A DNA stretch of 64,000 nucleotides from Chthonomonadales bacterium. Lineage in GTDB: Bacteria > Armatimonadota > Chthonomonadetes > Chthonomonadales > CAJBBX01. Location: the NCBI GenBank assembly GCA_037443035.1, contig JBBIPC010000006.1, positions 519-64,518 of the forward strand, read 5' to 3'. A model generated the notes under the pieces. It saw nothing but the letters and a program-made list of their open reading frames with translations, was not told the DNA's origin and did no database searches. This document shows, piece after piece, positions 1 through 64,000 of the stretch (the first letter of the stretch is position 1; each line of letters starts with the position of its first letter). Position numbers and translations under genes: made by a program.

Positions 1-1455
1 CTCGAGAAACTCGAGATCCTCTGGGTGTGGCATCGTGAACGGATGATGCGAGGCGTCCCACCGATGCTCTTCTTCGTTCCACTCGACGAGCGGGAAGTCC
101 GTGATCCAGCAGAAATGGAGGACGTCCTGCTGGCCCAGACCCAGTCGGTTGGCGATGGTCGTCCGGAGCCTGCCGAGAACCGCAGCAGCCGTACGGGGGC
201 GGTCGGCAACCAGAAGAATGAGATCGCCCACCTGGGCTTCGGTTCGCTGAATGAGGCTCCTTGTCTCATCGGCTGAGAGATACTTCGCGACCGGTCCATG
301 GAGCGCAACACGTGTTCCGTCGGCCAGTCGTGCACCTCCCTCGCCCGACGCATCGAAGACGGCGAAATGGATCAACCCTTTAGCGCCCGCTTCGCGTGCG
401 ACACGCGCTAAGTCGTCAACAGCTTTGCGGGAGAGGGTGCCGCCTCGAGGGTAAGTCAGTGCCTTGACGGCATGGCCTCGAGCAATGCCTTCTCGCAGCA
501 CTCCAAACTCGCAGGCACGCAAGCATTCCGTGACGTCCTTCAGTTCCAGTCCATATCGGAGATCGGGCTTGTCGGTGCCGAACCGCTCCATCGCTTCGTC
601 ATATGTCAGGCGCGGGAAGGGCTTACTTCCTATGCTTTTCACGGAGTGGTTCTCGACAACATGAATGGTTAGCTCCTCTGTGATCCGAAGGATGTCCTCC
701 TGGGTCACGAAGGACATCTCCATGTCCAGCTGCGTGAACTCCGGTTGGCGGTCAGCCCGCTGGGCTTCATCGCGAAAGCACCTGGCGATCTGGTAGTAGC
801 GCTCCAGGCCGGCCACCATAAGGAGCTGCTTGTACTGCTGGGGCGATTGGGGCAGCGCGTAGAACAGGCCGGGCTGCAGACGATACGGGACAAGATAGTC
901 GCGCGCGCCTTCGGGTGTCGACCGTGTGAAGAGCGGGGTCTCCACTTCGACGAAGCCACGGGCGTCGAGGAACCTTCGGATGGCCGCCACGACCTCGTGA
1001 CGCCGACGGAGCGTCTCGTACATGCGTGGCCGACGCAAGTCCAGGTAGCGGTATCGCAGTCGGAGCTCCTCGTTCACCTGGGCCATTTGGCTCTCATCGC
1101 TCAACTGGAATGGCAATGGCTGGCGACATGTGTTGAGTACCTCTAGTCGAGTCACCGCCAGTTCAACGTCGCCGGTGGCGAGGCGGGGGTTCTCCATGCC
1201 CGGGGCACGGCGTACGACTCGTCCGCGCACGCTCAACACGTACTCGGGCTTGACGCTGGCTAGTTCTCGGAGGATGCCCTCTGAACTGGACAGATCGGCA
1301 CGGAGCTGCATCATGCCCGACCGGTCGCGCAGGTCCACAAAGACGAGGTCGCCATGGTCGCGCACCGAATGGACCCAGCCATTCAGCGTCGCCTCTAAGC
1401 CGACGTGCTCGGCCCTGAGTTCGCCACAGGTGTGAGTTCTCTGCCAGTCAGCCAT
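1..1455 (-). CDS. aspS: aspartyl-tRNA synthetase, partial (C-terminal part lies beyond the left window edge)
   Basis: Absent from the ORF track because it has no stop inside the window. The reverse strand is open from the ATG at 1455 to position 1 (485 codons). Translation begins MADWQRTHTCGELRAEHVGLEATLNGWVHSVRDHGDLVFVDLRDRSG. It contains FLDARGFVEVETP, QSPQQYKQLLMV, YYQIARCFRDE and EFTQLDMEMSF, typical of class II AspRS. It lies directly downstream of hisS, the classic order. Confidence 0.9.
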   Translation of the reverse strand, partial: MADWQRTHTCGELRAEHVGLEATLNGWVHSVRDHGDLVFVDLRDRSGMMQLRADLSSSEGILRELASVKPEYVLSVRGRVVRRAPGMENPRLATGDVELAVTRLEVLNTCRQPLPFQLSDESQMAQVNEELRLRYRYLDLRRPRMYETLRRRHEVVAAIRRFLDARGFVEVETPLFTRSTPEGARDYLVPYRLQPGLFYALPQSPQQYKQLLMVAGLERYYQIARCFRDEAQRADRQPEFTQLDMEMSFVTQEDILRITEELTIHVVENHSVKSIGSKPFPRLTYDEAMERFGTDKPDLRYGLELKDVTECLRACEFGVLREGIARGHAVKALTYPRGGTLSRKAVDDLARVAREAGAKGLIHFAVFDASGEGGARLADGTRVALHGPVAKYLSADETRSLIQRTEAQVGDLILLVADRPRTAAAVLGRLRTTIANRLGLGQQDVLHFCWITDFPLVEWNEEEHRWDASHHPFTMPHPEDLEFLE

Positions 1456-1507
1456 GCAGTACGTTTCCTCTCTCATGCCTCGCTGTGATGTAGACTCGAC
1501 CCTCGTC

Positions 1508-2827
1508 TCAGCGCTCTTCTGTCGGGGGAGTAGATCGCAAGCCGTTAGAGCGGATGAAGCTCTCCAGCGCCTCGAGCCCGACCTCCCGTTGCTCCACCAT
1601 GCCGTCCAAGTCCTTGACTGTCGCCACATTGCGCTGCAGCTCGTTGTCACCGATCATGGCAACCCAGCGGGCACCGAGCTTCGCCGCCGCACGCATCTGC
1701 GCCTTTAGGCTGCGACCGAGGTAGTCGGTTTCCGTGGCTATGCCGCTCCGTCGCAAGCGTGCTACAAGGGGCACCGCGGTAGCGCGCGCAGCTTCGCCGA
1801 GGGGCGCGACGAAGATATCCGGCCGGCCGTCCTCGATGGGGAGGTCAATGCCGAGTTGATCCAGCACGATGAGGCAGCGCTCAGTGCCGATACCGAAGCC
1901 GATCCCGGGTGTCGGCCTGCCTCCGCAGTGTTCGACGAGCCCGTCGTACCTCCCACCGCCTCCGAGGACGTTCTGCGCTCCGAGCTGCGGACTGACAATC
2001 TCGAAAGCTGTCCGCGTGTAGTAATCCAGACCACGTACCAGTCGGGGATCTACGGCGTATGGGATTCCGAGCGATGTCAGATGGGTCTGCAGGCTCCGGA
2101 AGTGGTCCACACACTCGCTGCAGAGTGTGTCAAGGATTGTCGGCGCCTCGGCCAGTGCCGCGTGGTCGCGCGGGTCCTTGCTATCCAGCATACGCAGCGG
2201 GTTTTCGCGAAAACGCCGCTGGTTGTCTGCGCTCATAGAGGTCAGGCGTGGCTCCGCGTAGGCGAGAAGCGCGCTGAGGAACGCTGGGCGGCAGGTAGGA
2301 CAACCGACGGAGTTCAGGCGAAGCTCCGTATCTGTGATACCGAGCCTACGATAGAACTCAATAGCGAGGCTGATGACCTCCGCATCCACAGCAGGGTCCG
2401 CAGCACCAAGGACCTCGACGCCGGTCTGCTGGTGCTCTCTGTAACGGCCACGCTGGCCATGCTCGTAGCGGTAGATCGTGGCAATGTAGTACACCTTGAC
2501 GACGGAGGAATCGGCCACGAGGCCATGTTCGAGCAGAGCGCGGATGGCCGGAGCTGTGCCCTCTGGGCGGAGTGTCATGCTCCGTCCTCCTCGGTCCGTG
2601 AAGGTGAACATCTCCTTGCTTACGATGTCGGTGCCGTCGCCGATGGTTCTGATGAAAAGCTCCGTCGACTCCATGACAGGTGTTCGTATCTCCCTGTAGC
2701 CGTACTCTCGGCAGATGCGTCGGAAGATGCCCTCGAGTGCGCGCCAGCGAGCACTGTGGAGCCAGCGGTCAGTTGCCGGCTCGATTGGCAAGACATCATG
2801 CATGTAGGGAGGCGCGGAGTACTTCAT
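1508..2827 (-). CDS. hisS: histidyl-tRNA synthetase
   Basis: Lies within ORF 1508-3052. Homology starts at MKYSAPPYMHDVLP (ATG at 2827). The upstream 75 codons overlap the glnD 3' end. Motifs: YRYEHGQRGRYREHQQ and GGGGRYDGL. Confidence 0.9.
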   Translation of the reverse strand: MKYSAPPYMHDVLPIEPATDRWLHSARWRALEGIFRRICREYGYREIRTPVMESTELFIRTIGDGTDIVSKEMFTFTDRGGRSMTLRPEGTAPAIRALLEHGLVADSSVVKVYYIATIYRYEHGQRGRYREHQQTGVEVLGAADPAVDAEVISLAIEFYRRLGITDTELRLNSVGCPTCRPAFLSALLAYAEPRLTSMSADNQRRFRENPLRMLDSKDPRDHAALAEAPTILDTLCSECVDHFRSLQTHLTSLGIPYAVDPRLVRGLDYYTRTAFEIVSPQLGAQNVLGGGGRYDGLVEHCGGRPTPGIGFGIGTERCLIVLDQLGIDLPIEDGRPDIFVAPLGEAARATAVPLVARLRRSGIATETDYLGRSLKAQMRAAAKLGARWVAMIGDNELQRNVATVKDLDGMVEQREVGLEALESFIRSNGLRSTPPTEER

Positions 2828-2898
2828 CACGTGTTCTGGACCTCGTGGCGGAAGGAATGCTATTGTACCGGCAAGCCACCAGCCAAGTCGAGTGCGGA

Positions 2899-5559
2899 TC
2901 AGCCGGCCTGGCTGGGGGGCTTGGTGTGCGCAAGCTGCCGCTCGAGCATGCGGGCAGCCCGTGCATCGTCGAGCTCCTTGGCACCTGTCACATAGAACGT
3001 CGCCATGGAGTGTCCCCGAAACCGAGAAAGACGTGCCGACTGTATGTCCCATCCCAGCTCCGAGAGGGCCTTGGCCGCGTAATACAGGACGCCGTGAGGA
3101 CTGCTGAAGCCCATCTCAACAATGGTGAACCGCTCCGATACATCATTCAGCACCCGGATCTGCTCCACGGTAGGCGCTTGATCGGAGCCTCGACTGCGTT
3201 TGGCCAAGATGCTCTCAACCGTTGCCTGGCCGGTCAGGACCGCCCGGAGGTTCCGTTCCACCTCTGCACGTTTGGCGGATGCCAGCCTTCGGCCGCGGAA
3301 GTCCACACAAAGCGTATCCAGGGCGATCCGCTCTGGACCGTCAACGCGCGTGAACACTTGCGCCGCATGAACGGTGAGATCCGCTGCATACAGGACACCT
3401 GCAATCTTAGCGAGTAGTCCTGGCTTGGGGTCATCCAGCGTGCAGATCGTAACTTCCGTGAACGTGGCAAGACGATCATCGTGGAAGCTGACCGATGGGA
3501 CGCCCGCGCGCGCTTGCCGTGCGAAGCCGATGTGCAGAACAATCTCTTCCAGGCTCGTATTCAGGACGTAATGAGCAGGCATCCCCTCCAAGTGAGCAGC
3601 TACCTCTTCGGCAGGTAGGTTTTCGACCGCAAGCTCACGGATCAGTCGCCGTCGAGTCCGCGTCATGCGCAGATCATCATCGCCTGTCTCTAATCCGGCG
3701 GTTAGGGCATGCTCGGCGCGCTTATAGAGTTCCTGCAGGAAACGTGCCTTGACCTGCGTCCATTGGCCCTCGGAGACGGCTCGGGTATCGGCGTACGTCA
3801 ATAGGTACAGCATACGGAGGAGTTCCGGATCCTTCACTACCTGGGTGAAGTTCCTTATTGTCTCCGGCAGACCCAAGTCCCGCAGCCTGGATGTCTCGGC
3901 CATGAGCAGGTGATGCCGAACGAGGAAAGTGACGTTAGCTGTAGCGTCCTCGCGCCATCGAAGGCGTCCGCAAACTTCGGCTGCGACAGCAGCGCCAGTC
4001 TCCCAGTGAGGAGCGCTTGGATCGGCCTTGCCCACGTCGTGCAGCAGCGCCGCCAGGTAGAGCTGTTCTGGAGCGGCAAGCTCCGCCATGAGAACTTGCA
4101 GCTCCCGCAGATCGTCAGGGACGCCTGGTTCGCGCAGGGCGTCGAGGTTCCGGACGACGTACAGCGTATGCTGCCCCACTGTGTAGTCATGAACGGGTTC
4201 GTAAGGAATGAGGTCCAACGTCCGACCGACCTCGGGCAATATCCATCCCAGGATGCCAAGGTCGGCCATCAACTGGAGGACAGGATAGACTGGTCGCCGG
4301 CAGGCCAGAATGTTGGTGAAAACCTCGGCCAGTCTCTCCGGTTCGCTAGTAGTCGGTTTGTCTCCGAGCAGGGACAGGACCGCGTTACGGAGTTCCGCGC
4401 TGAACCCGAGGTCGTAAAGCTGGGCGAGGTGGCTTGCCCAGGCCATCCAGATAGGGTCCTCGCGGACCAGGAGGGGATTCGCAGGAGTGAGTTCTCTGCG
4501 CACGCAGTCGAGGCCGATCCCCATGACAAGCCGACCGTTCTCTACGCTTTCCGCCACTTCCTGACCGATCCTGTCCGCATCCGCTAGGTGCTTGTAGAGC
4601 TCCCGCATAAAAATCTCGACGCCGGGATGCAGGTGATCGCGATCATGGTAACCCAGGATCCCGGCCACCTCTTCCTGGCGTGTCACCGATAGCTGATCAA
4701 CTTCGCGCCCCGCGGTGGCGTGAAGGACGTTCCGGACACGAAGAAGGAACTCCTTGGCAGAACGCAGGTCAGCGATCTGCCGGTCCGAGAGCCCGCCGTG
4801 TTTCGCCAGAGCTCTCCACGCGCGGTCTCCACGCACGTCAGCGCCGCTCAGGGCCTCCCGTGCCTGTATGAGCCAGATTGCAGTCTGAATGTCTCGCAAG
4901 CCGCCCGGACCTGCTTTGAGATCAGGCTCGACGACACGGGGCGTGTCCCCCGCTTGGGCATGCCGCCGCCGCCGTTCATCTAGCTTAGCGAAGACGAACT
5001 CGGCCGAGTTGAAGTTCGACCAGAACTCGCTTTCGAACTGAATGAAGACCCGACGGTTGCCCGCGATCAGCCTGGCGTCGAGGAGGCCGGAGGCGGTCTG
5101 GTGGTCGAGATGTCCACAGTCCTCCAACAGTCGGTATGCGTACCCGACCTCCATCTTGGCGGCATCCATGAGGACCTTCATGAGGACAGTGAACATCTCC
5201 TTGACGACACGGTCAATGGAAGCATCGCCGTCCCGTATCGGAACGAAAGTGATATCCAGGTCACTATGCGGACATAGCTCTTGGCGCCCATAGCCGCCCG
5301 TTCCCACGATCGAGACTGGTACCGAGTCGCTCGGACCAGTGAAGCCTGCGGATGCGGCTGCAAGCTCGAACATGCGGCGAATCACCGCATCCACGCAATC
5401 ACTGTAGTGCCGCGCAAGCGCTAGGCCGGCCGGGCGTTGGAGGGCTGTCGCACGGACCTCGGCCTGCATCGCACAGAGAACGACCGCGAGGTCATCCGGG
5501 GTGTTCGCAGTACCGAGGACGCGCTCCATATCGGCGATTGTGCTGAACGTGCGATCCAT
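2899..5559 (-). CDS. glnD: [protein-PII] uridylyltransferase / uridylyl-removing enzyme
   Basis: 886 aa. Nucleotidyltransferase motif [23 protein letters not shown] domain AALLHDVGK, and two C-terminal ACT-like segments ([32 protein letters not shown]). Confidence 0.85.
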
Positions 5560-5589
5560 GGCGGGTTAACTCACCTATTGTATCCTGTC

Positions 5590-5618
5590 TTGACCGGTAC
5601 GCTTCGTTCACCTATAAT
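5590..5618 (+). promoter_or_regulatory. sigma-70 type promoter for the 5661 gene
   Basis: TTGACC (5590-5595), 17-nt spacer, TATAAT (5613-5618). Sits about 40 nt upstream of the GGAAGGAGG RBS and the TTG start at 5661. Confidence 0.5.
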
Positions 5619-5660
5619 GGCACCGGTCCGCACATTACAGCATCGGGAAGGAGGACGGAC

Positions 5661-6425
5661 TTGGCACGCATCCGACAGTCGTTCTCATGGTGGTGTTTCG
5701 TCCGTGACGGCGCGCAGGCCGAACAGATACTGAGAGCTGCTGCCAGCATCGGGTATCAGGCATGCGAGCTGCTAGACGAGGCGTGGTGGCCGGCGGCACG
5801 AGACGCCGGGCTGCTCATCGCTGCTGTCCCTGGTCATGCGTCGCTCACAGATGGTCTTAACCGGAAGGAGAACCACGATCGCATCGAGCGGGAAGTCGCC
5901 CAGATGCTCGACAAGGCGGTCCGATGGGGTATCCCGAATCTCATTTGCTTCAGCGGCAACCGCTGCGGCATGGACGACTACGCTGGCGCGCAGGCGACCG
6001 CCGAAGGTCTGCGTCGTATCGCACCCATGGCAGAGGACGCCGGAGTGAACCTCGTTGTGGAGCTTCTGAATAGCAAGGTGGATCACCCGGACTACCAGTG
6101 CGACCACACAACATGGGGCGTGCGTGTATGCGAGATGGTGAACTCGCCGCGGGTCAAGCTGCTCTACGACATCTACCACATGCAGATTATGGAAGGCGAT
6201 GTCATCCGCACGATCACTGACAACGCCGCATGGATTGCTCATTACCACACGGCGGGTGTTCCGGGTCGGCGGGACATGGACGATACACAGGAGCTCTACT
6301 ATCCAGCGATCATGCGTGCCATTGTGGCAAGCGGTTACGAAGGCTTCGTGGGCCACGAGTTCATCCCGAAGGGGGATCCCATCGAGGCACTTCGCATGGC
6401 ATATGAACTCTGCAACTGCGAGTGA
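5661..6425 (+). CDS. hydroxypyruvate isomerase family / xylose-isomerase-like TIM barrel protein
   Basis: 254 aa, TTG start preceded by GGAAGGAGG. The segment [15 protein letters not shown] matches the conserved YDIYHMQ.MEG motif of Hyi-family enzymes. Confidence 0.8.
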
Positions 6426-6506
6426 ATCACGGGAACTTGAGGGCCGTTCGGTGGGTATAATCTCGCGGCGGTTCGCGTAACCGCAGTATCATCGGGAGAT
6501 TCTACA

Positions 6507-6674
6507 GTGGCAGGCGAAGGCAAGAAGTCCAAGACCGACGTTGCGGCGCGGCAAGCTGCGAAGGCAGCAGGGCAGACGTGCAAGTATTGCGGGAAGAAGC
6601 TCGAGATCGTCATGACGCTAACCGCGTCTGGGCGGAAGCACATGATCCGCAAGTGCTGTGGCACGACCGCGTAG
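6507..6674 (+). CDS. small (55 aa) Lys/Ala-rich zinc-ribbon-like protein, unknown function
   Basis: Below the ORF-track size cut-off. GTG start 7 nt after GGGAGA (6494-6499). Translation: VAGEGKKSKTDVAARQAAKAAGQTCKYCGKKLEIVMTLTASGRKHMIRKCCGTTA, with CxxC plus a CC pair. TATAAT at 6456-6461 lies upstream and an intrinsic terminator follows directly. Confidence 0.55.
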   Translation: MAGEGKKSKTDVAARQAAKAAGQTCKYCGKKLEIVMTLTASGRKHMIRKCCGTTA

Positions 6675-6696
6675 ACAGCGCGAGACACCAACGAAA

Positions 6697-6726
6697 GGGG
6701 GGACGATGCTCGAGGCACGTCCCCCC
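6697..6726 (+). terminator. intrinsic terminator hairpin
   Basis: GGGGGGACG (6697-6705) pairs with CGTCCCCCC (6718-6726). Followed by TTGCCGTTT. Starts 23 nt after the TAG stop of the small gene. Confidence 0.7.
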
Positions 6727-6832
6727 TTGCCGTTTATCCGGCTGGAAACATGGGAACAAGGGATGTCCGCGTTGACCTCCGAAACTAGGTTCGGGACAGA
6801 ATCAGCATCTCGAGGGAAAGGCCACTGACCTC

Positions 6833-8365
6833 ATGCTTGCCTATGTGAAGTCGAGCGCCGTTCTTGGCATCCATGCGTACATTGTCGTCGTGGAGACGGA
6901 CATTTCCACGAGCATTCCATCGTGGGCTATCGTCGGCCTTCCAGACACAGCAGTCCAGGAGAGCCGGGAGCGGGTTCGATCGGCCATACGCAACTCTGGG
7001 TTCGAGTTCCCTCAGCGCCGCATCACCATCAATCTCGCTCCAGCCGACATTCGGAAAGAAGGGCCGAGTTTCGACTTGCCGATTGCGCTAGGCATTCTCA
7101 TAGGCTCAGGGCAGGTTAATGGCGACCTTCTACCGGAGTGCCTGATCACCGGCGAGCTCTCGTTAGACGGTGCCGTGCGCGGTGTGGCCGGCGTCTTGCC
7201 CATGGCGTTGACGGCCCGCGATGAGGGCATACGGCGGATGCTCGTGCCGAAAGCGAATACGCGCGAGGCTGCTATTGTCGAAGGCGTTGACGTCTACCCC
7301 ATCGAGTCTCTTCTCGACGCGGTCAGGGTTCTCAATGAGCCGGACTCGGTGGAACCCGCGCGCGTAGATCCAGCGGAGCTCATGCCTGAGCACCCGGCCT
7401 ACGAAGCGGACTTCTCCGACGTCAAAGGCCAGGAGAACGTGAAGCGCGCACTCGAGGTTGCAGCATCGGGCGGTCACAACGTTCTGATGATCGGGCCTCC
7501 AGGCAGCGGCAAGACGATGTTGGCGCGCCGCCTGCCGTCTATCCTACCACCGATGACGATTGCAGAAGCCCTGGAGACGACAAAGATCTACAGCGTATCG
7601 GGATTACTGCCACCGGGCGCCGCGCTGGTGACTACGAGACCGTTCCGAGCGCCCCACCACTCGCTATCCAATGCAGCGCTGGTGGGAGGTGGCACGGTCC
7701 CGCGGCCTGGAGAGGTAAGCCTCGCTCATAACGGCGTTCTCTTCCTCGACGAACTTCCGGAGTTCAACCGAGACGCTCTCGAGGTGCTCCGGCAGCCGCT
7801 GGAGGACAGGCTGGTCACCATCGCCCGCGTTCAGGCGTCTCTGCAGTACCCTGCTAGCTTCGTCCTGGCGGCTGCGATGAATCCGTGCGTATGCGGGTAT
7901 TACGGCGATGCGCTAAGGCGCTGTACATGCTCTGAAACGATGGTTCGAAAGTACCAGCAGCGCATCAGCGGTCCGCTTCTGGATCGCATCGATCTTCACG
8001 TCGAGGTACGTAGGCTGACCGAGGATGAGCTGGTCCACCACCGCCAGAGCGAGTCGAGCCGGACGATAAGGGAACGCGTCTGCGCCGCGAGGGAGGCTCA
8101 GAAAGCCCGGTTCGATGGCCGCGGCATCCACTGCAATGCCCAGATGGGACCTCGGGACATTCGGGAATTCTGCGCTGTTGATGGTGAGGTACGCGATCTT
8201 CTTCGTGGAGCCATCCAGCGGTTGTCCTTATCCGCACGTGCCTATGACCGCATTCTAAAGGTGGCGCGGACGATCGCGGACCTGGCAGGCAGCGAGAGGA
8301 TCGAAGCCGAGCATGTGGCCGAGGCTATTCAATATCGTACACTAGACAGGAAGATGCTTCTTTGA
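6833..8365 (+). CDS. comM: YifB/ComM family Mg-chelatase-like AAA+ ATPase
   Basis: 510 aa. Typical N-terminus MLAYVKSSAVLGIHAYIV, Walker A VLMIGPPGSGKTM, and C-terminal ChlI-like region. Confidence 0.9.
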   Translation: MLAYVKSSAVLGIHAYIVVVETDISTSIPSWAIVGLPDTAVQESRERVRSAIRNSGFEFPQRRITINLAPADIRKEGPSFDLPIALGILIGSGQVNGDLLPECLITGELSLDGAVRGVAGVLPMALTARDEGIRRMLVPKANTREAAIVEGVDVYPIESLLDAVRVLNEPDSVEPARVDPAELMPEHPAYEADFSDVKGQENVKRALEVAASGGHNVLMIGPPGSGKTMLARRLPSILPPMTIAEALETTKIYSVSGLLPPGAALVTTRPFRAPHHSLSNAALVGGGTVPRPGEVSLAHNGVLFLDELPEFNRDALEVLRQPLEDRLVTIARVQASLQYPASFVLAAAMNPCVCGYYGDALRRCTCSETMVRKYQQRISGPLLDRIDLHVEVRRLTEDELVHHRQSESSRTIRERVCAAREAQKARFDGRGIHCNAQMGPRDIREFCAVDGEVRDLLRGAIQRLSLSARAYDRILKVARTIADLAGSERIEAEHVAEAIQYRTLDRKMLL

Positions 8366-8378
8366 AGGGAGGCAGACA

Positions 8379-8939
8379 GTGCCGCGACGCCCTGACGATC
8401 GAGTGTTCAGCGTTGGAGAGGCCCAAGGGAAACTCATCATCGAGAGACGGGGTGAGCCGTTCCGCAAGCGCTACGTCGTATTGGTTGTGCTGCTCACGGC
8501 AGTGCTCTGTTTGCTCGTTGGCTATCTCGCAGCCTCCCAGCTCAACCCACGGTTCTGGCTCCTGGTCATCCTGGTGGCGATCATGCTTCTGGCCATCGCA
8601 GAACGTGCCGTGCGAATGTACAACGCCACGAAGCCCGATCGGCTGGAGCTGGACAAGAACAACGGTACGATCGTTCGGAACGGCACGCAAGTGGGCGAGA
8701 CGAAGGATGTGGAGGCCGTTCTGTTCCGCGATATTCTCGATGGAGATCGTCCGACGAATGAGTACGCCGTCGTCATCGCCTATCAGAACACCAGGCGGCT
8801 CCTCGTGGCGGAATCCCACGGCCTGCCCGGTGAGAGACACGAGATGGAGCAAGTGGCAGCGGCTCTTGCTGGCTACCTCGAGGTGCCGGTGCGAAATGAA
8901 CCACGTCAAGCCGATCAGTGGTGGATCGATCGGTCGTAG
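8379..8939 (+). CDS. hypothetical membrane protein (two predicted TM helices)
   Basis: GTG start 6 nt after GAAGGGAGG. Hydrophobic segments VVLVVLLTAVLCLLVGYLAA and FWLLVILVAIMLLAIA. Chosen over two overlapping alternative-frame ORFs on coding-like composition and the RBS. Confidence 0.6.
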   Translation: MPRRPDDRVFSVGEAQGKLIIERRGEPFRKRYVVLVVLLTAVLCLLVGYLAASQLNPRFWLLVILVAIMLLAIAERAVRMYNATKPDRLELDKNNGTIVRNGTQVGETKDVEAVLFRDILDGDRPTNEYAVVIAYQNTRRLLVAESHGLPGERHEMEQVAAALAGYLEVPVRNEPRQADQWWIDRS

Positions 8940-8994
8940 CCAGAGTCGTGCGACGTTTGAGTCCGATACAGACCAGAGATAGAGGTACGCGACG

Positions 8995-10287
8995 GTGCGC
9001 ATGGTGAGCAAGCACATGTGGCAGGGTGCCATGGTGGCAGTAGCATTGGCGCTCACGGGGGTGCTAGCCAGCGCCACAGACTGGCCACAGTGGAGGGGGC
9101 CACTTAGGGACGGCATATGCCGGGAGAAGGGACTGCTGAAGGAGTGGCCATCCGGCGGTCCCAGGCTTCTTTGGAAAGCCGCCGGTTTCGGCACCGGCTA
9201 CTCATCGGTCGCCATTGTCGGCGGCAAGCTCTATACCATGGGTGACGTAGTCGTAGGAGACCGCGGAAAAGCCCAGTGTGTTGTCGCGTTTGACCTTACC
9301 ACGCGGAAGCGCCTGTGGACGGCTCCTGTCGGACCTCCGAACAGCGATGGATCCAGGTGCACGCCTACGGTCAGTGCTGGTCTTGTCTATGGGCTTGGTA
9401 CTGACGGCGATCTGGTGTGCGTGCGGGCGGCGGATGGCAGCGAGGTCTGGCGCACCAACATAGAGCGCGACCTCGGTGGGCGCATGATGTCCGGTTGGAA
9501 GTACAGCGAGTCTCCGCTGGTGGATGGCGAGCTACTCATAGTGACGCCAGGGATGCCTGAGTCGACGCTCGTCGCGCTGCAGCGGCGGACTGGCAAGCTC
9601 GTGTGGCGCTGTGCGGCCGGCAACATTGGTCCTCGAGGAGCCGACGGAGCCGGCTACTCGTCGGCCGTTGCGACACAAGTGGGCCCGGTCAAGCTCTACG
9701 TGCAGCAGTACGGTCGTGGTGTCATCGGCGTCGAGGCTAACTCAGGGCGACTCCTGTGGAGCTACAACGGGGTGGCGTGCTCGACCGCCAACATCCCCAC
9801 TCCTGTTGTCAAGTCCGGCCTCGTGTTCGTTAGCAATGCGTACGGTGCGGGATCGGCTTGTCTGAAGATGGAGTCGACCGGCGCTGGTGTGAGCGTCAGA
9901 GAGCTCTATAAGCTGAGCGCACGAACCTTCCAGAATCACCACGGCGGTGTCGTGTGCGTGGGGGACTATATCTACGGCGGACACGGACAGAACGCAGGTG
10001 ATCCTACCTGCCTCGAACTGCGAACGGGCAAGATAGCATGGCAGGCGCGGGCGCCCGGCCGTGGCTCGGCGGCAGTTCTCTCGGCGGATGGGATGCTGTA
10101 CTTTCGCTACGACAACGGTGTCGTGGCGCTCATACCGGCGGACCCATCAGGCTGCCGCGTAGTCAGTACCTTTCAAGAGCCGCCGATACCAGGCCCGGCC
10201 TGGCCACACCCCGTGATCGCAGATGGTCGGCTCTACTTGCGGCGAAACGAGACGGTCCTGTGTTACGACGTGAGGGGCTCTCGCTAG
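8995..10287 (+). CDS. secreted PQQ-like beta-propeller repeat protein
   Basis: 430 aa. Signal-like N-terminus followed by WPQWRGPLRDG, and repeated G.LY/V...DG.L.A.D motifs typical of PQQ-enzyme-repeat/BamB-like propellers. Confidence 0.8.
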   Translation: MRMVSKHMWQGAMVAVALALTGVLASATDWPQWRGPLRDGICREKGLLKEWPSGGPRLLWKAAGFGTGYSSVAIVGGKLYTMGDVVVGDRGKAQCVVAFDLTTRKRLWTAPVGPPNSDGSRCTPTVSAGLVYGLGTDGDLVCVRAADGSEVWRTNIERDLGGRMMSGWKYSESPLVDGELLIVTPGMPESTLVALQRRTGKLVWRCAAGNIGPRGADGAGYSSAVATQVGPVKLYVQQYGRGVIGVEANSGRLLWSYNGVACSTANIPTPVVKSGLVFVSNAYGAGSACLKMESTGAGVSVRELYKLSARTFQNHHGGVVCVGDYIYGGHGQNAGDPTCLELRTGKIAWQARAPGRGSAAVLSADGMLYFRYDNGVVALIPADPSGCRVVSTFQEPPIPGPAWPHPVIADGRLYLRRNETVLCYDVRGSR

Positions 10288-10335
10288 AGCGTTGCCGCGG
10301 CACGTTCTGCACACTGCTCCTCTCATCGGGCGACG

Positions 10336-11841
10336 TCAGCCTTGATACTCCGGACCTGCGCCGTACTGAGCGACGATCTGGAGGATATCGGCCTTGGCCT
10401 GCTTCGCAAGATCGGGTAGCGAGGCTACCACCTCCCAGCGCGCGAGGCCATCTTCGCTTTGGGATGCTCTCTGGCTTACTTGCAGCCAGATATCTTGCAG
10501 GCGCGTGTCGGCTGTGATCTCGAAGGGTAGGCCGACCCTCAACATCGTTCCTTCGAGATCGCTCCCATCCGGGAGCGTCTGCAATGCGGATGCGCCCTGA
10601 CTCATGAAATGCTCGGTGACCGCCTGAAGCGCCGCCTGCCGGAGAGCATCGTCTGGGAACTTGTGCCCCCACTCCCGCTCCCGGTACGCTTGTGCTTGAA
10701 GCTCGGCCATCGCCCGCAAACGTCCTGACATCTCTCTCTCTGTGCGTGCAGCGAGCAGAGAGAAGTACAGTGTGTTCTCTGTGCAGTAACGCCATCCTTC
10801 CAGTTCGAAGGCTTCGTAGTAGTGGGCCGATTCCTCGACAGTGCCCACGATGTCGGGAGCGGAGTACATGGTGTGCTTAATGTGGGAGTGGCCGCTACGA
10901 ACTAGGCTGACTCCAACGCCTTGACGCGCGATTTCCACGGCCGCCAGAGGGTTGGTCTTCGAATCCACCAGGATCCGTGGCTCGACGGCCCTGCGGTGCC
11001 GAAGGATCCAGGGCAGAACTGCCGCATACACGAAGCTCGCCGCCAGGTACGTACCATCGCCGAGATAGAGGTCCATGCGATCGGCGTCCCCGTCGTAGAA
11101 CATGGCGAGGTCGAATATGCCAGAGCGCAGCCTTTCTAGACCAGCTCGAATCACGTCCGCCTTCACCGGATTGGGATCGCCTAGGCGAAACTGGCCATCG
11201 CAGGCGAAGTGCATGGGCTCCAAGTCCGCCTCTGTAGGGGCGAAACCAAGCATCAACTCGCGACCTCCAGCGCCGTAGAGGTAATCGTGGAGCACAGGCA
11301 TTCCGCGAAGGGCACCAGGTTGCACTTGGGCTTGCTCCAGGCTGAACGCCACGTACCCGGGGATGGGGTCGAATGCGTACGTGCGGCCTCGTACGGCGGC
11401 CCGGTTATGTGCTCCTTCGATGTAGAGTTGGCGTACGCGCGTCAGACCACCGTCGGGACCCAGTCCCTCGGCAATCGGCCGCACCCCCGGCGCCACGATC
11501 TTCCGACCCGTGTCACCGGCTGGGTTATGGGAAGCCCCGAACATGACCGCAGCACAGTCTGGATGGCGCATGGCCGCGTAGTACAGCGGGCAGACGCCCA
11601 CGACGCCCGGGACGATGATGACATCCAAGCCAGCGTCACGGTACGCCTCGACCGCGATGTCCAGCATGCGAGGACCGCTGGCCCGGGCGTCGTGCGCCAT
11701 GACGACCCCCCGCGTCCTGACCACCATGGAGAGGTAGACAGCCTCTGCGCGCGCCAAGCGAAGGGCGAGATCATCGGGCAGGCGCGCTGCCGGTGTGCGA
11801 ATGTCATTCGCCCGGAACATGGAAAGGTTCAAGTCATCCAT
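10336..11841 (-). CDS. phosphoglucomutase/phosphomannomutase family protein
   Basis: 501 aa. Catalytic-serine loop GASHNPAGDTG and Mg loop YDGDADRMD. Confidence 0.8.
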   Translation of the reverse strand: MDDLNLSMFRANDIRTPAARLPDDLALRLARAEAVYLSMVVRTRGVVMAHDARASGPRMLDIAVEAYRDAGLDVIIVPGVVGVCPLYYAAMRHPDCAAVMFGASHNPAGDTGRKIVAPGVRPIAEGLGPDGGLTRVRQLYIEGAHNRAAVRGRTYAFDPIPGYVAFSLEQAQVQPGALRGMPVLHDYLYGAGGRELMLGFAPTEADLEPMHFACDGQFRLGDPNPVKADVIRAGLERLRSGIFDLAMFYDGDADRMDLYLGDGTYLAASFVYAAVLPWILRHRRAVEPRILVDSKTNPLAAVEIARQGVGVSLVRSGHSHIKHTMYSAPDIVGTVEESAHYYEAFELEGWRYCTENTLYFSLLAARTEREMSGRLRAMAELQAQAYREREWGHKFPDDALRQAALQAVTEHFMSQGASALQTLPDGSDLEGTMLRVGLPFEITADTRLQDIWLQVSQRASQSEDGLARWEVVASLPDLAKQAKADILQIVAQYGAGPEYQG

Positions 11842-11902
11842 GGTGTACTGATCCTCGAGATAGAAGCGAAAGAGAGGCTGCCTTGTGACGGAGAGGTTAA
11901 GG

Positions 11903-12745
11903 TCAAGCCGAGGCTCCCGTATAGCTTCGTAGTCCTACGCGCCAGAACACCGCAGCGCCGATGAACAGGATAGAGGCCACCGCCATGGCAAGGAGCACAT
12001 GAGGCAACGTCAGACGCCCCGCAAGCGCTCTTGCAGGTACGGTGACGATGAATGCAACCGGTATGACGTACGTCAGGGCACCCCGCAGCCAGCGCGGGTA
12101 GATCTCCACGGGATATCGGCCTGCCTCGAACGCCTGCCAGATGATCTGCTCGATGTTGTCCACCCGCACGAACCAGAAAGTGAGTGTCACCAGGAACAGC
12201 CAGAACGAGTAGACGATCGCCAGCCCCGATGCGAGGGTGGCAGCGAACACTACGGCATCAGCTATGCCTGTGCGGACTCCCAAGCGAGTGACGCTGTACA
12301 CCGATAGACCCGCACCAACGAGGACGTTGGCAGCACGCCAGATGTTGATCGTCCGCAGCGAGGCCATGAACTGCGCGTTCACGGGCTTCAGCAGCACGAA
12401 GTCGAGCGTGCCCTCGCGAACATGGGAGGCTATCTGACGCATGTTGGGGCCGATGAATGTCTCGATGAGTCCATCCATGAGATAGTAGACGGAGAGCAAT
12501 ACCATGGCCTGGGCAAGAGTCCAGCCTTTCAGGTTGTTCGTGTAGGTGAAGACGATGGCGAGGGAGCCGACGGTGATAAGCAGTCCAAGGAGACTCGCAA
12601 CGACCCTGGCTAGGAAGTCCACGCGGTACTCCATCTCTGCCTGTATGCTCGTGCGATAGAACACCAGCAAGGTCCGCAGATACCGGAGCAAGAGGGGAGG
12701 AGCCAGCGCCGGATCCATCCCTTGGTAATCGGCACGTCTGCTCAT
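11903..12745 (-). CDS. ABC-2 type transporter permease (second permease)
   Basis: Lies within ORF 11903-13123. The likely start MSRRADYQG (ATG at 12745) overlaps the upstream stop as ATGA. Multi-TM protein. Confidence 0.75.
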   Translation of the reverse strand: MSRRADYQGMDPALAPPLLLRYLRTLLVFYRTSIQAEMEYRVDFLARVVASLLGLLITVGSLAIVFTYTNNLKGWTLAQAMVLLSVYYLMDGLIETFIGPNMRQIASHVREGTLDFVLLKPVNAQFMASLRTINIWRAANVLVGAGLSVYSVTRLGVRTGIADAVVFAATLASGLAIVYSFWLFLVTLTFWFVRVDNIEQIIWQAFEAGRYPVEIYPRWLRGALTYVIPVAFIVTVPARALAGRLTLPHVLLAMAVASILFIGAAVFWRVGLRSYTGASA

Positions 12746-13557
12746 GCGCCCACCGCCGAGTACTGCTTCACGCCGGCCGTCCATAGCGTCCGGAACACCG
12801 TCAGGCCGACGATGAACCACACCAACTGGACCACCATACCAGCGGCGGCGGCAGGCGGCGGCACCCTGCCCAGTGCTACCTCGACAGGGAAGGCACCCAT
12901 GCCGTAGAAGGGAGTGTAGTTGGCGATCCCGGAGATCCAGGCGGGCATGAGTGCCATGGGTGCAATGCGGCCCGAAAGAAACGAGTCGAGCACGAAATAG
13001 AACTGGTGGATGGCATCTACACGCGTCGTCCAGAATGCGATCACTGCGAGACAGTACTGCCAGATGTAGCTCGTGAGGGCTGCCAGGATAAGAGCGGGCA
13101 CTGAGATGAGCATGTTGGACCACGACGATGCGATACTAGGGCGGAGCAGCACGAACAGTAGAACCCAGGCTGGAAGGAGGAGCACGCTCGTCAGAGCTTT
13201 GAACCCCATGTTGAAGCTGGCGTCCGCATGTATGGGATGGAGAGGTCGGAGGAGCTGGGGCGATAGGCTACCCGTGCGAACCCGGTAGGCGAACTCGAAG
13301 GCGTCCCATGACATGGTCAAGTGACTGAAAACCATGTACACGAGGAAATAGGCGGCGAAGTCCGATCCACTATAAGACTGACCACCGTTGGCGATGGCGC
13401 CATTTCTCGATTGGCTGGCTGCCGTCCAGACCGCCAGGCTGATCAGCGGGCCGACGAAACCCCACACGGCCCATATCAGGGTCGAGAAACGATACTGCAT
13501 GAGCAGCGCCCACGCTACGCGGAGATTCACGCGATAGACGTGCAGCCAGTAGCGCAT
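12742..13557 (-). CDS. ABC-2 type transporter permease (first permease)
   Basis: 271 aa, multi-TM. Starts 2 nt after the stop of the ATPase gene. Confidence 0.75.
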   Translation of the reverse strand: MRYWLHVYRVNLRVAWALLMQYRFSTLIWAVWGFVGPLISLAVWTAASQSRNGAIANGGQSYSGSDFAAYFLVYMVFSHLTMSWDAFEFAYRVRTGSLSPQLLRPLHPIHADASFNMGFKALTSVLLLPAWVLLFVLLRPSIASSWSNMLISVPALILAALTSYIWQYCLAVIAFWTTRVDAIHQFYFVLDSFLSGRIAPMALMPAWISGIANYTPFYGMGAFPVEVALGRVPPPAAAAGMVVQLVWFIVGLTVFRTLWTAGVKQYSAVGA

Positions 13558-13559
13558 TC

Positions 13560-14570
13560 CTATCCAACCAGCACCTTAGGCTCGGCGCTTGCGTCACTTG
13601 CGAACACTAGATCTATTACCTCTTCGATGGGCGGATCCTCCACCGTCAAGTCGAGAACCGGCTGCTCCGCCAGCAATCGACCGACGATGTCTGGCGCCTG
13701 GCTGCGGGGTACCCGCAGCGTGATCTTCTGGTCGTCTCGCTCCGTTACCTCGCCGTAGGCGTCCAGTTCGGCATGAAGAGCCTCAGGATCCAGGTCCAGG
13801 CGAATGAGCTTGAAGGGTAACACGCGCTCAGCAAGGCGTGGGAGGTCGCCATCGTAAAGGAGCCTACCGTGATGAATGACGATAACTCGCCTGCAGAGAG
13901 CAGTCACATCGGCCATGTAGTGGCTTGTGAGGAGGACGGTGGCGCCGGTCAGCCGGTTGTAGTCAGCCACGAAGCGACGGATGCGTCCCTGCATCGTCAC
14001 ATCCACGCCCAATGTTGGCTCGTCGAGGAAGAGCACGCGCGGACGGTGGAGAAGGGCGGCAGCCAGCTCGCACTTCATTCTCTCGCCTAGGGAGAGGTTC
14101 CTAATGGGCTTGCTGAGTAGCTCTCCAAGATCCAGCAATTGCACCAGTTCATCCAGCGTGGCACGGAACCGGGCCTCGGGTATCTGGTAGATCACCTGAT
14201 TGACCAAGAACGAGTCCATGGCCGGGATATCCCAGTGCAGCTGGCTTCGATTACCCATGACGAGGCTGATCTGTCTGAGGAACTCATGCTGGCGACGCCA
14301 TGGAGTGTAACCGAGAACCGTCGCGGTACCGGACGTGGGATTCAGCAGACCTGACAGCATCTTCAGCGTCGTGGTCTTTCCGGCACCATTGGGGCCCAAG
14401 AAGCCTACGACCTCGCCCTGGTGGACATCGAAGGAGACACCGCGGACGGCATGGACCTCCTTGTACTTACGGCGCACGAGGCTGACAAGGGAGTTCTTGA
14501 AGCCTGCAGGACGCTCATGTACGCGGTAGGTCTTTGCAAGGTCTTGCAGGTGAACGATTGGCTCGCTCAT
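13560..14570 (-). CDS. ABC transporter ATP-binding protein
   Basis: Walker A GPNGAGKTT, signature LSLGERMK, Walker B VLFLDEPT. Confidence 0.9.
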   Translation of the reverse strand: MSEPIVHLQDLAKTYRVHERPAGFKNSLVSLVRRKYKEVHAVRGVSFDVHQGEVVGFLGPNGAGKTTTLKMLSGLLNPTSGTATVLGYTPWRRQHEFLRQISLVMGNRSQLHWDIPAMDSFLVNQVIYQIPEARFRATLDELVQLLDLGELLSKPIRNLSLGERMKCELAAALLHRPRVLFLDEPTLGVDVTMQGRIRRFVADYNRLTGATVLLTSHYMADVTALCRRVIVIHHGRLLYDGDLPRLAERVLPFKLIRLDLDPEALHAELDAYGEVTERDDQKITLRVPRSQAPDIVGRLLAEQPVLDLTVEDPPIEEVIDLVFASDASAEPKVLVG

Positions 14571-15568
14571 CTGACTATCACCGGCTGACTCCGGGAATCG
14601 CGGTGGAGGGGGCGCGGCTGCCGGCCAACGATCCGTAGCGGCACCAGCTTCACCGATACGGACCCATCGGCACGCAGAGTTGCCACGGCCATGGCACTCC
14701 AGGGACCGTCGGGACGGCGCAGAACGGCCGGGGATGGGCTGAAGACGAAGTTGCCCAGGCTATAGCAAATGGGCTTCCCCCTGTAGATCTCTACGGGCTG
14801 GACGACATGCGGATGATGACCGACGACAAGATCGGCGCCGGCATCCACTGCTGCGTGGGCGATCTCACGCTGACGGGCGGATGGCCTGGGTGCCATCTCC
14901 ACACCGGCATGGAGGGACACGACTAGCACGTCCACCCGCTTCTGGGCCGCAGAGACTTCCCGGCGCACCTGCGCTGGATAGCCCATGGCGACCGACGGCT
15001 CAGAGCTGCTCACCGGCAGCAGCGGCGGAAACATCCCTAGGTAGGCGAGAAAGCCCACTTTCAGACCGCGGCGTTCCAGGACGCGCAAGGCATGGGCATC
15101 TACAAGGTCCAGCCCGCCGCCGATGGGCTGAACGCCTGCCTCGCGAAGGCAGTTCACCGTATCGCGCAGAGCCGTCCGGCCGTAGTCCATCGAGTGGTTA
15201 TTCGCCAGCGACACGACGTCGAACCCAGCCTCGGCTAGCCGTTTGGCCCACCACGGCGATCCGCGAAAGTTGTACTTCTTCGGAACTCGTCGCCCGCGTG
15301 TGGAAAGTGCGCACTCGAGGTTTCCGAATGCTATGTCGGCGCTGCGGAGCGTCTGGCGCATAGCAGTGAAGGGGTAGGTCCGCGGAGAGCGGCCGGCTGC
15401 GCGTTCGACGCCGCCTGCCAAGCAGATGTCACCCACGGCCAGTAGGGTTACTGTCGTCCTGTGGCCGGCGCCGTCCTGAGCACGCGCAGGAACGACGCTG
15501 CCGAAAACGGCATACACTGCCGCGCACATGAGTCTCATGATCAGCAGTACCCGAGAGCGGACAGGCAT
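14567..15568 (-). CDS. CapA family (PGA_cap) metallophosphatase-like protein, secreted
   Basis: Lies within ORF 14567-15811. Start taken at MPVRSRVLLIMRLMCAAVYAVFG (signal-like). Motifs FGNLECALS and SLANNHSMDYG. The stop overlaps the ATPase start as ATGA. Confidence 0.8.
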   Translation of the reverse strand: MPVRSRVLLIMRLMCAAVYAVFGSVVPARAQDGAGHRTTVTLLAVGDICLAGGVERAAGRSPRTYPFTAMRQTLRSADIAFGNLECALSTRGRRVPKKYNFRGSPWWAKRLAEAGFDVVSLANNHSMDYGRTALRDTVNCLREAGVQPIGGGLDLVDAHALRVLERRGLKVGFLAYLGMFPPLLPVSSSEPSVAMGYPAQVRREVSAAQKRVDVLVVSLHAGVEMAPRPSARQREIAHAAVDAGADLVVGHHPHVVQPVEIYRGKPICYSLGNFVFSPSPAVLRRPDGPWSAMAVATLRADGSVSVKLVPLRIVGRQPRPLHRDSRSQPVIVR

Positions 15569-15572
15569 CCCG

Positions 15573-16115
15573 TCAGCGCTTGCTCGTCGGCGCCTTCTCG
15601 CCGGATGGCGGTCCCGCACTACCTGGAGACGCTGTATCGGTCGGCATACTCGTTGTTGTGCCGAGTTGGCCAGCCTTCGTAAGATAGTAACGGATCGTCG
15701 GTGTGGGAGCGTGCGGCACAGGGTACCGGACTTCGTAGACGAGCATGACGAAGTCTGCGGGTGCATTTGCGGGCGGCTTATGGTACTCGAACGCGAGGGT
15801 CGTCGGGTCATCGGAGGGTCTGAGCTTCTCTAGAGCGACATACGTCGGCGCGAGGTCCGTCAGCTTCTCGGGATAATCTCCGTGATCCTGCACATACTTG
15901 CCGATGGCTTTGCCCACCTGTTGCATGCGCACGACAGCCTGGCTTGCTTCTCGCGTGGTGCGGAGCATCCTGCGCATCTCCGGGCGATTGAGGACGATGA
16001 CCACGCCGATGGCGGCAAGTATGACTAGAATGCAACCGCATCCCGCGCATGCAATGCCACCCCATTTCCAGCATGCCCCACCGGAGCGAGGCGGCTGGTC
16101 GTAAGCGGCGCTCAT
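15573..16115 (-). CDS. hypothetical single-pass membrane protein
   Basis: Start MSAAYDQ (ATG at 16115) overlaps the M42 stop as ATGA. TM segment GIACAGCGCILVILAAIGVVIVL. No family recognised. Confidence 0.55.
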   Translation of the reverse strand: MSAAYDQPPRSGGACWKWGGIACAGCGCILVILAAIGVVIVLNRPEMRRMLRTTREASQAVVRMQQVGKAIGKYVQDHGDYPEKLTDLAPTYVALEKLRPSDDPTTLAFEYHKPPANAPADFVMLVYEVRYPVPHAPTPTIRYYLTKAGQLGTTTSMPTDTASPGSAGPPSGEKAPTSKR

Positions 16116-17173
16116 CGCGGTATCCAATCCTCCTCAGCCGTGACGCTTTCGCAGAATGCAGCCAGGATCGCCGCAGCGGCCTCGATGTCCTTCAAGCTGA
16201 TGACCTCGTTCGGCGTGTGCATGTAACGCAGTGGCACTGACACAACGCCGGCAGCAACGCCGGCACGCGAGATCTGGAGAGCATCCGCGTCGGTGCCCGT
16301 CCCACCTGGCACTGCCTCGACAACATAGGGGATCTCCTGCCTGCGCGCGGCTTCGGTCAGTAGCTCATAGACCCTGGGGTTGATATGGGCACCGCGTGCG
16401 ATCATGGGACCACCCCCCAGCTTGACATCGCCGCCTGTTCGCTTATCAGCGCCTGGGTAATCGGTACTATGGCCAACATCCACCGCGATGCCTACATCCG
16501 GGTTCACGCCGAAGGCTCCCGTGATAGCTCCTCGGATGCCGATCTCCTCCTGGACGGTGGCAACAGCGCACACAGAGGCTGGGAACTCCTTCCCCTGGAG
16601 GAGCCGCAGCACCTCGGCGACGATGAAGGCTCCCATCTTGTCGTCGAAGGATCTGGCCACACAGATGTCTTCGCCAAGCTGGCGGAAGGTCGCATCGTAG
16701 GTCACGCAGTCCCCGATGGAGACCTTCTTGGCCGCCTCTTCTTTGGAGCACGCACCAATATCGATCCACATGTCCTTCAGCTTAGGGGCCTTGTCGCGTT
16801 CCTCAGGTTCCAGCAGATGCACGGCCTTGCGGCCAAGTACGCCCGGTACCGGACCGGATGCGGTATGTACGATGACACGCTGGCCCGTTGCGACAATGGC
16901 ATCGTGGCCGCCGATGGCGCCGAAGTACAGCATCCCCTCGTCGCTGATATGGCGTATCTGGAATCCGATCTCGTCAGCATGCCCTGCGAGCATGATCCTG
17001 GGCCGCCCTAAGGGGTTGCGTACAGCGATCACATTACCGAGCACGTCGGTGCGAACGTCGTCGGCGAAACCCTGTACGTATGCCCGGAAAAGGGATTGGA
17101 CCGGCTGTTCGTATCCTGATGGACCGGGGGTATTCACGAGATTCTCGAGAAACTGAATCGACTCAGGCCGCAT
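16112..17173 (-). CDS. M42 family glutamyl aminopeptidase / FrvX-like peptidase
   Basis: 353 aa. N-terminus FLENLVNTPGPSGYEQPV and overall M42 layout. Confidence 0.85.
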   Translation of the reverse strand: MRPESIQFLENLVNTPGPSGYEQPVQSLFRAYVQGFADDVRTDVLGNVIAVRNPLGRPRIMLAGHADEIGFQIRHISDEGMLYFGAIGGHDAIVATGQRVIVHTASGPVPGVLGRKAVHLLEPEERDKAPKLKDMWIDIGACSKEEAAKKVSIGDCVTYDATFRQLGEDICVARSFDDKMGAFIVAEVLRLLQGKEFPASVCAVATVQEEIGIRGAITGAFGVNPDVGIAVDVGHSTDYPGADKRTGGDVKLGGGPMIARGAHINPRVYELLTEAARRQEIPYVVEAVPGGTGTDADALQISRAGVAAGVVSVPLRYMHTPNEVISLKDIEAAAAILAAFCESVTAEEDWIPR

Positions 17174-17243
17174 AGCACACCTTCCTCTCTGTCCGACCGC
17201 TCCTGGAGTTCTCCAAAGTGAGACGCAGAATCATACCCACAGT

Positions 17244-18596
17244 TCAGAGCAGGCGCATCACGGCATCAGCGAGCCTTGCGGAGTCGTGACGTACCACGTC
17301 CGTGCCGCTGATGAAGTTGCCCCTGTGGGGACGACAGCCCAGTCGGCGTATCTGGTCTACGTCCGCATGAACCATTTCGGCGCCGCTCTGCCTGTATTTC
17401 TCGAGCAGCTCGACTGGCGGAACAGCGGTGTTGACGATGACATGGTCCACGATGGGACGTGGCAAGTGCGCCGAGAGGGCGCGAACGTGGTCGGACGCCG
17501 TGAATCCGTCCGTCTCACCGGGTTGGGTCATCACGTTGCAAACGTAGATCTTCACTGCCCTGGTACGATACAGGGCCTCAGGAATGCCCCGGACCAGAAG
17601 ATTGGGAACGACGCTCGTGAAGACACTACCAGGCCCGATGACTATGGCGTCGGCTGCCTCGATAGCTTCGATGACCTCTGCGGGTGCTTCGACGTCGCTA
17701 GGATCGAGGAAAATGCGCTTGATCGCCAAGCGAGAATGGGCGATATTGGTCTCGCCTGTCAGAATAGAGCCGTCCTCCATCTCCGCTTGCAGGGACACCC
17801 GGCTCAGGGTAGCTGGCCACACTTCACCGCGGATGTTCAGTACCTTGCTCGCTTGGCGGACGGCTTGCTGAAAATCACCTTCGCTGATTTCGGTGAGCGC
17901 GGCGATGAGCAGGTTTCCCACTGCATGATCGCGCAGACCGTCGCCCGGCGCACAGCCACGGAACCGGTGCTGCAGCAGTTGGGTCATGATGCCTTCCTCG
18001 TCAGCAAGTGCCACGAGGCAGTTGCGAATATCGCCAGGTGGCGGCATGTTCAGTTGACGCACGAGCCGACCGGAGGATCCGCCGTCATCCGTGACAGTGA
18101 CAACAGCAACGATATTGCTAGTGTGGCTCTTGAGACCTCGCAGCATGGTCGAGAGACCTGTGCCGCCGCCGATTGCTACAATGCGAGGCCCCTGGGATAG
18201 CTGACGGGTGCGCAACACTCGGCCCATCCAGGCACCGACCGCTTGCCCCGCGGAACGAAATGCGACCTCGTTACCTGGACCTGATCGGGATGCCGGTGTC
18301 AGGGCTATCGCCTCGAGTAGTCGCCAGAGCGTGTACAACGTGAAAACCCCACCGGCAAGGGCAAGCACCGTGCCGATGGGATGCGTCCACACGCCTCCCT
18401 CGGCCAGAAGAGGCAGTCTCGCTGACGCGATACGGATGAGCTTTGCCGGCCATGCCAGGAGGTCCAGTGGCTCCCCCTGACGCGTCAGAGCGAGTCCCAT
18501 GCCCGTCAGCAGCAGGCCAACGGCCATGAGCACGAGCCATCGCTTTACGCCGACTCCGGGCGCCAAGAGGCGCAGAGCTGCGCGAATCGCTCTCAT
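17244..18596 (-). CDS. YvcK/CofD-like (UPF0052) protein with N-terminal membrane extension
   Basis: 450 aa. Conserved core begins at IVAIGGGTGLSTMLRGLK. About 130 preceding residues contain hydrophobic helices. Confidence 0.85.
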   Translation of the reverse strand: MRAIRAALRLLAPGVGVKRWLVLMAVGLLLTGMGLALTRQGEPLDLLAWPAKLIRIASARLPLLAEGGVWTHPIGTVLALAGGVFTLYTLWRLLEAIALTPASRSGPGNEVAFRSAGQAVGAWMGRVLRTRQLSQGPRIVAIGGGTGLSTMLRGLKSHTSNIVAVVTVTDDGGSSGRLVRQLNMPPPGDIRNCLVALADEEGIMTQLLQHRFRGCAPGDGLRDHAVGNLLIAALTEISEGDFQQAVRQASKVLNIRGEVWPATLSRVSLQAEMEDGSILTGETNIAHSRLAIKRIFLDPSDVEAPAEVIEAIEAADAIVIGPGSVFTSVVPNLLVRGIPEALYRTRAVKIYVCNVMTQPGETDGFTASDHVRALSAHLPRPIVDHVIVNTAVPPVELLEKYRQSGAEMVHADVDQIRRLGCRPHRGNFISGTDVVRHDSARLADAVMRLL

Positions 18597-18629
18597 TGGA
18601 GGCGGAACCCTGGTCCGCTAGGATGCATT

Positions 18630-18980
18630 CTAGTGCTTCTTCTCGATGAGCACCATGCTCAGCAACCCTGAGACAAGGCCTAACAGGAGTGAACCAAGCA
18701 CGGCGCCCATGGCACCGGTCACACGAAAGCCGGGCACTACCTGGCCGACAAGATAGAACAGCAGGAAACTCAAGACATACCCGAACAGCCCGAATGTCAT
18801 GCAGTTCAGAGGCATGGTCAGAAACCCAAGAATCGGTCGGACCAGGCTGTTCACCAGCCCGATGGCGACGGTAGCTATCAGCAAGGCACCGATGGAGTCA
18901 TACGTGACGCCGATATTCAGGTGGGCGACGATCGCGAGTGCCAACGCGTTGACTGCCCAGCGCATGAGCCACGAACGCAT
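18630..18980 (-). CDS. small 4-TM membrane protein (DUF360 / holin superfamily IV-like)
   Basis: 116 aa, almost entirely hydrophobic. N-terminus WAVNALALAIVAHL is typical of this family. Confidence 0.65.
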   Translation of the reverse strand: MRSWLMRWAVNALALAIVAHLNIGVTYDSIGALLIATVAIGLVNSLVRPILGFLTMPLNCMTFGLFGYVLSFLLFYLVGQVVPGFRVTGAMGAVLGSLLLGLVSGLLSMVLIEKKH

Positions 18981-19142
18981 GCAATGCTCCTTCGTAAGAC
19001 ACTAGATAGTTGACACTGTAGCACAGAGAGCTTGCAGCTGCCATCGCCAGGCGCTCGACTGCGTTGTGCTATACTGCGCCCGGTCCGTCCCTGGCACCTG
19101 TGCACGGGGGCGGCTCATCTTCCAGCGACAAGGTCACCCACT

Positions 19143-20609
19143 GTGAGAGTTCTCATGGTTGCGGCTGAGGCTGCACCTTACGTGAAAGTCGGCGGTCTGG
19201 CTGACGTCATCGGTGCGCTACCCAAGGTCCTCGCAAGTCGAGGACACGACGTACGGATTGCGATCCCTGCGTACGGCCTTCTGAAGCGTACGGTACCACC
19301 CCCCTGGGAGAGTATTGGGGTTCTGAAGCACACCCTCTTTCAGCAACTCGGAACGCGCGTAGAGGTCTTTCGCTTGCGTCTCGACGACAACCTCGGCCTC
19401 TACTTCATCCAAACGGACCGCTGGTTTTCGGATGCTCTGCAGAGCGAAGACGTGTACACCGGGGATCCGGCAGCGTATGTAGCCTTCGGTCGAGCCTGTG
19501 CAGACCTAGCCCTCGGTGCGGATCCGGAGTGGTTACCGGACGTTGTCCATTCCCACGATTGGCACGCGGGCCTCACTCCGGTCTACGTTGCGCTCGAACG
19601 ACACTCCACGCGTCCAGCGCTGGTTCACACGATCCACAACATGGCCTACGCAGGTGTGTTCCCGGCAGAGGTCATGGACCTTACCGGACTGCCGCGCGAG
19701 CTATTCACCTGGGACCGCCTGGAGTTCTATGGTGGCTTCAGCTTCCTCAAAGCGGCCATGGTGTATGCGGACATGGTGAGTACCGTGAGCAAGACGTACG
19801 CCCGTGAGGTGACGACCCCGGCGATCGGTGGAGGGCTGGCTGGCCTCGCCGCGCATCTGACGAGAGAGAAGCGCTTCCGCGGCATTACGAATGGGTTGGA
19901 CACGGAGTGCTTCAATCCTGCCACCGATGCCACATTGCCCGCCCATTATTCCGCAGACGATCTGACTGGCAAGCGCTTCTGCAAAGAAGTGCTCCAGCGG
20001 GATGTTGGCCTCGAGCCTGACCCGAAAGCGCCCGTTTTCGGCATGGTAGCTCGCATCTGCGAGCAGAAGGGACAGGACATCGTAGCCTCTGCCGCTGACG
20101 CGTTCGTCCGGCGTGGTATGCAGCTGGTCGTTCTCGGCGTCGGCGATCCTAGGATGGCGAGCGATCTCAGAAGGGCGGAAGCCAGGTATCCCGGACGCAT
20201 CGCCGTTCGAATAGGCTTCGACGCCTATCTAGCCAACCGTATCTACGCGGGCAGTGATGCGTTCTTACTACCTTCGAGATACGAACCGTGCGGACTCGGC
20301 CAGCTCATCGCCATGCGCTATGGATCGGTGCCGGTAGTGCGTCGCACGGGAGGGCTGGCGGACACGGTTCGAGATGTCGAGGAACACCCACGGAACGGCA
20401 ATGGCTTTGTGTTCGATTCGCCCACTCCCGATGGCCTTCTCGAGGCTATGGAGCGCGCCGTTGTAGCATTCCGGCATCCGAGACGGTGGAAGCGGATCGT
20501 GGCGCGCGGCATGCGGGAGGATCATAGTTGGGCGAACGTCGCGCCCCGGTATGAAGAACTGTACGCCGAGGCCATGTACAGGCGGTCTGGACAGAAGGGG
20601 ATGGCGTAG
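19143..20609 (+). CDS. glgA: glycogen synthase
   Basis: Lies within ORF 19032-20609. The in-frame GTG at 19143 gives (M)RVLMVAAEAAPYVKVGGLADV, the canonical GlgA N-terminus. GT-B C-terminal motifs are present. An extended -10 (TGCTATACT, 19068-19076) lies upstream. Confidence 0.9.
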   Translation: MRVLMVAAEAAPYVKVGGLADVIGALPKVLASRGHDVRIAIPAYGLLKRTVPPPWESIGVLKHTLFQQLGTRVEVFRLRLDDNLGLYFIQTDRWFSDALQSEDVYTGDPAAYVAFGRACADLALGADPEWLPDVVHSHDWHAGLTPVYVALERHSTRPALVHTIHNMAYAGVFPAEVMDLTGLPRELFTWDRLEFYGGFSFLKAAMVYADMVSTVSKTYAREVTTPAIGGGLAGLAAHLTREKRFRGITNGLDTECFNPATDATLPAHYSADDLTGKRFCKEVLQRDVGLEPDPKAPVFGMVARICEQKGQDIVASAADAFVRRGMQLVVLGVGDPRMASDLRRAEARYPGRIAVRIGFDAYLANRIYAGSDAFLLPSRYEPCGLGQLIAMRYGSVPVVRRTGGLADTVRDVEEHPRNGNGFVFDSPTPDGLLEAMERAVVAFRHPRRWKRIVARGMREDHSWANVAPRYEELYAEAMYRRSGQKGMA

Positions 20610-22997
20610 TTAGGCTGCAGCTACTGGCGGCAGCAGAGCCAGAGCGAATACCTGGGCGACGTCGGACACGAGCCGAAACTCCATATCGTTCCGCACGTGG
20701 TCCGGCACGTCATCCAGATCCCGCTCGTTCTCGGCTGGCAGGATTACTATGCGCAGTCCAGCGCGATGGGCGCCCAGCACCTTTTCCTTGATGCCACCGA
20801 CGGGCAGGACTCTTCCGCGTAGGGTCACCTCGCCGGTCATGGCAACGTTGCTCTTCACCGGTCTGCCCGTAGCCGCGCTGGCAATGGCCGTGGCGATAGT
20901 GATCCCAGCCGAGGGGCCATCCTTCGGCACCGCTCCTGCGGGGACGTGCACGTGAACGTCCAGCAATCCTCCGAACGATGCATCGATGCCCAGCTCGCTT
21001 GCGTGAGAGCGCACGCAAGTTAGCGCTGCCTGAGCAGATTCCCGCATGACCTCACCCAACTGACCGGTCAGCGTCAATCTGGGCTCGGTGCCCTTGATCA
21101 GGCTGACCTCCACCGTCACAACGTCTCCGCCCGCCTCTGTGAAAACTAGGCCAGTGGCAACTCCGACTTCGTCTCGCTCATTGGCCGTTCCGTAGCGGTA
21201 CCTGCCGTGACCGAGATGCGCGTCAAGGTCCTTAGGCTTGATCGTCAGACGAGTACGTTTGCCTGAGGCCACCGCTCGTGCAACCTTGCGACATACCGCA
21301 CCTATCTCACGCTCGAGATTGCGAACGCCGGCTTCTCGCGTGTACTCACGGATCAGCCGCGATATTGCATCGTCGTCGAAACGGACTGGCGTGCCCTCCA
21401 AGCCGTTTTCTCGGATCTGCTTCGGGCAGAGAAAACGCTTCGCGATCGCGTGCTTCTCGTATTCTGTGTACCCCGGGAATGGGATGACCTCCATGCGGTC
21501 GCGCAAGGCTGGTGGGACATTGTCGAGAAAATTGGCGGTGGTGATGAACATGACCTCGCGGAGGTTGAAAGGCAGCTCGATGTAGTGGTCGCTGAACTCG
21601 GCGTTCTGCTCAGGGTCCAGTGCCTCCAGGAGCGCCGAGGATGGGTCGCCACGGAAGTCCACGCCGAGCTTATCGATCTCGTCCAGCATGAACACCGGGT
21701 TGCAGACGCGAGCGTGCCGTATGCCTTGCATGATACGGCCGGGCAAGGCGCCGACATAGGTGCGACGATGCCCCCGAATCTCGGCCTCATCGCGGACACC
21801 TCCGAGCGACACACGAACGAACTCTCTGCCAATGGCCCTTGCAATGGAACGGCCGATGGAAGTCTTACCCACCCCTGGCGGACCGACGAAGCAGAGTATG
21901 GGGCCCTTCATCGTGTCGCCAGCCAGTTGACGCACGGCAAGATACTCGAGGATCCTGTCCTTTACTTTTTCGAGACCGTAGTGATCTTCGTCGAGCACAG
22001 CAGCAGCAGCAGCGATGTCTAGGCGATCCTCGCTGCGTGTGGACCATGGAAGCGCGATAAGCCAGTCCAGATAGGTTCGAATCACCACACCTTCCGGTGC
22101 GCCGTATGGCATGCGCTCTAACCGGTCAACCTCCTTGAGAGCTCGCTCCTCGGCACCCTTCGGCATGCGCGCATCGCGGATGCGCGCCCGGTACTCATCC
22201 GCCTCGGAACCCCGGTCATCACGCTCGCGCAGCTCCTCTTGGATGGCTTTGAGCTGCTCGCGGAGGATCATCTCCCTCTGGTTTTCCCCGATCTCCTTCT
22301 CGACGCGTGCCCGGATGTGCCTCTGAACTTCGAGGACGTCTGCTTCATGGTGCAGGACCTTGAGCAAGCTCTCCAGGCGCTGCTTGTCGTCGTTGATCTC
22401 GAGGAGTGCCTGGCGTGTGCCGACGGGCACGTGGCTGAGATGAGAAAGGACGGCGTAGCTCAGCTTGCCAGCCTCGCTGATGCTCGCCACATTGACCAGA
22501 GCTTCTGGAGAGACCTGCCGCCCGGTGTGCACGATGTGCTCGAACTGACTTCGAACGAGGCGCATCAATCCCTCTGTCTCTGTGTCGCTGTGTCCAACGT
22601 CGTGCATGCTTGAAACCGCAGCCACGAGGAATTCGCCTGTATCCGCGAAGCCCTCGACGCACACTTTGCTGGAGGTTTCCGCCATGATACGCACGGTACC
22701 GTCAGGCACGCGCAGGTATTGCACGATTTCTGCCAGAACGCCGACGCCGTATAGATCGTCAGGCAGGGGGTCCTCGGTGTTGATCTGCTTTTGGGCAATC
22801 AGTGCCAGAATACGGCCCCCGTCCCAAGCGTAGTTGACAGCGTTGATGGACCGCTCCCGTCCTACCAACACGGATACCATCATGCCGGGGTAGTAGACCT
22901 GATCGCGTAGCGGCAACACGGGGACATGGCCCAAACGTCTGGAACGCCGTCGTGGCCGGCCCGATCCTTCAGCAGAGGTACGTGATGTGCGGGGCAT
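20610..22997 (-). CDS. lon: ATP-dependent Lon protease
   Basis: 795 aa. Walker [10 protein letters not shown] and catalytic-serine motif [10 protein letters not shown]. Confidence 0.95.
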
Positions 22998-23011
22998 GGA
23001 TCTCGGTTCGA

Positions 23012-23629
23012 TCAGCTAGCTGTGCGGACGTCTCGCTCCATGACTACATCAATGAGTCCGTAGTCCCTGGCCTCCTGCGCAGACATCCAATAGTCCCGAT
23101 CACAGTCCTTGCGGACTTGCTCCACATCGCGCCCTGTGTGCTTGGCCAGCAGGTGCATCAGTGTCTCATGGGCGCGGTTCATTTCCTCCAGGCGAATGCG
23201 AGCATCCGTGACGGTACCTTCGTAGCCACCGCTGACCTGATGGAGCATAATGCGAGCGTGCGGCAACGCATAGCGCTTGCCCTTGGCGCCACCAGCGAGG
23301 ATAACTGCCGCCATGGAGGCTGCCATCCCCACACAGATCGTGGCGATCTCGCACTTCAGCATCTGCATCGTGTCGTAAATGGCCAGGCCCGATGTGACGC
23401 TCCCCCCCGGACTGTTGATATATAGGTCAATGTCTGCACCATGGGGCGGTTCCCGCTCCAGGAAGAGCAACTGAGCGATCACGAGGTTTGCGATGTGGTC
23501 ATCGATGGGATCGCCGATGAAGATGATGCGATCCTTGAGAAGTCTCGAGTAGAGATCGTAGGCGCGTTCGCCCCTCTCGCTCTGTTCAACGACGATGGGA
23601 ATGACGCCCTGGTTACGTGGATGCAGCAT
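23012..23629 (-). CDS. clpP: ATP-dependent Clp protease proteolytic subunit
   Basis: Lies within ORF 23012-23716. Start at [31 protein letters not shown]. Active-site region [11 protein letters not shown]...IMLHQ. Confidence 0.9.
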
Positions 23630-24941
23630 CCGCGTCTCCTTCCTCAGTAACACACGCCGGTTCGGCTTCCGCGGGCTGCTCCATGAGCTCAAGCACGCGC
23701 GCACCAATTCTGTCATAGAGGATGCGATTCAGCACGCTGCGGGCTTGACTCTCGGGCGACTGTCCTTCGGCCAGCGCGCCGGCCGCAGCAAGCCTACGAG
23801 AGTGCTCCAAGGCCTGGGAGATCGTCTCTTCCGCCAGCTCAAGTCCCTCCCGTCGTGCGAACTCGCGCAGCACATACCGACTACGCACGCGGCGATCCGC
23901 TTCCGCTTCCAGTTGGGCTTCGTGTACCTCCCGAGTAAGGTTGGCCGATTCGAGATACTGCTCGTACGTCAGGCCATTTGCCCGAAGCTCAAGGGCGAGC
24001 CTGGAAAGGTCGCCGTTGACCTCCTCCTCTAGGAGTGCAGGCGCATACGCAACCTTCGAGCGCTCCACTAACACATCTATCGCCCTGGATCGCCGCACAT
24101 CCTCGGCGATGCGTTCGGCATGAGCCTCGAGACGGCGCCTTTCCTTGGCCAGGAAGTCTTCGACGCTCTCGCCGGCCTTGATTTCGCGTATCCACTCGTC
24201 CGTGACTTCGGGCAGTTTCCGCTCGACGATAGATTTCGCCGTGACGGTCACAGTGCCATTCCGGCCTGCCTGTTCCTGGACCGCGTAGTCGTCAGGAAAC
24301 CGAACCGAGATCGTGCGCGTCTCGTCAACCATGATACCGAGCAGACCCTTGTCGAGATCGGGTATCGTTTGGCCGACGGTGAGCCGCTGTGTCGCTGGCT
24401 GCTGGGGCTCCTCGCCCTCCATCTGAATGCGGACTTCGCCGAAGATGACATCGCCAGCTCGAGCGCCGCGGTCGTTCACAGGAATGTCGAGCATGTGCTG
24501 CTGTCGCAGAGTCTCGAGGGACCGGCTCAGGTCTTCTTCCGTGATCGGTATGTCAGGCTTCTCGACCTCGGCACCGCGCACGTCACCGAGCGTCACGACC
24601 GGTGGGGTGATTACCGTTGCCTCGAATGCCCAGGATTCACCACGAACGAGATCGCCGGGCTCGATCTCGGGCTCGTTCATCGGTTCAAGCTCTTGCTGGC
24701 GAAGGGCCTCCAGGTAAGCGGGTCTGGCGAGCGACGCTATGACGGCGTCACGGAGGCGCGTCTCGTCTACGTACCGCTCGAGAACGGCCTGAGGTGCCTT
24801 ACCGGGACGGAACCCTGGCACATTGGTGTGTCGCGCGAAGTCGCGCCAAACCTTGCGGTAGGCGCTCTCGACAGCGTCGGCGTCCAGTTCGATCCGAAGC
24901 TTGTATGTACATGGTGCTAGTTCTGTCTTGGTGACCTGCAT
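23613..24941 (-). CDS. tig: trigger factor
   Basis: 442 aa. N-terminal ribosome-binding domain and FKBP-like middle domain. Classic position upstream of clpP. Confidence 0.9.
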
Positions 24942-25071
24942 CTCGTTCCCCCGCCGCGCCTAACACGCCTTCCGGGCCCTCTCTCGAAAAAAAGGGATAC
25001 TGAGCGCTGCAGTCCGTGGCCACCGCAGACACCCGTATCCGCACCCTGTTTGCCGGCATCGGCAGGACCAA

Positions 25072-25101
25072 AGAATAGCACTTCGGGAGGCCAGAAGTCA
25101 A
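25072..25101 (-). promoter_or_regulatory. candidate promoter for tig
   Basis: On the minus strand: TTGACT (25101-25096), 18-nt spacer, TATTCT (25077-25072). Implies a 5' UTR of roughly 120 nt. Confidence 0.4.
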
Positions 25102-25106
25102 TGAGT

Positions 25107-25135
25107 TTGACGCGCGCTGCCTTACGGAGTACACT
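25107..25135 (+). promoter_or_regulatory. candidate promoter for prfB
   Basis: TTGACG (25107-25112), 17-nt spacer, TACACT (25130-25135). Back to back with the tig promoter. Confidence 0.4.
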
Positions 25136-25194
25136 ATGCGCTTGGCACCCACAGGCGTGCCGATCTGATGTTGGGAAAGGATACGACAACCGGA

Positions 25195-26305
25195 ATGGCT
25201 CTGGATGACATACGAAGAGAAGCCCAAGAACTGAAGGCACACATAGCCGAGCTCGGAGACCATCTTTGACGTTTCCGGCCGCCGACAGGCTGTAGAAGCG
25301 CTGGAATCGAAGGCGGCGGAGCCGGGTTTCTGGGACGATCCTGCTGCCGCCCAGGCGACGCTTCAGCGTGCAGCTCGAGAGCGAGAATCTCTAGCGCCAC
25401 TGCTGAACCTCATGGAACGGTCAACAGAGCTGGTCGAGCTGAGCGAGCTGGCCGCTGCCGACGACGACGGAGAGTCGCTCGAGGGAGAGCTGGTGGCAGA
25501 GCTGAATCGGCTCCGGGAGGAGCTCGAACGCTTCGAACTGGAGACGCTGTTGTCAGGGCCATGGGATGCCCGTGATGCCATAGTCGAGATAAACGCGGGT
25601 GCTGGAGGAACCGAGTCCTGCGATTGGGCGCAGATGCTTCTGCGGATGTACCTACGATGGGCTCAAGAGCACGGGTTCGAAACGGAAGTACTTGACGAGG
25701 TGCCTGGCGAAGTCGCAGGTATCAAGAACGTCACGTTCGAGGTGCGCGGTCGCTATGCCTACGGTTACTTGGAGTCCGAGCGTGGCGTCCATCGTCTTGT
25801 GCGCATCTCGCCGTTCGACGCTAACAAGCGGCGCCACACGTCGTTCTGCAGCGTGGATGTCATACCGGAAACAGACGAGGCCGATGAGGTCGTCATAGAT
25901 CCAGAGGATCTGAAGATAGATACATTCCGCTCGAGTGGAGCGGGAGGACAGCACGTGAACAAGACAGATTCTGCCGTCCGCATTCTTCACATCCCGACGG
26001 GCATCGTTGTGACCTGTCAGAACGAACGCTCGCAGCACAAGAACCGAGCCAGCGCTCTGAAGGTTCTGCAGGCGAGACTCCTGGAGATGCGCCGAAAGGA
26101 GGAACAGGCCAAGGTGGCGCAGCTCCGCGGCGAACAGCAGTCCATAGAGTGGGGCAACCAGATACGTTCGTACGTGTTCCAACCGTATACACTGGTGAAG
26201 GATCACCGGACAGGTTGCGAGGTCGGAGACGTTATCGGTGTCATGGACGGGCACATAGACCCCTTTATCCAGGCCTATCTGCAATGGAAGGGGAGAAAGG
26301 AATAG
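25195..26305 (+). CDS. prfB: peptide chain release factor 2, expressed through +1 programmed frameshift
   Basis: Frame 0 runs from the ATG at 25195 as MALDDIRREAQELKAHIAELGDHL and then meets TGA (25267-25269). The +1 frame from GAC (25268) is open to 26305 and is in frame with track ORF 25412-26305. Contains SPF (RISPFD) and GGQ (SGAGGQHVNK). Confidence 0.9.
25255..25270 (+). other. RF2 autoregulatory +1 frameshift site
   Basis: GGAG (25255-25258), 5 nt, then CTT TGA C (25264-25270). This is the canonical slippery CUU plus a weak UGA C stop context. Confidence 0.85.
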
Positions 26306-26314
26306 GAAAGACCC

Positions 26315-26974
26315 ATGGTGCGCGCAACAGGTACCAGATGGGTCCCTCTATTAATCGTCTCGCTCCTGCTGGTCGCTAGCGAGGTCCTTGCGCAGTCGGT
26401 TCAGGTGCGAGAGCCGCTGTCGACTGCCGGCGTTCGTGTGGAGGAGAGCACGCTGGCCGACGTGGTGGCCGACGCCATGCGAAGCGTCACAGGCGCAGAG
26501 GTGGCCCTTGTTGCTGCGACCTCCTTTGCCGAGGTCACGATCCAGCCCGGGAACGTGAATGTAGAGGAGTTCGAGCGGGCCCTCGTCTTTCGTGGTGATA
26601 CGGTGGTTATCATGAAACTGAGCGGCGCTCAGATCCGGAAGGCCCTCGAACACGGGCTGGCCCTGTACCCGGCGAAAAGTGCAGCCTTTCTGCAGGTCTC
26701 CGGCCTTTCGTTCCAGATCAACCCATCCGCGCCTCGTAACGAGCGCGTGGAGAACCTGAAGGTCGGCAAGGAGCCTCTCGACGTGGCACGGACCTATATG
26801 GTTGCCATGCCTTCGCCACTTGCCAGCGGCGCGCTGGTCTACTCGAAGGCGTGGAGCAAGGAGGACATGGAACGGGATACGAAGATCACCCTTGGCGACG
26901 CGCTGAAGGGCTACCTAGGCAAAGTGACGGAGATCAGCCTGAAAGCAGGGGATCGGATTGCTGTTCGTAAGTAA
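26315..26974 (+). CDS. secreted 5'-nucleotidase C-terminal-domain protein
   Basis: 219 aa with a signal peptide. Segments LADVVADAMR and LSGAQIRKALEH...LQVSGLSF resemble the substrate-binding C-terminal domain of 5'-nucleotidases. No metallophosphatase N-domain is present. Confidence 0.65.
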   Translation: MVRATGTRWVPLLIVSLLLVASEVLAQSVQVREPLSTAGVRVEESTLADVVADAMRSVTGAEVALVAATSFAEVTIQPGNVNVEEFERALVFRGDTVVIMKLSGAQIRKALEHGLALYPAKSAAFLQVSGLSFQINPSAPRNERVENLKVGKEPLDVARTYMVAMPSPLASGALVYSKAWSKEDMERDTKITLGDALKGYLGKVTEISLKAGDRIAVRK

Positions 26975-27929
26975 TCGCGTCAGTGGCGTCGGTCAGGTGG
27001 TAGCGACTCTGTGTGCTCTGCTGATAGGCGGAGGTTGCCAGACGGGCGCAGGGCAGACAGCTTCGATTGCCCACCAACGTCGGGTGGCCTCGGCGCCGCA
27101 GCGTCCAGCCTTCGACGGCGAAGCCGCCATGGAGTTGCTCCGAGCGCAGTGTGCATTCGGACCGAGGGTCCCAGGTACCGAAGCTCACCGACGGACCCGC
27201 GCATGGATGGTTGCTGAGCTGGAGAAGTACGCGGAGAAGGTGGAGGTTCAAGACTTCAGCTACCGCGGTCTGTCGCTGAGTAATGTCATAGCCTGGTTCA
27301 ACCAGAAGGCTTCCCGCAGAGTGCTTCTGTGCGCCCACTGGGACAGTCGTCCAATGGCGGACATGGAGATACTGCCGTTGAAGAGACGTCAGCCCATCCT
27401 AGGTGCCAATGACGGCGCGTCTGGAGTTGCCGTACTTCTCCAGCTCGCGAAGGCGTTCCATGCTCAAGCGCCGCCGGTCGGAGTCATGCTAGTGATGCTG
27501 GATGGCGAAGACTACGGTGACTTCGAGCGGGACGAGGGCGTTTTCCTCGGCTCGAGGCACTTCGCTCGCATGCTGCCGAAGGCGGGACGGCCTGCATACG
27601 GCATTCTCCTGGACATGGTGGGAGATAAGGACCTAACTATCTACCGGGAGGGCAACTCCGAGCAGAGGGCCGGTCGCATCAACGATCAAGTATTCCGCGT
27701 GGCGGGGGAGCTGGGCTATCGTCGGTACTTTCCCAACAACGTCCGCTACACCATCTCCGACGATCACATAGCCATCAACGATGCCGGCGTCCCGTGCATA
27801 GACCTGATTGACTTCGACTATGCCCATTGGCATACTCTGGACGATACGCCCGACAAGTGCAGTGCTCAATCTTTGCGTGTAGTTGGTGAGACCGTAGCCG
27901 AGGTCGTGTACCGCGAAGGGAGCCGCTGA
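26958..27929 (+). CDS. M28 family peptidase / glutaminyl-cyclase-like protein
   Basis: 323 aa. Motifs LLCAHWDSRP and GANDGASGVA are typical of M28/bacterial glutaminyl cyclases. The start is uncertain (TTG at 26958 or GTG at 26997). Confidence 0.75.
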   Translation: MLFVSNRVSGVGQVVATLCALLIGGGCQTGAGQTASIAHQRRVASAPQRPAFDGEAAMELLRAQCAFGPRVPGTEAHRRTRAWMVAELEKYAEKVEVQDFSYRGLSLSNVIAWFNQKASRRVLLCAHWDSRPMADMEILPLKRRQPILGANDGASGVAVLLQLAKAFHAQAPPVGVMLVMLDGEDYGDFERDEGVFLGSRHFARMLPKAGRPAYGILLDMVGDKDLTIYREGNSEQRAGRINDQVFRVAGELGYRRYFPNNVRYTISDDHIAINDAGVPCIDLIDFDYAHWHTLDDTPDKCSAQSLRVVGETVAEVVYREGSR

Positions 27930-27936
27930 ATGAGTC

Positions 27937-27954
27937 GGGGGCGGCTCGGCCCCC
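27937..27954. terminator. hairpin between convergent genes
   Basis: GGGGGC (27937-27942) pairs with GCCCCC (27949-27954), 6-nt loop. No clear T-tract on either strand. Confidence 0.4.
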
Positions 27955-27957
27955 ATC

Positions 27958-28272
27958 CTAGATGCCTGGCTTGCGACCGCGCGTACGCCATTGCCACCAG
28001 GCGCTGCGGTGGGGAAGGCCTAGGGCCTCACGAACGGCGGGGGTGAAATCGCGCGAGGGCGCGAGATACGGCAACGTCTGAACAAGGCGAATCGTTTCCT
28101 TGAGTTCGCAGTACTCGCGGTTGCAAAGGGCGCACACCGCGAGATGGGCGCGGATGGTCTCGGCTGCCACGACGTCTAGGTAACCTTCGATGTAGTCCTG
28201 AAGTTGGGCCCTGACACGCAGGCACAGTGAGTACTGCTCCGGATGGTCACTGACCAGGTTATTCACTTCCAT
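27958..28272 (-). CDS. anti-sigma factor (zf-HC2 type)
   Basis: 104 aa. H-x3-C-x2-C motif HLAVCALCNREYCELKE. Overlaps the 3' end of the ECF sigma gene. Confidence 0.7.
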   Translation of the reverse strand: MEVNNLVSDHPEQYSLCLRVRAQLQDYIEGYLDVVAAETIRAHLAVCALCNREYCELKETIRLVQTLPYLAPSRDFTPAVREALGLPHRSAWWQWRTRGRKPGI

Positions 28273-28837
28273 GCTCGTCCATCCCCAACGCCGGACGCAG
28301 TCGTTCGCGGAGAATGGCCCGCGCCCGGAACAGATGTGTCTTCACCGTGCCGGTGGGTAGGCACAGTGCCTCGGCTATCTCCTCGATACTCATGTCGGCC
28401 ACATGCCGTAGCAGAACAGCTCGGCGATACCGCTCGGGTAGCTCCATAATGGCTTCGTGGACGCTCTCGGCCACAGCTTCGCGCATAGCAGTCTCTTCTG
28501 GGTCGCTCCGCCGGTCGGTGGCCGGTGGCTCACGTCCGAAGTCTGCCTCCTCGTCCAGCGATGCCGTCGCTCGCGACCTACGCATGCGCATGAGATCGAT
28601 ACTCAAGTTCGCAGCGATCTTGTAGAGCCAAGTGAGGAAACTCGCGTCCTGACGGAAACTGTGCAGCGCTCGGTACGCCTTGATGAACGTTTCCTGCAGG
28701 AGGTCTTCCGCATCCGTCGCGTTGCCTAGCAGGCGAAACAGGAGGCTATAGACTTGCCGCTGGTACCGCTGTACTAGCACGTCGTAACAGTGCGTGTCAC
28801 CAGACAGAGTACGTCTGACCAGTTCGGCATCGGTCAT
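28259..28837 (-). CDS. ECF (sigma-24 type) RNA polymerase sigma factor
   Basis: Regions 2 and 4 are recognisable (DLLQETFIKAYRAL, SIEEIAEALCLPTGTVKTHLFRAR). Start taken at MTDAELVRRTLSGD; the alternative upstream ATG is at 28885. Confidence 0.85.
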   Translation of the reverse strand: MTDAELVRRTLSGDTHCYDVLVQRYQRQVYSLLFRLLGNATDAEDLLQETFIKAYRALHSFRQDASFLTWLYKIAANLSIDLMRMRRSRATASLDEEADFGREPPATDRRSDPEETAMREAVAESVHEAIMELPERYRRAVLLRHVADMSIEEIAEALCLPTGTVKTHLFRARAILRERLRPALGMDEHGSE

Positions 28838-28869
28838 GCTGCCGTACAGCCTCTGGCGCACATATGTGG

Positions 28870-29616
28870 CTACCTGTAGTCCCATGACACTCGGAGTACG
28901 GATCGAGGCGATGGAGGGTTTCGGCGGTCATGTCGGAGAATCGCGGCGACCGCGAGTGTGTATCCGTTTCGCTCGTCCAGTGCAACGAGTATCGGTCCAC
29001 CGCCCATGCGCTCTAGATGCTCGTGGGCGCTGCCGCCCACGGTCGCATTCGCTCGTTGATCTGTAACCAGCGCTTGCACTTCCTTCGGCAGCGGAGCGAA
29101 GCCGGCTCCCATGCCCAACCCGAGTCTCAGTCCGGTTCCCAGAGCCTTGGAGACAGCCTCTTTGGTTGCGAAGGTTCGCGCGAGGAGATGAGCCATGCGG
29201 TTTCTGCCGTTGGGATGTTCGCACAGCCACTCCCGCTCACGGCAGGTCAGGACGTGAGTGCAGAAACGGTGAATCAGGTCGTGACTGCTTGAAATTCGCT
29301 GGAACCGGTGCGGCGCAACGACATCAGCACCGATGCCACGGACGCATGGGTCCAGTGTCACAGCGACAATGCCCATACCCGCATCGTGGCTCATGCTCAC
29401 CATCGGCGCCGGCACACCTCGCCGCGTGCGCATCCAGCGAATGCGTGGCTGACCCCACGGACTGTGATAGAGCTCCCAAGTTCCGTCCTGCCAACCAAGA
29501 GATCCCATGGCACGGGCAAGAGCCATACGATTGCCTTCGTCCGTACCGTCCGAAGTTGCGACGGTAACGTCCACCGTGGCGGATCCCAGCACAGGAGCAT
29601 GGAGCGCCTGAGACAT
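28870..29616 (-). CDS. 4'-phosphopantetheinyl transferase superfamily protein
   Basis: Lies within ORF 28870-29832. Start at MSQALHAPV, 2 nt after the upstream stop. Motif FATKEAVSKALG (F/WxxKEAxxK) and the GIGADVV region. Confidence 0.65.
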   Translation of the reverse strand: MSQALHAPVLGSATVDVTVATSDGTDEGNRMALARAMGSLGWQDGTWELYHSPWGQPRIRWMRTRRGVPAPMVSMSHDAGMGIVAVTLDPCVRGIGADVVAPHRFQRISSSHDLIHRFCTHVLTCREREWLCEHPNGRNRMAHLLARTFATKEAVSKALGTGLRLGLGMGAGFAPLPKEVQALVTDQRANATVGGSAHEHLERMGGGPILVALDERNGYTLAVAAILRHDRRNPPSPRSVLRVSWDYR

Positions 29617-29618
29617 GT

Positions 29619-30458
29619 TCAGCCCTTGAGGCCGGTCATGGTAATGCCCTGGATGAATGTCCGCTGGGTGAGGAAGAACAGAAGCAGGATCGGTGCCGTC
29701 ATCACCGTGGACACTGCCATGAGCTGTCCCCAGAACGAACCGTACTGGCTGGTGAACATGGCCAGACCTAACGAGAGCGGAAACTTCTGGTCGTCGTACA
29801 GATAGATCAACGGTCCCATGAAGTCGTTCCATGTGGCCAAGAAAACCATGAGCCCCACCGTGGCCAGCGCCGGCGTGGCCAGCGGCAAGATGACCCTCCG
29901 GTAGATGTCGAACTCCGAGCAGCCATCCAGCCGTGCGGCATCGCTGAGTTCGGCCGGTATCGTCAAGAAGAATTGCCGCAACAGGAAGATGAAGAACGCG
30001 TTGCCCAGGAACGCGGGAACGGTGAGCGGCAGGAACGTGTCAATCCATCCGAGCCACTTGAACACGGCGAAGAGTGGCACCATGGTCACCTGTGCAGGGA
30101 GCATCATGGTCGAGAGGAGCAGGGCGAAGAGGAAACCGCGACCGCGCCATGGTATGCGCGCAAGGCCATAGGCAACCAGTGAGCACGAAACCACGGCACC
30201 GACCACGTTGGCGGTGCAGAGGATCATCGTGTTGCGCAGGTAGAGGAGGAACGGAAAGTGGGTCAGGCCGCGAGCGTAATGCTGTAGCGTAAGACTAGTC
30301 GGCAGGACGCGCGTGAAGATTTCTGCTTCGGGCTTGACAGAAGTCATCACCAGCCAGACGAAGGGTGCGAACGACACGGCCGACAGAATGGCCAGTGCCC
30401 CATAGGTGAAGATAAGCCTGGTTCCCGTAACGGGCAGCTTGGCGTCCGCATCCGACAT
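29619..30458 (-). CDS. carbohydrate ABC transporter permease (MalG-type)
   Basis: Start at MSDADAKLP. Six TM segments and EAA loop ELSDAARLDGCSEFDIYRRVILPLATPAL. Confidence 0.85.
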   Translation of the reverse strand: MSDADAKLPVTGTRLIFTYGALAILSAVSFAPFVWLVMTSVKPEAEIFTRVLPTSLTLQHYARGLTHFPFLLYLRNTMILCTANVVGAVVSCSLVAYGLARIPWRGRGFLFALLLSTMMLPAQVTMVPLFAVFKWLGWIDTFLPLTVPAFLGNAFFIFLLRQFFLTIPAELSDAARLDGCSEFDIYRRVILPLATPALATVGLMVFLATWNDFMGPLIYLYDDQKFPLSLGLAMFTSQYGSFWGQLMAVSTVMTAPILLLFFLTQRTFIQGITMTGLKG

Positions 30459-30469
30459 ACGCGCGAATG

Positions 30470-31501
30470 TTACCCCAACGCTGCGCGCTGTAACCGGTCG
30501 CGGACAGCCTCCCACTCGACAGTGTCAGGCGGCTCTTCCACGACGATGTACCGGACACCACGCCTGTCGAGATCCGCTAGGGCCCGGTACAGCTCCCTTC
30601 CGTAAGCGCGGGCATCCCGCGGCATCGTTACAACAATCATGTCGTACGACGGACCCGCCACACTCCCGAAGGTCAGCAAAGCGCAACGATGGCCATTGGC
30701 CGCTAGGTCACGTGTTACAGAGAAGGCATCCGCATGGGCTGGTACGAGCACCACCTGTGCCGATGGTGCATAGTGGCGTCCCAGGACCCCTGGACTGCGG
30801 GGCACTGCCGAACCCGTACCGGTACCGACAGCGATAGCGGGACCGAGCACGCGTGCCAGATCTTCGCGAGACAGAAGTCCTGGTCGGAGGATACTCGGCG
30901 GATCCACGGTGAGGTCCAGTACTGTCGACTCGATGCCGCCGTGGCACGGACCCGCGTCAAGTATCCAGTCTGCAGCCTGCTCGATGGGCTCCGCCAGGAA
31001 TTCCACGCGCGTTGGCGACACGTAGCCACTGGGATTGGCGCTGGGCGCCGCCACAGGCACGCCCGCATGCCGAATGAGATCCAGCGCCGTACGATGGTTC
31101 GGACACCTGAGAGCGACTGTCGGCCCTCCTGCGGTGACGACGTCAGGCACACGGTCGTTCCGCGCGAGGACCATGCTCAGCGGGCCAGGCCAGAACGCCT
31201 CGGCAAGCACCTGCGCTACATTCGGCCAGACGGCCGCGAGCTCTCTCGCAGACTGTACGTCCGCTACATGGACGATGAGCGGATTGTGTGGAGGCCTCCC
31301 CTTGGCACGAAAGATGGAGGCGACTGCGGCAGCATCCAGCGCATTGGCCCCTAGGCCGTACACTGTCTCGGTCGGAAACACGACCAGTCCGCCATCCCGG
31401 AGACACTTGGCGACCTCCAGAATGCGCGTTCCGTCGCTGTCTTCGTGTTCACGCCAGATTCGTGCGGGGGACATGTGGCTCACTTGGTATGGAACCGCCA
31501 A
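30470..31501 (-). CDS. tsaC: L-threonylcarbamoyladenylate synthase (Sua5/YwlC long form)
   Basis: 343 aa. YrdC-domain motif VVFPTETVYGLGANALD plus the C-terminal Sua5 domain. Confidence 0.9.
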   Translation of the reverse strand: MAVPYQVSHMSPARIWREHEDSDGTRILEVAKCLRDGGLVVFPTETVYGLGANALDAAAVASIFRAKGRPPHNPLIVHVADVQSARELAAVWPNVAQVLAEAFWPGPLSMVLARNDRVPDVVTAGGPTVALRCPNHRTALDLIRHAGVPVAAPSANPSGYVSPTRVEFLAEPIEQAADWILDAGPCHGGIESTVLDLTVDPPSILRPGLLSREDLARVLGPAIAVGTGTGSAVPRSPGVLGRHYAPSAQVVLVPAHADAFSVTRDLAANGHRCALLTFGSVAGPSYDMIVVTMPRDARAYGRELYRALADLDRRGVRYIVVEEPPDTVEWEAVRDRLQRAALG

Positions 31502-31650
31502 TCTGAGCTAGCTGCCACGCGGTGGCCTGCAGGGCAGCAGTGCGGCTCGCACCGATAGCTTACCGCATGCGCACTGTGCACGCCGCCGCCACGAACGATC
31601 TGTCCGACTTCCAGCGCCTGTGAGGTGCTACGACACCTCGCGCGGTGCCA

Positions 31651-31680
31651 TTGACACGGCTTCCGGCCGGGCAGTATAAT
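31651..31680 (+). promoter_or_regulatory. near-consensus sigma-70 promoter
   Basis: TTGACA (31651-31656), 18-nt spacer, TATAAT (31675-31680). Same architecture as the tRNA promoter at 59679-59708. Confidence 0.7.
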
Positions 31681-31686
31681 CGATCA

Positions 31687-31913
31687 AGCTATGGTAGGAG
31701 TACGAACGAGTAATCATTGCCTGAGTAAGGTACGAGCGTATGTCGGGCGGACGGATGCAGTAGTCCTGGCCTGCGCCGGCATGGCGGTGGCAGGTGCACG
31801 CAAGCTCAGAATGCTGGCGGATAGCTTCGAGCACGTGCATCTTCAACCTGACGCCTGGCCTGACTACGTTTGAACCCGCTCCGCCGTTTGGTGTGAGCGG
31901 GTTCTATGTTTTT
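31687..31913 (+). ncRNA. candidate structured RNA or cis-regulatory leader, class unknown
   Basis: Bounded by the consensus promoter and a strong intrinsic terminator. Three nested long-range helices: 31733-31740/31865-31872, 31742-31749/31852-31859 and 31753-31759/31836-31842. Two internal hairpins: 31770-31778/31785-31794 and 31799-31805/31813-31819. No family assignment was possible by eye. Confidence 0.4.
31872..31913 (+). terminator. intrinsic terminator
   Basis: Perfect 10-bp stem: GAACCCGCTC (31872-31881) with GAGCGGGTTC (31895-31904). Extendable into the loop. Followed by TATGTTTTT. Confidence 0.8.
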
Positions 31914-31957
31914 CGGTTCCACGCAGCAAGCCTGATGCGGAAGGCAAAGAGCAGAGC

Positions 31958-32482
31958 ATGGATCAAGAAGTCCTTGTGCTGAACAGCGACTATGAACCGC
32001 TCAACGTGTGCAACACGAGGCGGGCGATCGTGCTGGTCATCTTGGGGAAGGCAGATGTATTGCACGCGCGCGATCGCATGATGACCCACATGAGCGGTAC
32101 GTTCGCAGCGCCTTCCGTAGTCAAGCTGCGCCACCACGTGCGCCGGCCGCTGCCTGAGCTGAAGCTCTCCCGTCGGACCGTTTTCGCTAGAGATAACTAC
32201 ACGTGCCAGTATTGCGGTTTGCAGACGCGTGAACTGACCATAGACCATGTCGTGCCGAGAAGGCTTGGAGGTCGGACGGCATGGGAGAACGTCGTGGCAG
32301 CGTGCCGCAAGTGCAACACGAGGAAGAGCGACAAACCGCTCGATCAGAGTGGTCTTCGGCTACGCAGGCAGCCGACACGGCCACACTATGTGCCGTACAT
32401 CAGTCTTACGAAGTACCTCGCAGCGCGAAAGAACGCCGAATGGCGCGACTACCTGCCTCAGTTCGCCGACTTCCCTGACTGA
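31958..32482 (+). CDS. HNH endonuclease (small, stand-alone)
   Basis: 174 aa. Motifs YTCQYCG, DHVVPRRLGG and NVVAACRKCNTRK (CxxC...H...CxxC HNH zinc-finger core). Confidence 0.85.
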   Translation: MDQEVLVLNSDYEPLNVCNTRRAIVLVILGKADVLHARDRMMTHMSGTFAAPSVVKLRHHVRRPLPELKLSRRTVFARDNYTCQYCGLQTRELTIDHVVPRRLGGRTAWENVVAACRKCNTRKSDKPLDQSGLRLRRQPTRPHYVPYISLTKYLAARKNAEWRDYLPQFADFPD

Positions 32483-32545
32483 GCACGCCCTGCTGCGTAC
32501 GCCAATGATCCTCCTCGACGCACCTACAGTGCTGCATTCTCACGC

Positions 32546-33916
32546 ATGGCTTCCAGGAACGGCGACATGACCTACGCCGAGGCCGTTCGATTCATGTCCC
32601 ACCTTCGGCGCTTTGGCATGAAGCTCGGCAATGATCGCATGGTGGAACTCCTGCGGCGTGTCGGCAATCCGCACCACGCCTACGGCATTGCCCACGTTAC
32701 GGGGACGAAAGGCAAGGGGTCCACCACCGCCATGATTGCCGCCATCCTCCACGCACACGGATTCCGTGTGGGAGGGTACTACTCGCCGTACGTCTACGAT
32801 CTATGCGAGCGGGTCCAACTGAACGGGCAGAACATCGCACGTCGCGATTTCGCTAGGTTCGTTGCTCGCCTCGCGCCACACGTGGAGGAGATCAGCGCTG
32901 GTCCGCTCGGGTCGGTGACGGAGTTCGAGCTGAAGACTGCCTTGGGGTTCCTGTACTTCGCCGAGAAGCAAGTGGACTACGCTGTCGTGGAGGTCGGCAT
33001 CGGTGGTCGGCTCGACGCGACCAATGTCGTTCATCCGCTAGTCAGTGTCATCACGAACGTCGGCCTGGATCATACCGACATTCTCGGTGATACCATTGCT
33101 GCGATTGCGTTCCAGAAGGCCGGGATCATCAAGCCAGGAGTACCAGTGATTACGGCAGCAGAAGATCCTGAGGCGTTGCAGGTCATCGAGAGAACGGCAG
33201 CGGAGCAGACCGCAGAGGTAGTGCGAGTTGTGAGGCAGGATGCATGGAATAGCCCTGCACAAGTTACCTGGGCGGGCGACCACACGTGCTTCGACGTCAG
33301 AACACCCGACGCGACCTACGATGGCCTCGCTCTGCAACTGATCGGCAGCTACCAGTGTGTGAACGCCGCCTGCGCCATCGCGGCAGTGGAGGCTATGGCG
33401 GATCGTGGCGGCTTCGATGTTCATCCGGACGCAGTGCGGCTAGCGCTGAGCAAGGTGAGTCTGCCGGGGCGCTTCGCCGTGCTACGGGAACGACCGATGG
33501 TGGTTGCCGACGGTGCGCACAACGGTCTTGCGGCACGCGCCCTGGCTGAGGAACTGCGGCGGATGCGTTACGGACGGCTGGTCCTCGTGGTGGGGATGTT
33601 ACGAGGTCATGAGCCAGATGCCTTCTTGAGAGAGCTGGCTCCTCTCGCGTCCATCGTGTACGCGACGCAGCCAAGTTGGCGTCGCGCGCTAGATGCTGGG
33701 AACGTCGCCGAATCGGCCAGACAGTACTGTGCCGATGTCCGCGTGGATTTCCCGCCGCGACAGGCTGCGAGGAAGGCCATCGCCGAGGCGGACGAAGAGG
33801 ACCTGGTGTTGATCACAGGCTCCTTCTACACGGTGGGGGATGTGCCACCGCAATCGCTGAGCAGAGCTAGGTGTCGGACTTCTGCACGTGCTCCAGCTCG
33901 AGAGCGACTACGGTAG
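32546..33916 (+). CDS. folC: bifunctional folylpolyglutamate synthase / dihydrofolate synthase
   Basis: 456 aa. Mur-ligase P-loop HVTGTKGKGST. The start may instead be MTYAEAV at 32567. Confidence 0.9.
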   Translation: MASRNGDMTYAEAVRFMSHLRRFGMKLGNDRMVELLRRVGNPHHAYGIAHVTGTKGKGSTTAMIAAILHAHGFRVGGYYSPYVYDLCERVQLNGQNIARRDFARFVARLAPHVEEISAGPLGSVTEFELKTALGFLYFAEKQVDYAVVEVGIGGRLDATNVVHPLVSVITNVGLDHTDILGDTIAAIAFQKAGIIKPGVPVITAAEDPEALQVIERTAAEQTAEVVRVVRQDAWNSPAQVTWAGDHTCFDVRTPDATYDGLALQLIGSYQCVNAACAIAAVEAMADRGGFDVHPDAVRLALSKVSLPGRFAVLRERPMVVADGAHNGLAARALAEELRRMRYGRLVLVVGMLRGHEPDAFLRELAPLASIVYATQPSWRRALDAGNVAESARQYCADVRVDFPPRQAARKAIAEADEEDLVLITGSFYTVGDVPPQSLSRARCRTSARAPARERLR

Positions 33917-34496
33917 CAGGTACGTCGGCGTTGGTAGCCACGCGGTCAATGACCTTAGCGATGAGCCTCTCCGACGTCTCGTCGACGCCTTGAGGGCACA
34001 GACGCGTGACTGCCTCATCAATGATGCTGACCATAGCCCGGATATATCGAGCCTTCGTTTGGGGAAGCGCCCGGAGGTCGCACGCCGACCACGCTCTAGC
34101 GACACCCTCGAGAACCTCGTCCCAAGATTGGGCTACCGCAGCGCGTTGCTGGGTGCGATCGTACGCAGCATCCCGCATAGCACGGACGCGCTGTTCGCGC
34201 CTCTTGAGATTCTCCCAGTCCGCCAGACACTCCCCTTCGATCACCCTGAGTCGAACTGCCCGACCCAGGACGGACGCGAGTGCTTTCTCGATGGCGTTCC
34301 GGTGCTCGGAGGTTGCGAGCAGGCTGGCCTGATTGATGATGCGTGACGGAAGGCCGACGACGAACGTATCACCTTCGAGGGTGATGCCGACGGCATTCTC
34401 CAGCGTCTGCCAAAGCGACATGTGCACGACACGGTCCTTAACGATATTGACCGTCCTCGACCAGATGTCGCGAGCAGGCATGGTGGTGTCCGACAT
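33867..34496 (-). CDS. hypothetical protein with DnaA domain-I-like N-terminus
   Basis: Lies within ORF 33867-34541. The ATG at 34496 sits 7 nt after GGAG. The segment DIWSRTVNIVKDRVVHMSLWQTLENAVGITLEGDTFVVGLPSRIINQ...IEKALASVLGRAVRLRVIE follows the DnaA N-terminal domain pattern. There is no AAA+ or DNA-binding domain. Confidence 0.55.
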   Translation of the reverse strand: MSDTTMPARDIWSRTVNIVKDRVVHMSLWQTLENAVGITLEGDTFVVGLPSRIINQASLLATSEHRNAIEKALASVLGRAVRLRVIEGECLADWENLKRREQRVRAMRDAAYDRTQQRAAVAQSWDEVLEGVARAWSACDLRALPQTKARYIRAMVSIIDEAVTRLCPQGVDETSERLIAKVIDRVATNADVPATVVALELEHVQKSDT

Positions 34497-34541
34497 GAAG
34501 CATCTCCGTAGTGCGCGGTTTCGCGCTCCATTATACTGCAA

Positions 34542-36026
34542 GTGTCTGGCTCAGGGGCGATGCATCGTACACGCGTTTGGATCACGGTCGCCGTCCTGCT
34601 GACAGCAGGGCACTCCCGCGCCGACCTGCGGATCGAGGGCGACAGGCTCACCGTGGCTACCTCGAACATCCGCATCGTCTTTCAGGGCGGTGACATCGTG
34701 GAGATCACCAACCGTATCACGGGCGAGCGGGTGGCCTATGGCCTGCAGCGAAGACCTCCGCTGTCTGCCATGATGGGGGCTGACGGCAAGACCTTCCCCC
34801 TTCGCAGCGATGGCTGGCGGAGAGGACATGAAAACGCGGAGGGAAGAGAGGCTGCCCAGACGGTGCTGAGGGATCTGACTCGAACCGTTTGGCTGAATGT
34901 CATCCTCGATAAGGATACGGACGACGTCACCATCGGAACCTGGGGCGAATCACGCGTAGAAGGTGTCATGGGCCATTGCATCGCTGTCAGGAACCTGGAC
35001 CTGAGCATCGGACGCCTCATCGTTCCTACGGCGACTGGTCTGGAATACGGTCGTGCAGACGCGCGCAAGGAGCTGCGACTAGCGTATCCAGCGGAATGGC
35101 GGGCGCAGATGGTGGTATGGCAGTGCCCCGAAGGCGGGATTGTCATCTACTCGCGCGATGCTGACAGTATCTGCAAGGGGCTGCAGGCAATCCGGACCGG
35201 CGACTACGCTGACGTTCTCTTGGAAACTCGTGCCGACGGACCATGGGAGTCCCAGAGTAGCGTGCCTTATGTCGAGTGGCGCATCAACGCGTACCGGGGC
35301 GGCTGGCAAGTGCCTGCGTCCGGGTACCGCAGTCTCATGCAGGCGCTGAGGCCGGGAACGGTACCACCCGAATCGCGTCTCTGGGCCAGCCAGATTCGGG
35401 AGGTTCTCGAGGTGCCTGATGGCGCAGGCGACAGGTGGCTGGCCGAGGTCGTCCAGGCGCACACGCCCGCGCGAACGCTGCTTTTTCTGAAGGAGTGGGC
35501 TACCTCTGGGCCACCTGACTACCGCATGACCGATGCCGCAGCCACATTCCTTGGCAAAGCCCACGACCGTGGGTTCTACGTCATGGTGCCGGTGCATGTG
35601 CAGCAAGCCCGTCAGGAGTGGATTGGTGGCAAGAACCTCCAGCGAAGCCGAGCCAAGGGAGTATCGGATGCTGACTCTGGCGGCCTGGCGCAGATGAACC
35701 CTGCATCGGTTTCATGGCGGCGCGCCCTCATCGCTGCTTTGCGCGATGCGTTCGGCGGTGCGCGACCGGACGCGATGTATCTAGTGGACGCCGCAACCGT
35801 GATCACAGAAGAAGATCCGGATACTGGTAAGAGAGGTACCGTCGGCTTGACTCTGTTGCTGAAAGAGCTACAGGCAGCGTTCCCCGATATGGTGCTCGGA
35901 GCGGACGGCGTACACGAGATCGTCTTGCCTTATATACGGATCAGCCGCCGACCAGCCGAGATCCAGGGCTCTAGCCATCCCATCACTCAGTACCTGTTCG
36001 GTCCGTCCGTTCTGTGGTTCCCCTGA
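34542..36026 (+). CDS. hypothetical secreted protein
   Basis: 494 aa. Signal-like MHRTRVWITVAVLLTAGHSRA (alternative ATG at 34560). No family recognised. Confidence 0.6.
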   Translation: MSGSGAMHRTRVWITVAVLLTAGHSRADLRIEGDRLTVATSNIRIVFQGGDIVEITNRITGERVAYGLQRRPPLSAMMGADGKTFPLRSDGWRRGHENAEGREAAQTVLRDLTRTVWLNVILDKDTDDVTIGTWGESRVEGVMGHCIAVRNLDLSIGRLIVPTATGLEYGRADARKELRLAYPAEWRAQMVVWQCPEGGIVIYSRDADSICKGLQAIRTGDYADVLLETRADGPWESQSSVPYVEWRINAYRGGWQVPASGYRSLMQALRPGTVPPESRLWASQIREVLEVPDGAGDRWLAEVVQAHTPARTLLFLKEWATSGPPDYRMTDAAATFLGKAHDRGFYVMVPVHVQQARQEWIGGKNLQRSRAKGVSDADSGGLAQMNPASVSWRRALIAALRDAFGGARPDAMYLVDAATVITEEDPDTGKRGTVGLTLLLKELQAAFPDMVLGADGVHEIVLPYIRISRRPAEIQGSSHPITQYLFGPSVLWFP

Positions 36027-36939
36027 CTGTAGCCTCGCCAAGAAGGGTCTGACGAAAGAACGCGCGTAGCTCCTGTCGGAAGACGGCAACATCGTCCCGT
36101 GTGACCGTAATGTGCCACGAGTGTGGCAGGATAACGAGTCGCTTGGGTTCGCGCGCATGGTGGTAGAGGATGTACGCGTCGTCCACTCTCACGAACGGGT
36201 CTCGCTTCCCATGGACCAGCAGGATCGGGCGTGGGGCGATGCGATGAACACACAGAGCTGGCGAAACCTCGGCCGGATCGAACGCAAGCCACCGCTTCGC
36301 CATGCGTTTGGCTGGAACCGTAAGCAGGGGACCAGCCACCCCGAGGAACATGCGCCCACGCTGGTTCACAGCACGGTCTAGGGAAGCATAGGCGCCCTGG
36401 GTCGCTACGGCACGAATGCGGCAGTCCGCGGCGGCCGCCATGATGGCAGCAGCGCCGCCCATGGAGTAGCCGAACACCCCGATGGACAGATTGCGTGTGG
36501 ACAGTCGCGTTTGCAGAGCATCCACCGCAGCCAACACATCTGCTGTTTCGTTACGACCGATGGTGCAAAGAGTGCCGCCACTACGTCCGGCACGACGGAA
36601 GTCGAACAGGAGGAAGCTATAGGGCCCGTCACGCAGCAGGCGCAGTACCGGCAGCATCTGCATCCTGTTGAACTGATGGCCATGGCATAGGAGGATAACC
36701 GCCCTGGCGTCCGTTCGTTCGAACAGCCATCCTGAAAGCGGCGTACCATCTCTTGCGCGGAAATCGAAGCGAGTGGCCGGGCCATCCTGTTCCGGGGGAT
36801 CGAGTGGACACGCGATACGCAGTGGGTGGGTGGACCAGTAGGCAAGGATCCACGCACCGGCGAGCAACACAATGGCAAGGACGGCGGCCGCCGCGCCGAG
36901 TACCATGATAAGGCGCATGACGCCGTGCGGTGGGACCAT
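35983..36939 (-). CDS. alpha/beta hydrolase with N-terminal membrane anchor
   Basis: 318 aa. Nucleophile elbow GYSMGGAAA. N-terminal TM segment LIMVLGAAAAVLAIVLLAGAWILAYW. Confidence 0.8.
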   Translation of the reverse strand: MVPPHGVMRLIMVLGAAAAVLAIVLLAGAWILAYWSTHPLRIACPLDPPEQDGPATRFDFRARDGTPLSGWLFERTDARAVILLCHGHQFNRMQMLPVLRLLRDGPYSFLLFDFRRAGRSGGTLCTIGRNETADVLAAVDALQTRLSTRNLSIGVFGYSMGGAAAIMAAAADCRIRAVATQGAYASLDRAVNQRGRMFLGVAGPLLTVPAKRMAKRWLAFDPAEVSPALCVHRIAPRPILLVHGKRDPFVRVDDAYILYHHAREPKRLVILPHSWHITVTRDDVAVFRQELRAFFRQTLLGEATVRGTTERTDRTGTE

Positions 36940-36999
36940 GCTACGAGGGAGGCGACCCCTCCTGACTTGCTAGATCGTGGCAGGAGGGGCCGAGCACCG

Positions 37000-38796
37000 C
37001 TAGCCGTACAAGGGTCCGAGGGTCGCGCAGGCCCGATAGTCGGCTCCTTGGGGATCCTGCGCTCCGAAGCGTGCCCAGACAGCCGGCCGGAAAACGCGCT
37101 CTTCCGGAACGTTATGCATGTCCACGGGGATCCGAAGGATAGACGCAAGAGAGATAAGGTCAGCGCCAATGTGTCCGTAGCTGATGGCGCCATGGTTGGC
37201 CCCCCAGTTGTTCATGACGCTGTACACATCTCGGAAGGGACCGCTGCCTGTCAGCCTAGGGGCGAACCACGTCGTGGGCCATCCTGGGTCGGTTCGGTCT
37301 TGGAGGATCCGGTCTACCTTCTCGGGCAGTCCTACCGTGTATCCTTCTGCGATCTGCAGAACCGGTCCAAGCCCTTTGACGAGATTGATGCGCGCCATGG
37401 TACACGGCATGCCGCCCACGGTGGAGAATTGGGACGAGAAACCGCCTCCGCGGAAGTAGCCTACGTTAGCGGGGCACCACCTTGTCGCGTCAATGCATGC
37501 CTGAGCCTCTTCCGGTGTTATCTCCCACCAGCGCTTCATTGCAGGTTCGCCGTTGACGGTCTGGCGTCCAGATGCGTCCAGCGCCGAGGCGCCAGAGTTG
37601 ATCAGATGGATGATGCCGTGCTCGGCGGCACCAGTGAGGCGGAACCCAGTCACGCGTTCGACCGCCTCGGGACTCCAGAACGTCCGCACATCCGAAAACA
37701 TCTGGGCCGAACCTGTAAGGAGATGCATGAACAGCATCGTAACGCCGTTCAGCGAGTCGTTTTCCGTAGCCACGACATAAGGCTGACGAATGCCCGTCCA
37801 GTCGAACGATGAGCACAGGATCGCCTCGAGGAAGTCGCCGTTGGGCATGAAGTCCGTCCACTGGCGCTGGCCCTGGAAACCGCTAGCGATAGCATTGTGG
37901 CCCTGCGCCTCCTCAGGATAGCCCAGTTCTGCCAGTCGCGGATTGCCGACCATGAGGTCTCTCGCGATCAGGGCCATCTTGACGCAGGTCTCCCAATCGC
38001 GATCCTTCTGCTCGCGAGAGCGCTGATTTGCCGGGGCGTTGTAGTCGGGTCCCTCTTTGCAGTTCTCCTTCACCCAGTCCAACGCTACTGCGTATTCGTC
38101 CGGGTCGTAGATATGGAGTTCGAGACGCCGGAGAAACTCTGTCATGTCCACCGTCTCGTTCCGCATGCCGAGGTAGGACTGGAAGAAGTCCTGTTCCACG
38201 ATGGATCCCGCGATACCCATGGACACGCCGCCCATGGCGAGATAAGCCGTTCCGCGCATGGTAGCTGCTGCCAACGCGGCTCGCGTGAACCGGAGAAGCT
38301 TCTCCTGCACGTCGGTGGGGATCGTGGTGTCGTCCGCATCTTGGACGTCTCTGCCATAGATGCCAAACGCGGGCAGACCTTTCTGAGCATGACCCGCGAG
38401 AACCGCTGCCAGATAGACAGCACCAGGACGTTCCGTACCGTTGAAGCCCCACACGGCCTTGGGGACGATGGGATCCATGTCCATCGTCTCAGAGCCGTAG
38501 CACCAGCATGGGGTCACAGTAATGCTCACCCCGACGCCTTCTCGGGCGAACTTCTCGGCGCATGCGGCAGCTTCAGCCACGCCACCGATACAGGTGTCCG
38601 CCACGACGCATTTCACGGGGAGGCCGCAGGCGTGTCGCACGTTGGCCTCTAGGAATTCGGCCACGCGACGGGCCATCCCCATGGTCTGCCCCTCCAGGGA
38701 TTCGCGCACACCACCATGGCGACCGTCAATGGTTGGCCGTATGCCGATCTTCGGCAGGTTGGTGCGTAGTCTGTTGACAGGTGCGTTGACTTTCAT
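37000..38796 (-). CDS. fucI: L-fucose isomerase
   Basis: 598 aa. The N-terminus [26 protein letters not shown] closely follows the E. coli FucI N-terminus. Confidence 0.9.
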
Positions 38797-38891
38797 GGCT
38801 ATCCTTGCTCCATTTGCTTGATGTAAGCGTCTGATCTATACCTGCGTCCGTTGGTCATATGCGGCTCGCTCTGCCGCGGAGCAGAGTCGAC

Positions 38892-39929
38892 CTAGCGCAG
38901 CCCCATGAGAGCACGCAGGATGAACGCGTCGAGCCCCTCGTAGTCACGAGCCTCGACGTAGCTCCTCCATGCTTCCCGGTCAATCCGGACGGATACCTCG
39001 ACGAGTTGCTCGAAGAGCGCCTTGCTGTTGGAGAGATGCTTGGTCGCTATGTCGGCAGGTTGGGTGCGCATGGCTTTGACGTCGAGACCCACCACCTCGC
39101 CGTTCGCTCCGTAGTTGTTCTGCACAAGTACATCCACGATGTTGAAGGCGCGCCGAAGGTTGACGCTGCCGAAGGACTTGTCTTCGTCGAACTTCAGGCC
39201 ATTCTGGTCGTTGAGATGAACGCCCCAGAGCTTACCGTGCCAGAGTGCAAAGGCCATCTCATCCGATGGATCGAGCCCGAGCAGGATGGAGTGAGCGGCT
39301 TCGATGAGAGTGCCTACGCGAGACGGATCCGAAGTGCGCGCCGCCAGTGCCAGCCAGTGTCCTGTGGAGGGCAGGTACATGAGATCCATGGGTTCGTTGG
39401 GTTTCATCTCCCCCAGGAGCCGGACATGCGGGTCGTATTCCAGTAGAGCATCGAGGTAACCGAGGAGGCGGTCGTGGGCCACGATCGGGTCCTTGGCTTC
39501 GCGGATGTAGGTCCCTTCCCGCGCCGGCCAGAGAACGATCCTGTCCGTACCCAGAACGTTCGCGATGTCTATGGTCCGCTTGCCACGATCCAGCGCGGCC
39601 AGGCGGGCCTTCGGGTCGTTGGAAGTTATGGCGCCGTCCACGAAGATGGGATCCTCCCATAGTCGCGGTGCGACGAACTCGACCTTCAGACCGGCGTCCT
39701 CGCACATCTTGCGGACACGCTGCGCTTCGGACTCGGTCTGCGACGGTTGGACGGTCATCGGTACGGCATCATCATCGTGGAACTGGACATACGTGAAACC
39801 GAGCCGCCGCAACGTCTCGAGTTTCCGGGCGAAAGAGATCTCCTCACGAACTGGGGGGCCGAAAGGATCGGCGCCTGTGTTCAGGTTCCAAACACCGGCA
39901 GAGAACTCGAAGTGGGTGTTCATGCACAT
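38892..39929 (-). CDS. xylose-isomerase family sugar isomerase (divergent, short)
   Basis: 345 aa. Motifs FHDDD, EMKPNEP and WHGKLWGVHLNDQNGLKFDED parallel class I xylose isomerase motifs. Confidence 0.75.
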   Translation of the reverse strand: MCMNTHFEFSAGVWNLNTGADPFGPPVREEISFARKLETLRRLGFTYVQFHDDDAVPMTVQPSQTESEAQRVRKMCEDAGLKVEFVAPRLWEDPIFVDGAITSNDPKARLAALDRGKRTIDIANVLGTDRIVLWPAREGTYIREAKDPIVAHDRLLGYLDALLEYDPHVRLLGEMKPNEPMDLMYLPSTGHWLALAARTSDPSRVGTLIEAAHSILLGLDPSDEMAFALWHGKLWGVHLNDQNGLKFDEDKSFGSVNLRRAFNIVDVLVQNNYGANGEVVGLDVKAMRTQPADIATKHLSNSKALFEQLVEVSVRIDREAWRSYVEARDYEGLDAFILRALMGLR

Positions 39930-39945
39930 GTTCCTCCAGTGATGG

Positions 39946-40797
39946 TCACTCGGCTCGAAACAGGGGCTGGACTTCGTGGGCCTTCCGCTGCATGGCGTCC
40001 ATCTCCTCGGCGGTCATGGGACGGAACCTTTCGGCGATCTCCAGTACCATACCAAAGATCTCCGGATCACCCGGGGGGATGGCTGCCGTGACCGGCAGGC
40101 TCAGCGTCCATCGGAAGGCCTGTTCGAGTTCAGACGGGCTGCTATATGGTTCGTACCAACATTTCGGGCGCACGGAGCGGTCAGCCCCTTCCGGCCACGG
40201 GCGCCATGCCCCGGCCTTCAGTGCTAGAAGGGCTGCTCCCCGCTCCTTAGCAGTCTTGACAACCTGAGGTCCGAAGTGTCCCTGATAGTAACTCGTGTAA
40301 TGAAGCGGGAACAACACGGAATCGAAGGAAAACTGCTCCAGGCAATAGAGTGCTGCATCTACAGAATGCGCCGAGAATCCTAGGAACCGGACCAATCCCT
40401 TCTCGCGGGCTTCGATCAGCGTCTTCATGGCGCCGTCCGGGGCAAAGCATGCTCGTGCGTCCTCTAGGTTCTGAAGCCCGTGCAACTGATAGAGGTCGAA
40501 GTGGTCCGTCTCGAGCTTCCGCAACGAGGTCTCGAGAGCGGCCCTGGACTCCTGGTACGTGCGCTTCTCGGTCTTGCATGCGAGAAACACCTTGTCGCGA
40601 ATCCCGCGCAGGGCTGGACCGAGACGATCTTCAGCATCGGCGTAGGTCGGTGCGACATCGAAGTAGTTGACACCGCGATCGTAAGCACTGCGTACGATGG
40701 CGTCCGCTTCGTCCTGAGGCATCTGAGCAACGACGATGCCTCCGAGGCCGATTATCGAAAGGTCCACATCGGTGGAACCGTAGCATCGTTCGAGCAT
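39946..40797 (-). CDS. aldo/keto reductase
   Basis: 283 aa. N-terminal pattern [24 protein letters not shown] and the overall AKR layout. Confidence 0.85.
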
Positions 40798-40950
40798 CCA
40801 TCGCTCTCCTTTGGTACCCGAGCAGCCTTCTGCAACTGCGTTCTTCGACCGATTCTTTCAGCGCCGGTGCGTCCACATCCTTCTACGGCCCACGCATAGA
40901 TGTTGGTTCGTTGACTATGGAGCGGTATCTTAGTCGGGGAGGAGATTTCC

Positions 40951-41988
40951 ATGGGAGCGATTGTAGACCTGCGAAGCGACACCGTTACTAGACCGACACC
41001 GGAAATGCGCCGAGCCATGGCGGAAGCTGAGGTCGGCGATGACGTTCTGGGCGATGATCCGACGGTACAAGCGCTGGAAGCTACGGCTGCGCGCCTTACC
41101 GGCAAGGAGGCAGCACTATTCATGCCATCGGGCACGATGAGCAATAGCATCGCCATCAACGTGCACACGAAACCAGGCGACGAAGTCTTGCTGGATTGGG
41201 ATGCCCACTCTGCTCGCTACGAAGTTGGTGCGCCAGCGGTGGTTTCCGGGGTCGTCCTGAGACAGTTCAGGAGCTGCAAAGGCGTGCCCGATGTAGCAGA
41301 CGTGGCCGGGGCGCTGCAGAAAGAGACGGAGCATTCGCCGGGAACACGCCTCATCGTGCTGGAGAATACCCATAACGTGGCCGGTGGGGCGGTGATACCG
41401 CTGGAGATACATGCTGCGGTGTGGGAGTTGGCCCATGCGAACGGCGTCGCGGTGCACGTGGACGGTGCCCGTATCTTCAATGCCTCGGTAGCGACGGGGA
41501 TCCCGGTGCAGTCCTTTGCGAAGTACGCGGACACCCTGACATTCTGCCTCTCCAAGGGGTTGGGGTGTCCGGTGGGTTCGGTATTGTGCGGTTCACACGT
41601 TACGGTGGAACGTGCGCGTCGGGTGCGAAAGATGCTGGGAGGTGGTATGCGACAGGCAGGGATCCTGGCTGCAGCGGGGCTGTATGCACTGGAGCACCAT
41701 GTGCAACGACTGGCTGAAGATCATCGTCGCGCGCGTGCACTAGCTCTGGCGCTCGTGGATCTGCCGGGTGTGTCGGTGGACCTAGACGCCGTCCAGACGA
41801 ACATGGTCTACTTCACAACAGCAGCGGATGCTGATCGCTGGATAGAGCTGCTGCGTGACCGCGGGATTCTATGCCTTGCGCTCGGGTCCCGCCGCATTCG
41901 GCTCGTCACCCATCTCGACGTTACCGATGAGGATGTCGTCCGTGCTGTCGAGGCGTTGCGGCAAGTCGCGGCTGCGTTAGCTGGGTAG
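40951..41988 (+). CDS. ltaE: low-specificity L-threonine aldolase
   Basis: 345 aa. [34 protein letters not shown] is the characteristic N-terminus. A PLP-lysine region is present. Confidence 0.85.
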
Positions 41989-42016
41989 GGAAACCTGCGC
42001 CGAATGGAACGAAGAA

Positions 42017-42041
42017 AAGGGGGCGCTTCCACCGCCCCCTT
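42017..42041. terminator. bidirectional terminator hairpin between convergent genes
   Basis: AAGGGGGCG (42017-42025) pairs with CGCCCCCTT (42033-42041), 7-nt loop. A/T residues flank it on both sides. Confidence 0.65.
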
Positions 42042-42068
42042 CGCGTGACACCGTCGAGGAGTCGACTC

Positions 42069-42740
42069 CTACGCCGGCGGATTGGCCCCACCCCTGCGAT
42101 TGCCCGCTCTACCGCGCCTCTGCCTATTCTCCTCGTTGAACTTCTTGATGACTTCTTTCTGCTCTGCAGTTAGGAGAGCTTCGGCTTTCGTGCGTGCGTC
42201 TGCCGTCAGCTCGCGCATCTTCGAGCGCCGCTCTTCTGGAGACAGGTTCTGCACTTTCTCCCTAATCTCGCGGGCAATGTCGGTCAGCTTCTTCTTCTGC
42301 TCGTCGGTCAACTTGAGGTCGCCGACAACCTGAAGCGGGATACCCAGCGACCGGAGCACGGCGATCTCAGGTGCAGCGTTGCGAAGCGCTTCCTTCTGCT
42401 CCGGTGTCAGGATGTTGTTGATCTCGGTCGTTGCCTGCTGCGTCAGGTCGCGCCGCTTCTGAGCCGCAGCCGGATCGGGTGCGGCCCCCTGTTGCGGTCG
42501 AAGCGCGCGCAGGTCCTCGGCCAGCTTCGTCTGAATCGCTTTGATCTTCGTCACCTGCTCCGGCGTCAGCTTGCATACTGTTTGGAGCAACTCCACGGGA
42601 ATCTGAGCGACCAATACCCTGGCATTTCGCTGCCGTCCCTGCCGGCCCGGAGCTTGTCCCTGAGCGATCGCCGATGAGACACTCGCCAGGACCAGTGCCG
42701 CGCCGGCCACGAGTGCCAGCCTTCTTGCTCGAGACGTCAT
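42069..42740 (-). CDS. periplasmic Spy/CpxP-family (LTXXQ motif) protein
   Basis: 223 aa with a signal peptide. Four LTxEQ repeats: LTPEQVTKIK, LTPEQKEALR, LTDEQKKKLT and LTAEQKEVIK. Confidence 0.7.
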   Translation of the reverse strand: MTSRARRLALVAGAALVLASVSSAIAQGQAPGRQGRQRNARVLVAQIPVELLQTVCKLTPEQVTKIKAIQTKLAEDLRALRPQQGAAPDPAAAQKRRDLTQQATTEINNILTPEQKEALRNAAPEIAVLRSLGIPLQVVGDLKLTDEQKKKLTDIAREIREKVQNLSPEERRSKMRELTADARTKAEALLTAEQKEVIKKFNEENRQRRGRAGNRRGGANPPA

Positions 42741-42824
42741 TGGTTGGAACCTCCTCTAGCTGTGTCAAGTTGCATGAGCTTGTGCGGATCTACTTCTCGA
42801 AGAATCAGACGTAGAGGCCTGCTT

Positions 42825-43718
42825 ATGGTTCACACTAATGTTGGTTATTGCTCACTTGCCCAGCGAAGACGGACGGCTAGAATGATGTCTGCCGAGGTGC
42901 ACACTCTCCTATCCATACCCGCCTATTGCTCGCTACACTGCGCTTGCGTGACAGTGTACGACGCCGGAGATCATCTGGCCGACTACCGCGGTGTGCACAG
43001 ACCCAGCTCGCGCGCCGAGAAGAGCTGGGAGTTGACCGCGTATCTCGCCGCGATGTGGGCTGAGGGGGAGCTCGGCGTAGGTGAGTGCGGTCGCCCGGTA
43101 CGCATAGGTCTTGCTGCGTACGAAGCATGGCTCGCCGACATGCAGGCAGCGCAACGTCTCTCTCGTCGGCGACTGACGGTTCTATCCGAGCGGGTCTCCC
43201 AGTGGGTTGACATTGCATCTACGGCTTCGCAGTCCATGGCACGCATGGCTGGAAAGAGCACCGCACGGTCGGCGCGGCTGTTGCGCGACGCTGCACACGT
43301 TCACCTGTCTCATTTGCAGGCTCGCTTGCACGCACTCCAGAACCTGCCTAGCCGTGGGAAACGCGGTTACTGCGTCGATCAGATGGCACATGCAAGAACG
43401 TTGGCACGGGCCGCCTGTCTGCTGGTTGCCGAGAGCCTCCGATGCCGCGGCTCTGTGCCCCCACACGTCGCAGCCGCGCTGTTCGCGGAGAGACTCGGGG
43501 CGGTGGAGCCGGTGGCGATGGACGAGCTGCTTTATCTAGTCCGTGCGGCCATGCTACCGCTCCGCATACTCGCGTTACGGTCGCTTGCGCAGCTTCGCGA
43601 TCCTCGGGCAACGGCAGTCATTCGCGAATGCGCCCACGACGATCATCCACTGTGCGCCAGCGTTGCGACGTGGGCACTGGGCGCTCGAGCTTCGCGGATG
43701 GAGGAATCGAAGGACTGA
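42825..43718 (+). CDS. hypothetical protein, C-terminal HEAT-like repeat
   Basis: Lies within ORF 42744-43718. The ATG at 42825 sits 7 nt after AGAGG. The C-terminus LRILALRSLAQLRDPRATAVIRECAHDDHPLCASVATWALG resembles HEAT/PBS-lyase repeats. Confidence 0.45.
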   Translation: MVHTNVGYCSLAQRRRTARMMSAEVHTLLSIPAYCSLHCACVTVYDAGDHLADYRGVHRPSSRAEKSWELTAYLAAMWAEGELGVGECGRPVRIGLAAYEAWLADMQAAQRLSRRRLTVLSERVSQWVDIASTASQSMARMAGKSTARSARLLRDAAHVHLSHLQARLHALQNLPSRGKRGYCVDQMAHARTLARAACLLVAESLRCRGSVPPHVAAALFAERLGAVEPVAMDELLYLVRAAMLPLRILALRSLAQLRDPRATAVIRECAHDDHPLCASVATWALGARASRMEESKD

Positions 43719-43731
43719 ATCCAAGCGGTGC

Positions 43732-44505
43732 CTATGGGTTCGCCAGGACGATTCTGCGGATGCCGTCGAGCGTCAGATCCTCCACTTGAAGCAGGGGCGG
43801 CACAAGGTGCGGTGCGATGAGTCGCGCGAAGCCACCGGTTACTACGACTGCAATCGTTTCGCCCAGTTCGGTTCGCGTTGCATCAGTCAGTTGACGCGCA
43901 GTACCGATCGCGCCGTGAATCGCGCCTGCTCGGATGGCGGATTCCGTGTCCGTACCCACCGCTGAGGGAACTTCACGGGCCGCGTGATCATGGAGCTCGA
44001 CTGCGGGTAGTTGGGCTGTCCCTTGGCAGAGAGCTTGCGTCACGAGCCGTGGGCCGGCGGCGATCGCCCCACCGACCAGACGCCTTTGTGCGTCCACGAC
44101 GGTCATGGTGATCGCTGTACCGCAGTTCAATGTGATCGCCGGGCACCCAACGCGAGCAACTGCGGCCACAGCATCAGCAATGCGATCGGCTCCAAGGTGC
44201 TCTGGATAGCGAACAGCCACGCATAGGCCGAGTTCGAGGTGAGGACCGATGAACAGCGCGGCTGGCAGACCGACCTGCGGTACGGCAGCATCCAATAGCT
44301 CCGTTACCCTGGGAACGACGGATGCAACACCGACACTACGGATGTCCGAGGCGCACACGGCAGACATCAAGGTGCGCAGCAATCGGATGACGTCGTCTAC
44401 CGTCTGAACCGCGTTCGTCTTGAGGGCCTGCTTGGTTCGGACGCACTCTCCGTCGAAGACCGCAGCCTTGATGCGCGTATTACCAACGTCTAGGGCCAAT
44501 ATCAT
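43732..44505 (-). CDS. coaX: type III pantothenate kinase
   Basis: Lies within ORF 43732-44829. Start at MILALDVGNTRIKAAVFDG, the canonical CoaX N-terminus. Confidence 0.9.
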   Translation of the reverse strand: MILALDVGNTRIKAAVFDGECVRTKQALKTNAVQTVDDVIRLLRTLMSAVCASDIRSVGVASVVPRVTELLDAAVPQVGLPAALFIGPHLELGLCVAVRYPEHLGADRIADAVAAVARVGCPAITLNCGTAITMTVVDAQRRLVGGAIAAGPRLVTQALCQGTAQLPAVELHDHAAREVPSAVGTDTESAIRAGAIHGAIGTARQLTDATRTELGETIAVVVTGGFARLIAPHLVPPLLQVEDLTLDGIRRIVLANP

Positions 44506-44613
44506 GGATGCAGGGTACCCGTTCACGGATGGCGGCGTGTCAGCGGATCGCACAGTGAGTGGGCGGCACCGGCCGTGCAGGAACGAACAGGCGTGGCGCG
44601 GAACAACAAGAAC

Positions 44614-46608
44614 ATGCGGTCGGACCCCCTTCCCTTGCCAAGCGCAGCGTCGAACCCAACCTACCAGGCGGCGCTGTCGCCTCGCGGATTGGCCGTCGGT
44701 GTGCTCATGGTTGCACTGACGTGCGTAGTTGTCTGCTTCGCGGAGCTGGTCGTCACCAACATCCAGATCGGTTTCCTGCAGCTTCCGCCAGTCGTGGTAG
44801 GTCTGCTGGTGCTCATCCTGGCTGCGCATGCCGTGCTGGGACGTCTGTCTCCTCGACTCCGCCTAGAGCGTCGCGAACTCTTCACAGTCTACGTCATGAT
44901 GCTCCTCGCCTCGATGGTGTCGTCGCGCGGTCTGCTGCAGAAGCTGATTCCACTTCTCGTGGTACCGAACTACTTCGCGACAACTGAGAATCGTTGGCGC
45001 CAACTCTTCTTCCCGTACATCAAGCGGTGGGCCGTGCCGTGGGATCCTGCGGGCGACATCAAACAGTACGCAGCCGCGCGCTTTTACGACGCTCTTAGGC
45101 CAGGGGAGCGCCTGCCCTGGAATGCGTGGGTCATGCCGCTCGTGGCATGGGGCGTGTTCGTGGCGCTCATCTTCTCGGCTTATCTGTGCCTGGCCGTGTT
45201 GCTGCGTCGCCAGTGGGTGGACAACGAGCGACTGAGCTTCCCTCTGACCCAACTGCCCATGGAGGTCATGCGGCCCGCATCAGGGGGTAGCTTCCTCGCC
45301 AACCGTCTCACATGGTTCGGCTTCGGCATACCGGCCTTCGTGTTCGGTTTCAACGGTATCCATCAGTGGTACCCAAGCTTTCCCGAGTTCGTCACGGACA
45401 TCAACCTAAACACGTACCTTCAGACTCCGCCGTGGAATGCGGCTCTGTTCTTCCATGTGTACATATCGTTCGCTGCCATCGGGTTCTTCTACCTCTTGCC
45501 GACGGACCTCCTGTTTTCTCTCTGGTTCCTGTTCCTCCTGACGCGCTTCGTGGATGTCTTCGCGGCATCCAGAGGGTACCAGCCCCAGATCATGCCGATG
45601 TACGGATGCCTGGAGTTTATCGGGTACCAGATAATTGGCTGCTACCTGGTCATGGTTGGCTACATGGTGTGGGCTGCAAGACCTCACATGCTGCGCATCT
45701 GGCGGTCAGCTTGGCGGAGAAGGGTGGATCCGGACGGCGACGAGCTCCTATCCTACCGCACGGCGTTCTGGGGACTGCTCATCTGTATTCTCCTATCGGC
45801 AGGCTGGCTGACCCTGCTGGGTATGTCGTACTGGCTGGCGTTGTTCGAGCTGGTCATCCTCCTGTTCGTCGTGGCGCTCGTCATGGCACGGTCCACCTGC
45901 GAGTCCGGCATGCTCATGACCGAGACCTCGTTCAGGCCCATTGACATTTTCCGCATGGTAGGGGACGTTCGCAACCTCGGGGCTTCGAACATTGCTGGAC
46001 TCGCCTTCCTGGATGCTCTGTGGATGCGGGACCAGCGAGGACTGGTGCTAACAGGCTTTCTCGACTCGCTGAAGCTAGCGGACGGCGTCAGGATCCGACG
46101 CCGTTCCCTGATCATGGTGCTCGTCTTGGCAATCGTTGTGGCCGTCGGTGTCGCTGGATACCTGCATCTTGTGCTGCCCTACCGCCTCGGTGCCAACAGG
46201 CTCTATGCCTATGTGTACGCCGGCAATCCAGTATGGTCGTTCAACGATGCTACGGTGATCATGAACCGGGATCGTCCACCGTTGTCGTGGATCTCCACTC
46301 TGAACTTCCTTATCGGCGTAGCGGCGACGATCGGCATTGTCGTTCTGCGGGCAAGAACCTTCTGGTTCCCCATTCACCCGCTTGGGTACGCCCTCTGTGG
46401 CACCTGGACGATGATGGTGTTCTGGTTTCCGTGTGCCGTGGCGTGGCTCATCAAGGTTCTCATCCTACGGTATGGCGGGATGCGTCTCTACGCGAGGCTA
46501 CGTCCCGCGTTCCTTGGCATGGTGCTTGGTGAGTTCACCATGGCCGTGCTGTGGGCCACTCCTTCGATTTTCTGGCGTACGCCGACGCCTGCGTTTCCAT
46601 GGCCGTAG
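44614..46608 (+). CDS. large polytopic membrane protein, unknown function
   Basis: About 665 aa (maximal ORF begins with GTG at 44575). At least 12 hydrophobic segments across the whole length. No transporter signature that I can name with confidence. Confidence 0.6.
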   Translation: MRSDPLPLPSAASNPTYQAALSPRGLAVGVLMVALTCVVVCFAELVVTNIQIGFLQLPPVVVGLLVLILAAHAVLGRLSPRLRLERRELFTVYVMMLLASMVSSRGLLQKLIPLLVVPNYFATTENRWRQLFFPYIKRWAVPWDPAGDIKQYAAARFYDALRPGERLPWNAWVMPLVAWGVFVALIFSAYLCLAVLLRRQWVDNERLSFPLTQLPMEVMRPASGGSFLANRLTWFGFGIPAFVFGFNGIHQWYPSFPEFVTDINLNTYLQTPPWNAALFFHVYISFAAIGFFYLLPTDLLFSLWFLFLLTRFVDVFAASRGYQPQIMPMYGCLEFIGYQIIGCYLVMVGYMVWAARPHMLRIWRSAWRRRVDPDGDELLSYRTAFWGLLICILLSAGWLTLLGMSYWLALFELVILLFVVALVMARSTCESGMLMTETSFRPIDIFRMVGDVRNLGASNIAGLAFLDALWMRDQRGLVLTGFLDSLKLADGVRIRRRSLIMVLVLAIVVAVGVAGYLHLVLPYRLGANRLYAYVYAGNPVWSFNDATVIMNRDRPPLSWISTLNFLIGVAATIGIVVLRARTFWFPIHPLGYALCGTWTMMVFWFPCAVAWLIKVLILRYGGMRLYARLRPAFLGMVLGEFTMAVLWATPSIFWRTPTPAFPWP

Positions 46609-46633
46609 AAGGGGATAGTGACATCTGCGGAGG

Positions 46634-47029
46634 ATGAGCATGCAGAGGTATTGCATGGAGTTGACGGTGCAGGGGGAGTTTGACGATGTACTGCGGCGTG
46701 TGCGTGAGGCGTTCGCGGCAGAGGGATTCGGCGTTGTTACGGAGATGAATGTCCAGGCGACCCTGAGTACGAAGATCGGTAAGGATATCGAACCCTACGT
46801 AGTTCTGGGTATGTGCAATCCCCGAGCAGCCTCGGAGGCCATCGAGCTGGAGCCGTCCATTGGCGTTCTGCTGCCCTGCAACGTGTTGGTTCGGCAGTCC
46901 GATGCTGGCGTTCTCGTGGCAGCCCAAGACCCAGCCATGATGGTGCAGGCGACCGGAAATCCGGCACTCGAACCCTTGGCACGTAACGTCGCGCAGATGG
47001 TTCGCAGTGCCCTCTCTAGGCTAGCCTGA
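46634..47029 (+). CDS. DUF302 domain protein
   Basis: 131 aa. FGVVTEMNVQATL...YVVLGMCNP...LPCNVLV matches the DUF302 pattern. Confidence 0.8.
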   Translation: MSMQRYCMELTVQGEFDDVLRRVREAFAAEGFGVVTEMNVQATLSTKIGKDIEPYVVLGMCNPRAASEAIELEPSIGVLLPCNVLVRQSDAGVLVAAQDPAMMVQATGNPALEPLARNVAQMVRSALSRLA

Positions 47030-47148
47030 GCACACGACCGCATCGCCGCAAGCAGCATTCTCGGTCGAGTTCGAGGCTCCTGGCGCACGCTCGCTTGGCT
47101 CGCTGACAGCGCCAATCTGCTTGGCAAAGATGGGAACTTCTTGTGGGC

Positions 47149-47177
47149 TTGGCAACATATGAATAGTCATATATAGT
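47149..47177 (+). promoter_or_regulatory. promoter of the arsR-RND operon
   Basis: TTGGCA (47149-47154), 17-nt spacer, TATAGT (47172-47177). A strong AAGGAGG RBS (47195-47201) lies 5 nt before the GTG start. Confidence 0.55.
47157..47172. promoter_or_regulatory. inverted-repeat operator, presumed ArsR-family binding site
   Basis: ATATGA-atag-TCATAT is a perfect 6-4-6 palindrome inside the promoter spacer. A further TCATATAT copy lies at 47183-47190. Confidence 0.5.
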
Positions 47178-47206
47178 GATGGTCATATATCTCCAAGGAG
47201 GTTCAT

Positions 47207-47560
47207 GTGATTAGGACGCGAAAGCCTGACATGCTCGACATGGACATTCTCGAACGGGTGGCGCCTGTGATCCGTCATGCAGCGCACCCGTTGCGCCTGC
47301 GAATTCTCGATTACCTCCGGTGGGCAGGCGAACCCCAGCCGGTCAGCCGACTTGTTGCCGCCTGTGGCGTCAACCAGGCGGTGGTAAGCCAGCAGCTGCG
47401 CATCCTGAAGGACCAGAACGTCGTGCGCTGTCGGCGCGAAGGCAACAGTGTGCTGTACGAGATCGCGAACCCCAACGTGCTGCTGCTCTTGGAATGCATT
47501 CGCCGCCACGGTACTGGTGGGTGCACTGACAGTTCTGACAAGGGAGGATCCGACGAATGA
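47207..47560 (+). CDS. ArsR/SmtB family transcriptional regulator
   Basis: 117 aa. wHTH pattern HPLRLRILDYL...VSQQLRILKDQNVV. C-terminal ECIRRHGTGGC. Confidence 0.85.
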   Translation: MIRTRKPDMLDMDILERVAPVIRHAAHPLRLRILDYLRWAGEPQPVSRLVAACGVNQAVVSQQLRILKDQNVVRCRREGNSVLYEIANPNVLLLLECIRRHGTGGCTDSSDKGGSDE

Positions 47561-49071
47561 GCCGTTCCGACCTGCTAGGAAAGCTGAACATTGTCGGCAG
47601 GAAGTGGATGATGCTGATGGCCAGCGCCGTGGTGGCGTTGGGTGTGGTGTGGCTGTTGACGGCTTCCCGCTCGAGCGCCCAGGAAGGCGAGCGGCGGCCA
47701 CTTTCCAGGAACGTACAACCTGTGCCCGTGACACTGGCGCATGCGACACGAGAGCGGGTGCCGATCTGGTACGAGGCAACGGGGACGGTCCGCCCACAGT
47801 TCGAGGCAGATCTCGCCTCCAAAGTCATGGGCCGCATCGTCCGTCTGGATGTTCGCGAGGGCGACACTGTAAGAGCTGGCCAGCTAGTCGCCTGGCTCGA
47901 CTCACGGGATTTGAACGCCGCGGTGGCGCAAGCCGGCGCTGGTGCTCGCGCCGCACGTGTAGGAGCGGATACCGCCGTGGTGGCGGCCAAGATGGAGCGC
48001 GCTTCCAGCGAAGCGAGGATCGCCGCCGCTAGGGCGCTGGTCCGGCAGTCCGAGGCGGCCGTTGCCGCGGCGCGTGCGCGGGTGGATATGGTGAAAACGG
48101 GGCCACGTCGCCAGGAGAGAGCGCAGGCTGCGCTTGCAGTGGCCCAGGCAAAGGCTGCCATGGAGCTGGCAGAAGCCGACTATGACCGCATGGCGTCGCT
48201 GCTGTCCGAGGGAGCTGTGTCCAAGCAACAGGCTGACGCGGCGCGCACGCAACGAGATGTGGCGCGCGCCAAGCATGCCGCAGCCGTCGAAGCGCTGAAC
48301 ATGGCCGAAGAGGGCAGTCGAGAAGAGGATATTCGCTCGGCCGAGGAAGGACTTCGGCAAGCGGAGGCGGCTCTCGATGCTGCTCGACAGGGTCTACGTC
48401 AAGCGGAAGCGGCGGCCCTCATGGCCGATGTGCGCGAGCGTGAGATACAAGGCGCAAGGGCTCAGGTGAGCCAGGCAACCGCGGCGCTGGAGTTGGCGCG
48501 TACAACGCGGGAGTACGCGGTGCTGCACGCTCCGTTCGCAGGCATTGTGGCTCGGCGCATGGCCGATCCTGGAGATATGGCGACCCCAGGCATGCCGCTC
48601 CTCTGCATCCAGGGAGGATCCCTGCGTATGGAAGCCGTTGTGCCGGAGACGGTGCTGAAGTCGGTGCGGCTGGGGCAGTACGTCGAGGTTCAGCTAGATG
48701 CCTACGGCGGACGGCTTGTGCGAGGACCTGTCGTCGAGATGTCGCCGCAAGGCGATCCTGCGTCTCATACCTTCCTAGTGCGAGTCGAGCTTCCTCGAAC
48801 TATCGGTGCTATGGCTGGTATGTTCGGGCGCGTCCGAATCGCTACGGGCGAGGAGCGGAAGCTGACGGTTCCCCTGGAGGCTGTGAGAGATCGAGACGGC
48901 ATTCGGTACGTCTACACGCTCCACGAACCCGATCAGGTACGCATGAGGCTCGTCACCGTCGGGGCAGTGTTCGGAGCACGAGTGGTGATCCTGTCCGGAC
49001 TGCGCGAAGGTGAGAGAGTAGTCGTCTCCCCGATCGTTGGTCTGTATGACGGTGCGAAAGTGAGGTTCTAG
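47557..49071 (+). CDS. efflux RND transporter periplasmic adaptor subunit
   Basis: 504 aa. The start overlaps the arsR stop as ATGA. Signal/anchor, unusually long Ala/Arg-rich coiled-coil hairpin, and beta-barrel C-terminal domains. Confidence 0.85.
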   Translation: MSRSDLLGKLNIVGRKWMMLMASAVVALGVVWLLTASRSSAQEGERRPLSRNVQPVPVTLAHATRERVPIWYEATGTVRPQFEADLASKVMGRIVRLDVREGDTVRAGQLVAWLDSRDLNAAVAQAGAGARAARVGADTAVVAAKMERASSEARIAAARALVRQSEAAVAAARARVDMVKTGPRRQERAQAALAVAQAKAAMELAEADYDRMASLLSEGAVSKQQADAARTQRDVARAKHAAAVEALNMAEEGSREEDIRSAEEGLRQAEAALDAARQGLRQAEAAALMADVREREIQGARAQVSQATAALELARTTREYAVLHAPFAGIVARRMADPGDMATPGMPLLCIQGGSLRMEAVVPETVLKSVRLGQYVEVQLDAYGGRLVRGPVVEMSPQGDPASHTFLVRVELPRTIGAMAGMFGRVRIATGEERKLTVPLEAVRDRDGIRYVYTLHEPDQVRMRLVTVGAVFGARVVILSGLREGERVVVSPIVGLYDGAKVRF

Positions 49072-49074
49072 CAG

Positions 49075-52000
49075 ATGACGGATCGTACCAAGGATAGGCG
49101 ACTCGGCATGGCGGGTCGTCTGGCCGGCGCCTTCGCCAACAGCAAGCTTACGCCACTCGTCATCGTCGCATCGCTGGCCCTAGGCGTCTTCGCTGTGTCG
49201 AAGACCCCGCGCGAGGAGGAACCGCAGATCATCGTTCCCATGGCCGATGTGATCGTGCAGATGCCGGGAGCGTCCGCACAAGAGGTGGAACGGCGCGTCA
49301 CGACACCCATGGAGAAGCTGCTCTGGGAGATTCCGGGCGTAGAGTACATCTACACGACATCCAGTCCCGGCATGGCAATGGCAGTCGTGCGGTTCTATGT
49401 GGGGCAGGCAGAAGAGGCCGCTTTCGTGCGCCTTCGGGAGAAACTCCAATCACATTACGATATCATCCCGCCCGGAGCGTCGCTGCCGATCATCAAGCCA
49501 CGCGCCATTGACGACGTACCGATCCTTGCGCTGACTCTCCATAGCAAGACCTACGGACCGTACGAGCTTCGCCAGATTGCACTTCGGCTGGAAGAGGCCA
49601 TCAAGCAAGTAGACAACGTCTCGGAAACAATGATCTTGGGGGGACTGCGGCGCGAAGTACGCGTAACGCTGGATCGAACGCGCATGGCGGGGCTCGGTGT
49701 AACACCGGATGCCGTGGCGGCTGCTCTTGGAGGCTCCAATGCGCACGACTTCTCCGGATCGTACTCGGCAGGCGACACCGAAGTGGCGATCAAGACAGGC
49801 GAGTTCCTGCGCAGTGCCAGCGATGTCGGCTCGGTGATTGTAGCTGCTGCGAACGGAAGGCCTGTCTACCTGCGCGATGTCGCAGAAGTCCAGGACGGTC
49901 CTGCGGAGGCTTCCGACTATGTCCTGTTCGGTCATGGACCGGCTCATGAGCGTGAGAAGGATGGAGCACGAGCAGATGCCAGCCCTGCCGGGGGTGGCCC
50001 AGCGCTGGAGCCGGCGGTCACGATCTCGGTTGCCAAGCGCAAGGGCAAGAACGCTATAGACATTGCGCACGCTGTGCTTCGCAAGGTGGAGAGCCTGAAA
50101 GGCCGTCTGATCCCTGCGGATGTGTCGGTAACAGTGACCCGCAACTACGGCGAGACCGCCTCGGAGAAATCGGGTGAGCTTCTCTTTCACATGATGATAG
50201 CGGTAGTGTCCGTGACGCTACTGATAGCTCTTACCCTCGGTCGCAGGGAGTCCGTCGTCGTGCTCGTCGCCATCCCTGTTACGCTCGCGCTGACGCTGCT
50301 CGTGTTCTATCTCTACGGCTACACGCTGAACCGCATCACGTTGTTCGCCTTGATCTTCTCCATCGGAATACTCGTGGATGACGCGATCGTTGTCGTAGAG
50401 AACATCGTGCGCCATTACCGTATGCGCAGTGGCGAGCCGGTGAGCCCCCTCGATGTAGCCGTCAAGGCTGTGGACGAAGTGGGCAACCCGACGATCTTGG
50501 CGACCTTCACTGTGATCGCAGCGATCCTTCCCATGGCCTTCGTCGGCGGACTGATGGGCCCCTACATGCGTCCCATACCGGTAGGTGCGTCGGCAGCGAT
50601 GATATTCTCGTTGCTGATCGCCTTCATCGTGACGCCGTGGGCGGCCATCCGGTTGCTCAAGGGTGAGCTGCGACACCGACCCGGTGCAACCGGCGACAAA
50701 GGCCACGATCACCACGGACATACCGACGATTGGACCACCCGCCTCTACCGGCGCATCATGACGCCGCTTCTGCAGAAGCCGTGGGCACGATGGGCTTTTC
50801 TCGGTTCCGTGGCGGTACTACTGGTCAGCGCCATGGCCCTGGTGATGCTGCGAGTCGTGACGGTCAAGATGCTTCCATTCGACAACAAGAACGAGTTCCA
50901 GATCATCGTGGACATGCCGACTGGCACATCGCTCGAGCAGACAGCCGCGGCAACCCGGGCATTGAGCGACTACGTCGCGACCATCCCCGAAGTCACGGAC
51001 TACCAGACATATATCGGAACAGCGAGTCCGTTCAACTTCAACGGTCTCGTGCGTCACTACTTTGCGCGTCGGCAGAGCCATCAGGCAGACATCCAGGTCA
51101 ATCTCGTCGGCAAAGGGGAGCGCAAAGCCCAGAGCCACGATATCGTGAAGCGGATTCGCCCAGACATCGCGCGAATCGCGAGAGAGCATGGCATCCGAGT
51201 CAAGATCGCGGAAGTGCCGCCGGGACCGCCGGTACTGCAGACCCTGGTTGCTGAGATCTACGGTCCTACGCCGGAAAGTCGCTACGAGGTGGCCGCACAG
51301 GTGAAGCGGATCTTCGAGACAACAGAAGGCGTAACGGACGTCGACTGGTACATGGATGATCCGCAGGCGACGAGGCAGTTTCGAGTGGACAAGGAGAAGG
51401 CCACGCTTCTCGGTGTGGACCCAGCTTCCGTGAGCCGCACGGTTTCCATGATGCTCGGAGGCGCGCCCGTTGGATTGGCACACGACGAGAGCGCGCACGA
51501 GGATGTACCTATCAAGCTGCGGCTGCCACGTGCCACGAGGAGCGGTGTCGAGGACCTGGAACAGGTTCACGTGCAGTCGCGGACCGGTAAGCTGGTGCCT
51601 CTTAAGGAATTGGTTCGAGTCGAGGATGTGGTCGCGGAGCGGTCCATCTATCACAAGAATCTCATGCCGGTCGTGTACGTGACTGGCGACGTGGTGGGAC
51701 GACAGGAGAGCCCGGTCTACGCCATTCTCGCGATGAACAAGAAGCTATCCAAGCTTCGCATGCCGGACGGGGGGCGGTTGGACATCCTGAGTACGCATCT
51801 GCCGGAGACCCAGGATCTCATGGCGATGAAATGGGATGGCGAATGGCATATTACCTACGAGGTCTTCCGGGACCTGGGCATTGCCTTCGCTGCCGTACTG
51901 GTGCTGATCTACATCCTGGTCGTGGCCTGGTTTCAGTCGTTCAAGACGCCCATCATCATCATGGCACCCATCCCACTGACGCTCATCGGGATCCTACCGG

Positions 52001-52440
52001 CGCATGCGCTGCTCGGCGCGTTCTTCACGGCGACATCCATGATCGGCTTTATCGCGGGCGCAGGCATCATCGTGCGGAATTCCATCATCCTGGTGGACTT
52101 CATCGAACTCCGGCTACGGCAGGGGATGGCGCTGGAGCAGGCCGTCATCGACGCCGGCGCCACGCGCTTCCGGCCCATGCTGCTCACGGCAGCGGCCGTC
52201 ATCGTGGGGTCTGTGGTGATACTGTTCGATCCGATTTTCCAGGGACTGGCGGTTGCCCTCATGGCAGGCGAGATAGCTTCCACATTGCTGTCGCGCCTGG
52301 CCGTGCCCATTCTGTACTTCATGATGCGTCGTCGGGAGCGTGCCTTGTTGCAGTTCGCTCCGCATGGCCGCGACGAGACCGGCAAGCCTCTGACCGCTTC
52401 GCATCATCTGCATCACGCGACACAAGGAGAAACAACATGA
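49075..52440 (+). CDS. efflux RND transporter permease (AcrB/CzcA superfamily)
   Basis: 1121 aa. Twelve-TM layout with two large periplasmic loops. Conserved [17 protein letters not shown] segment. Confidence 0.9.
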
Positions 52441-52649
52441 CAGTCGAACGTTGGCTACGGCTCATAGCAGGCGTGTTCGTGCTTGGTTCCGTGGCGCTTG
52501 GCATGACCATGGACTCTCGGTGGTACTACCTAACAGCATTCGTGGGAGCAAATCTTCTGCAATCCGCGTTCACGAACTGGTGCCCGATGAAGTGGTTGCT
52601 CGAGCGGGTCGGGGTAGCCCCGTGCACTGCCGAAAGCGCATCGCGATAA
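52437..52649 (+). CDS. DUF2892 (YgaP-like) small membrane protein
   Basis: 70 aa, [22 protein letters not shown]...[17 protein letters not shown]. The ATG overlaps the RND stop as ATGA. AAGGAGA RBS at 52424-52430. Confidence 0.7.
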
Positions 52650-52686
52650 CGGGAACCCCGGCACGGTTCTGGCGTCCTTATTTCGG

Positions 52687-53337
52687 GTGCAACGGCGGTC
52701 GAGCGTGACGAATACCCAGGGTGCAGAAGCGACACTGTCGAGCGGTAGGTCTGGCGCAAGCGACCAAGACCTTGTCGTCCGCGCACGTTCGGGGGAAGAT
52801 GCGGCGTTCGATGAACTGCTCCGTCGTCACTACGGTCGTGTCGTGAACTTCGCCTACCGGCTCCAGGGGAATATGGACGACGCCGAGGACATCGCGCAAA
52901 CAGCATTTGTCCGGATACATGCCAACCTTGGGCGTATGCGGGATGGTCAGGCTGTGCTCGCATGGCTGTATAGAACCGTTGTCAATCTGGTGCGCGATCG
53001 TGCGAAGTCGGCTCGGCGAAAGCCGCTTTCGTGGTTCACCGACCTGGTTTCTCGGAGCGATGATGACAATAGCGAAGAGTACGCGGGGCCGCCGGACGGC
53101 AGTCTAGATCCAGCACGCATGGTCGAGTCCGCGCAGCTGCACGACGCACTAGAACAGGCCATCGGTGCATTGCCTCTGGAGTTTCGCGAACCATTGGTAC
53201 TGCATCACCTGCAGCACCTGGAGGTCGACGAGATTGCAGAAGTGCTTGGCTTGCCGATAGGCACGGTGAAATCGCGGCTCGCGCGGGCGCGTGGGCGCCT
53301 CCGTAATGCGTTGGCGGGGTGGTTCGAGAACAGTTGA
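52687..53337 (+). CDS. ECF RNA polymerase sigma factor
   Basis: 216 aa. Region 2 DAEDIAQTAFVRIHANL and region 4 EVDEIAEVLGLPIGTVKSRLARAR. Confidence 0.85.
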   Translation: MQRRSSVTNTQGAEATLSSGRSGASDQDLVVRARSGEDAAFDELLRRHYGRVVNFAYRLQGNMDDAEDIAQTAFVRIHANLGRMRDGQAVLAWLYRTVVNLVRDRAKSARRKPLSWFTDLVSRSDDDNSEEYAGPPDGSLDPARMVESAQLHDALEQAIGALPLEFREPLVLHHLQHLEVDEIAEVLGLPIGTVKSRLARARGRLRNALAGWFENS

Positions 53338-53368
53338 CCGGACAGGGGCAAGTCGAGGGAGAAGAATC

Positions 53369-53827
53369 ATGAACTGCGCAGAGGTTCAAGACAGGATCGT
53401 ACACCGGCGAGAGGGTTGGCTGAGCCGAGACGAGGCCGCTTCCGTGGATTCCCATCTGGCGGAGTGCGAGAACTGCCGACGGGCTTATGAAGCCGACGGA
53501 CAACTTCGCGCTGCTCTCGAACGCTTGCCGGAGCGGGAGGTGCCAGCGCCTTCGTGGCGGCAGGTCGTTGCTGCCCGTGGCCCAAGTCGTCCGTCGGCGC
53601 CGAGATGGCTGCTCATACCTGCTCTCGGCGCTGCCGCAGCCTCAGCCGCTCTTCTCTGGATCACCATGTTCGTGCCACGCGCGACCGCACCGTCGGGGGT
53701 GAATGTGGCTGCGGACTCCCTGTCCGATGCTGCCCGACAGACACACATGCTTCTTGCCGCCTCGGACCTGGGCAGCGATCCTAACCGGGCGATCGTCGCA
53801 TGGCGATCTACTGGAGGTGAGCACTAG
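53369..53827 (+). CDS. anti-sigma factor (zf-HC2 type), membrane anchored
   Basis: Lies within ORF 53291-53827. The ATG at 53369 follows GAGGGAGAAG. Motif HLAECENCRRAYE and TM segment WLLIPALGAAAASAALLWITMFV. Confidence 0.7.
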   Translation: MNCAEVQDRIVHRREGWLSRDEAASVDSHLAECENCRRAYEADGQLRAALERLPEREVPAPSWRQVVAARGPSRPSAPRWLLIPALGAAAASAALLWITMFVPRATAPSGVNVAADSLSDAARQTHMLLAASDLGSDPNRAIVAWRSTGGEH

Positions 53828-53830
53828 GTT

Positions 53831-54916
53831 ATGGGGCTGCTGGGGTTCGCACGGATGCTGATGCTAGCAGGCCGCCGACTTAGCGTTCTGGGCTTGCTTG
53901 CCGGCACGCTTTGCCTCCCGGCTTATGCCGCGCCGGCCGACCTGCTGGCGCGTGCCCTCAAGGGACCGACGAAGCCATACGAGGGCGTGCAAGAGACCAC
54001 CGTGTATATCACCACCGGCGCCAGCGTATCGAGAGTACGTGTCCGCGGAGATGGACGCGGCGCGGTTCGGCGCGAGTTCGAGACTGGACCGGCGGCTGGG
54101 GTCGTTGTCATTCAGAAGGGCGCCAGAACTTGGCAGAAACAAGGAGACGGCTCCTATTTGCAGCTTCCAGTGACGGGAAGCGATCCAACAGATATGGCGC
54201 GAAGAGTGGCGGCCAACTACAGAGTTACAGTGCGCACGGGTCTAAGGTTCCTCGGACGCAGAGCGAGCGAGATACACGTTGCGGCGCGCCATCCATTCAA
54301 CCCGTCGCGAAAGCTCGTCATCGATGACTCCACTGGGCTGGTTCTGGAGGATGTCCTGTTCGCCCCGGACGGCCAGAAGCGATCTCACACTGCCTTCGTC
54401 AGCCTCACCTACCGGCCGCAGCCGCCGTCCGTTTTCGATGTGCCGCGAGCGACGGTTGGCAGCTCCTCGACGTATGGCCCTGGCTCCTTCGTAGCACGCG
54501 ACTCCGAACAGCAGGTCGTGTCGGAGACTGGTCGGCCCGTTCCAGTACCGAGGTATGTGCCGCCAGGCTATCTTCCATGCATCTATGGAGTCATGACAAC
54601 CGGGCGTGGGATCAAGACGCCAGCGGTGCGGTATAGCGACGGCCTGGCTGCCATCACCATCTTCGTCCGAGCAGGCGGAGTGGGTATGGGCGGCGGGCCA
54701 GGCATGGGGGGCGGCTGGCGCAGGGGCGCCGGTGGTCAGGGACCGCGCCGCCGCGGACCGGGTCCCTGGGGCCCTCCTGGCAGACCCGGTAATCTGACAG
54801 CAGAATCGGACAGGCAGCGGTCCGTCGTTCTATACACGAGCACGACGGCGTCCTATATTCTCATTGGTGACATTTCTGCAGATGAGCTCACGCGTGTGGC
54901 CCGCAGCCTTCCCTGA
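53831..54916 (+). CDS. secreted MucB/RseB-like (LolA-fold) protein with Gly-rich insertion
   Basis: 361 aa with a signal peptide. The N-terminal pattern (LLARALKGPTKPYEGVQETTVYI...VRVRGDG) resembles RseB/LolA-like domains. Low-complexity GGVGMGGGPGMGGGWRRGAGGQGPRRRGPGPWGPPGRPG lies near the C-terminus. Confidence 0.5.
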   Translation: MGLLGFARMLMLAGRRLSVLGLLAGTLCLPAYAAPADLLARALKGPTKPYEGVQETTVYITTGASVSRVRVRGDGRGAVRREFETGPAAGVVVIQKGARTWQKQGDGSYLQLPVTGSDPTDMARRVAANYRVTVRTGLRFLGRRASEIHVAARHPFNPSRKLVIDDSTGLVLEDVLFAPDGQKRSHTAFVSLTYRPQPPSVFDVPRATVGSSSTYGPGSFVARDSEQQVVSETGRPVPVPRYVPPGYLPCIYGVMTTGRGIKTPAVRYSDGLAAITIFVRAGGVGMGGGPGMGGGWRRGAGGQGPRRRGPGPWGPPGRPGNLTAESDRQRSVVLYTSTTASYILIGDISADELTRVARSLP

Positions 54917-55022
54917 TGTCATGGCCGACAGTGACGCGAAAACCTCGGGAACCCACTCTGCCCCGCGTCGTCCTTAGCCCAGAACGAAGACAGGTCCGGA
55001 AGGGCCGAGGAGGTACGGGAAA

Positions 55023-55586
55023 ATGACAAAGAAAATGACCGCTGGGGCGCTGGCGGCAACCCTCGTGGCAGCCACGATGGTGCCAACCCTCGCTCAGGGA
55101 CGCGGCAGGGGTTTCGGTGGGGGAGCAGGATGGCGCGGCAACGGTGTATGCATGGGAGCTGGTCTGGGCCGAGGTGCTGGTCGTGGTCCTGGTGGCTGGT
55201 GGACTCGGGTGAACCCTGCGACACCTGAGCAGCAGGCGTTCGTACAACAGGTGACCGACCTGCACAACAGGATCCGAGCGCTCAATCTGGAGATTGCAGG
55301 CATGCGGGCGGCGAATGCACCGGCCGATCAGATCGCGAAGAAGGAGCAGGACGTAACGGCGCTGCGGTCGGAGCTGGCGCGTGTAACGACCGCCAACGAG
55401 AAACTCCTCCGCGAGATGGGTATTCCAGCTCCCTATGGTGTCTGCAATGGACAGGGACCGATCGGTAGATACGGAGGCGGCGCAGCCAGGGTTGGCGGCG
55501 GGCAGCGTTGGAATGGGATGGTCGGCGCTGGCCTAGGACCTCGCAACGGAACGGGACCCAACCCCTACTGTCCTTTGAAGAAGTAG
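55023..55586 (+). CDS. secreted Gly/Arg-rich periplasmic protein, ZraP/Spy-like
   Basis: 187 aa with a signal peptide. Gly-rich ends flank a helical core (TPEQQAFVQQVTDLHNRIRALNLEIAGMRA...). Confidence 0.5.
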   Translation: MTKKMTAGALAATLVAATMVPTLAQGRGRGFGGGAGWRGNGVCMGAGLGRGAGRGPGGWWTRVNPATPEQQAFVQQVTDLHNRIRALNLEIAGMRAANAPADQIAKKEQDVTALRSELARVTTANEKLLREMGIPAPYGVCNGQGPIGRYGGGAARVGGGQRWNGMVGAGLGPRNGTGPNPYCPLKK

Positions 55587-55617
55587 ACCGGTACGAGGCG
55601 TTCTCCCTCCGGGAACG

Positions 55618-55648
55618 AGCAGGGCGCGGCAGACAGTCGCGCCCTGCT
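55618..55648. terminator. terminator hairpin between convergent genes
   Basis: 11-bp stem: AGCAGGGCGCG (55618-55628) with CGCGCCCTGCT (55638-55648). Followed by TTCG. Confidence 0.65.
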
Positions 55649-55658
55649 TTCGTGTGAC

Positions 55659-57068
55659 CTAGGCGGCACTCATGGCACGGTCCACCGCCGAACTCAACGC
55701 CTCTAGCCCGTCCTCGATGGCGGCCTGGGAGATACATAGGGGCGGGGCGATCTTGACGCATGCACCGCCCACGCCAACCGGCGCAAAAAGCATTAGACCA
55801 CAACGGTAGCACTCTTCCACGATGCGTTGGGCGAGCTCCGCATCCGGGTCCGTAGTGTCAGCGTGCACGATCTGCAGCCCCGCGACGAGCCCTTTGCCCT
55901 TCACACAACCGATGCGTTCCGGGCGCCGTCGCTGGATCTCGAGCAGTCCCGACAGGAGCGGCTCTCCCATGCGACGCGCGTTTTCCACAAGGTTCTCCTG
56001 CAGGATGGTCTCGATGCTCGCCAGGGCTGCACGGCAGCAGACAGGATTTCCCGAGTGTGTGCTGGTCATTGTGCCAGGATCGTAGAGGTCCATGACTTCA
56101 TCGCGTCCGAGAACGGCTGAGATTGGGAGGGAGCTCGAGATGCCCTTGCCGCATGCGATGAGATCCGGGACGATGTTGTAGTGTTCGAAGCCCCAGAAGG
56201 TGCCGCACCGCCCGAATCCGGCCTGGACCTCATCCAGTGCAAGGAGGATGTGGTTATCCGTGCACCACCTCCGCAGCTGCTGGGCGTATTCCACCGGCAT
56301 GAAGTCCGGCCCTGCTCCCTGGTAGGTCTCCACCATCACACCAGCAACAGTGTCGGGTGAAATGTGCAAGTCGTCCAGCGCCCGGAGGAATCCCTGGAAA
56401 GTCGTGTCGCGATTGCGGTATCCGTCCGGAAACGGCAGGCGATAGATCGCAGGATCGAGGTTGGCAATCCACCGATGACCATCCCCGAGAGGACCCATCT
56501 GCTGGGCGCCCATGGTGCGTCCGTGGAAGCCCTGCTGGAACCCTATGACCCCGATCTTGTGCGCGCCTCCGGTCCTCAGTCCCCAAGTGCGCATGAGCTT
56601 CAGGCAGCATTCTGTCGCCTCGGAGCCTGTCGTCAGGAGGAAGCACTTGCCGATGCCCTCAGGAGCCAACTCCACCAAACGCTGCGCCAGCAACGCCCGT
56701 TCCTCGCTCGGGAAGCAGTAGTTGTGCAGCAGACCCCGGTCGCATTGAGCGCGAATTGCCTGCACTACCGCTGGGGCGCTGTGGCCTGCATTCGTGACGA
56801 GGACGCCAGACGACCAGTCGAGCCACATATTGCCGTAGGGATCGTAGACGTTGACACCTTCTGCTCGATGCCACACAATCGGTGGCTGGCCAGACATCGA
56901 GCGAGGCTCGTAGCAGCGGAGACGCCTGAGCAGATCCACAGAATCCGGGTGAGGGAGGGGAGTGCAGATATGTCGGAAGGGCGTATGAACTTCCGGGACT
57001 GCGGTTGGCTCGAGGGCGAAGGCTCTACCCATTGCGCTAGCTCCTGATGCGTAGGCGATGAAACTCAA
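55659..57068 (-). CDS. class III (aspartate aminotransferase fold type I) aminotransferase
   Basis: 469 aa. Motifs GFHGRTMGAQ, DEVQAGFGRCG and TSTHSGNP. The TTG start overlaps the upstream stop; the alternative ATG is at 57032. Confidence 0.85.
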   Translation of the reverse strand: MSFIAYASGASAMGRAFALEPTAVPEVHTPFRHICTPLPHPDSVDLLRRLRCYEPRSMSGQPPIVWHRAEGVNVYDPYGNMWLDWSSGVLVTNAGHSAPAVVQAIRAQCDRGLLHNYCFPSEERALLAQRLVELAPEGIGKCFLLTTGSEATECCLKLMRTWGLRTGGAHKIGVIGFQQGFHGRTMGAQQMGPLGDGHRWIANLDPAIYRLPFPDGYRNRDTTFQGFLRALDDLHISPDTVAGVMVETYQGAGPDFMPVEYAQQLRRWCTDNHILLALDEVQAGFGRCGTFWGFEHYNIVPDLIACGKGISSSLPISAVLGRDEVMDLYDPGTMTSTHSGNPVCCRAALASIETILQENLVENARRMGEPLLSGLLEIQRRRPERIGCVKGKGLVAGLQIVHADTTDPDAELAQRIVEECYRCGLMLFAPVGVGGACVKIAPPLCISQAAIEDGLEALSSAVDRAMSAA

Positions 57069-58243
57069 CCGCGCCTGTACAGTACCTCTCCACTGGTGAT
57101 CGTCGCGAGGACGGTCAGTTTCGTGGGGTCCCGTCCGTTGGTGTCGGTCATGAACAGTGTCAGATCGGCATCCGCCCCCACGGCTATTCGGCCCTTATCG
57201 GGCAGCCTCAGCAGCCGAGCCGGGATGGTCGTGACACATCCGACTGCATCGGCGAGCGCCAGTCCGCACCACTGGCAGGCGTTGGGAATGCATGTGTCGA
57301 GCAGAAAACCGGCACCTGCTAGGTAGGGAGTTCCGGATAGGGCGACGCTGCCGTCACTTCGGACCGCGAATCGCCCGTCACCGTACACGCCAGGTGGCAT
57401 ACCGGCTAGCCCGACCGCATCGCTAATGAGGATCGTCCGTTGGGGACCCTTGGCACGGACGAAGACACGAGCTGCGGCGGGCTCGAGATGGTGACCGTCT
57501 ACGATGAACGACGCTGTAAGCCTGTCGCATGCCAGTTGTTCCCAAAGGTAACTGTCATGGCGCGGTATGAGCGCATGGCAGCCGTTTCCCAGATGTGTGG
57601 AGAGTGTGGCGCCAGCCGTGATGGCGTCACGAATGACGGCGGCCGGCGCTCCGGTGTGTCCGATGGCAGCCACGATGCCATGCTCGACAAGCATCTCGAT
57701 GAGCTGCAGCGCTCCCGGGCGTTCAGGCGCTAGGGTGCACATGCGGATGTGGCCTGCTGCCGCGTCCTGTAGACGCTGGAAAGCGCGCGGATCTGGCTCG
57801 CGGACGTGCTCCAGAGGATGTGCACCCCGTGGTCCGTCCTCCGGCGAGATAAATGGCCCTTCCAGGTGGATGCCTGTAACACCCTTCCGGAAGGTACGGC
57901 TCCGTTCCATGGCTCGAGCGATGCGCCGCAAGTTGCGGGCCATGATATCCAGATCGGCCGTGATCACCGTTGGGCAGAACAAGGCTGTGCCGTGCGCGGC
58001 GAGGGCGTCCTGTAGCTGGAGCAGGTCGTCGGTTGTGGTGGGAGGCAGTCCCCATGCGCCATCGTTGAAGTCATGTCCGCCGTAGCCGTTCACCTGGATA
58101 TCGTGAAAGCCGGGCGCGAGCCATACATCCGCTCCTCCGATGGCATTGGCCACGACACCGTCGGTAAGCTCGATGATGCGCCCATCACGGACGTGTACCG
58201 TCCGTACGACGCCGTCGGAGATGTCTCGGCCGCAGACCAGCAT
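57065..58243 (-). CDS. N-acetylglucosamine-6-phosphate deacetylase-like amidohydrolase
   Basis: 392 aa. PGFHDIQVNGYGGHDFN parallels the E. coli NagA N-terminal motif. Confidence 0.75.
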   Translation of the reverse strand: MLVCGRDISDGVVRTVHVRDGRIIELTDGVVANAIGGADVWLAPGFHDIQVNGYGGHDFNDGAWGLPPTTTDDLLQLQDALAAHGTALFCPTVITADLDIMARNLRRIARAMERSRTFRKGVTGIHLEGPFISPEDGPRGAHPLEHVREPDPRAFQRLQDAAAGHIRMCTLAPERPGALQLIEMLVEHGIVAAIGHTGAPAAVIRDAITAGATLSTHLGNGCHALIPRHDSYLWEQLACDRLTASFIVDGHHLEPAAARVFVRAKGPQRTILISDAVGLAGMPPGVYGDGRFAVRSDGSVALSGTPYLAGAGFLLDTCIPNACQWCGLALADAVGCVTTIPARLLRLPDKGRIAVGADADLTLFMTDTNGRDPTKLTVLATITSGEVLYRRG

Positions 58244-58256
58244 GGACTACTGTCCT

Positions 58257-59624
58257 CTATGCCTCCGAACCCAGCCCCGCAGGCATCGTCTCGGGCAGGC
58301 GGTGCGTTCCGTCTGTGGGCTCGAAAAACGATGCCAGGCGAGGCAGCCATTCGCGGTTCGCCTCAGGCGTGAACTGAGCGGAGTTCAGCTCCACACCGTT
58401 GATGGTTGGCACGTAGGCTGCGAAGATACCAGCATGGAGAGCCGCCAGTCCGGGGTTCGTGAGGTCCTGTAAGGCCACACTCATGCCGTGTTGGTACGCC
58501 CAGGCAGCCGCCACCAACGCGAAGCTATGTCCCTTGCACGTTTTCAGTGCAAGACCGCTCCATCCCTGCTCCTGTGCGAGCGGCAGTATCTCCGGACCTG
58601 TCAACCCTTCATCCAGGAGGACGGGTTTCATGGCTGTCACCGGACGCCAGTCGTAGGCTTCTGCCGTGATATCGCGCCCCGTCGGCTGCTCCAGATACTC
58701 GATGGCGTCGAAGGCAGCTTCGTCCAGGGACCGAACACGCGCCAGGTACTCGGCAGCGGCCTCGGGATTGGGAGTTGCTCCGTTGCTGTCGGCGGTAAGG
58801 CGCGGTGTGCGGACGCCCGTCTCCCGCAAGGCGCGAAACACCTCCACCGTCCACTGTGCATCGGTGGTCACCTCAGCGCCTGTAATCTTCAGCTTCGCGG
58901 CGTGGTAGCCTCGACCTTGCACCCACATGTCGAGAAGCGACCGGAGGTCATCCTCTCGGCTGATGACAAGCCATGCATCGAATGCTCGGATAGGCTCTTG
59001 TCTCAAGAGGGAGTGGATTGCCGCGCCAGCGCTGGTCTTGTCGAACCAGCAGTCCACCGTATCGAAGCGCTGATTTTTGTCGTAGATTTCCATGGCGGAG
59101 CGACCGAGTGCCAGGCCGACGGCATCGTGAATCGCAGCATCGAAGGGGCTGAGGCACATGGCCAGAGCGAGTGGCGTTGGCGGTGTTGCCAGGGAGCGCA
59201 GGTCCGGCAGGTGTGCAGGCAGGCCGAGAGCCGCAGCGTGCAGGCGCAAGCCCAACTCCAGAGGGTGCGCTGGCTCCCCTCCGACAAGCTGCGGCAGCTC
59301 GGCAGCAATGTGTCTGCAGACGGAGCGGAGCATGTTGTCGCGCGTCGCGTGGTCCAATGCTGTGTCCGGCCACGACCAGAGATCGCTCAGGTACATTGCG
59401 CCTCGACCGCGTGCGATACGCGACCCCACTGCCACGCGCACTGTGACCCGGACCTCGGTGATCTCTGTGATGGCTCCCGAGCTGATTACCAATGGCCGGA
59501 CGAAGCGTCGTGGAAGGAACTCGACAGTCGCCTCGAGGACCATGCCGTGCAGGTAATCGGGCATATGGATACTCGTGTCGCTCTTTTCCTCAGACTGAAC
59601 AGCACCGTCTACAACATTGTGCAC
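58257..59624 (-). CDS. enolase superfamily protein (MLE-subgroup-like)
   Basis: 455 aa. KxK (AKLKITG), metal-ligand contexts TADSNGA, YLEQP and LLDEGL, and second lysine LKTCKGH. The start may be MPDYLHGM at 59564. Confidence 0.7.
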   Translation of the reverse strand: MHNVVDGAVQSEEKSDTSIHMPDYLHGMVLEATVEFLPRRFVRPLVISSGAITEITEVRVTVRVAVGSRIARGRGAMYLSDLWSWPDTALDHATRDNMLRSVCRHIAAELPQLVGGEPAHPLELGLRLHAAALGLPAHLPDLRSLATPPTPLALAMCLSPFDAAIHDAVGLALGRSAMEIYDKNQRFDTVDCWFDKTSAGAAIHSLLRQEPIRAFDAWLVISREDDLRSLLDMWVQGRGYHAAKLKITGAEVTTDAQWTVEVFRALRETGVRTPRLTADSNGATPNPEAAAEYLARVRSLDEAAFDAIEYLEQPTGRDITAEAYDWRPVTAMKPVLLDEGLTGPEILPLAQEQGWSGLALKTCKGHSFALVAAAWAYQHGMSVALQDLTNPGLAALHAGIFAAYVPTINGVELNSAQFTPEANREWLPRLASFFEPTDGTHRLPETMPAGLGSEA

Positions 59625-59678
59625 GCAATGCGCCCAACATGACTACTCCCTACGTCAAGGGACGCAGGCGCGTCACAA

Positions 59679-59708
59679 TTGACACTGGCGTAAGCGTATG
59701 CGTATAAT
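59679..59708 (+). promoter_or_regulatory. consensus sigma-70 promoter for the tRNA gene
   Basis: TTGACA (59679-59684), 18-nt spacer, TATAAT (59703-59708). The tRNA 5' end lies 10 nt downstream. Confidence 0.7.
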
Positions 59709-59717
59709 AGGATGCTC

Positions 59718-59793
59718 GGCGGGATAGCTCAGTGGTTAGAGCGAACGGCTCATAATCGTTAGGTCGAGGGTTCGAATCCCTCTCCCGCTACCA
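59718..59793 (+). tRNA. tRNA with CAT anticodon (elongator Met or lysidine-modified Ile2), CCA encoded
   Basis: Full cloverleaf drawn by hand. Acceptor stem 59718-59724/59783-59789, D stem GCTC/GAGC, anticodon loop CTCATAA, T arm GAGGG-TTCGAAT-CCCTC, discriminator A, then CCA. Confidence 0.9.
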
Positions 59794-59806
59794 TGGTACG
59801 ATCTTA

Positions 59807-59833
59807 GGAGGCCCGGGGTGTGCTCGGGCCTTC
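59807..59833 (+). terminator. hairpin after the tRNA (weak terminator or RBS-sequestering stem)
   Basis: The stem 59807-59815/59825-59833 includes GGCCCG/CGGGCC. Its left arm contains AGGAGG (59806-59811). The T-tract is poor. Confidence 0.4.
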
Positions 59834-60993
59834 CTTCGAGGAGCCGTCCCAAGCGGATGATGATGCTGCGCTATATCCGAGCTGCCGTCGTACCGTGGAT
59901 GTGCAAGCATATGACCACTTGTACGCCGCTTAGCCGAGCTACGCTCGCTGTCACGATTCTGCTGATCGCCACATCTGCGTCCCGTGCAGAGGACATCGTA
60001 TGGGCAACTGGTCGCGTGCTCGATTCGAGTGGAACTCGACCGGTGCCGGGTGCCGTCGTGGCTGTGTACGACGCCAAGAATCGTGTGGTGGACTATGTGA
60101 AAACGGACGCCAACGGGGAATACGCCCTGGCCATCCCGAAGAGTGCGCTGAACCTCCCACGGAGGCGTGGCGGGTTCTTGCACCAAGTCTCCAAGACGGT
60201 GAACTCTGCAGTGAGCAGTGCGGGCGGTCTGATCGGGGCACCCATCAAGGCAGGCATCCGAGCCGCAGCTTCGGCAGCGGGTGGCACGGATCCGCTTACG
60301 AGGGCAGGAATCGGTGCTGCCGCCGGTGTGGTGAGCAACATTGTGGATATCGTTACCGGCAGTGGTGCAACGCGGCGAGCATTGGAGCGTAGTGCTCCTG
60401 GTGTCGTGACCATGCGGGTGTATGCAGACGGCCACGAGGATGTGGCAGGTCTCAGCAGGGTCTACTGGATGCAGGAGGAGGTCTATCGGGTCGGTGGCGG
60501 CGAGCAGAGGGCTACGGTAGCATGGCTCGATCCGGTTCGTCTTGGTTCGGCAGGAGGCGGTCGTTCCGTCCTGAGCTCCGATCTGATGTGTTTCACGGAG
60601 GCGAGGGTCAGCCCAGCGATCGTTGAGCGTGGACAGGAAGTAACGCTATCGGTGACCTTCCATCAGGCTTCGGAGCCACGCACACCAGTGGTGATCGTTG
60701 CCCGAAACTCCCGTACAGGCCAGATGTACGAGCTCGAGCGTGTCGGGCCTGACAGGTACGCGTGTCGCTTCATGGTTGACAAGAGGAATCCGCTGAACGA
60801 CCAAATCCTCACGGTCATTGCGTATGCAGGTCAGGATACAAGACCTGGGAGGCTGCCTGACGTGGAGCGAGCGCTGCTTCGTGGCGGTTTCTGGGATCCG
60901 GGCCGTCGGTTCGTGTACAACCCGCTCCTAGTTGCAGGCAGGAACCGCGTAGAGGTCACCCTCACGGTGGTGGAACCTCCGCGCAGGAGATAG
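59818..60993 (+). CDS. secreted protein with carboxypeptidase-regulatory-like N-terminal domain
   Basis: 391 aa maximal ORF. The GTG at 59818 lies 6 nt after AGGAGG. An alternative ATG at 59911 directly precedes the signal peptide MTTCTPLSRATLAVTILLIATSASRA. GRVLDSSGTRPVPGAVVAVYDAKNRVVDYVKTDANGEYAL matches the CarboxypepD_reg pattern. Confidence 0.6.
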   Translation: MCSGLPSRSRPKRMMMLRYIRAAVVPWMCKHMTTCTPLSRATLAVTILLIATSASRAEDIVWATGRVLDSSGTRPVPGAVVAVYDAKNRVVDYVKTDANGEYALAIPKSALNLPRRRGGFLHQVSKTVNSAVSSAGGLIGAPIKAGIRAAASAAGGTDPLTRAGIGAAAGVVSNIVDIVTGSGATRRALERSAPGVVTMRVYADGHEDVAGLSRVYWMQEEVYRVGGGEQRATVAWLDPVRLGSAGGGRSVLSSDLMCFTEARVSPAIVERGQEVTLSVTFHQASEPRTPVVIVARNSRTGQMYELERVGPDRYACRFMVDKRNPLNDQILTVIAYAGQDTRPGRLPDVERALLRGGFWDPGRRFVYNPLLVAGRNRVEVTLTVVEPPRRR

Positions 60994-61162
60994 GCCACTT
61001 CACGTGGCACTGGTGCCGCTTCCTTTGGAGAGCTGCACCGCGCCGACCCGGTGGCGTGCTAGATAACCGGGTGTTTGGACAGGATTGCTGGGACGCTCAG
61101 GCAGCATCTCGAGGCCCAGTCGGTCTCAGGAAGCGCCGGCGGCCCCGCCAGGAGACAATTCT

Positions 61163-64000
61163 ATGCACGTAGAGGACGTCGGGGAGGAACGCGACGGGGG
61201 GTCCGTCGCTGCGCCCGATTCGTCGTCGGTAGCCCAACCATCTTCAGTACCTGAGGACGCCAGCGGCACTCCACCACGAGAACGTACCTCGTCACAGCGC
61301 TCCAGGCTGGAATCTGCCGTGCCTTCGGATCTCAGTTCCGACGCACAAATGACGGCCGTGGCGCAATCTCAGGCGGAGACTGGAGCGAAGGCCGGCAAGG
61401 ACAGTGGCAAGCGTTCGTCCCGTTCGCGATCTCGCAGGTCTCGAAGCACGCCAAGCCCAAGCAAGGCGGATGATCGAGCTGCTGTCGAGTCAGTAACCCC
61501 GCCTGAGGAGACGCAGGCGCATGATATCGTTCCGGATGCTGTAGCTGAACTGCGTGAACCTGTTGTGGCTCGACAGGCCCGCCCACGGAGAGTCTCGAAG
61601 ACACGGCGATCCGCGGAGCCGGATGCGCAGGCGTTGGCGGCTGCGCAAAGCAACGACCAGGTGGTGGATACTGGTGCTCCTCGGTCAGCACGCAAGGCGG
61701 CTCGCCAGGGGGCCGAACCAACGCGGGCACGTATTGCCGTACGCAAGGGATTGCCGGAGATCGTCGTCTCGGACGAAACACTGCCTCCCGCCATGCTGTT
61801 CGGCAACGTCACTGCCTCGGGCGCTTCACGCAGGGTCCACAGCCAGGCCGTACGTGCCGCTGCGAACGGAGTGCGCCTTCTCTCGACGCTAGTCGAGCTT
61901 GTCTGCCCCATGCCACCGGATGACACGGTGTACCAGATGCTGGATGAGCGGATGGAGCTGTTGTTGAGCGTAGGGCGCGATGTGTATGTCATCCCTCGCG
62001 TCGTCTTCGTGCCTTCGCCGATCTGGCGCGAGCAGTACCCCATGGAAATCCAGGCATACGAACGTGGCAAGGGCGAGGATCCCTCCATCGCTTCCGACCA
62101 TTACTGGGACGAGGCCGGACGGTCTCTGCGACTGCTCATAGAACATGCTCGAAGAACCAGTTACGGCCATCGCGTGATCGGTTACCATCTGGAACGGGGG
62201 GAGTGGTTTCAGCCAATAGACGCAGGCTTCGACCGATGCTATGCCAATCGCGAAGGCTTCCGGCGCTGGCTGCGTCGGAAGTACGGGGATAGCGAAGTCG
62301 CCCTGCGTGCCGCCTGGTTCGACGGCAAGGCCCAGTTTTTCACTGCGGAGATTCCACCCGTTCCGCAACCACTGCCTGCGGTGCCTTTCTTCGACCCACG
62401 CCGCGAGCGGAGGTGGATCGATTTCATGGAGTACACGTCCGACATGACCGCCGAGCGGATCATGGCTCTCGCGAAGGTCGTGAAGGAAGCTACGGAGGGC
62501 CGTGCACTTGTGTCGGCGTGCTACGGCTACACTTGGGAGTTCGCCCAGCCGTGGTCCGGTCATCTCGCGTTAGAACGACTGCTGGAATGCCCGGACATAG
62601 ACATACTGACGGGGCCCATTTCCTATGCAGAACGGTCTCCAGGCGCATCCGGAGCTTTGCCTGGACCAGTGGATAGCGTCCTCCTCCACGGGAAGTTGTG
62701 GATGGTCGAAGACGACACGAAGACGCACTTGGCTAGGCCATCATCGAGCTTGGACAGCTTCAATCCGCGCATGGACAACAAGGGCGCTACAGCAGCGGTC
62801 CATCTGCGCACCATCGGAACGGCGCTGGCCCACCAGCTCGGTGTGGCGTGGATGGATCTGTGGGGAGAGGGTTGGCTAGACGGCGACGAGATCTGGGGGA
62901 CGTTGGGGTGGTTCACGGACATAGCAGCACGTTGTTCCAAGACACGCCGTCGCACCTCACCAGAGGTCGTGGCACTCCTGGATGAGAGGAGCCTGTGCCA
63001 CTTCAACGGCGGCGAAGGGCTCATGCAGAAGGTTCTCCTGTCGAACCGTGAGAGCCTGTGCCGATGCGGAGCAACAGTCGGCGTCTACCTGCAAAGCGAT
63101 GTCATCCACAAGGACTTTCCGACCGATGCGAAGCTCTACCTCTTCCTGACTCCGTACCGCCTCCCTGAGGCGCAACGCGCGGCCATCCGGGATAAGCTCT
63201 GGGGTGGTGGAAGGACACTCGTGTGGTTCTACGGTGTCGGGACGATGACGGATCGCGACGCGTTGGAAGAGCCGACCCCCGACGTCGTGGGGCTGAACTT
63301 GCGTCCGCAGCCCTGGCATTCCGAAATCGGGACCCGCATTGTGCAACCGGGTCACGTCGTTGTCCAGGGCGTGCCTGACCGCACGCTCGGCACGCGCATG
63401 TGCCTGAATCCCTCCTACTATGTGGATGACGATAGCCCTGGCATGGTGATCCTCGGCGAGTATGAGCAGACTGGCCTGCCGTCCCTCGTACTGCGAAACT
63501 ACGGACACGGTACGACCGTTTTCTGCGGCGAGCCCATGCTGACGCCGGAACTGCTTCGCGGGCTCTGCCGGTACGCTGGCGTACACCTCTACACCCGGGC
63601 CCCTGAAGACTACGCGCAAGCTGGCTATGGATGGCTCACGCTCCATGTCCTGCGCGACGGCTTCCGTACCCTGACGCTTCCAGACGGCACGATAGCCTGC
63701 GATGCGTCCGAGCGGATATGCTCCTTGTCGGGTGCCAGGGAATATCGCAGCCAGGTGCGCGCGAAGGGCACCTATGTGTTCTACATCGGTCCGCAGGAAA
63801 TAGCCCGGAAACTCGGTTTCGAGCCAAGTCGTACGAAGCCCGCACTGCCTCCCCCCACGATGCCACCACCGCCGCCCCTGCCGACCTTCGAGCCTGCCAG
63901 ACCTGCGGAGGAGCAACCTGAGACTCCGGCAGCCAGTGGGCAGATCGCTCCGATCGAGGAAGCCGCGCAGACCGCGCCCGAGCTGGTTGGTACGGAGGGC
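61163..64000 (+). CDS. large protein, partial: disordered Ser/Arg-rich N-terminus, GH42-like (beta-galactosidase-like) core, Pro-rich tail
   Basis: Absent from the ORF track because it has no stop before the window end. The ATG at 61163 lies 7 nt after AGGAGA and an in-frame stop lies upstream at 61064. I translated 946 open codons by hand. Core segments such as ANREGFRRWLRRKYGDSEVALRAAWFDG and LYLFLTPYRLPEAQRAAIRDKL...TLVWFYGVG resemble the GH42 catalytic and trimerisation domains. Confidence 0.7.
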   Translation, partial: MHVEDVGEERDGGSVAAPDSSSVAQPSSVPEDASGTPPRERTSSQRSRLESAVPSDLSSDAQMTAVAQSQAETGAKAGKDSGKRSSRSRSRRSRSTPSPSKADDRAAVESVTPPEETQAHDIVPDAVAELREPVVARQARPRRVSKTRRSAEPDAQALAAAQSNDQVVDTGAPRSARKAARQGAEPTRARIAVRKGLPEIVVSDETLPPAMLFGNVTASGASRRVHSQAVRAAANGVRLLSTLVELVCPMPPDDTVYQMLDERMELLLSVGRDVYVIPRVVFVPSPIWREQYPMEIQAYERGKGEDPSIASDHYWDEAGRSLRLLIEHARRTSYGHRVIGYHLERGEWFQPIDAGFDRCYANREGFRRWLRRKYGDSEVALRAAWFDGKAQFFTAEIPPVPQPLPAVPFFDPRRERRWIDFMEYTSDMTAERIMALAKVVKEATEGRALVSACYGYTWEFAQPWSGHLALERLLECPDIDILTGPISYAERSPGASGALPGPVDSVLLHGKLWMVEDDTKTHLARPSSSLDSFNPRMDNKGATAAVHLRTIGTALAHQLGVAWMDLWGEGWLDGDEIWGTLGWFTDIAARCSKTRRRTSPEVVALLDERSLCHFNGGEGLMQKVLLSNRESLCRCGATVGVYLQSDVIHKDFPTDAKLYLFLTPYRLPEAQRAAIRDKLWGGGRTLVWFYGVGTMTDRDALEEPTPDVVGLNLRPQPWHSEIGTRIVQPGHVVVQGVPDRTLGTRMCLNPSYYVDDDSPGMVILGEYEQTGLPSLVLRNYGHGTTVFCGEPMLTPELLRGLCRYAGVHLYTRAPEDYAQAGYGWLTLHVLRDGFRTLTLPDGTIACDASERICSLSGAREYRSQVRAKGTYVFYIGPQEIARKLGFEPSRTKPALPPPTMPPPPPLPTFEPARPAEEQPETPAASGQIAPIEEAAQTAPELVGTEG

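Follow-up and report, generated by a model that had tools for sequence, protein, structure and literature searches.

A probable small-protein or leader-peptide gene ending in its own terminator precedes an IshB-like HNH nuclease gene in Armatimonadota

Introduction

In the pyrBI operon of Escherichia coli, a leader open reading frame (ORF) runs up to or through a terminator hairpin, and a ribosome that is close by blocks the hairpin with no antiterminator involved. This system senses UTP through the pausing of RNA polymerase at U-tracts. Leaderless attenuators built on small ORFs (sORFs) that are rich in cysteine are known in mycobacteria (bioRxiv 10.1101/834739). These polycysteine sORFs form the first cistron of a leaderless transcript, and the position of the ribosome on them has been proposed to govern the downstream genes (Canestrari et al., bioRxiv 10.1101/834739).

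A different kind of unit is found next to the genes of the IscB family. The genes iscB and isrB are directly preceded by an omega RNA, whose terminal hairpin is contacted, together with the Shine-Dalgarno sequence, by the PLMP domain of the protein (PMC9581776). A related architecture, termed IshB, consists of a PLMP domain and an HNH domain in about 180 aa (Altae-Tran et al. 2021, summarised in PMC10734217 and PMC11610941).

We analysed a window of 64,000 nt from a Chthonomonadales bacterium (Armatimonadota), in which a promoter-to-terminator unit lies upstream of a gene for a 174-aa HNH protein. A sequence-only reading of this DNA had proposed that the unit is a structured RNA with the logic of a riboswitch. 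Comparative analysis of the unit suggests that it is instead probably a gene that encodes a small protein or a leader peptide, and not a structured non-coding RNA. Its closest known systems are the mycobacterial leaderless sORF attenuators and the translation-coupled attenuation of the pyrBI type, and its closest RNA analogues are omega RNA and HEARO. Like the mycobacterial sORFs, the unit has an unannotated short ORF at or next to the predicted transcription start, placed as the first cistron upstream, and many of its family members are enriched in one amino acid. Unlike them, it ends with its stop codon in an intrinsic-terminator hairpin, keeps a core without repeats (LR.L.D.F.H.H) and is followed by a nuclease gene. 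The sORF resembles the pyrBI leader in running up to or through the terminator hairpin, but shows no evident pause signal or ligand logic, and here the peptide sequence itself is conserved.

Results

A gap of 456 bp lies between sua5, which starts at 31501 on the minus strand, and the HNH gene, which starts at 31958. It contains a consensus promoter of the sigma-70 type on the plus strand at 31651-31680, TTGACA-18 nt-TATAAT, which matches at 12 of 12 positions. Across the 64-kb window there are only two perfect TTGACA-18-TATAAT sites, and 100 shuffled sequences gave none; the second precedes the tRNA at 59718-59790, in line with the tRNA-like layout that had been ascribed to a near-consensus promoter here. 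Transcription of the unit is predicted to start at about 31686-31688. A promoter search of 30500-33000 returned 31651-31680 as the sole sigma-70-like site, and found none other before the start of the HNH gene, as had been claimed earlier. Expression of the HNH gene therefore plausibly needs read-through from the unit, and for that reason the label 'attenuator', which formed part of the sequence-only reading, may still apply.

The unit ends in a GC-rich terminator hairpin on the plus strand at 31872-31904, with the arrangement GAACCCGCTC-13 nt loop-GAGCGGGTTC. Its stem, 31872-31881/31895-31904, consists of 10 perfect base pairs and is followed at 31905-31913 by a U-rich tail, TATGTTTTT, just as previously described. 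The tail, read directly from the sequence, is interrupted, and the terminator is therefore probably leaky. The U-tract is degenerate in the closest relatives (TATGTTCTAG in locus L001 and TTCATGGAGC in L167), and strong elsewhere (TTTTTTGTT). Both the promoter and the terminator exceed chance expectation, and the earlier proposal of a discrete transcription unit is supported.

Between these signals we found a small ORF of 60 codons followed by UGA, at 31691-31873 on the plus strand, which would encode the peptide MVGVRTSNHCLSKVRAYVGRTDAVVLACAGMAVAGARKLRMLADSFEHVHLQPDAWPDYV. The AUG at 31691 lies 10 nt past the -10 box, and the mRNA is therefore predicted to be leaderless or to carry a leader of 3-5 nt; on this sequence-based prediction the unit would belong with the leaderless mRNAs. 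The UGA stop, at 31871-31873, contributes its GA as the first two bases of the terminator stem.

We then examined the occurrence of the unit in relatives. Scans with the HNH protein gave 80 genome loci and 80 metagenome loci, and closer relatives were collected from the HNH homologues P0004, P0005, P0007 and P0008. One of the closest relatives, L001 (Logan contig SRR12999147_25078), is a 97%-identical strain with the same HNH protein. An nhmmer search of 31641-31920 against the 80 HNH loci recovered the near-identical L001 only, and homology was therefore traced by position and translation. About 27 Armatimonadota loci carry the unit co-oriented with and directly upstream of the orthologous HNH gene, in neighbourhoods that are otherwise unrelated. 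Conservation upstream of HNH orthologues was something on which the sequence-only reading had staked itself, and the unit is indeed kept in position.

Nearly every Armatimonadota locus showed the same layout, namely a promoter, 150-370 nt, a GC-rich hairpin (usually CCCGCU...AGCGGG), a U-rich tail and the HNH gene. A promoter of the TTGACA..TAtAAT type occupies the same relative place in nearly all of the Armatimonadota loci examined, with flanks that are unalignable. Translation of the gaps revealed an ORF of 28-89 codons, extending from the predicted transcription start, or from soon after it, to the hairpin. The AUG follows the -10 box by 7-12 nt in about half of the loci (the window, L001, L162, L164, L166, L167, L003, L005, L006, L011, L012, L087 and the L015 group), and the leaders of other lineages measure 16-206 nt. 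The HNH orthologues of Chloroflexota and Melainabacteria had a nearby promoter only, and no such unit.

Comparison of the encoded peptides identified a family core motif, LR.L.D.F.H.H, which in its wider form reads LR.[LR].[DA].[FLY].H.H and in the window is RKLRMLADSFEHVH. This C-proximal core is the sole strongly constrained part of the 60-residue peptide. We used codon alignments and Nei-Gojobori counts to analyse a 13-codon stretch around it, residues 38-50 at 31802-31840 on the plus strand, which reads KLRMLADSFEHVH in the window. The corresponding sequences are KLRMLADSFEHMH in L162, MLRMLADSFEHVH in L164, KLRMLADSFEHVH in L166, RIRLLADSFEHVH in L167, KLRMHADSFRHQH in L082, RLRMLPDSFSHLH in L084, GDALRHRHAVYHAH in L012, GDCLRHRHALYHAH in L088 and HALQHRHAVHHAH in L003. 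Residues are kept in these alignments while codons vary, with Arg encoded by AGA, CGG or CGC, Ser by AGC or TCG, Leu by CTC, CTA or TTG, and His by CAC or CAT; the third positions of the core His, Asp, Phe and Ala codons also turn over. In seven sequences the core gave a pS of 0.76 and a pN of 0.15 (ratio 0.20), so that synonymous sites are saturated and replacements rare. The same seven sequences gave ratios of 0.81 for the N-terminus and 0.73 for the tail, and the peptide outside the core evolves almost neutrally. Between the window and the 97%-identical L001, the peptide gene differs by eight replacement and three synonymous changes.

The signature was not confined to this alignment. In the separate L015 group, nine sites vary within the first 27 codons, and eight of these are third positions with synonymous changes. 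When nine frame pairings were compared in each of 231 locus pairs, the frame of the ORF came out best in 81, where about 26 would be expected by chance, and in related pairs it scored about twice as high as the next frame. A search for D[SAC][FL].H.H in six-frame translations of 719 kb of loci returned 13 matches, of which 12 are sORF cores; the thirteenth is a second copy that adjoins the sORF in L001, and there are none elsewhere in the 719 kb. The spacing from H.H to the stop codon is exactly 10 codons in the window and in four of five distinct close relatives. Peptides of the distant subfamilies, with W..T[AI]IR and RW.TGSWF cores, were not alignable with the window-type peptide. A single-sequence AlphaFold model of the peptide predicted one long helix over residues 2-47 with a pLDDT of 75, and was uninformative. 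Taken together, these results identify what the sequence-only reading had overlooked, a conserved ORF at 31691-31873 that carries the signature of selection at the amino-acid level.

In GC-rich DNA, chance often produces ORFs as long as 60 codons, and most of the peptide is weakly constrained. We therefore considered whether the ORF is spurious, its conservation arising from DNA or RNA elements or from the opposite strand, where the candidates are a minus-strand ORF at 31628-31846 and an N-terminal extension of Sua5; in L001 the gene caller had extended sua5 to 456 aa across the region. However, the minus frame has a stop codon at 31628-31630 in the window, L164 carries a TAG in this frame within the core, and the third positions that vary on the plus strand are first positions on the minus strand. 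Moreover, the unit is kept where the upstream gene is not sua5, and the distance from the -10 box to the AUG is fixed at 7-12 nt in about half of the loci. These observations leave very little chance that the ORF is spurious. They identify the minus-strand ORF as an antisense artefact, and the 456-aa Sua5 of L001 consequently as an over-extension.

The RNA structure proposed earlier included three nested helices (31733-31740/31865-31872, 31742-31749/31852-31859 and 31753-31759/31836-31842) and a complementarity between AAGCTAT and ATAGCTT, and a 9-nt direct repeat, CCTGGCCTG, had been noted as well. All of these are present in the window as described. We estimate that in 228 nt chance alone would be expected to give a complementarity as long as 7 nt and a repeat as long as 9 nt. 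In L001 the repeat is disrupted.

A structured non-coding RNA or riboswitch-like leader, whose ligand-dependent fold would compete with the terminator to control the HNH gene and folC, would account for the helices that can be drawn in the window, and for the conserved position of the unit upstream of the HNH gene. Further, the whole unit folds at -101.7 kcal/mol, with z = -3.76 relative to shuffled sequences, but most of this comes from the terminator. A comparison with shuffled sequences had been suggested together with the structure; when it was applied to 31686-31870, from which the terminator is removed, the fold barely beat its shuffles (z = -1.81), and 8 of 200 shuffles folded as well. 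In an alignment of the window with L082, L084, L092 and L002, helices 1-3 were about 50% paired over the five sequences, against 34-46% for slid controls and 84% for the terminator, and are thus at background in relatives. RNAalifold on six close relatives recovered the terminator alone, with compensatory GC/AU exchanges at its base and a covariation term of -0.05; no other helix shows compensatory changes in relatives.

The substitutions between the window and L001 can be read in both directions. Two G-U pairs of helix 2 become G-C in L001, a point in favour of the fold, but one further pair becomes a wobble and two pairs are broken. A cmscan search with 4227 Rfam models found nothing in 31480-32000, at the gathering threshold or even at E<=10, in line with the earlier view that the unit lacks the consensus features of 6S, SRP, tmRNA, RNase P, TPP, ZTP and THF-I, and over the whole window Rfam identified a tRNA only. 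The supposed partial mutual exclusion of fold and terminator is not supported, with an overlap of 1-3 nt only, and the link to folC is not conserved. Substitutions in the unit track codons and not pairs, being codon-periodic and biased towards synonymous changes, with a core pN/pS of 0.20. The coding signature thus largely refutes a riboswitch-like RNA, whose helices lack covariation and are not kept, and which we regard as very improbable.

We next examined the relation between the stop codon of the sORF and the terminator. The terminator call was reliable in 26 of the 27 loci, that of L085 being unreliable, and 22 of these 26 have the stop either within the terminator stem or right next to it. 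It is phase-locked in 11 of the 27 loci, where it begins exactly 1 nt before the stem and places its last two bases within it, as in UGAACCCGCUC. In nine more loci the stop falls on the first stem base or within the hairpin, and in two more it ends 2-4 nt 5' of the stem. In L082 and L011 the ORF continues through the hairpin, and it does so too in the L015 group, where its stop overlaps the start of the HNH gene (ATGGCTGA), an arrangement that favours a need for read-through. In the loci whose terminator was called reliably, 20-128 nt separate the hairpin from the AUG of the HNH gene.

This is the layout of an attenuator, in which a short upstream ORF is co-oriented with the downstream gene and separated from it by an intrinsic terminator and by no promoter. 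The stop, as judged by its position, would also lie within the ribosome footprint of the hairpin. One form of this idea is a classical attenuator with a histidine-codon leader peptide, where stalling at His codons sets termination at the hairpin. The order of leader ORF, terminator and gene is as it would require, and the peptides of the family contain 5-29% His, with runs such as HLHYLHHVHHHH in L004 and HLHHMHQHVHHH in L084. However, the window peptide has just three His, and these are arranged as H.H and not in a run, while the non-His residues LR.L.D.F are conserved equally strongly. The consensus fold contained no conserved antiterminator pairing that could serve as the alternative structure, and the downstream genes are not histidine genes. 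Further, upstream stalling would here raise termination, which is opposite to the behaviour of biosynthetic attenuators. We therefore consider an attenuator of the histidine type to be unlikely.

The HNH protein itself, encoded at 31958-32482 on the plus strand and always found downstream of the sORF, contains the Pfam domains HNH and HNH_5, with no RuvC and no further domain. Its HNH segment matched the NCBIfam IscB model with an E of 4.5e-18, which is below the cut-off of the model, and TbaIscB was its best sequence match in the PDB. AlphaFold2 (pLDDT 89.9) predicted a strand-strand-helix-strand-strand N-terminus over residues 4-57, a fold of the kind described for the PLMP domain of IsrB (PMC9581776). 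Foldseek matched the protein to HNH domains, and also to DtIsrB (8dmb_P), which is without an HNH domain, over 65 columns with a probability of 0.99 but an E of 0.07. A BLASTP comparison with the PLMP seed of DtIsrB was in register, with an E of 0.025, and the motif reads PLNV in place of PLMP. A phmmer search of the PDB with residues 1-70 gave no match.

The HNH domain, the predicted PLMP-like N-terminus and the size together suggest that the architecture equals that of IshB as described. In this prediction the 174-aa protein would share with IshB both domain content (a PLMP-like N-terminus, an HNH domain of the IscB/Cas9 type and no RuvC) and size. Unlike IshB, which was named as an insertion-sequence protein, it appears to be vertically inherited beside housekeeping genes, with a vertical-looking spread over Armatimonadota, Chloroflexota and Melainabacteria. 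The neighbours of the HNH gene vary by lineage, and include an H+-pyrophosphatase, a response regulator, an aminotransferase, an HtrA-like protease and an MFS transporter. The conserved module thus consists of the sORF and the HNH gene. The folC gene lies 3' of the HNH gene in the closest relatives only, and a folate connection was rejected on this ground. The earlier suggestion that the HNH gene and probably folC are expressed by read-through is accordingly plausible for the HNH gene, given the sole promoter, while the linkage of folC is incidental. A defence-island or toxin-antitoxin context found no support either, as PADLOC gave generic HNH matches only and the orthologues from other phyla are without the sORF.

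The IscB-type domains of the HNH protein, PLMP-like and HNH, raise the question of whether the unit could encode its guide RNA partner, similar to an omega or HEARO RNA. Like the HEARO or omega RNAs of IscB and IsrB, the unit is an RNA-producing segment of about 200-300 nt directly upstream of an ORF with an HNH domain and a predicted PLMP-like domain, and its hairpin keeps the stem sequence CCCGCU/AGCGGG throughout the phylum, also in loci with a weak U-tract. However, omega RNAs do not code for protein but form multi-helix scaffolds that carry a guide segment, reside in IS200/605 elements and match Rfam (PMC9581776, PMC9640706), whereas the unit encodes a peptide, showed no conserved scaffold in RNAalifold and no Rfam match, and occupies a stable chromosomal locus. 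The region is moreover under protein-level selection. HEARO is presumably among the 4227 Rfam models that were searched.

The genomic setting also appears to differ from that of an insertion sequence. Different housekeeping genes flank the unit and the HNH gene in different lineages, and the pair does not appear to reside in IS200/605 elements; the locus is single and apparently vertically inherited, and neither transposon ends nor TnpA were noticed in the neighbourhoods inspected. The orthologues of Chloroflexota and Melainabacteria do without the unit, and CCCGC...GCGGG hairpins also occur elsewhere in the loci at about 0.2 per kb. An omega-like guide RNA is therefore highly improbable. Given this frequency of similar palindromes, a special role of the stem is not established.

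Finally, we searched for the peptide family in databases. The peptides had no significant match in Pfam, NCBIfam or PADLOC, and the window peptide alone found no homologue in an index of 5.8 billion proteins. A profile of 19 family peptides matched two unnamed proteins only, P0001 and P0002, among the 5.8 billion. A phmmer search of 1.84 billion representatives with the window peptide gave two matches, both with many matched stretches, of which P0124 is visibly a tandem-repeat protein and P0123 has 28 matched stretches in 3016 aa. The sORF is uncalled by gene finders, and in L167 the caller took a different frame. Because gene finders skip the ORF and only two unnamed proteins match the profile, the family has no independent annotation and is effectively unannotated.

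Discussion

The features described here suggest how the unit may work. Most transcripts would end at the hairpin and yield an abundant short mRNA for the peptide, and the nuclease gene, which has no recognisable promoter of its own, would be made from read-through transcripts only. A ribosome that terminates at the stop codon would cover the 5' arm of the hairpin. Because of this, read-through should become more frequent when ribosomes on the sORF stay close behind RNA polymerase, and less frequent when they drop back. Read-through of the terminator that is coupled to translation could in this way gate the HNH gene, as in pyrBI. The coupling may also be passive, since ordinary genes, too, can end in a stop codon that overlaps a terminator.

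The conserved core, with its histidines, may act in trans, where it could for example bind metal or the nuclease, or else in cis, where the peptide would be one that senses or that arrests the ribosome. One specific form of this, which we advance tentatively and think possible though somewhat unlikely, is that the peptide is devoted to the PLMP-HNH nuclease of the IshB type, as its partner or its sensor. Acting in trans, a small His/Cys protein would bind metal or load it onto the nuclease, or restrain the nuclease. Acting in cis, the nascent chain would gate expression of the nuclease by keeping the ribosome at the stop codon that lies within the terminator stem. Since 10 codons separate H.H from the stop, the core would be in the exit tunnel of the ribosome at termination. 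To our knowledge, the PLMP-HNH nucleases of the IshB type form a branch of the IscB/Cas9 relatives without a known function or cofactor.

The locus illustrates how a strong promoter and a terminator around a GC-rich, foldable stretch can mimic a structured RNA and conceal a missed small-protein gene, in this case one of an sORF family that is absent both from the output of gene finders and from protein databases. If the unit is the coding gene that we take it to be, the sORF would be the first conserved genetic partner of a chromosomal IshB-like nuclease, a relative of IscB and Cas9 about which little is understood, and would offer a handle on the function of that nuclease. In addition, the fact that stop codon and terminator overlap in a phase-locked manner throughout the phylum would provide a clean natural test of translation-coupled intrinsic termination.

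Results and Discussion

The promoter of the small ORF (sORF) upstream of the HNH nuclease gene has a single perfect counterpart in the window. The only other perfect TTGACA-18-TATAAT drives a tRNA (plus strand, 59679-59790 including the promoter; tRNA match of 73 bits), whose anticodon loop, CUCAUAA, gives the anticodon CAU. Judged by this counterpart, the sORF promoter is predicted to be of stable-RNA strength.

Approximately 100 nt upstream of the sORF promoter, the peptide core recurs in degenerate form as TDSLPHAH (GATAGCTTACCGCATGCGCAC; plus strand, 31554-31574), and this second copy is also present at position 2597 of L001, the locus of a 97%-identical strain. This copy has no in-frame start codon. 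Since the core motif had zero background matches in a six-frame translation of 719 kb of loci, the second copy looks like a remnant of sORF duplication. The minus strand carries an ORF antisense to the sORF (31628-31846; 1513-2883 in L001). A T-to-G change in L001 resulted in loss of the stop of this ORF, and the gene caller joined it to the divergent sua5 gene, giving a protein of 456 aa rather than about 343. This fusion is probably an annotation artefact arising from GC-rich antisense frames.

Analysis of the terminator hairpins 5' of the HNH gene showed that the stem RCCCGCUY/RAGCGGGY (31874-31881/31895-31902 in the window) is conserved across the phylum, in about 22 of 27 loci, even though loop length varies between 4 and 34 nt. 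In the subgroup to which the window belongs, the U-tract is degenerate, and L167, a close relative, lacks one altogether. The hairpin could have a role in addition to termination, but palindromes resembling its stem occur elsewhere at about 0.2 per kb. Two Chloroflexota loci (L019 and L027) have in common a conserved hairpin-like segment, GACCAGCCGAGTCCCGGCTGGCTTCAGGGAG / GATCGGCCGAGTCCCGGCTGACCTCAGGGAG, about 40 nt 5' of the HNH start, over the likely ribosome-binding site.

In a separate Armatimonadota group, the sORF (2817-3002 in L015; equivalents in L093, L094 and L096) continues through a terminator-like hairpin as far as the HNH start, with which its UGA stop codon overlaps (tATGGCTGA). 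Such an arrangement points to translational coupling between the sORF and the HNH gene. The group shares a third core, RW.TGSWF, with locus L011. The sORFs of Fimbriimonadia-type loci, also 5' of the HNH gene (L013, about 1454-1639; L014, about 1464-1640; L076, about 2773-2988; L089, upstream of 257), differ from the window sORF and have the conserved core W..T[AI]IR, with codons ACG/ACC, ATA and CGT/CGC. Throughout the phylum, sORFs may lie 5' of this nuclease gene, each lineage with its own core.
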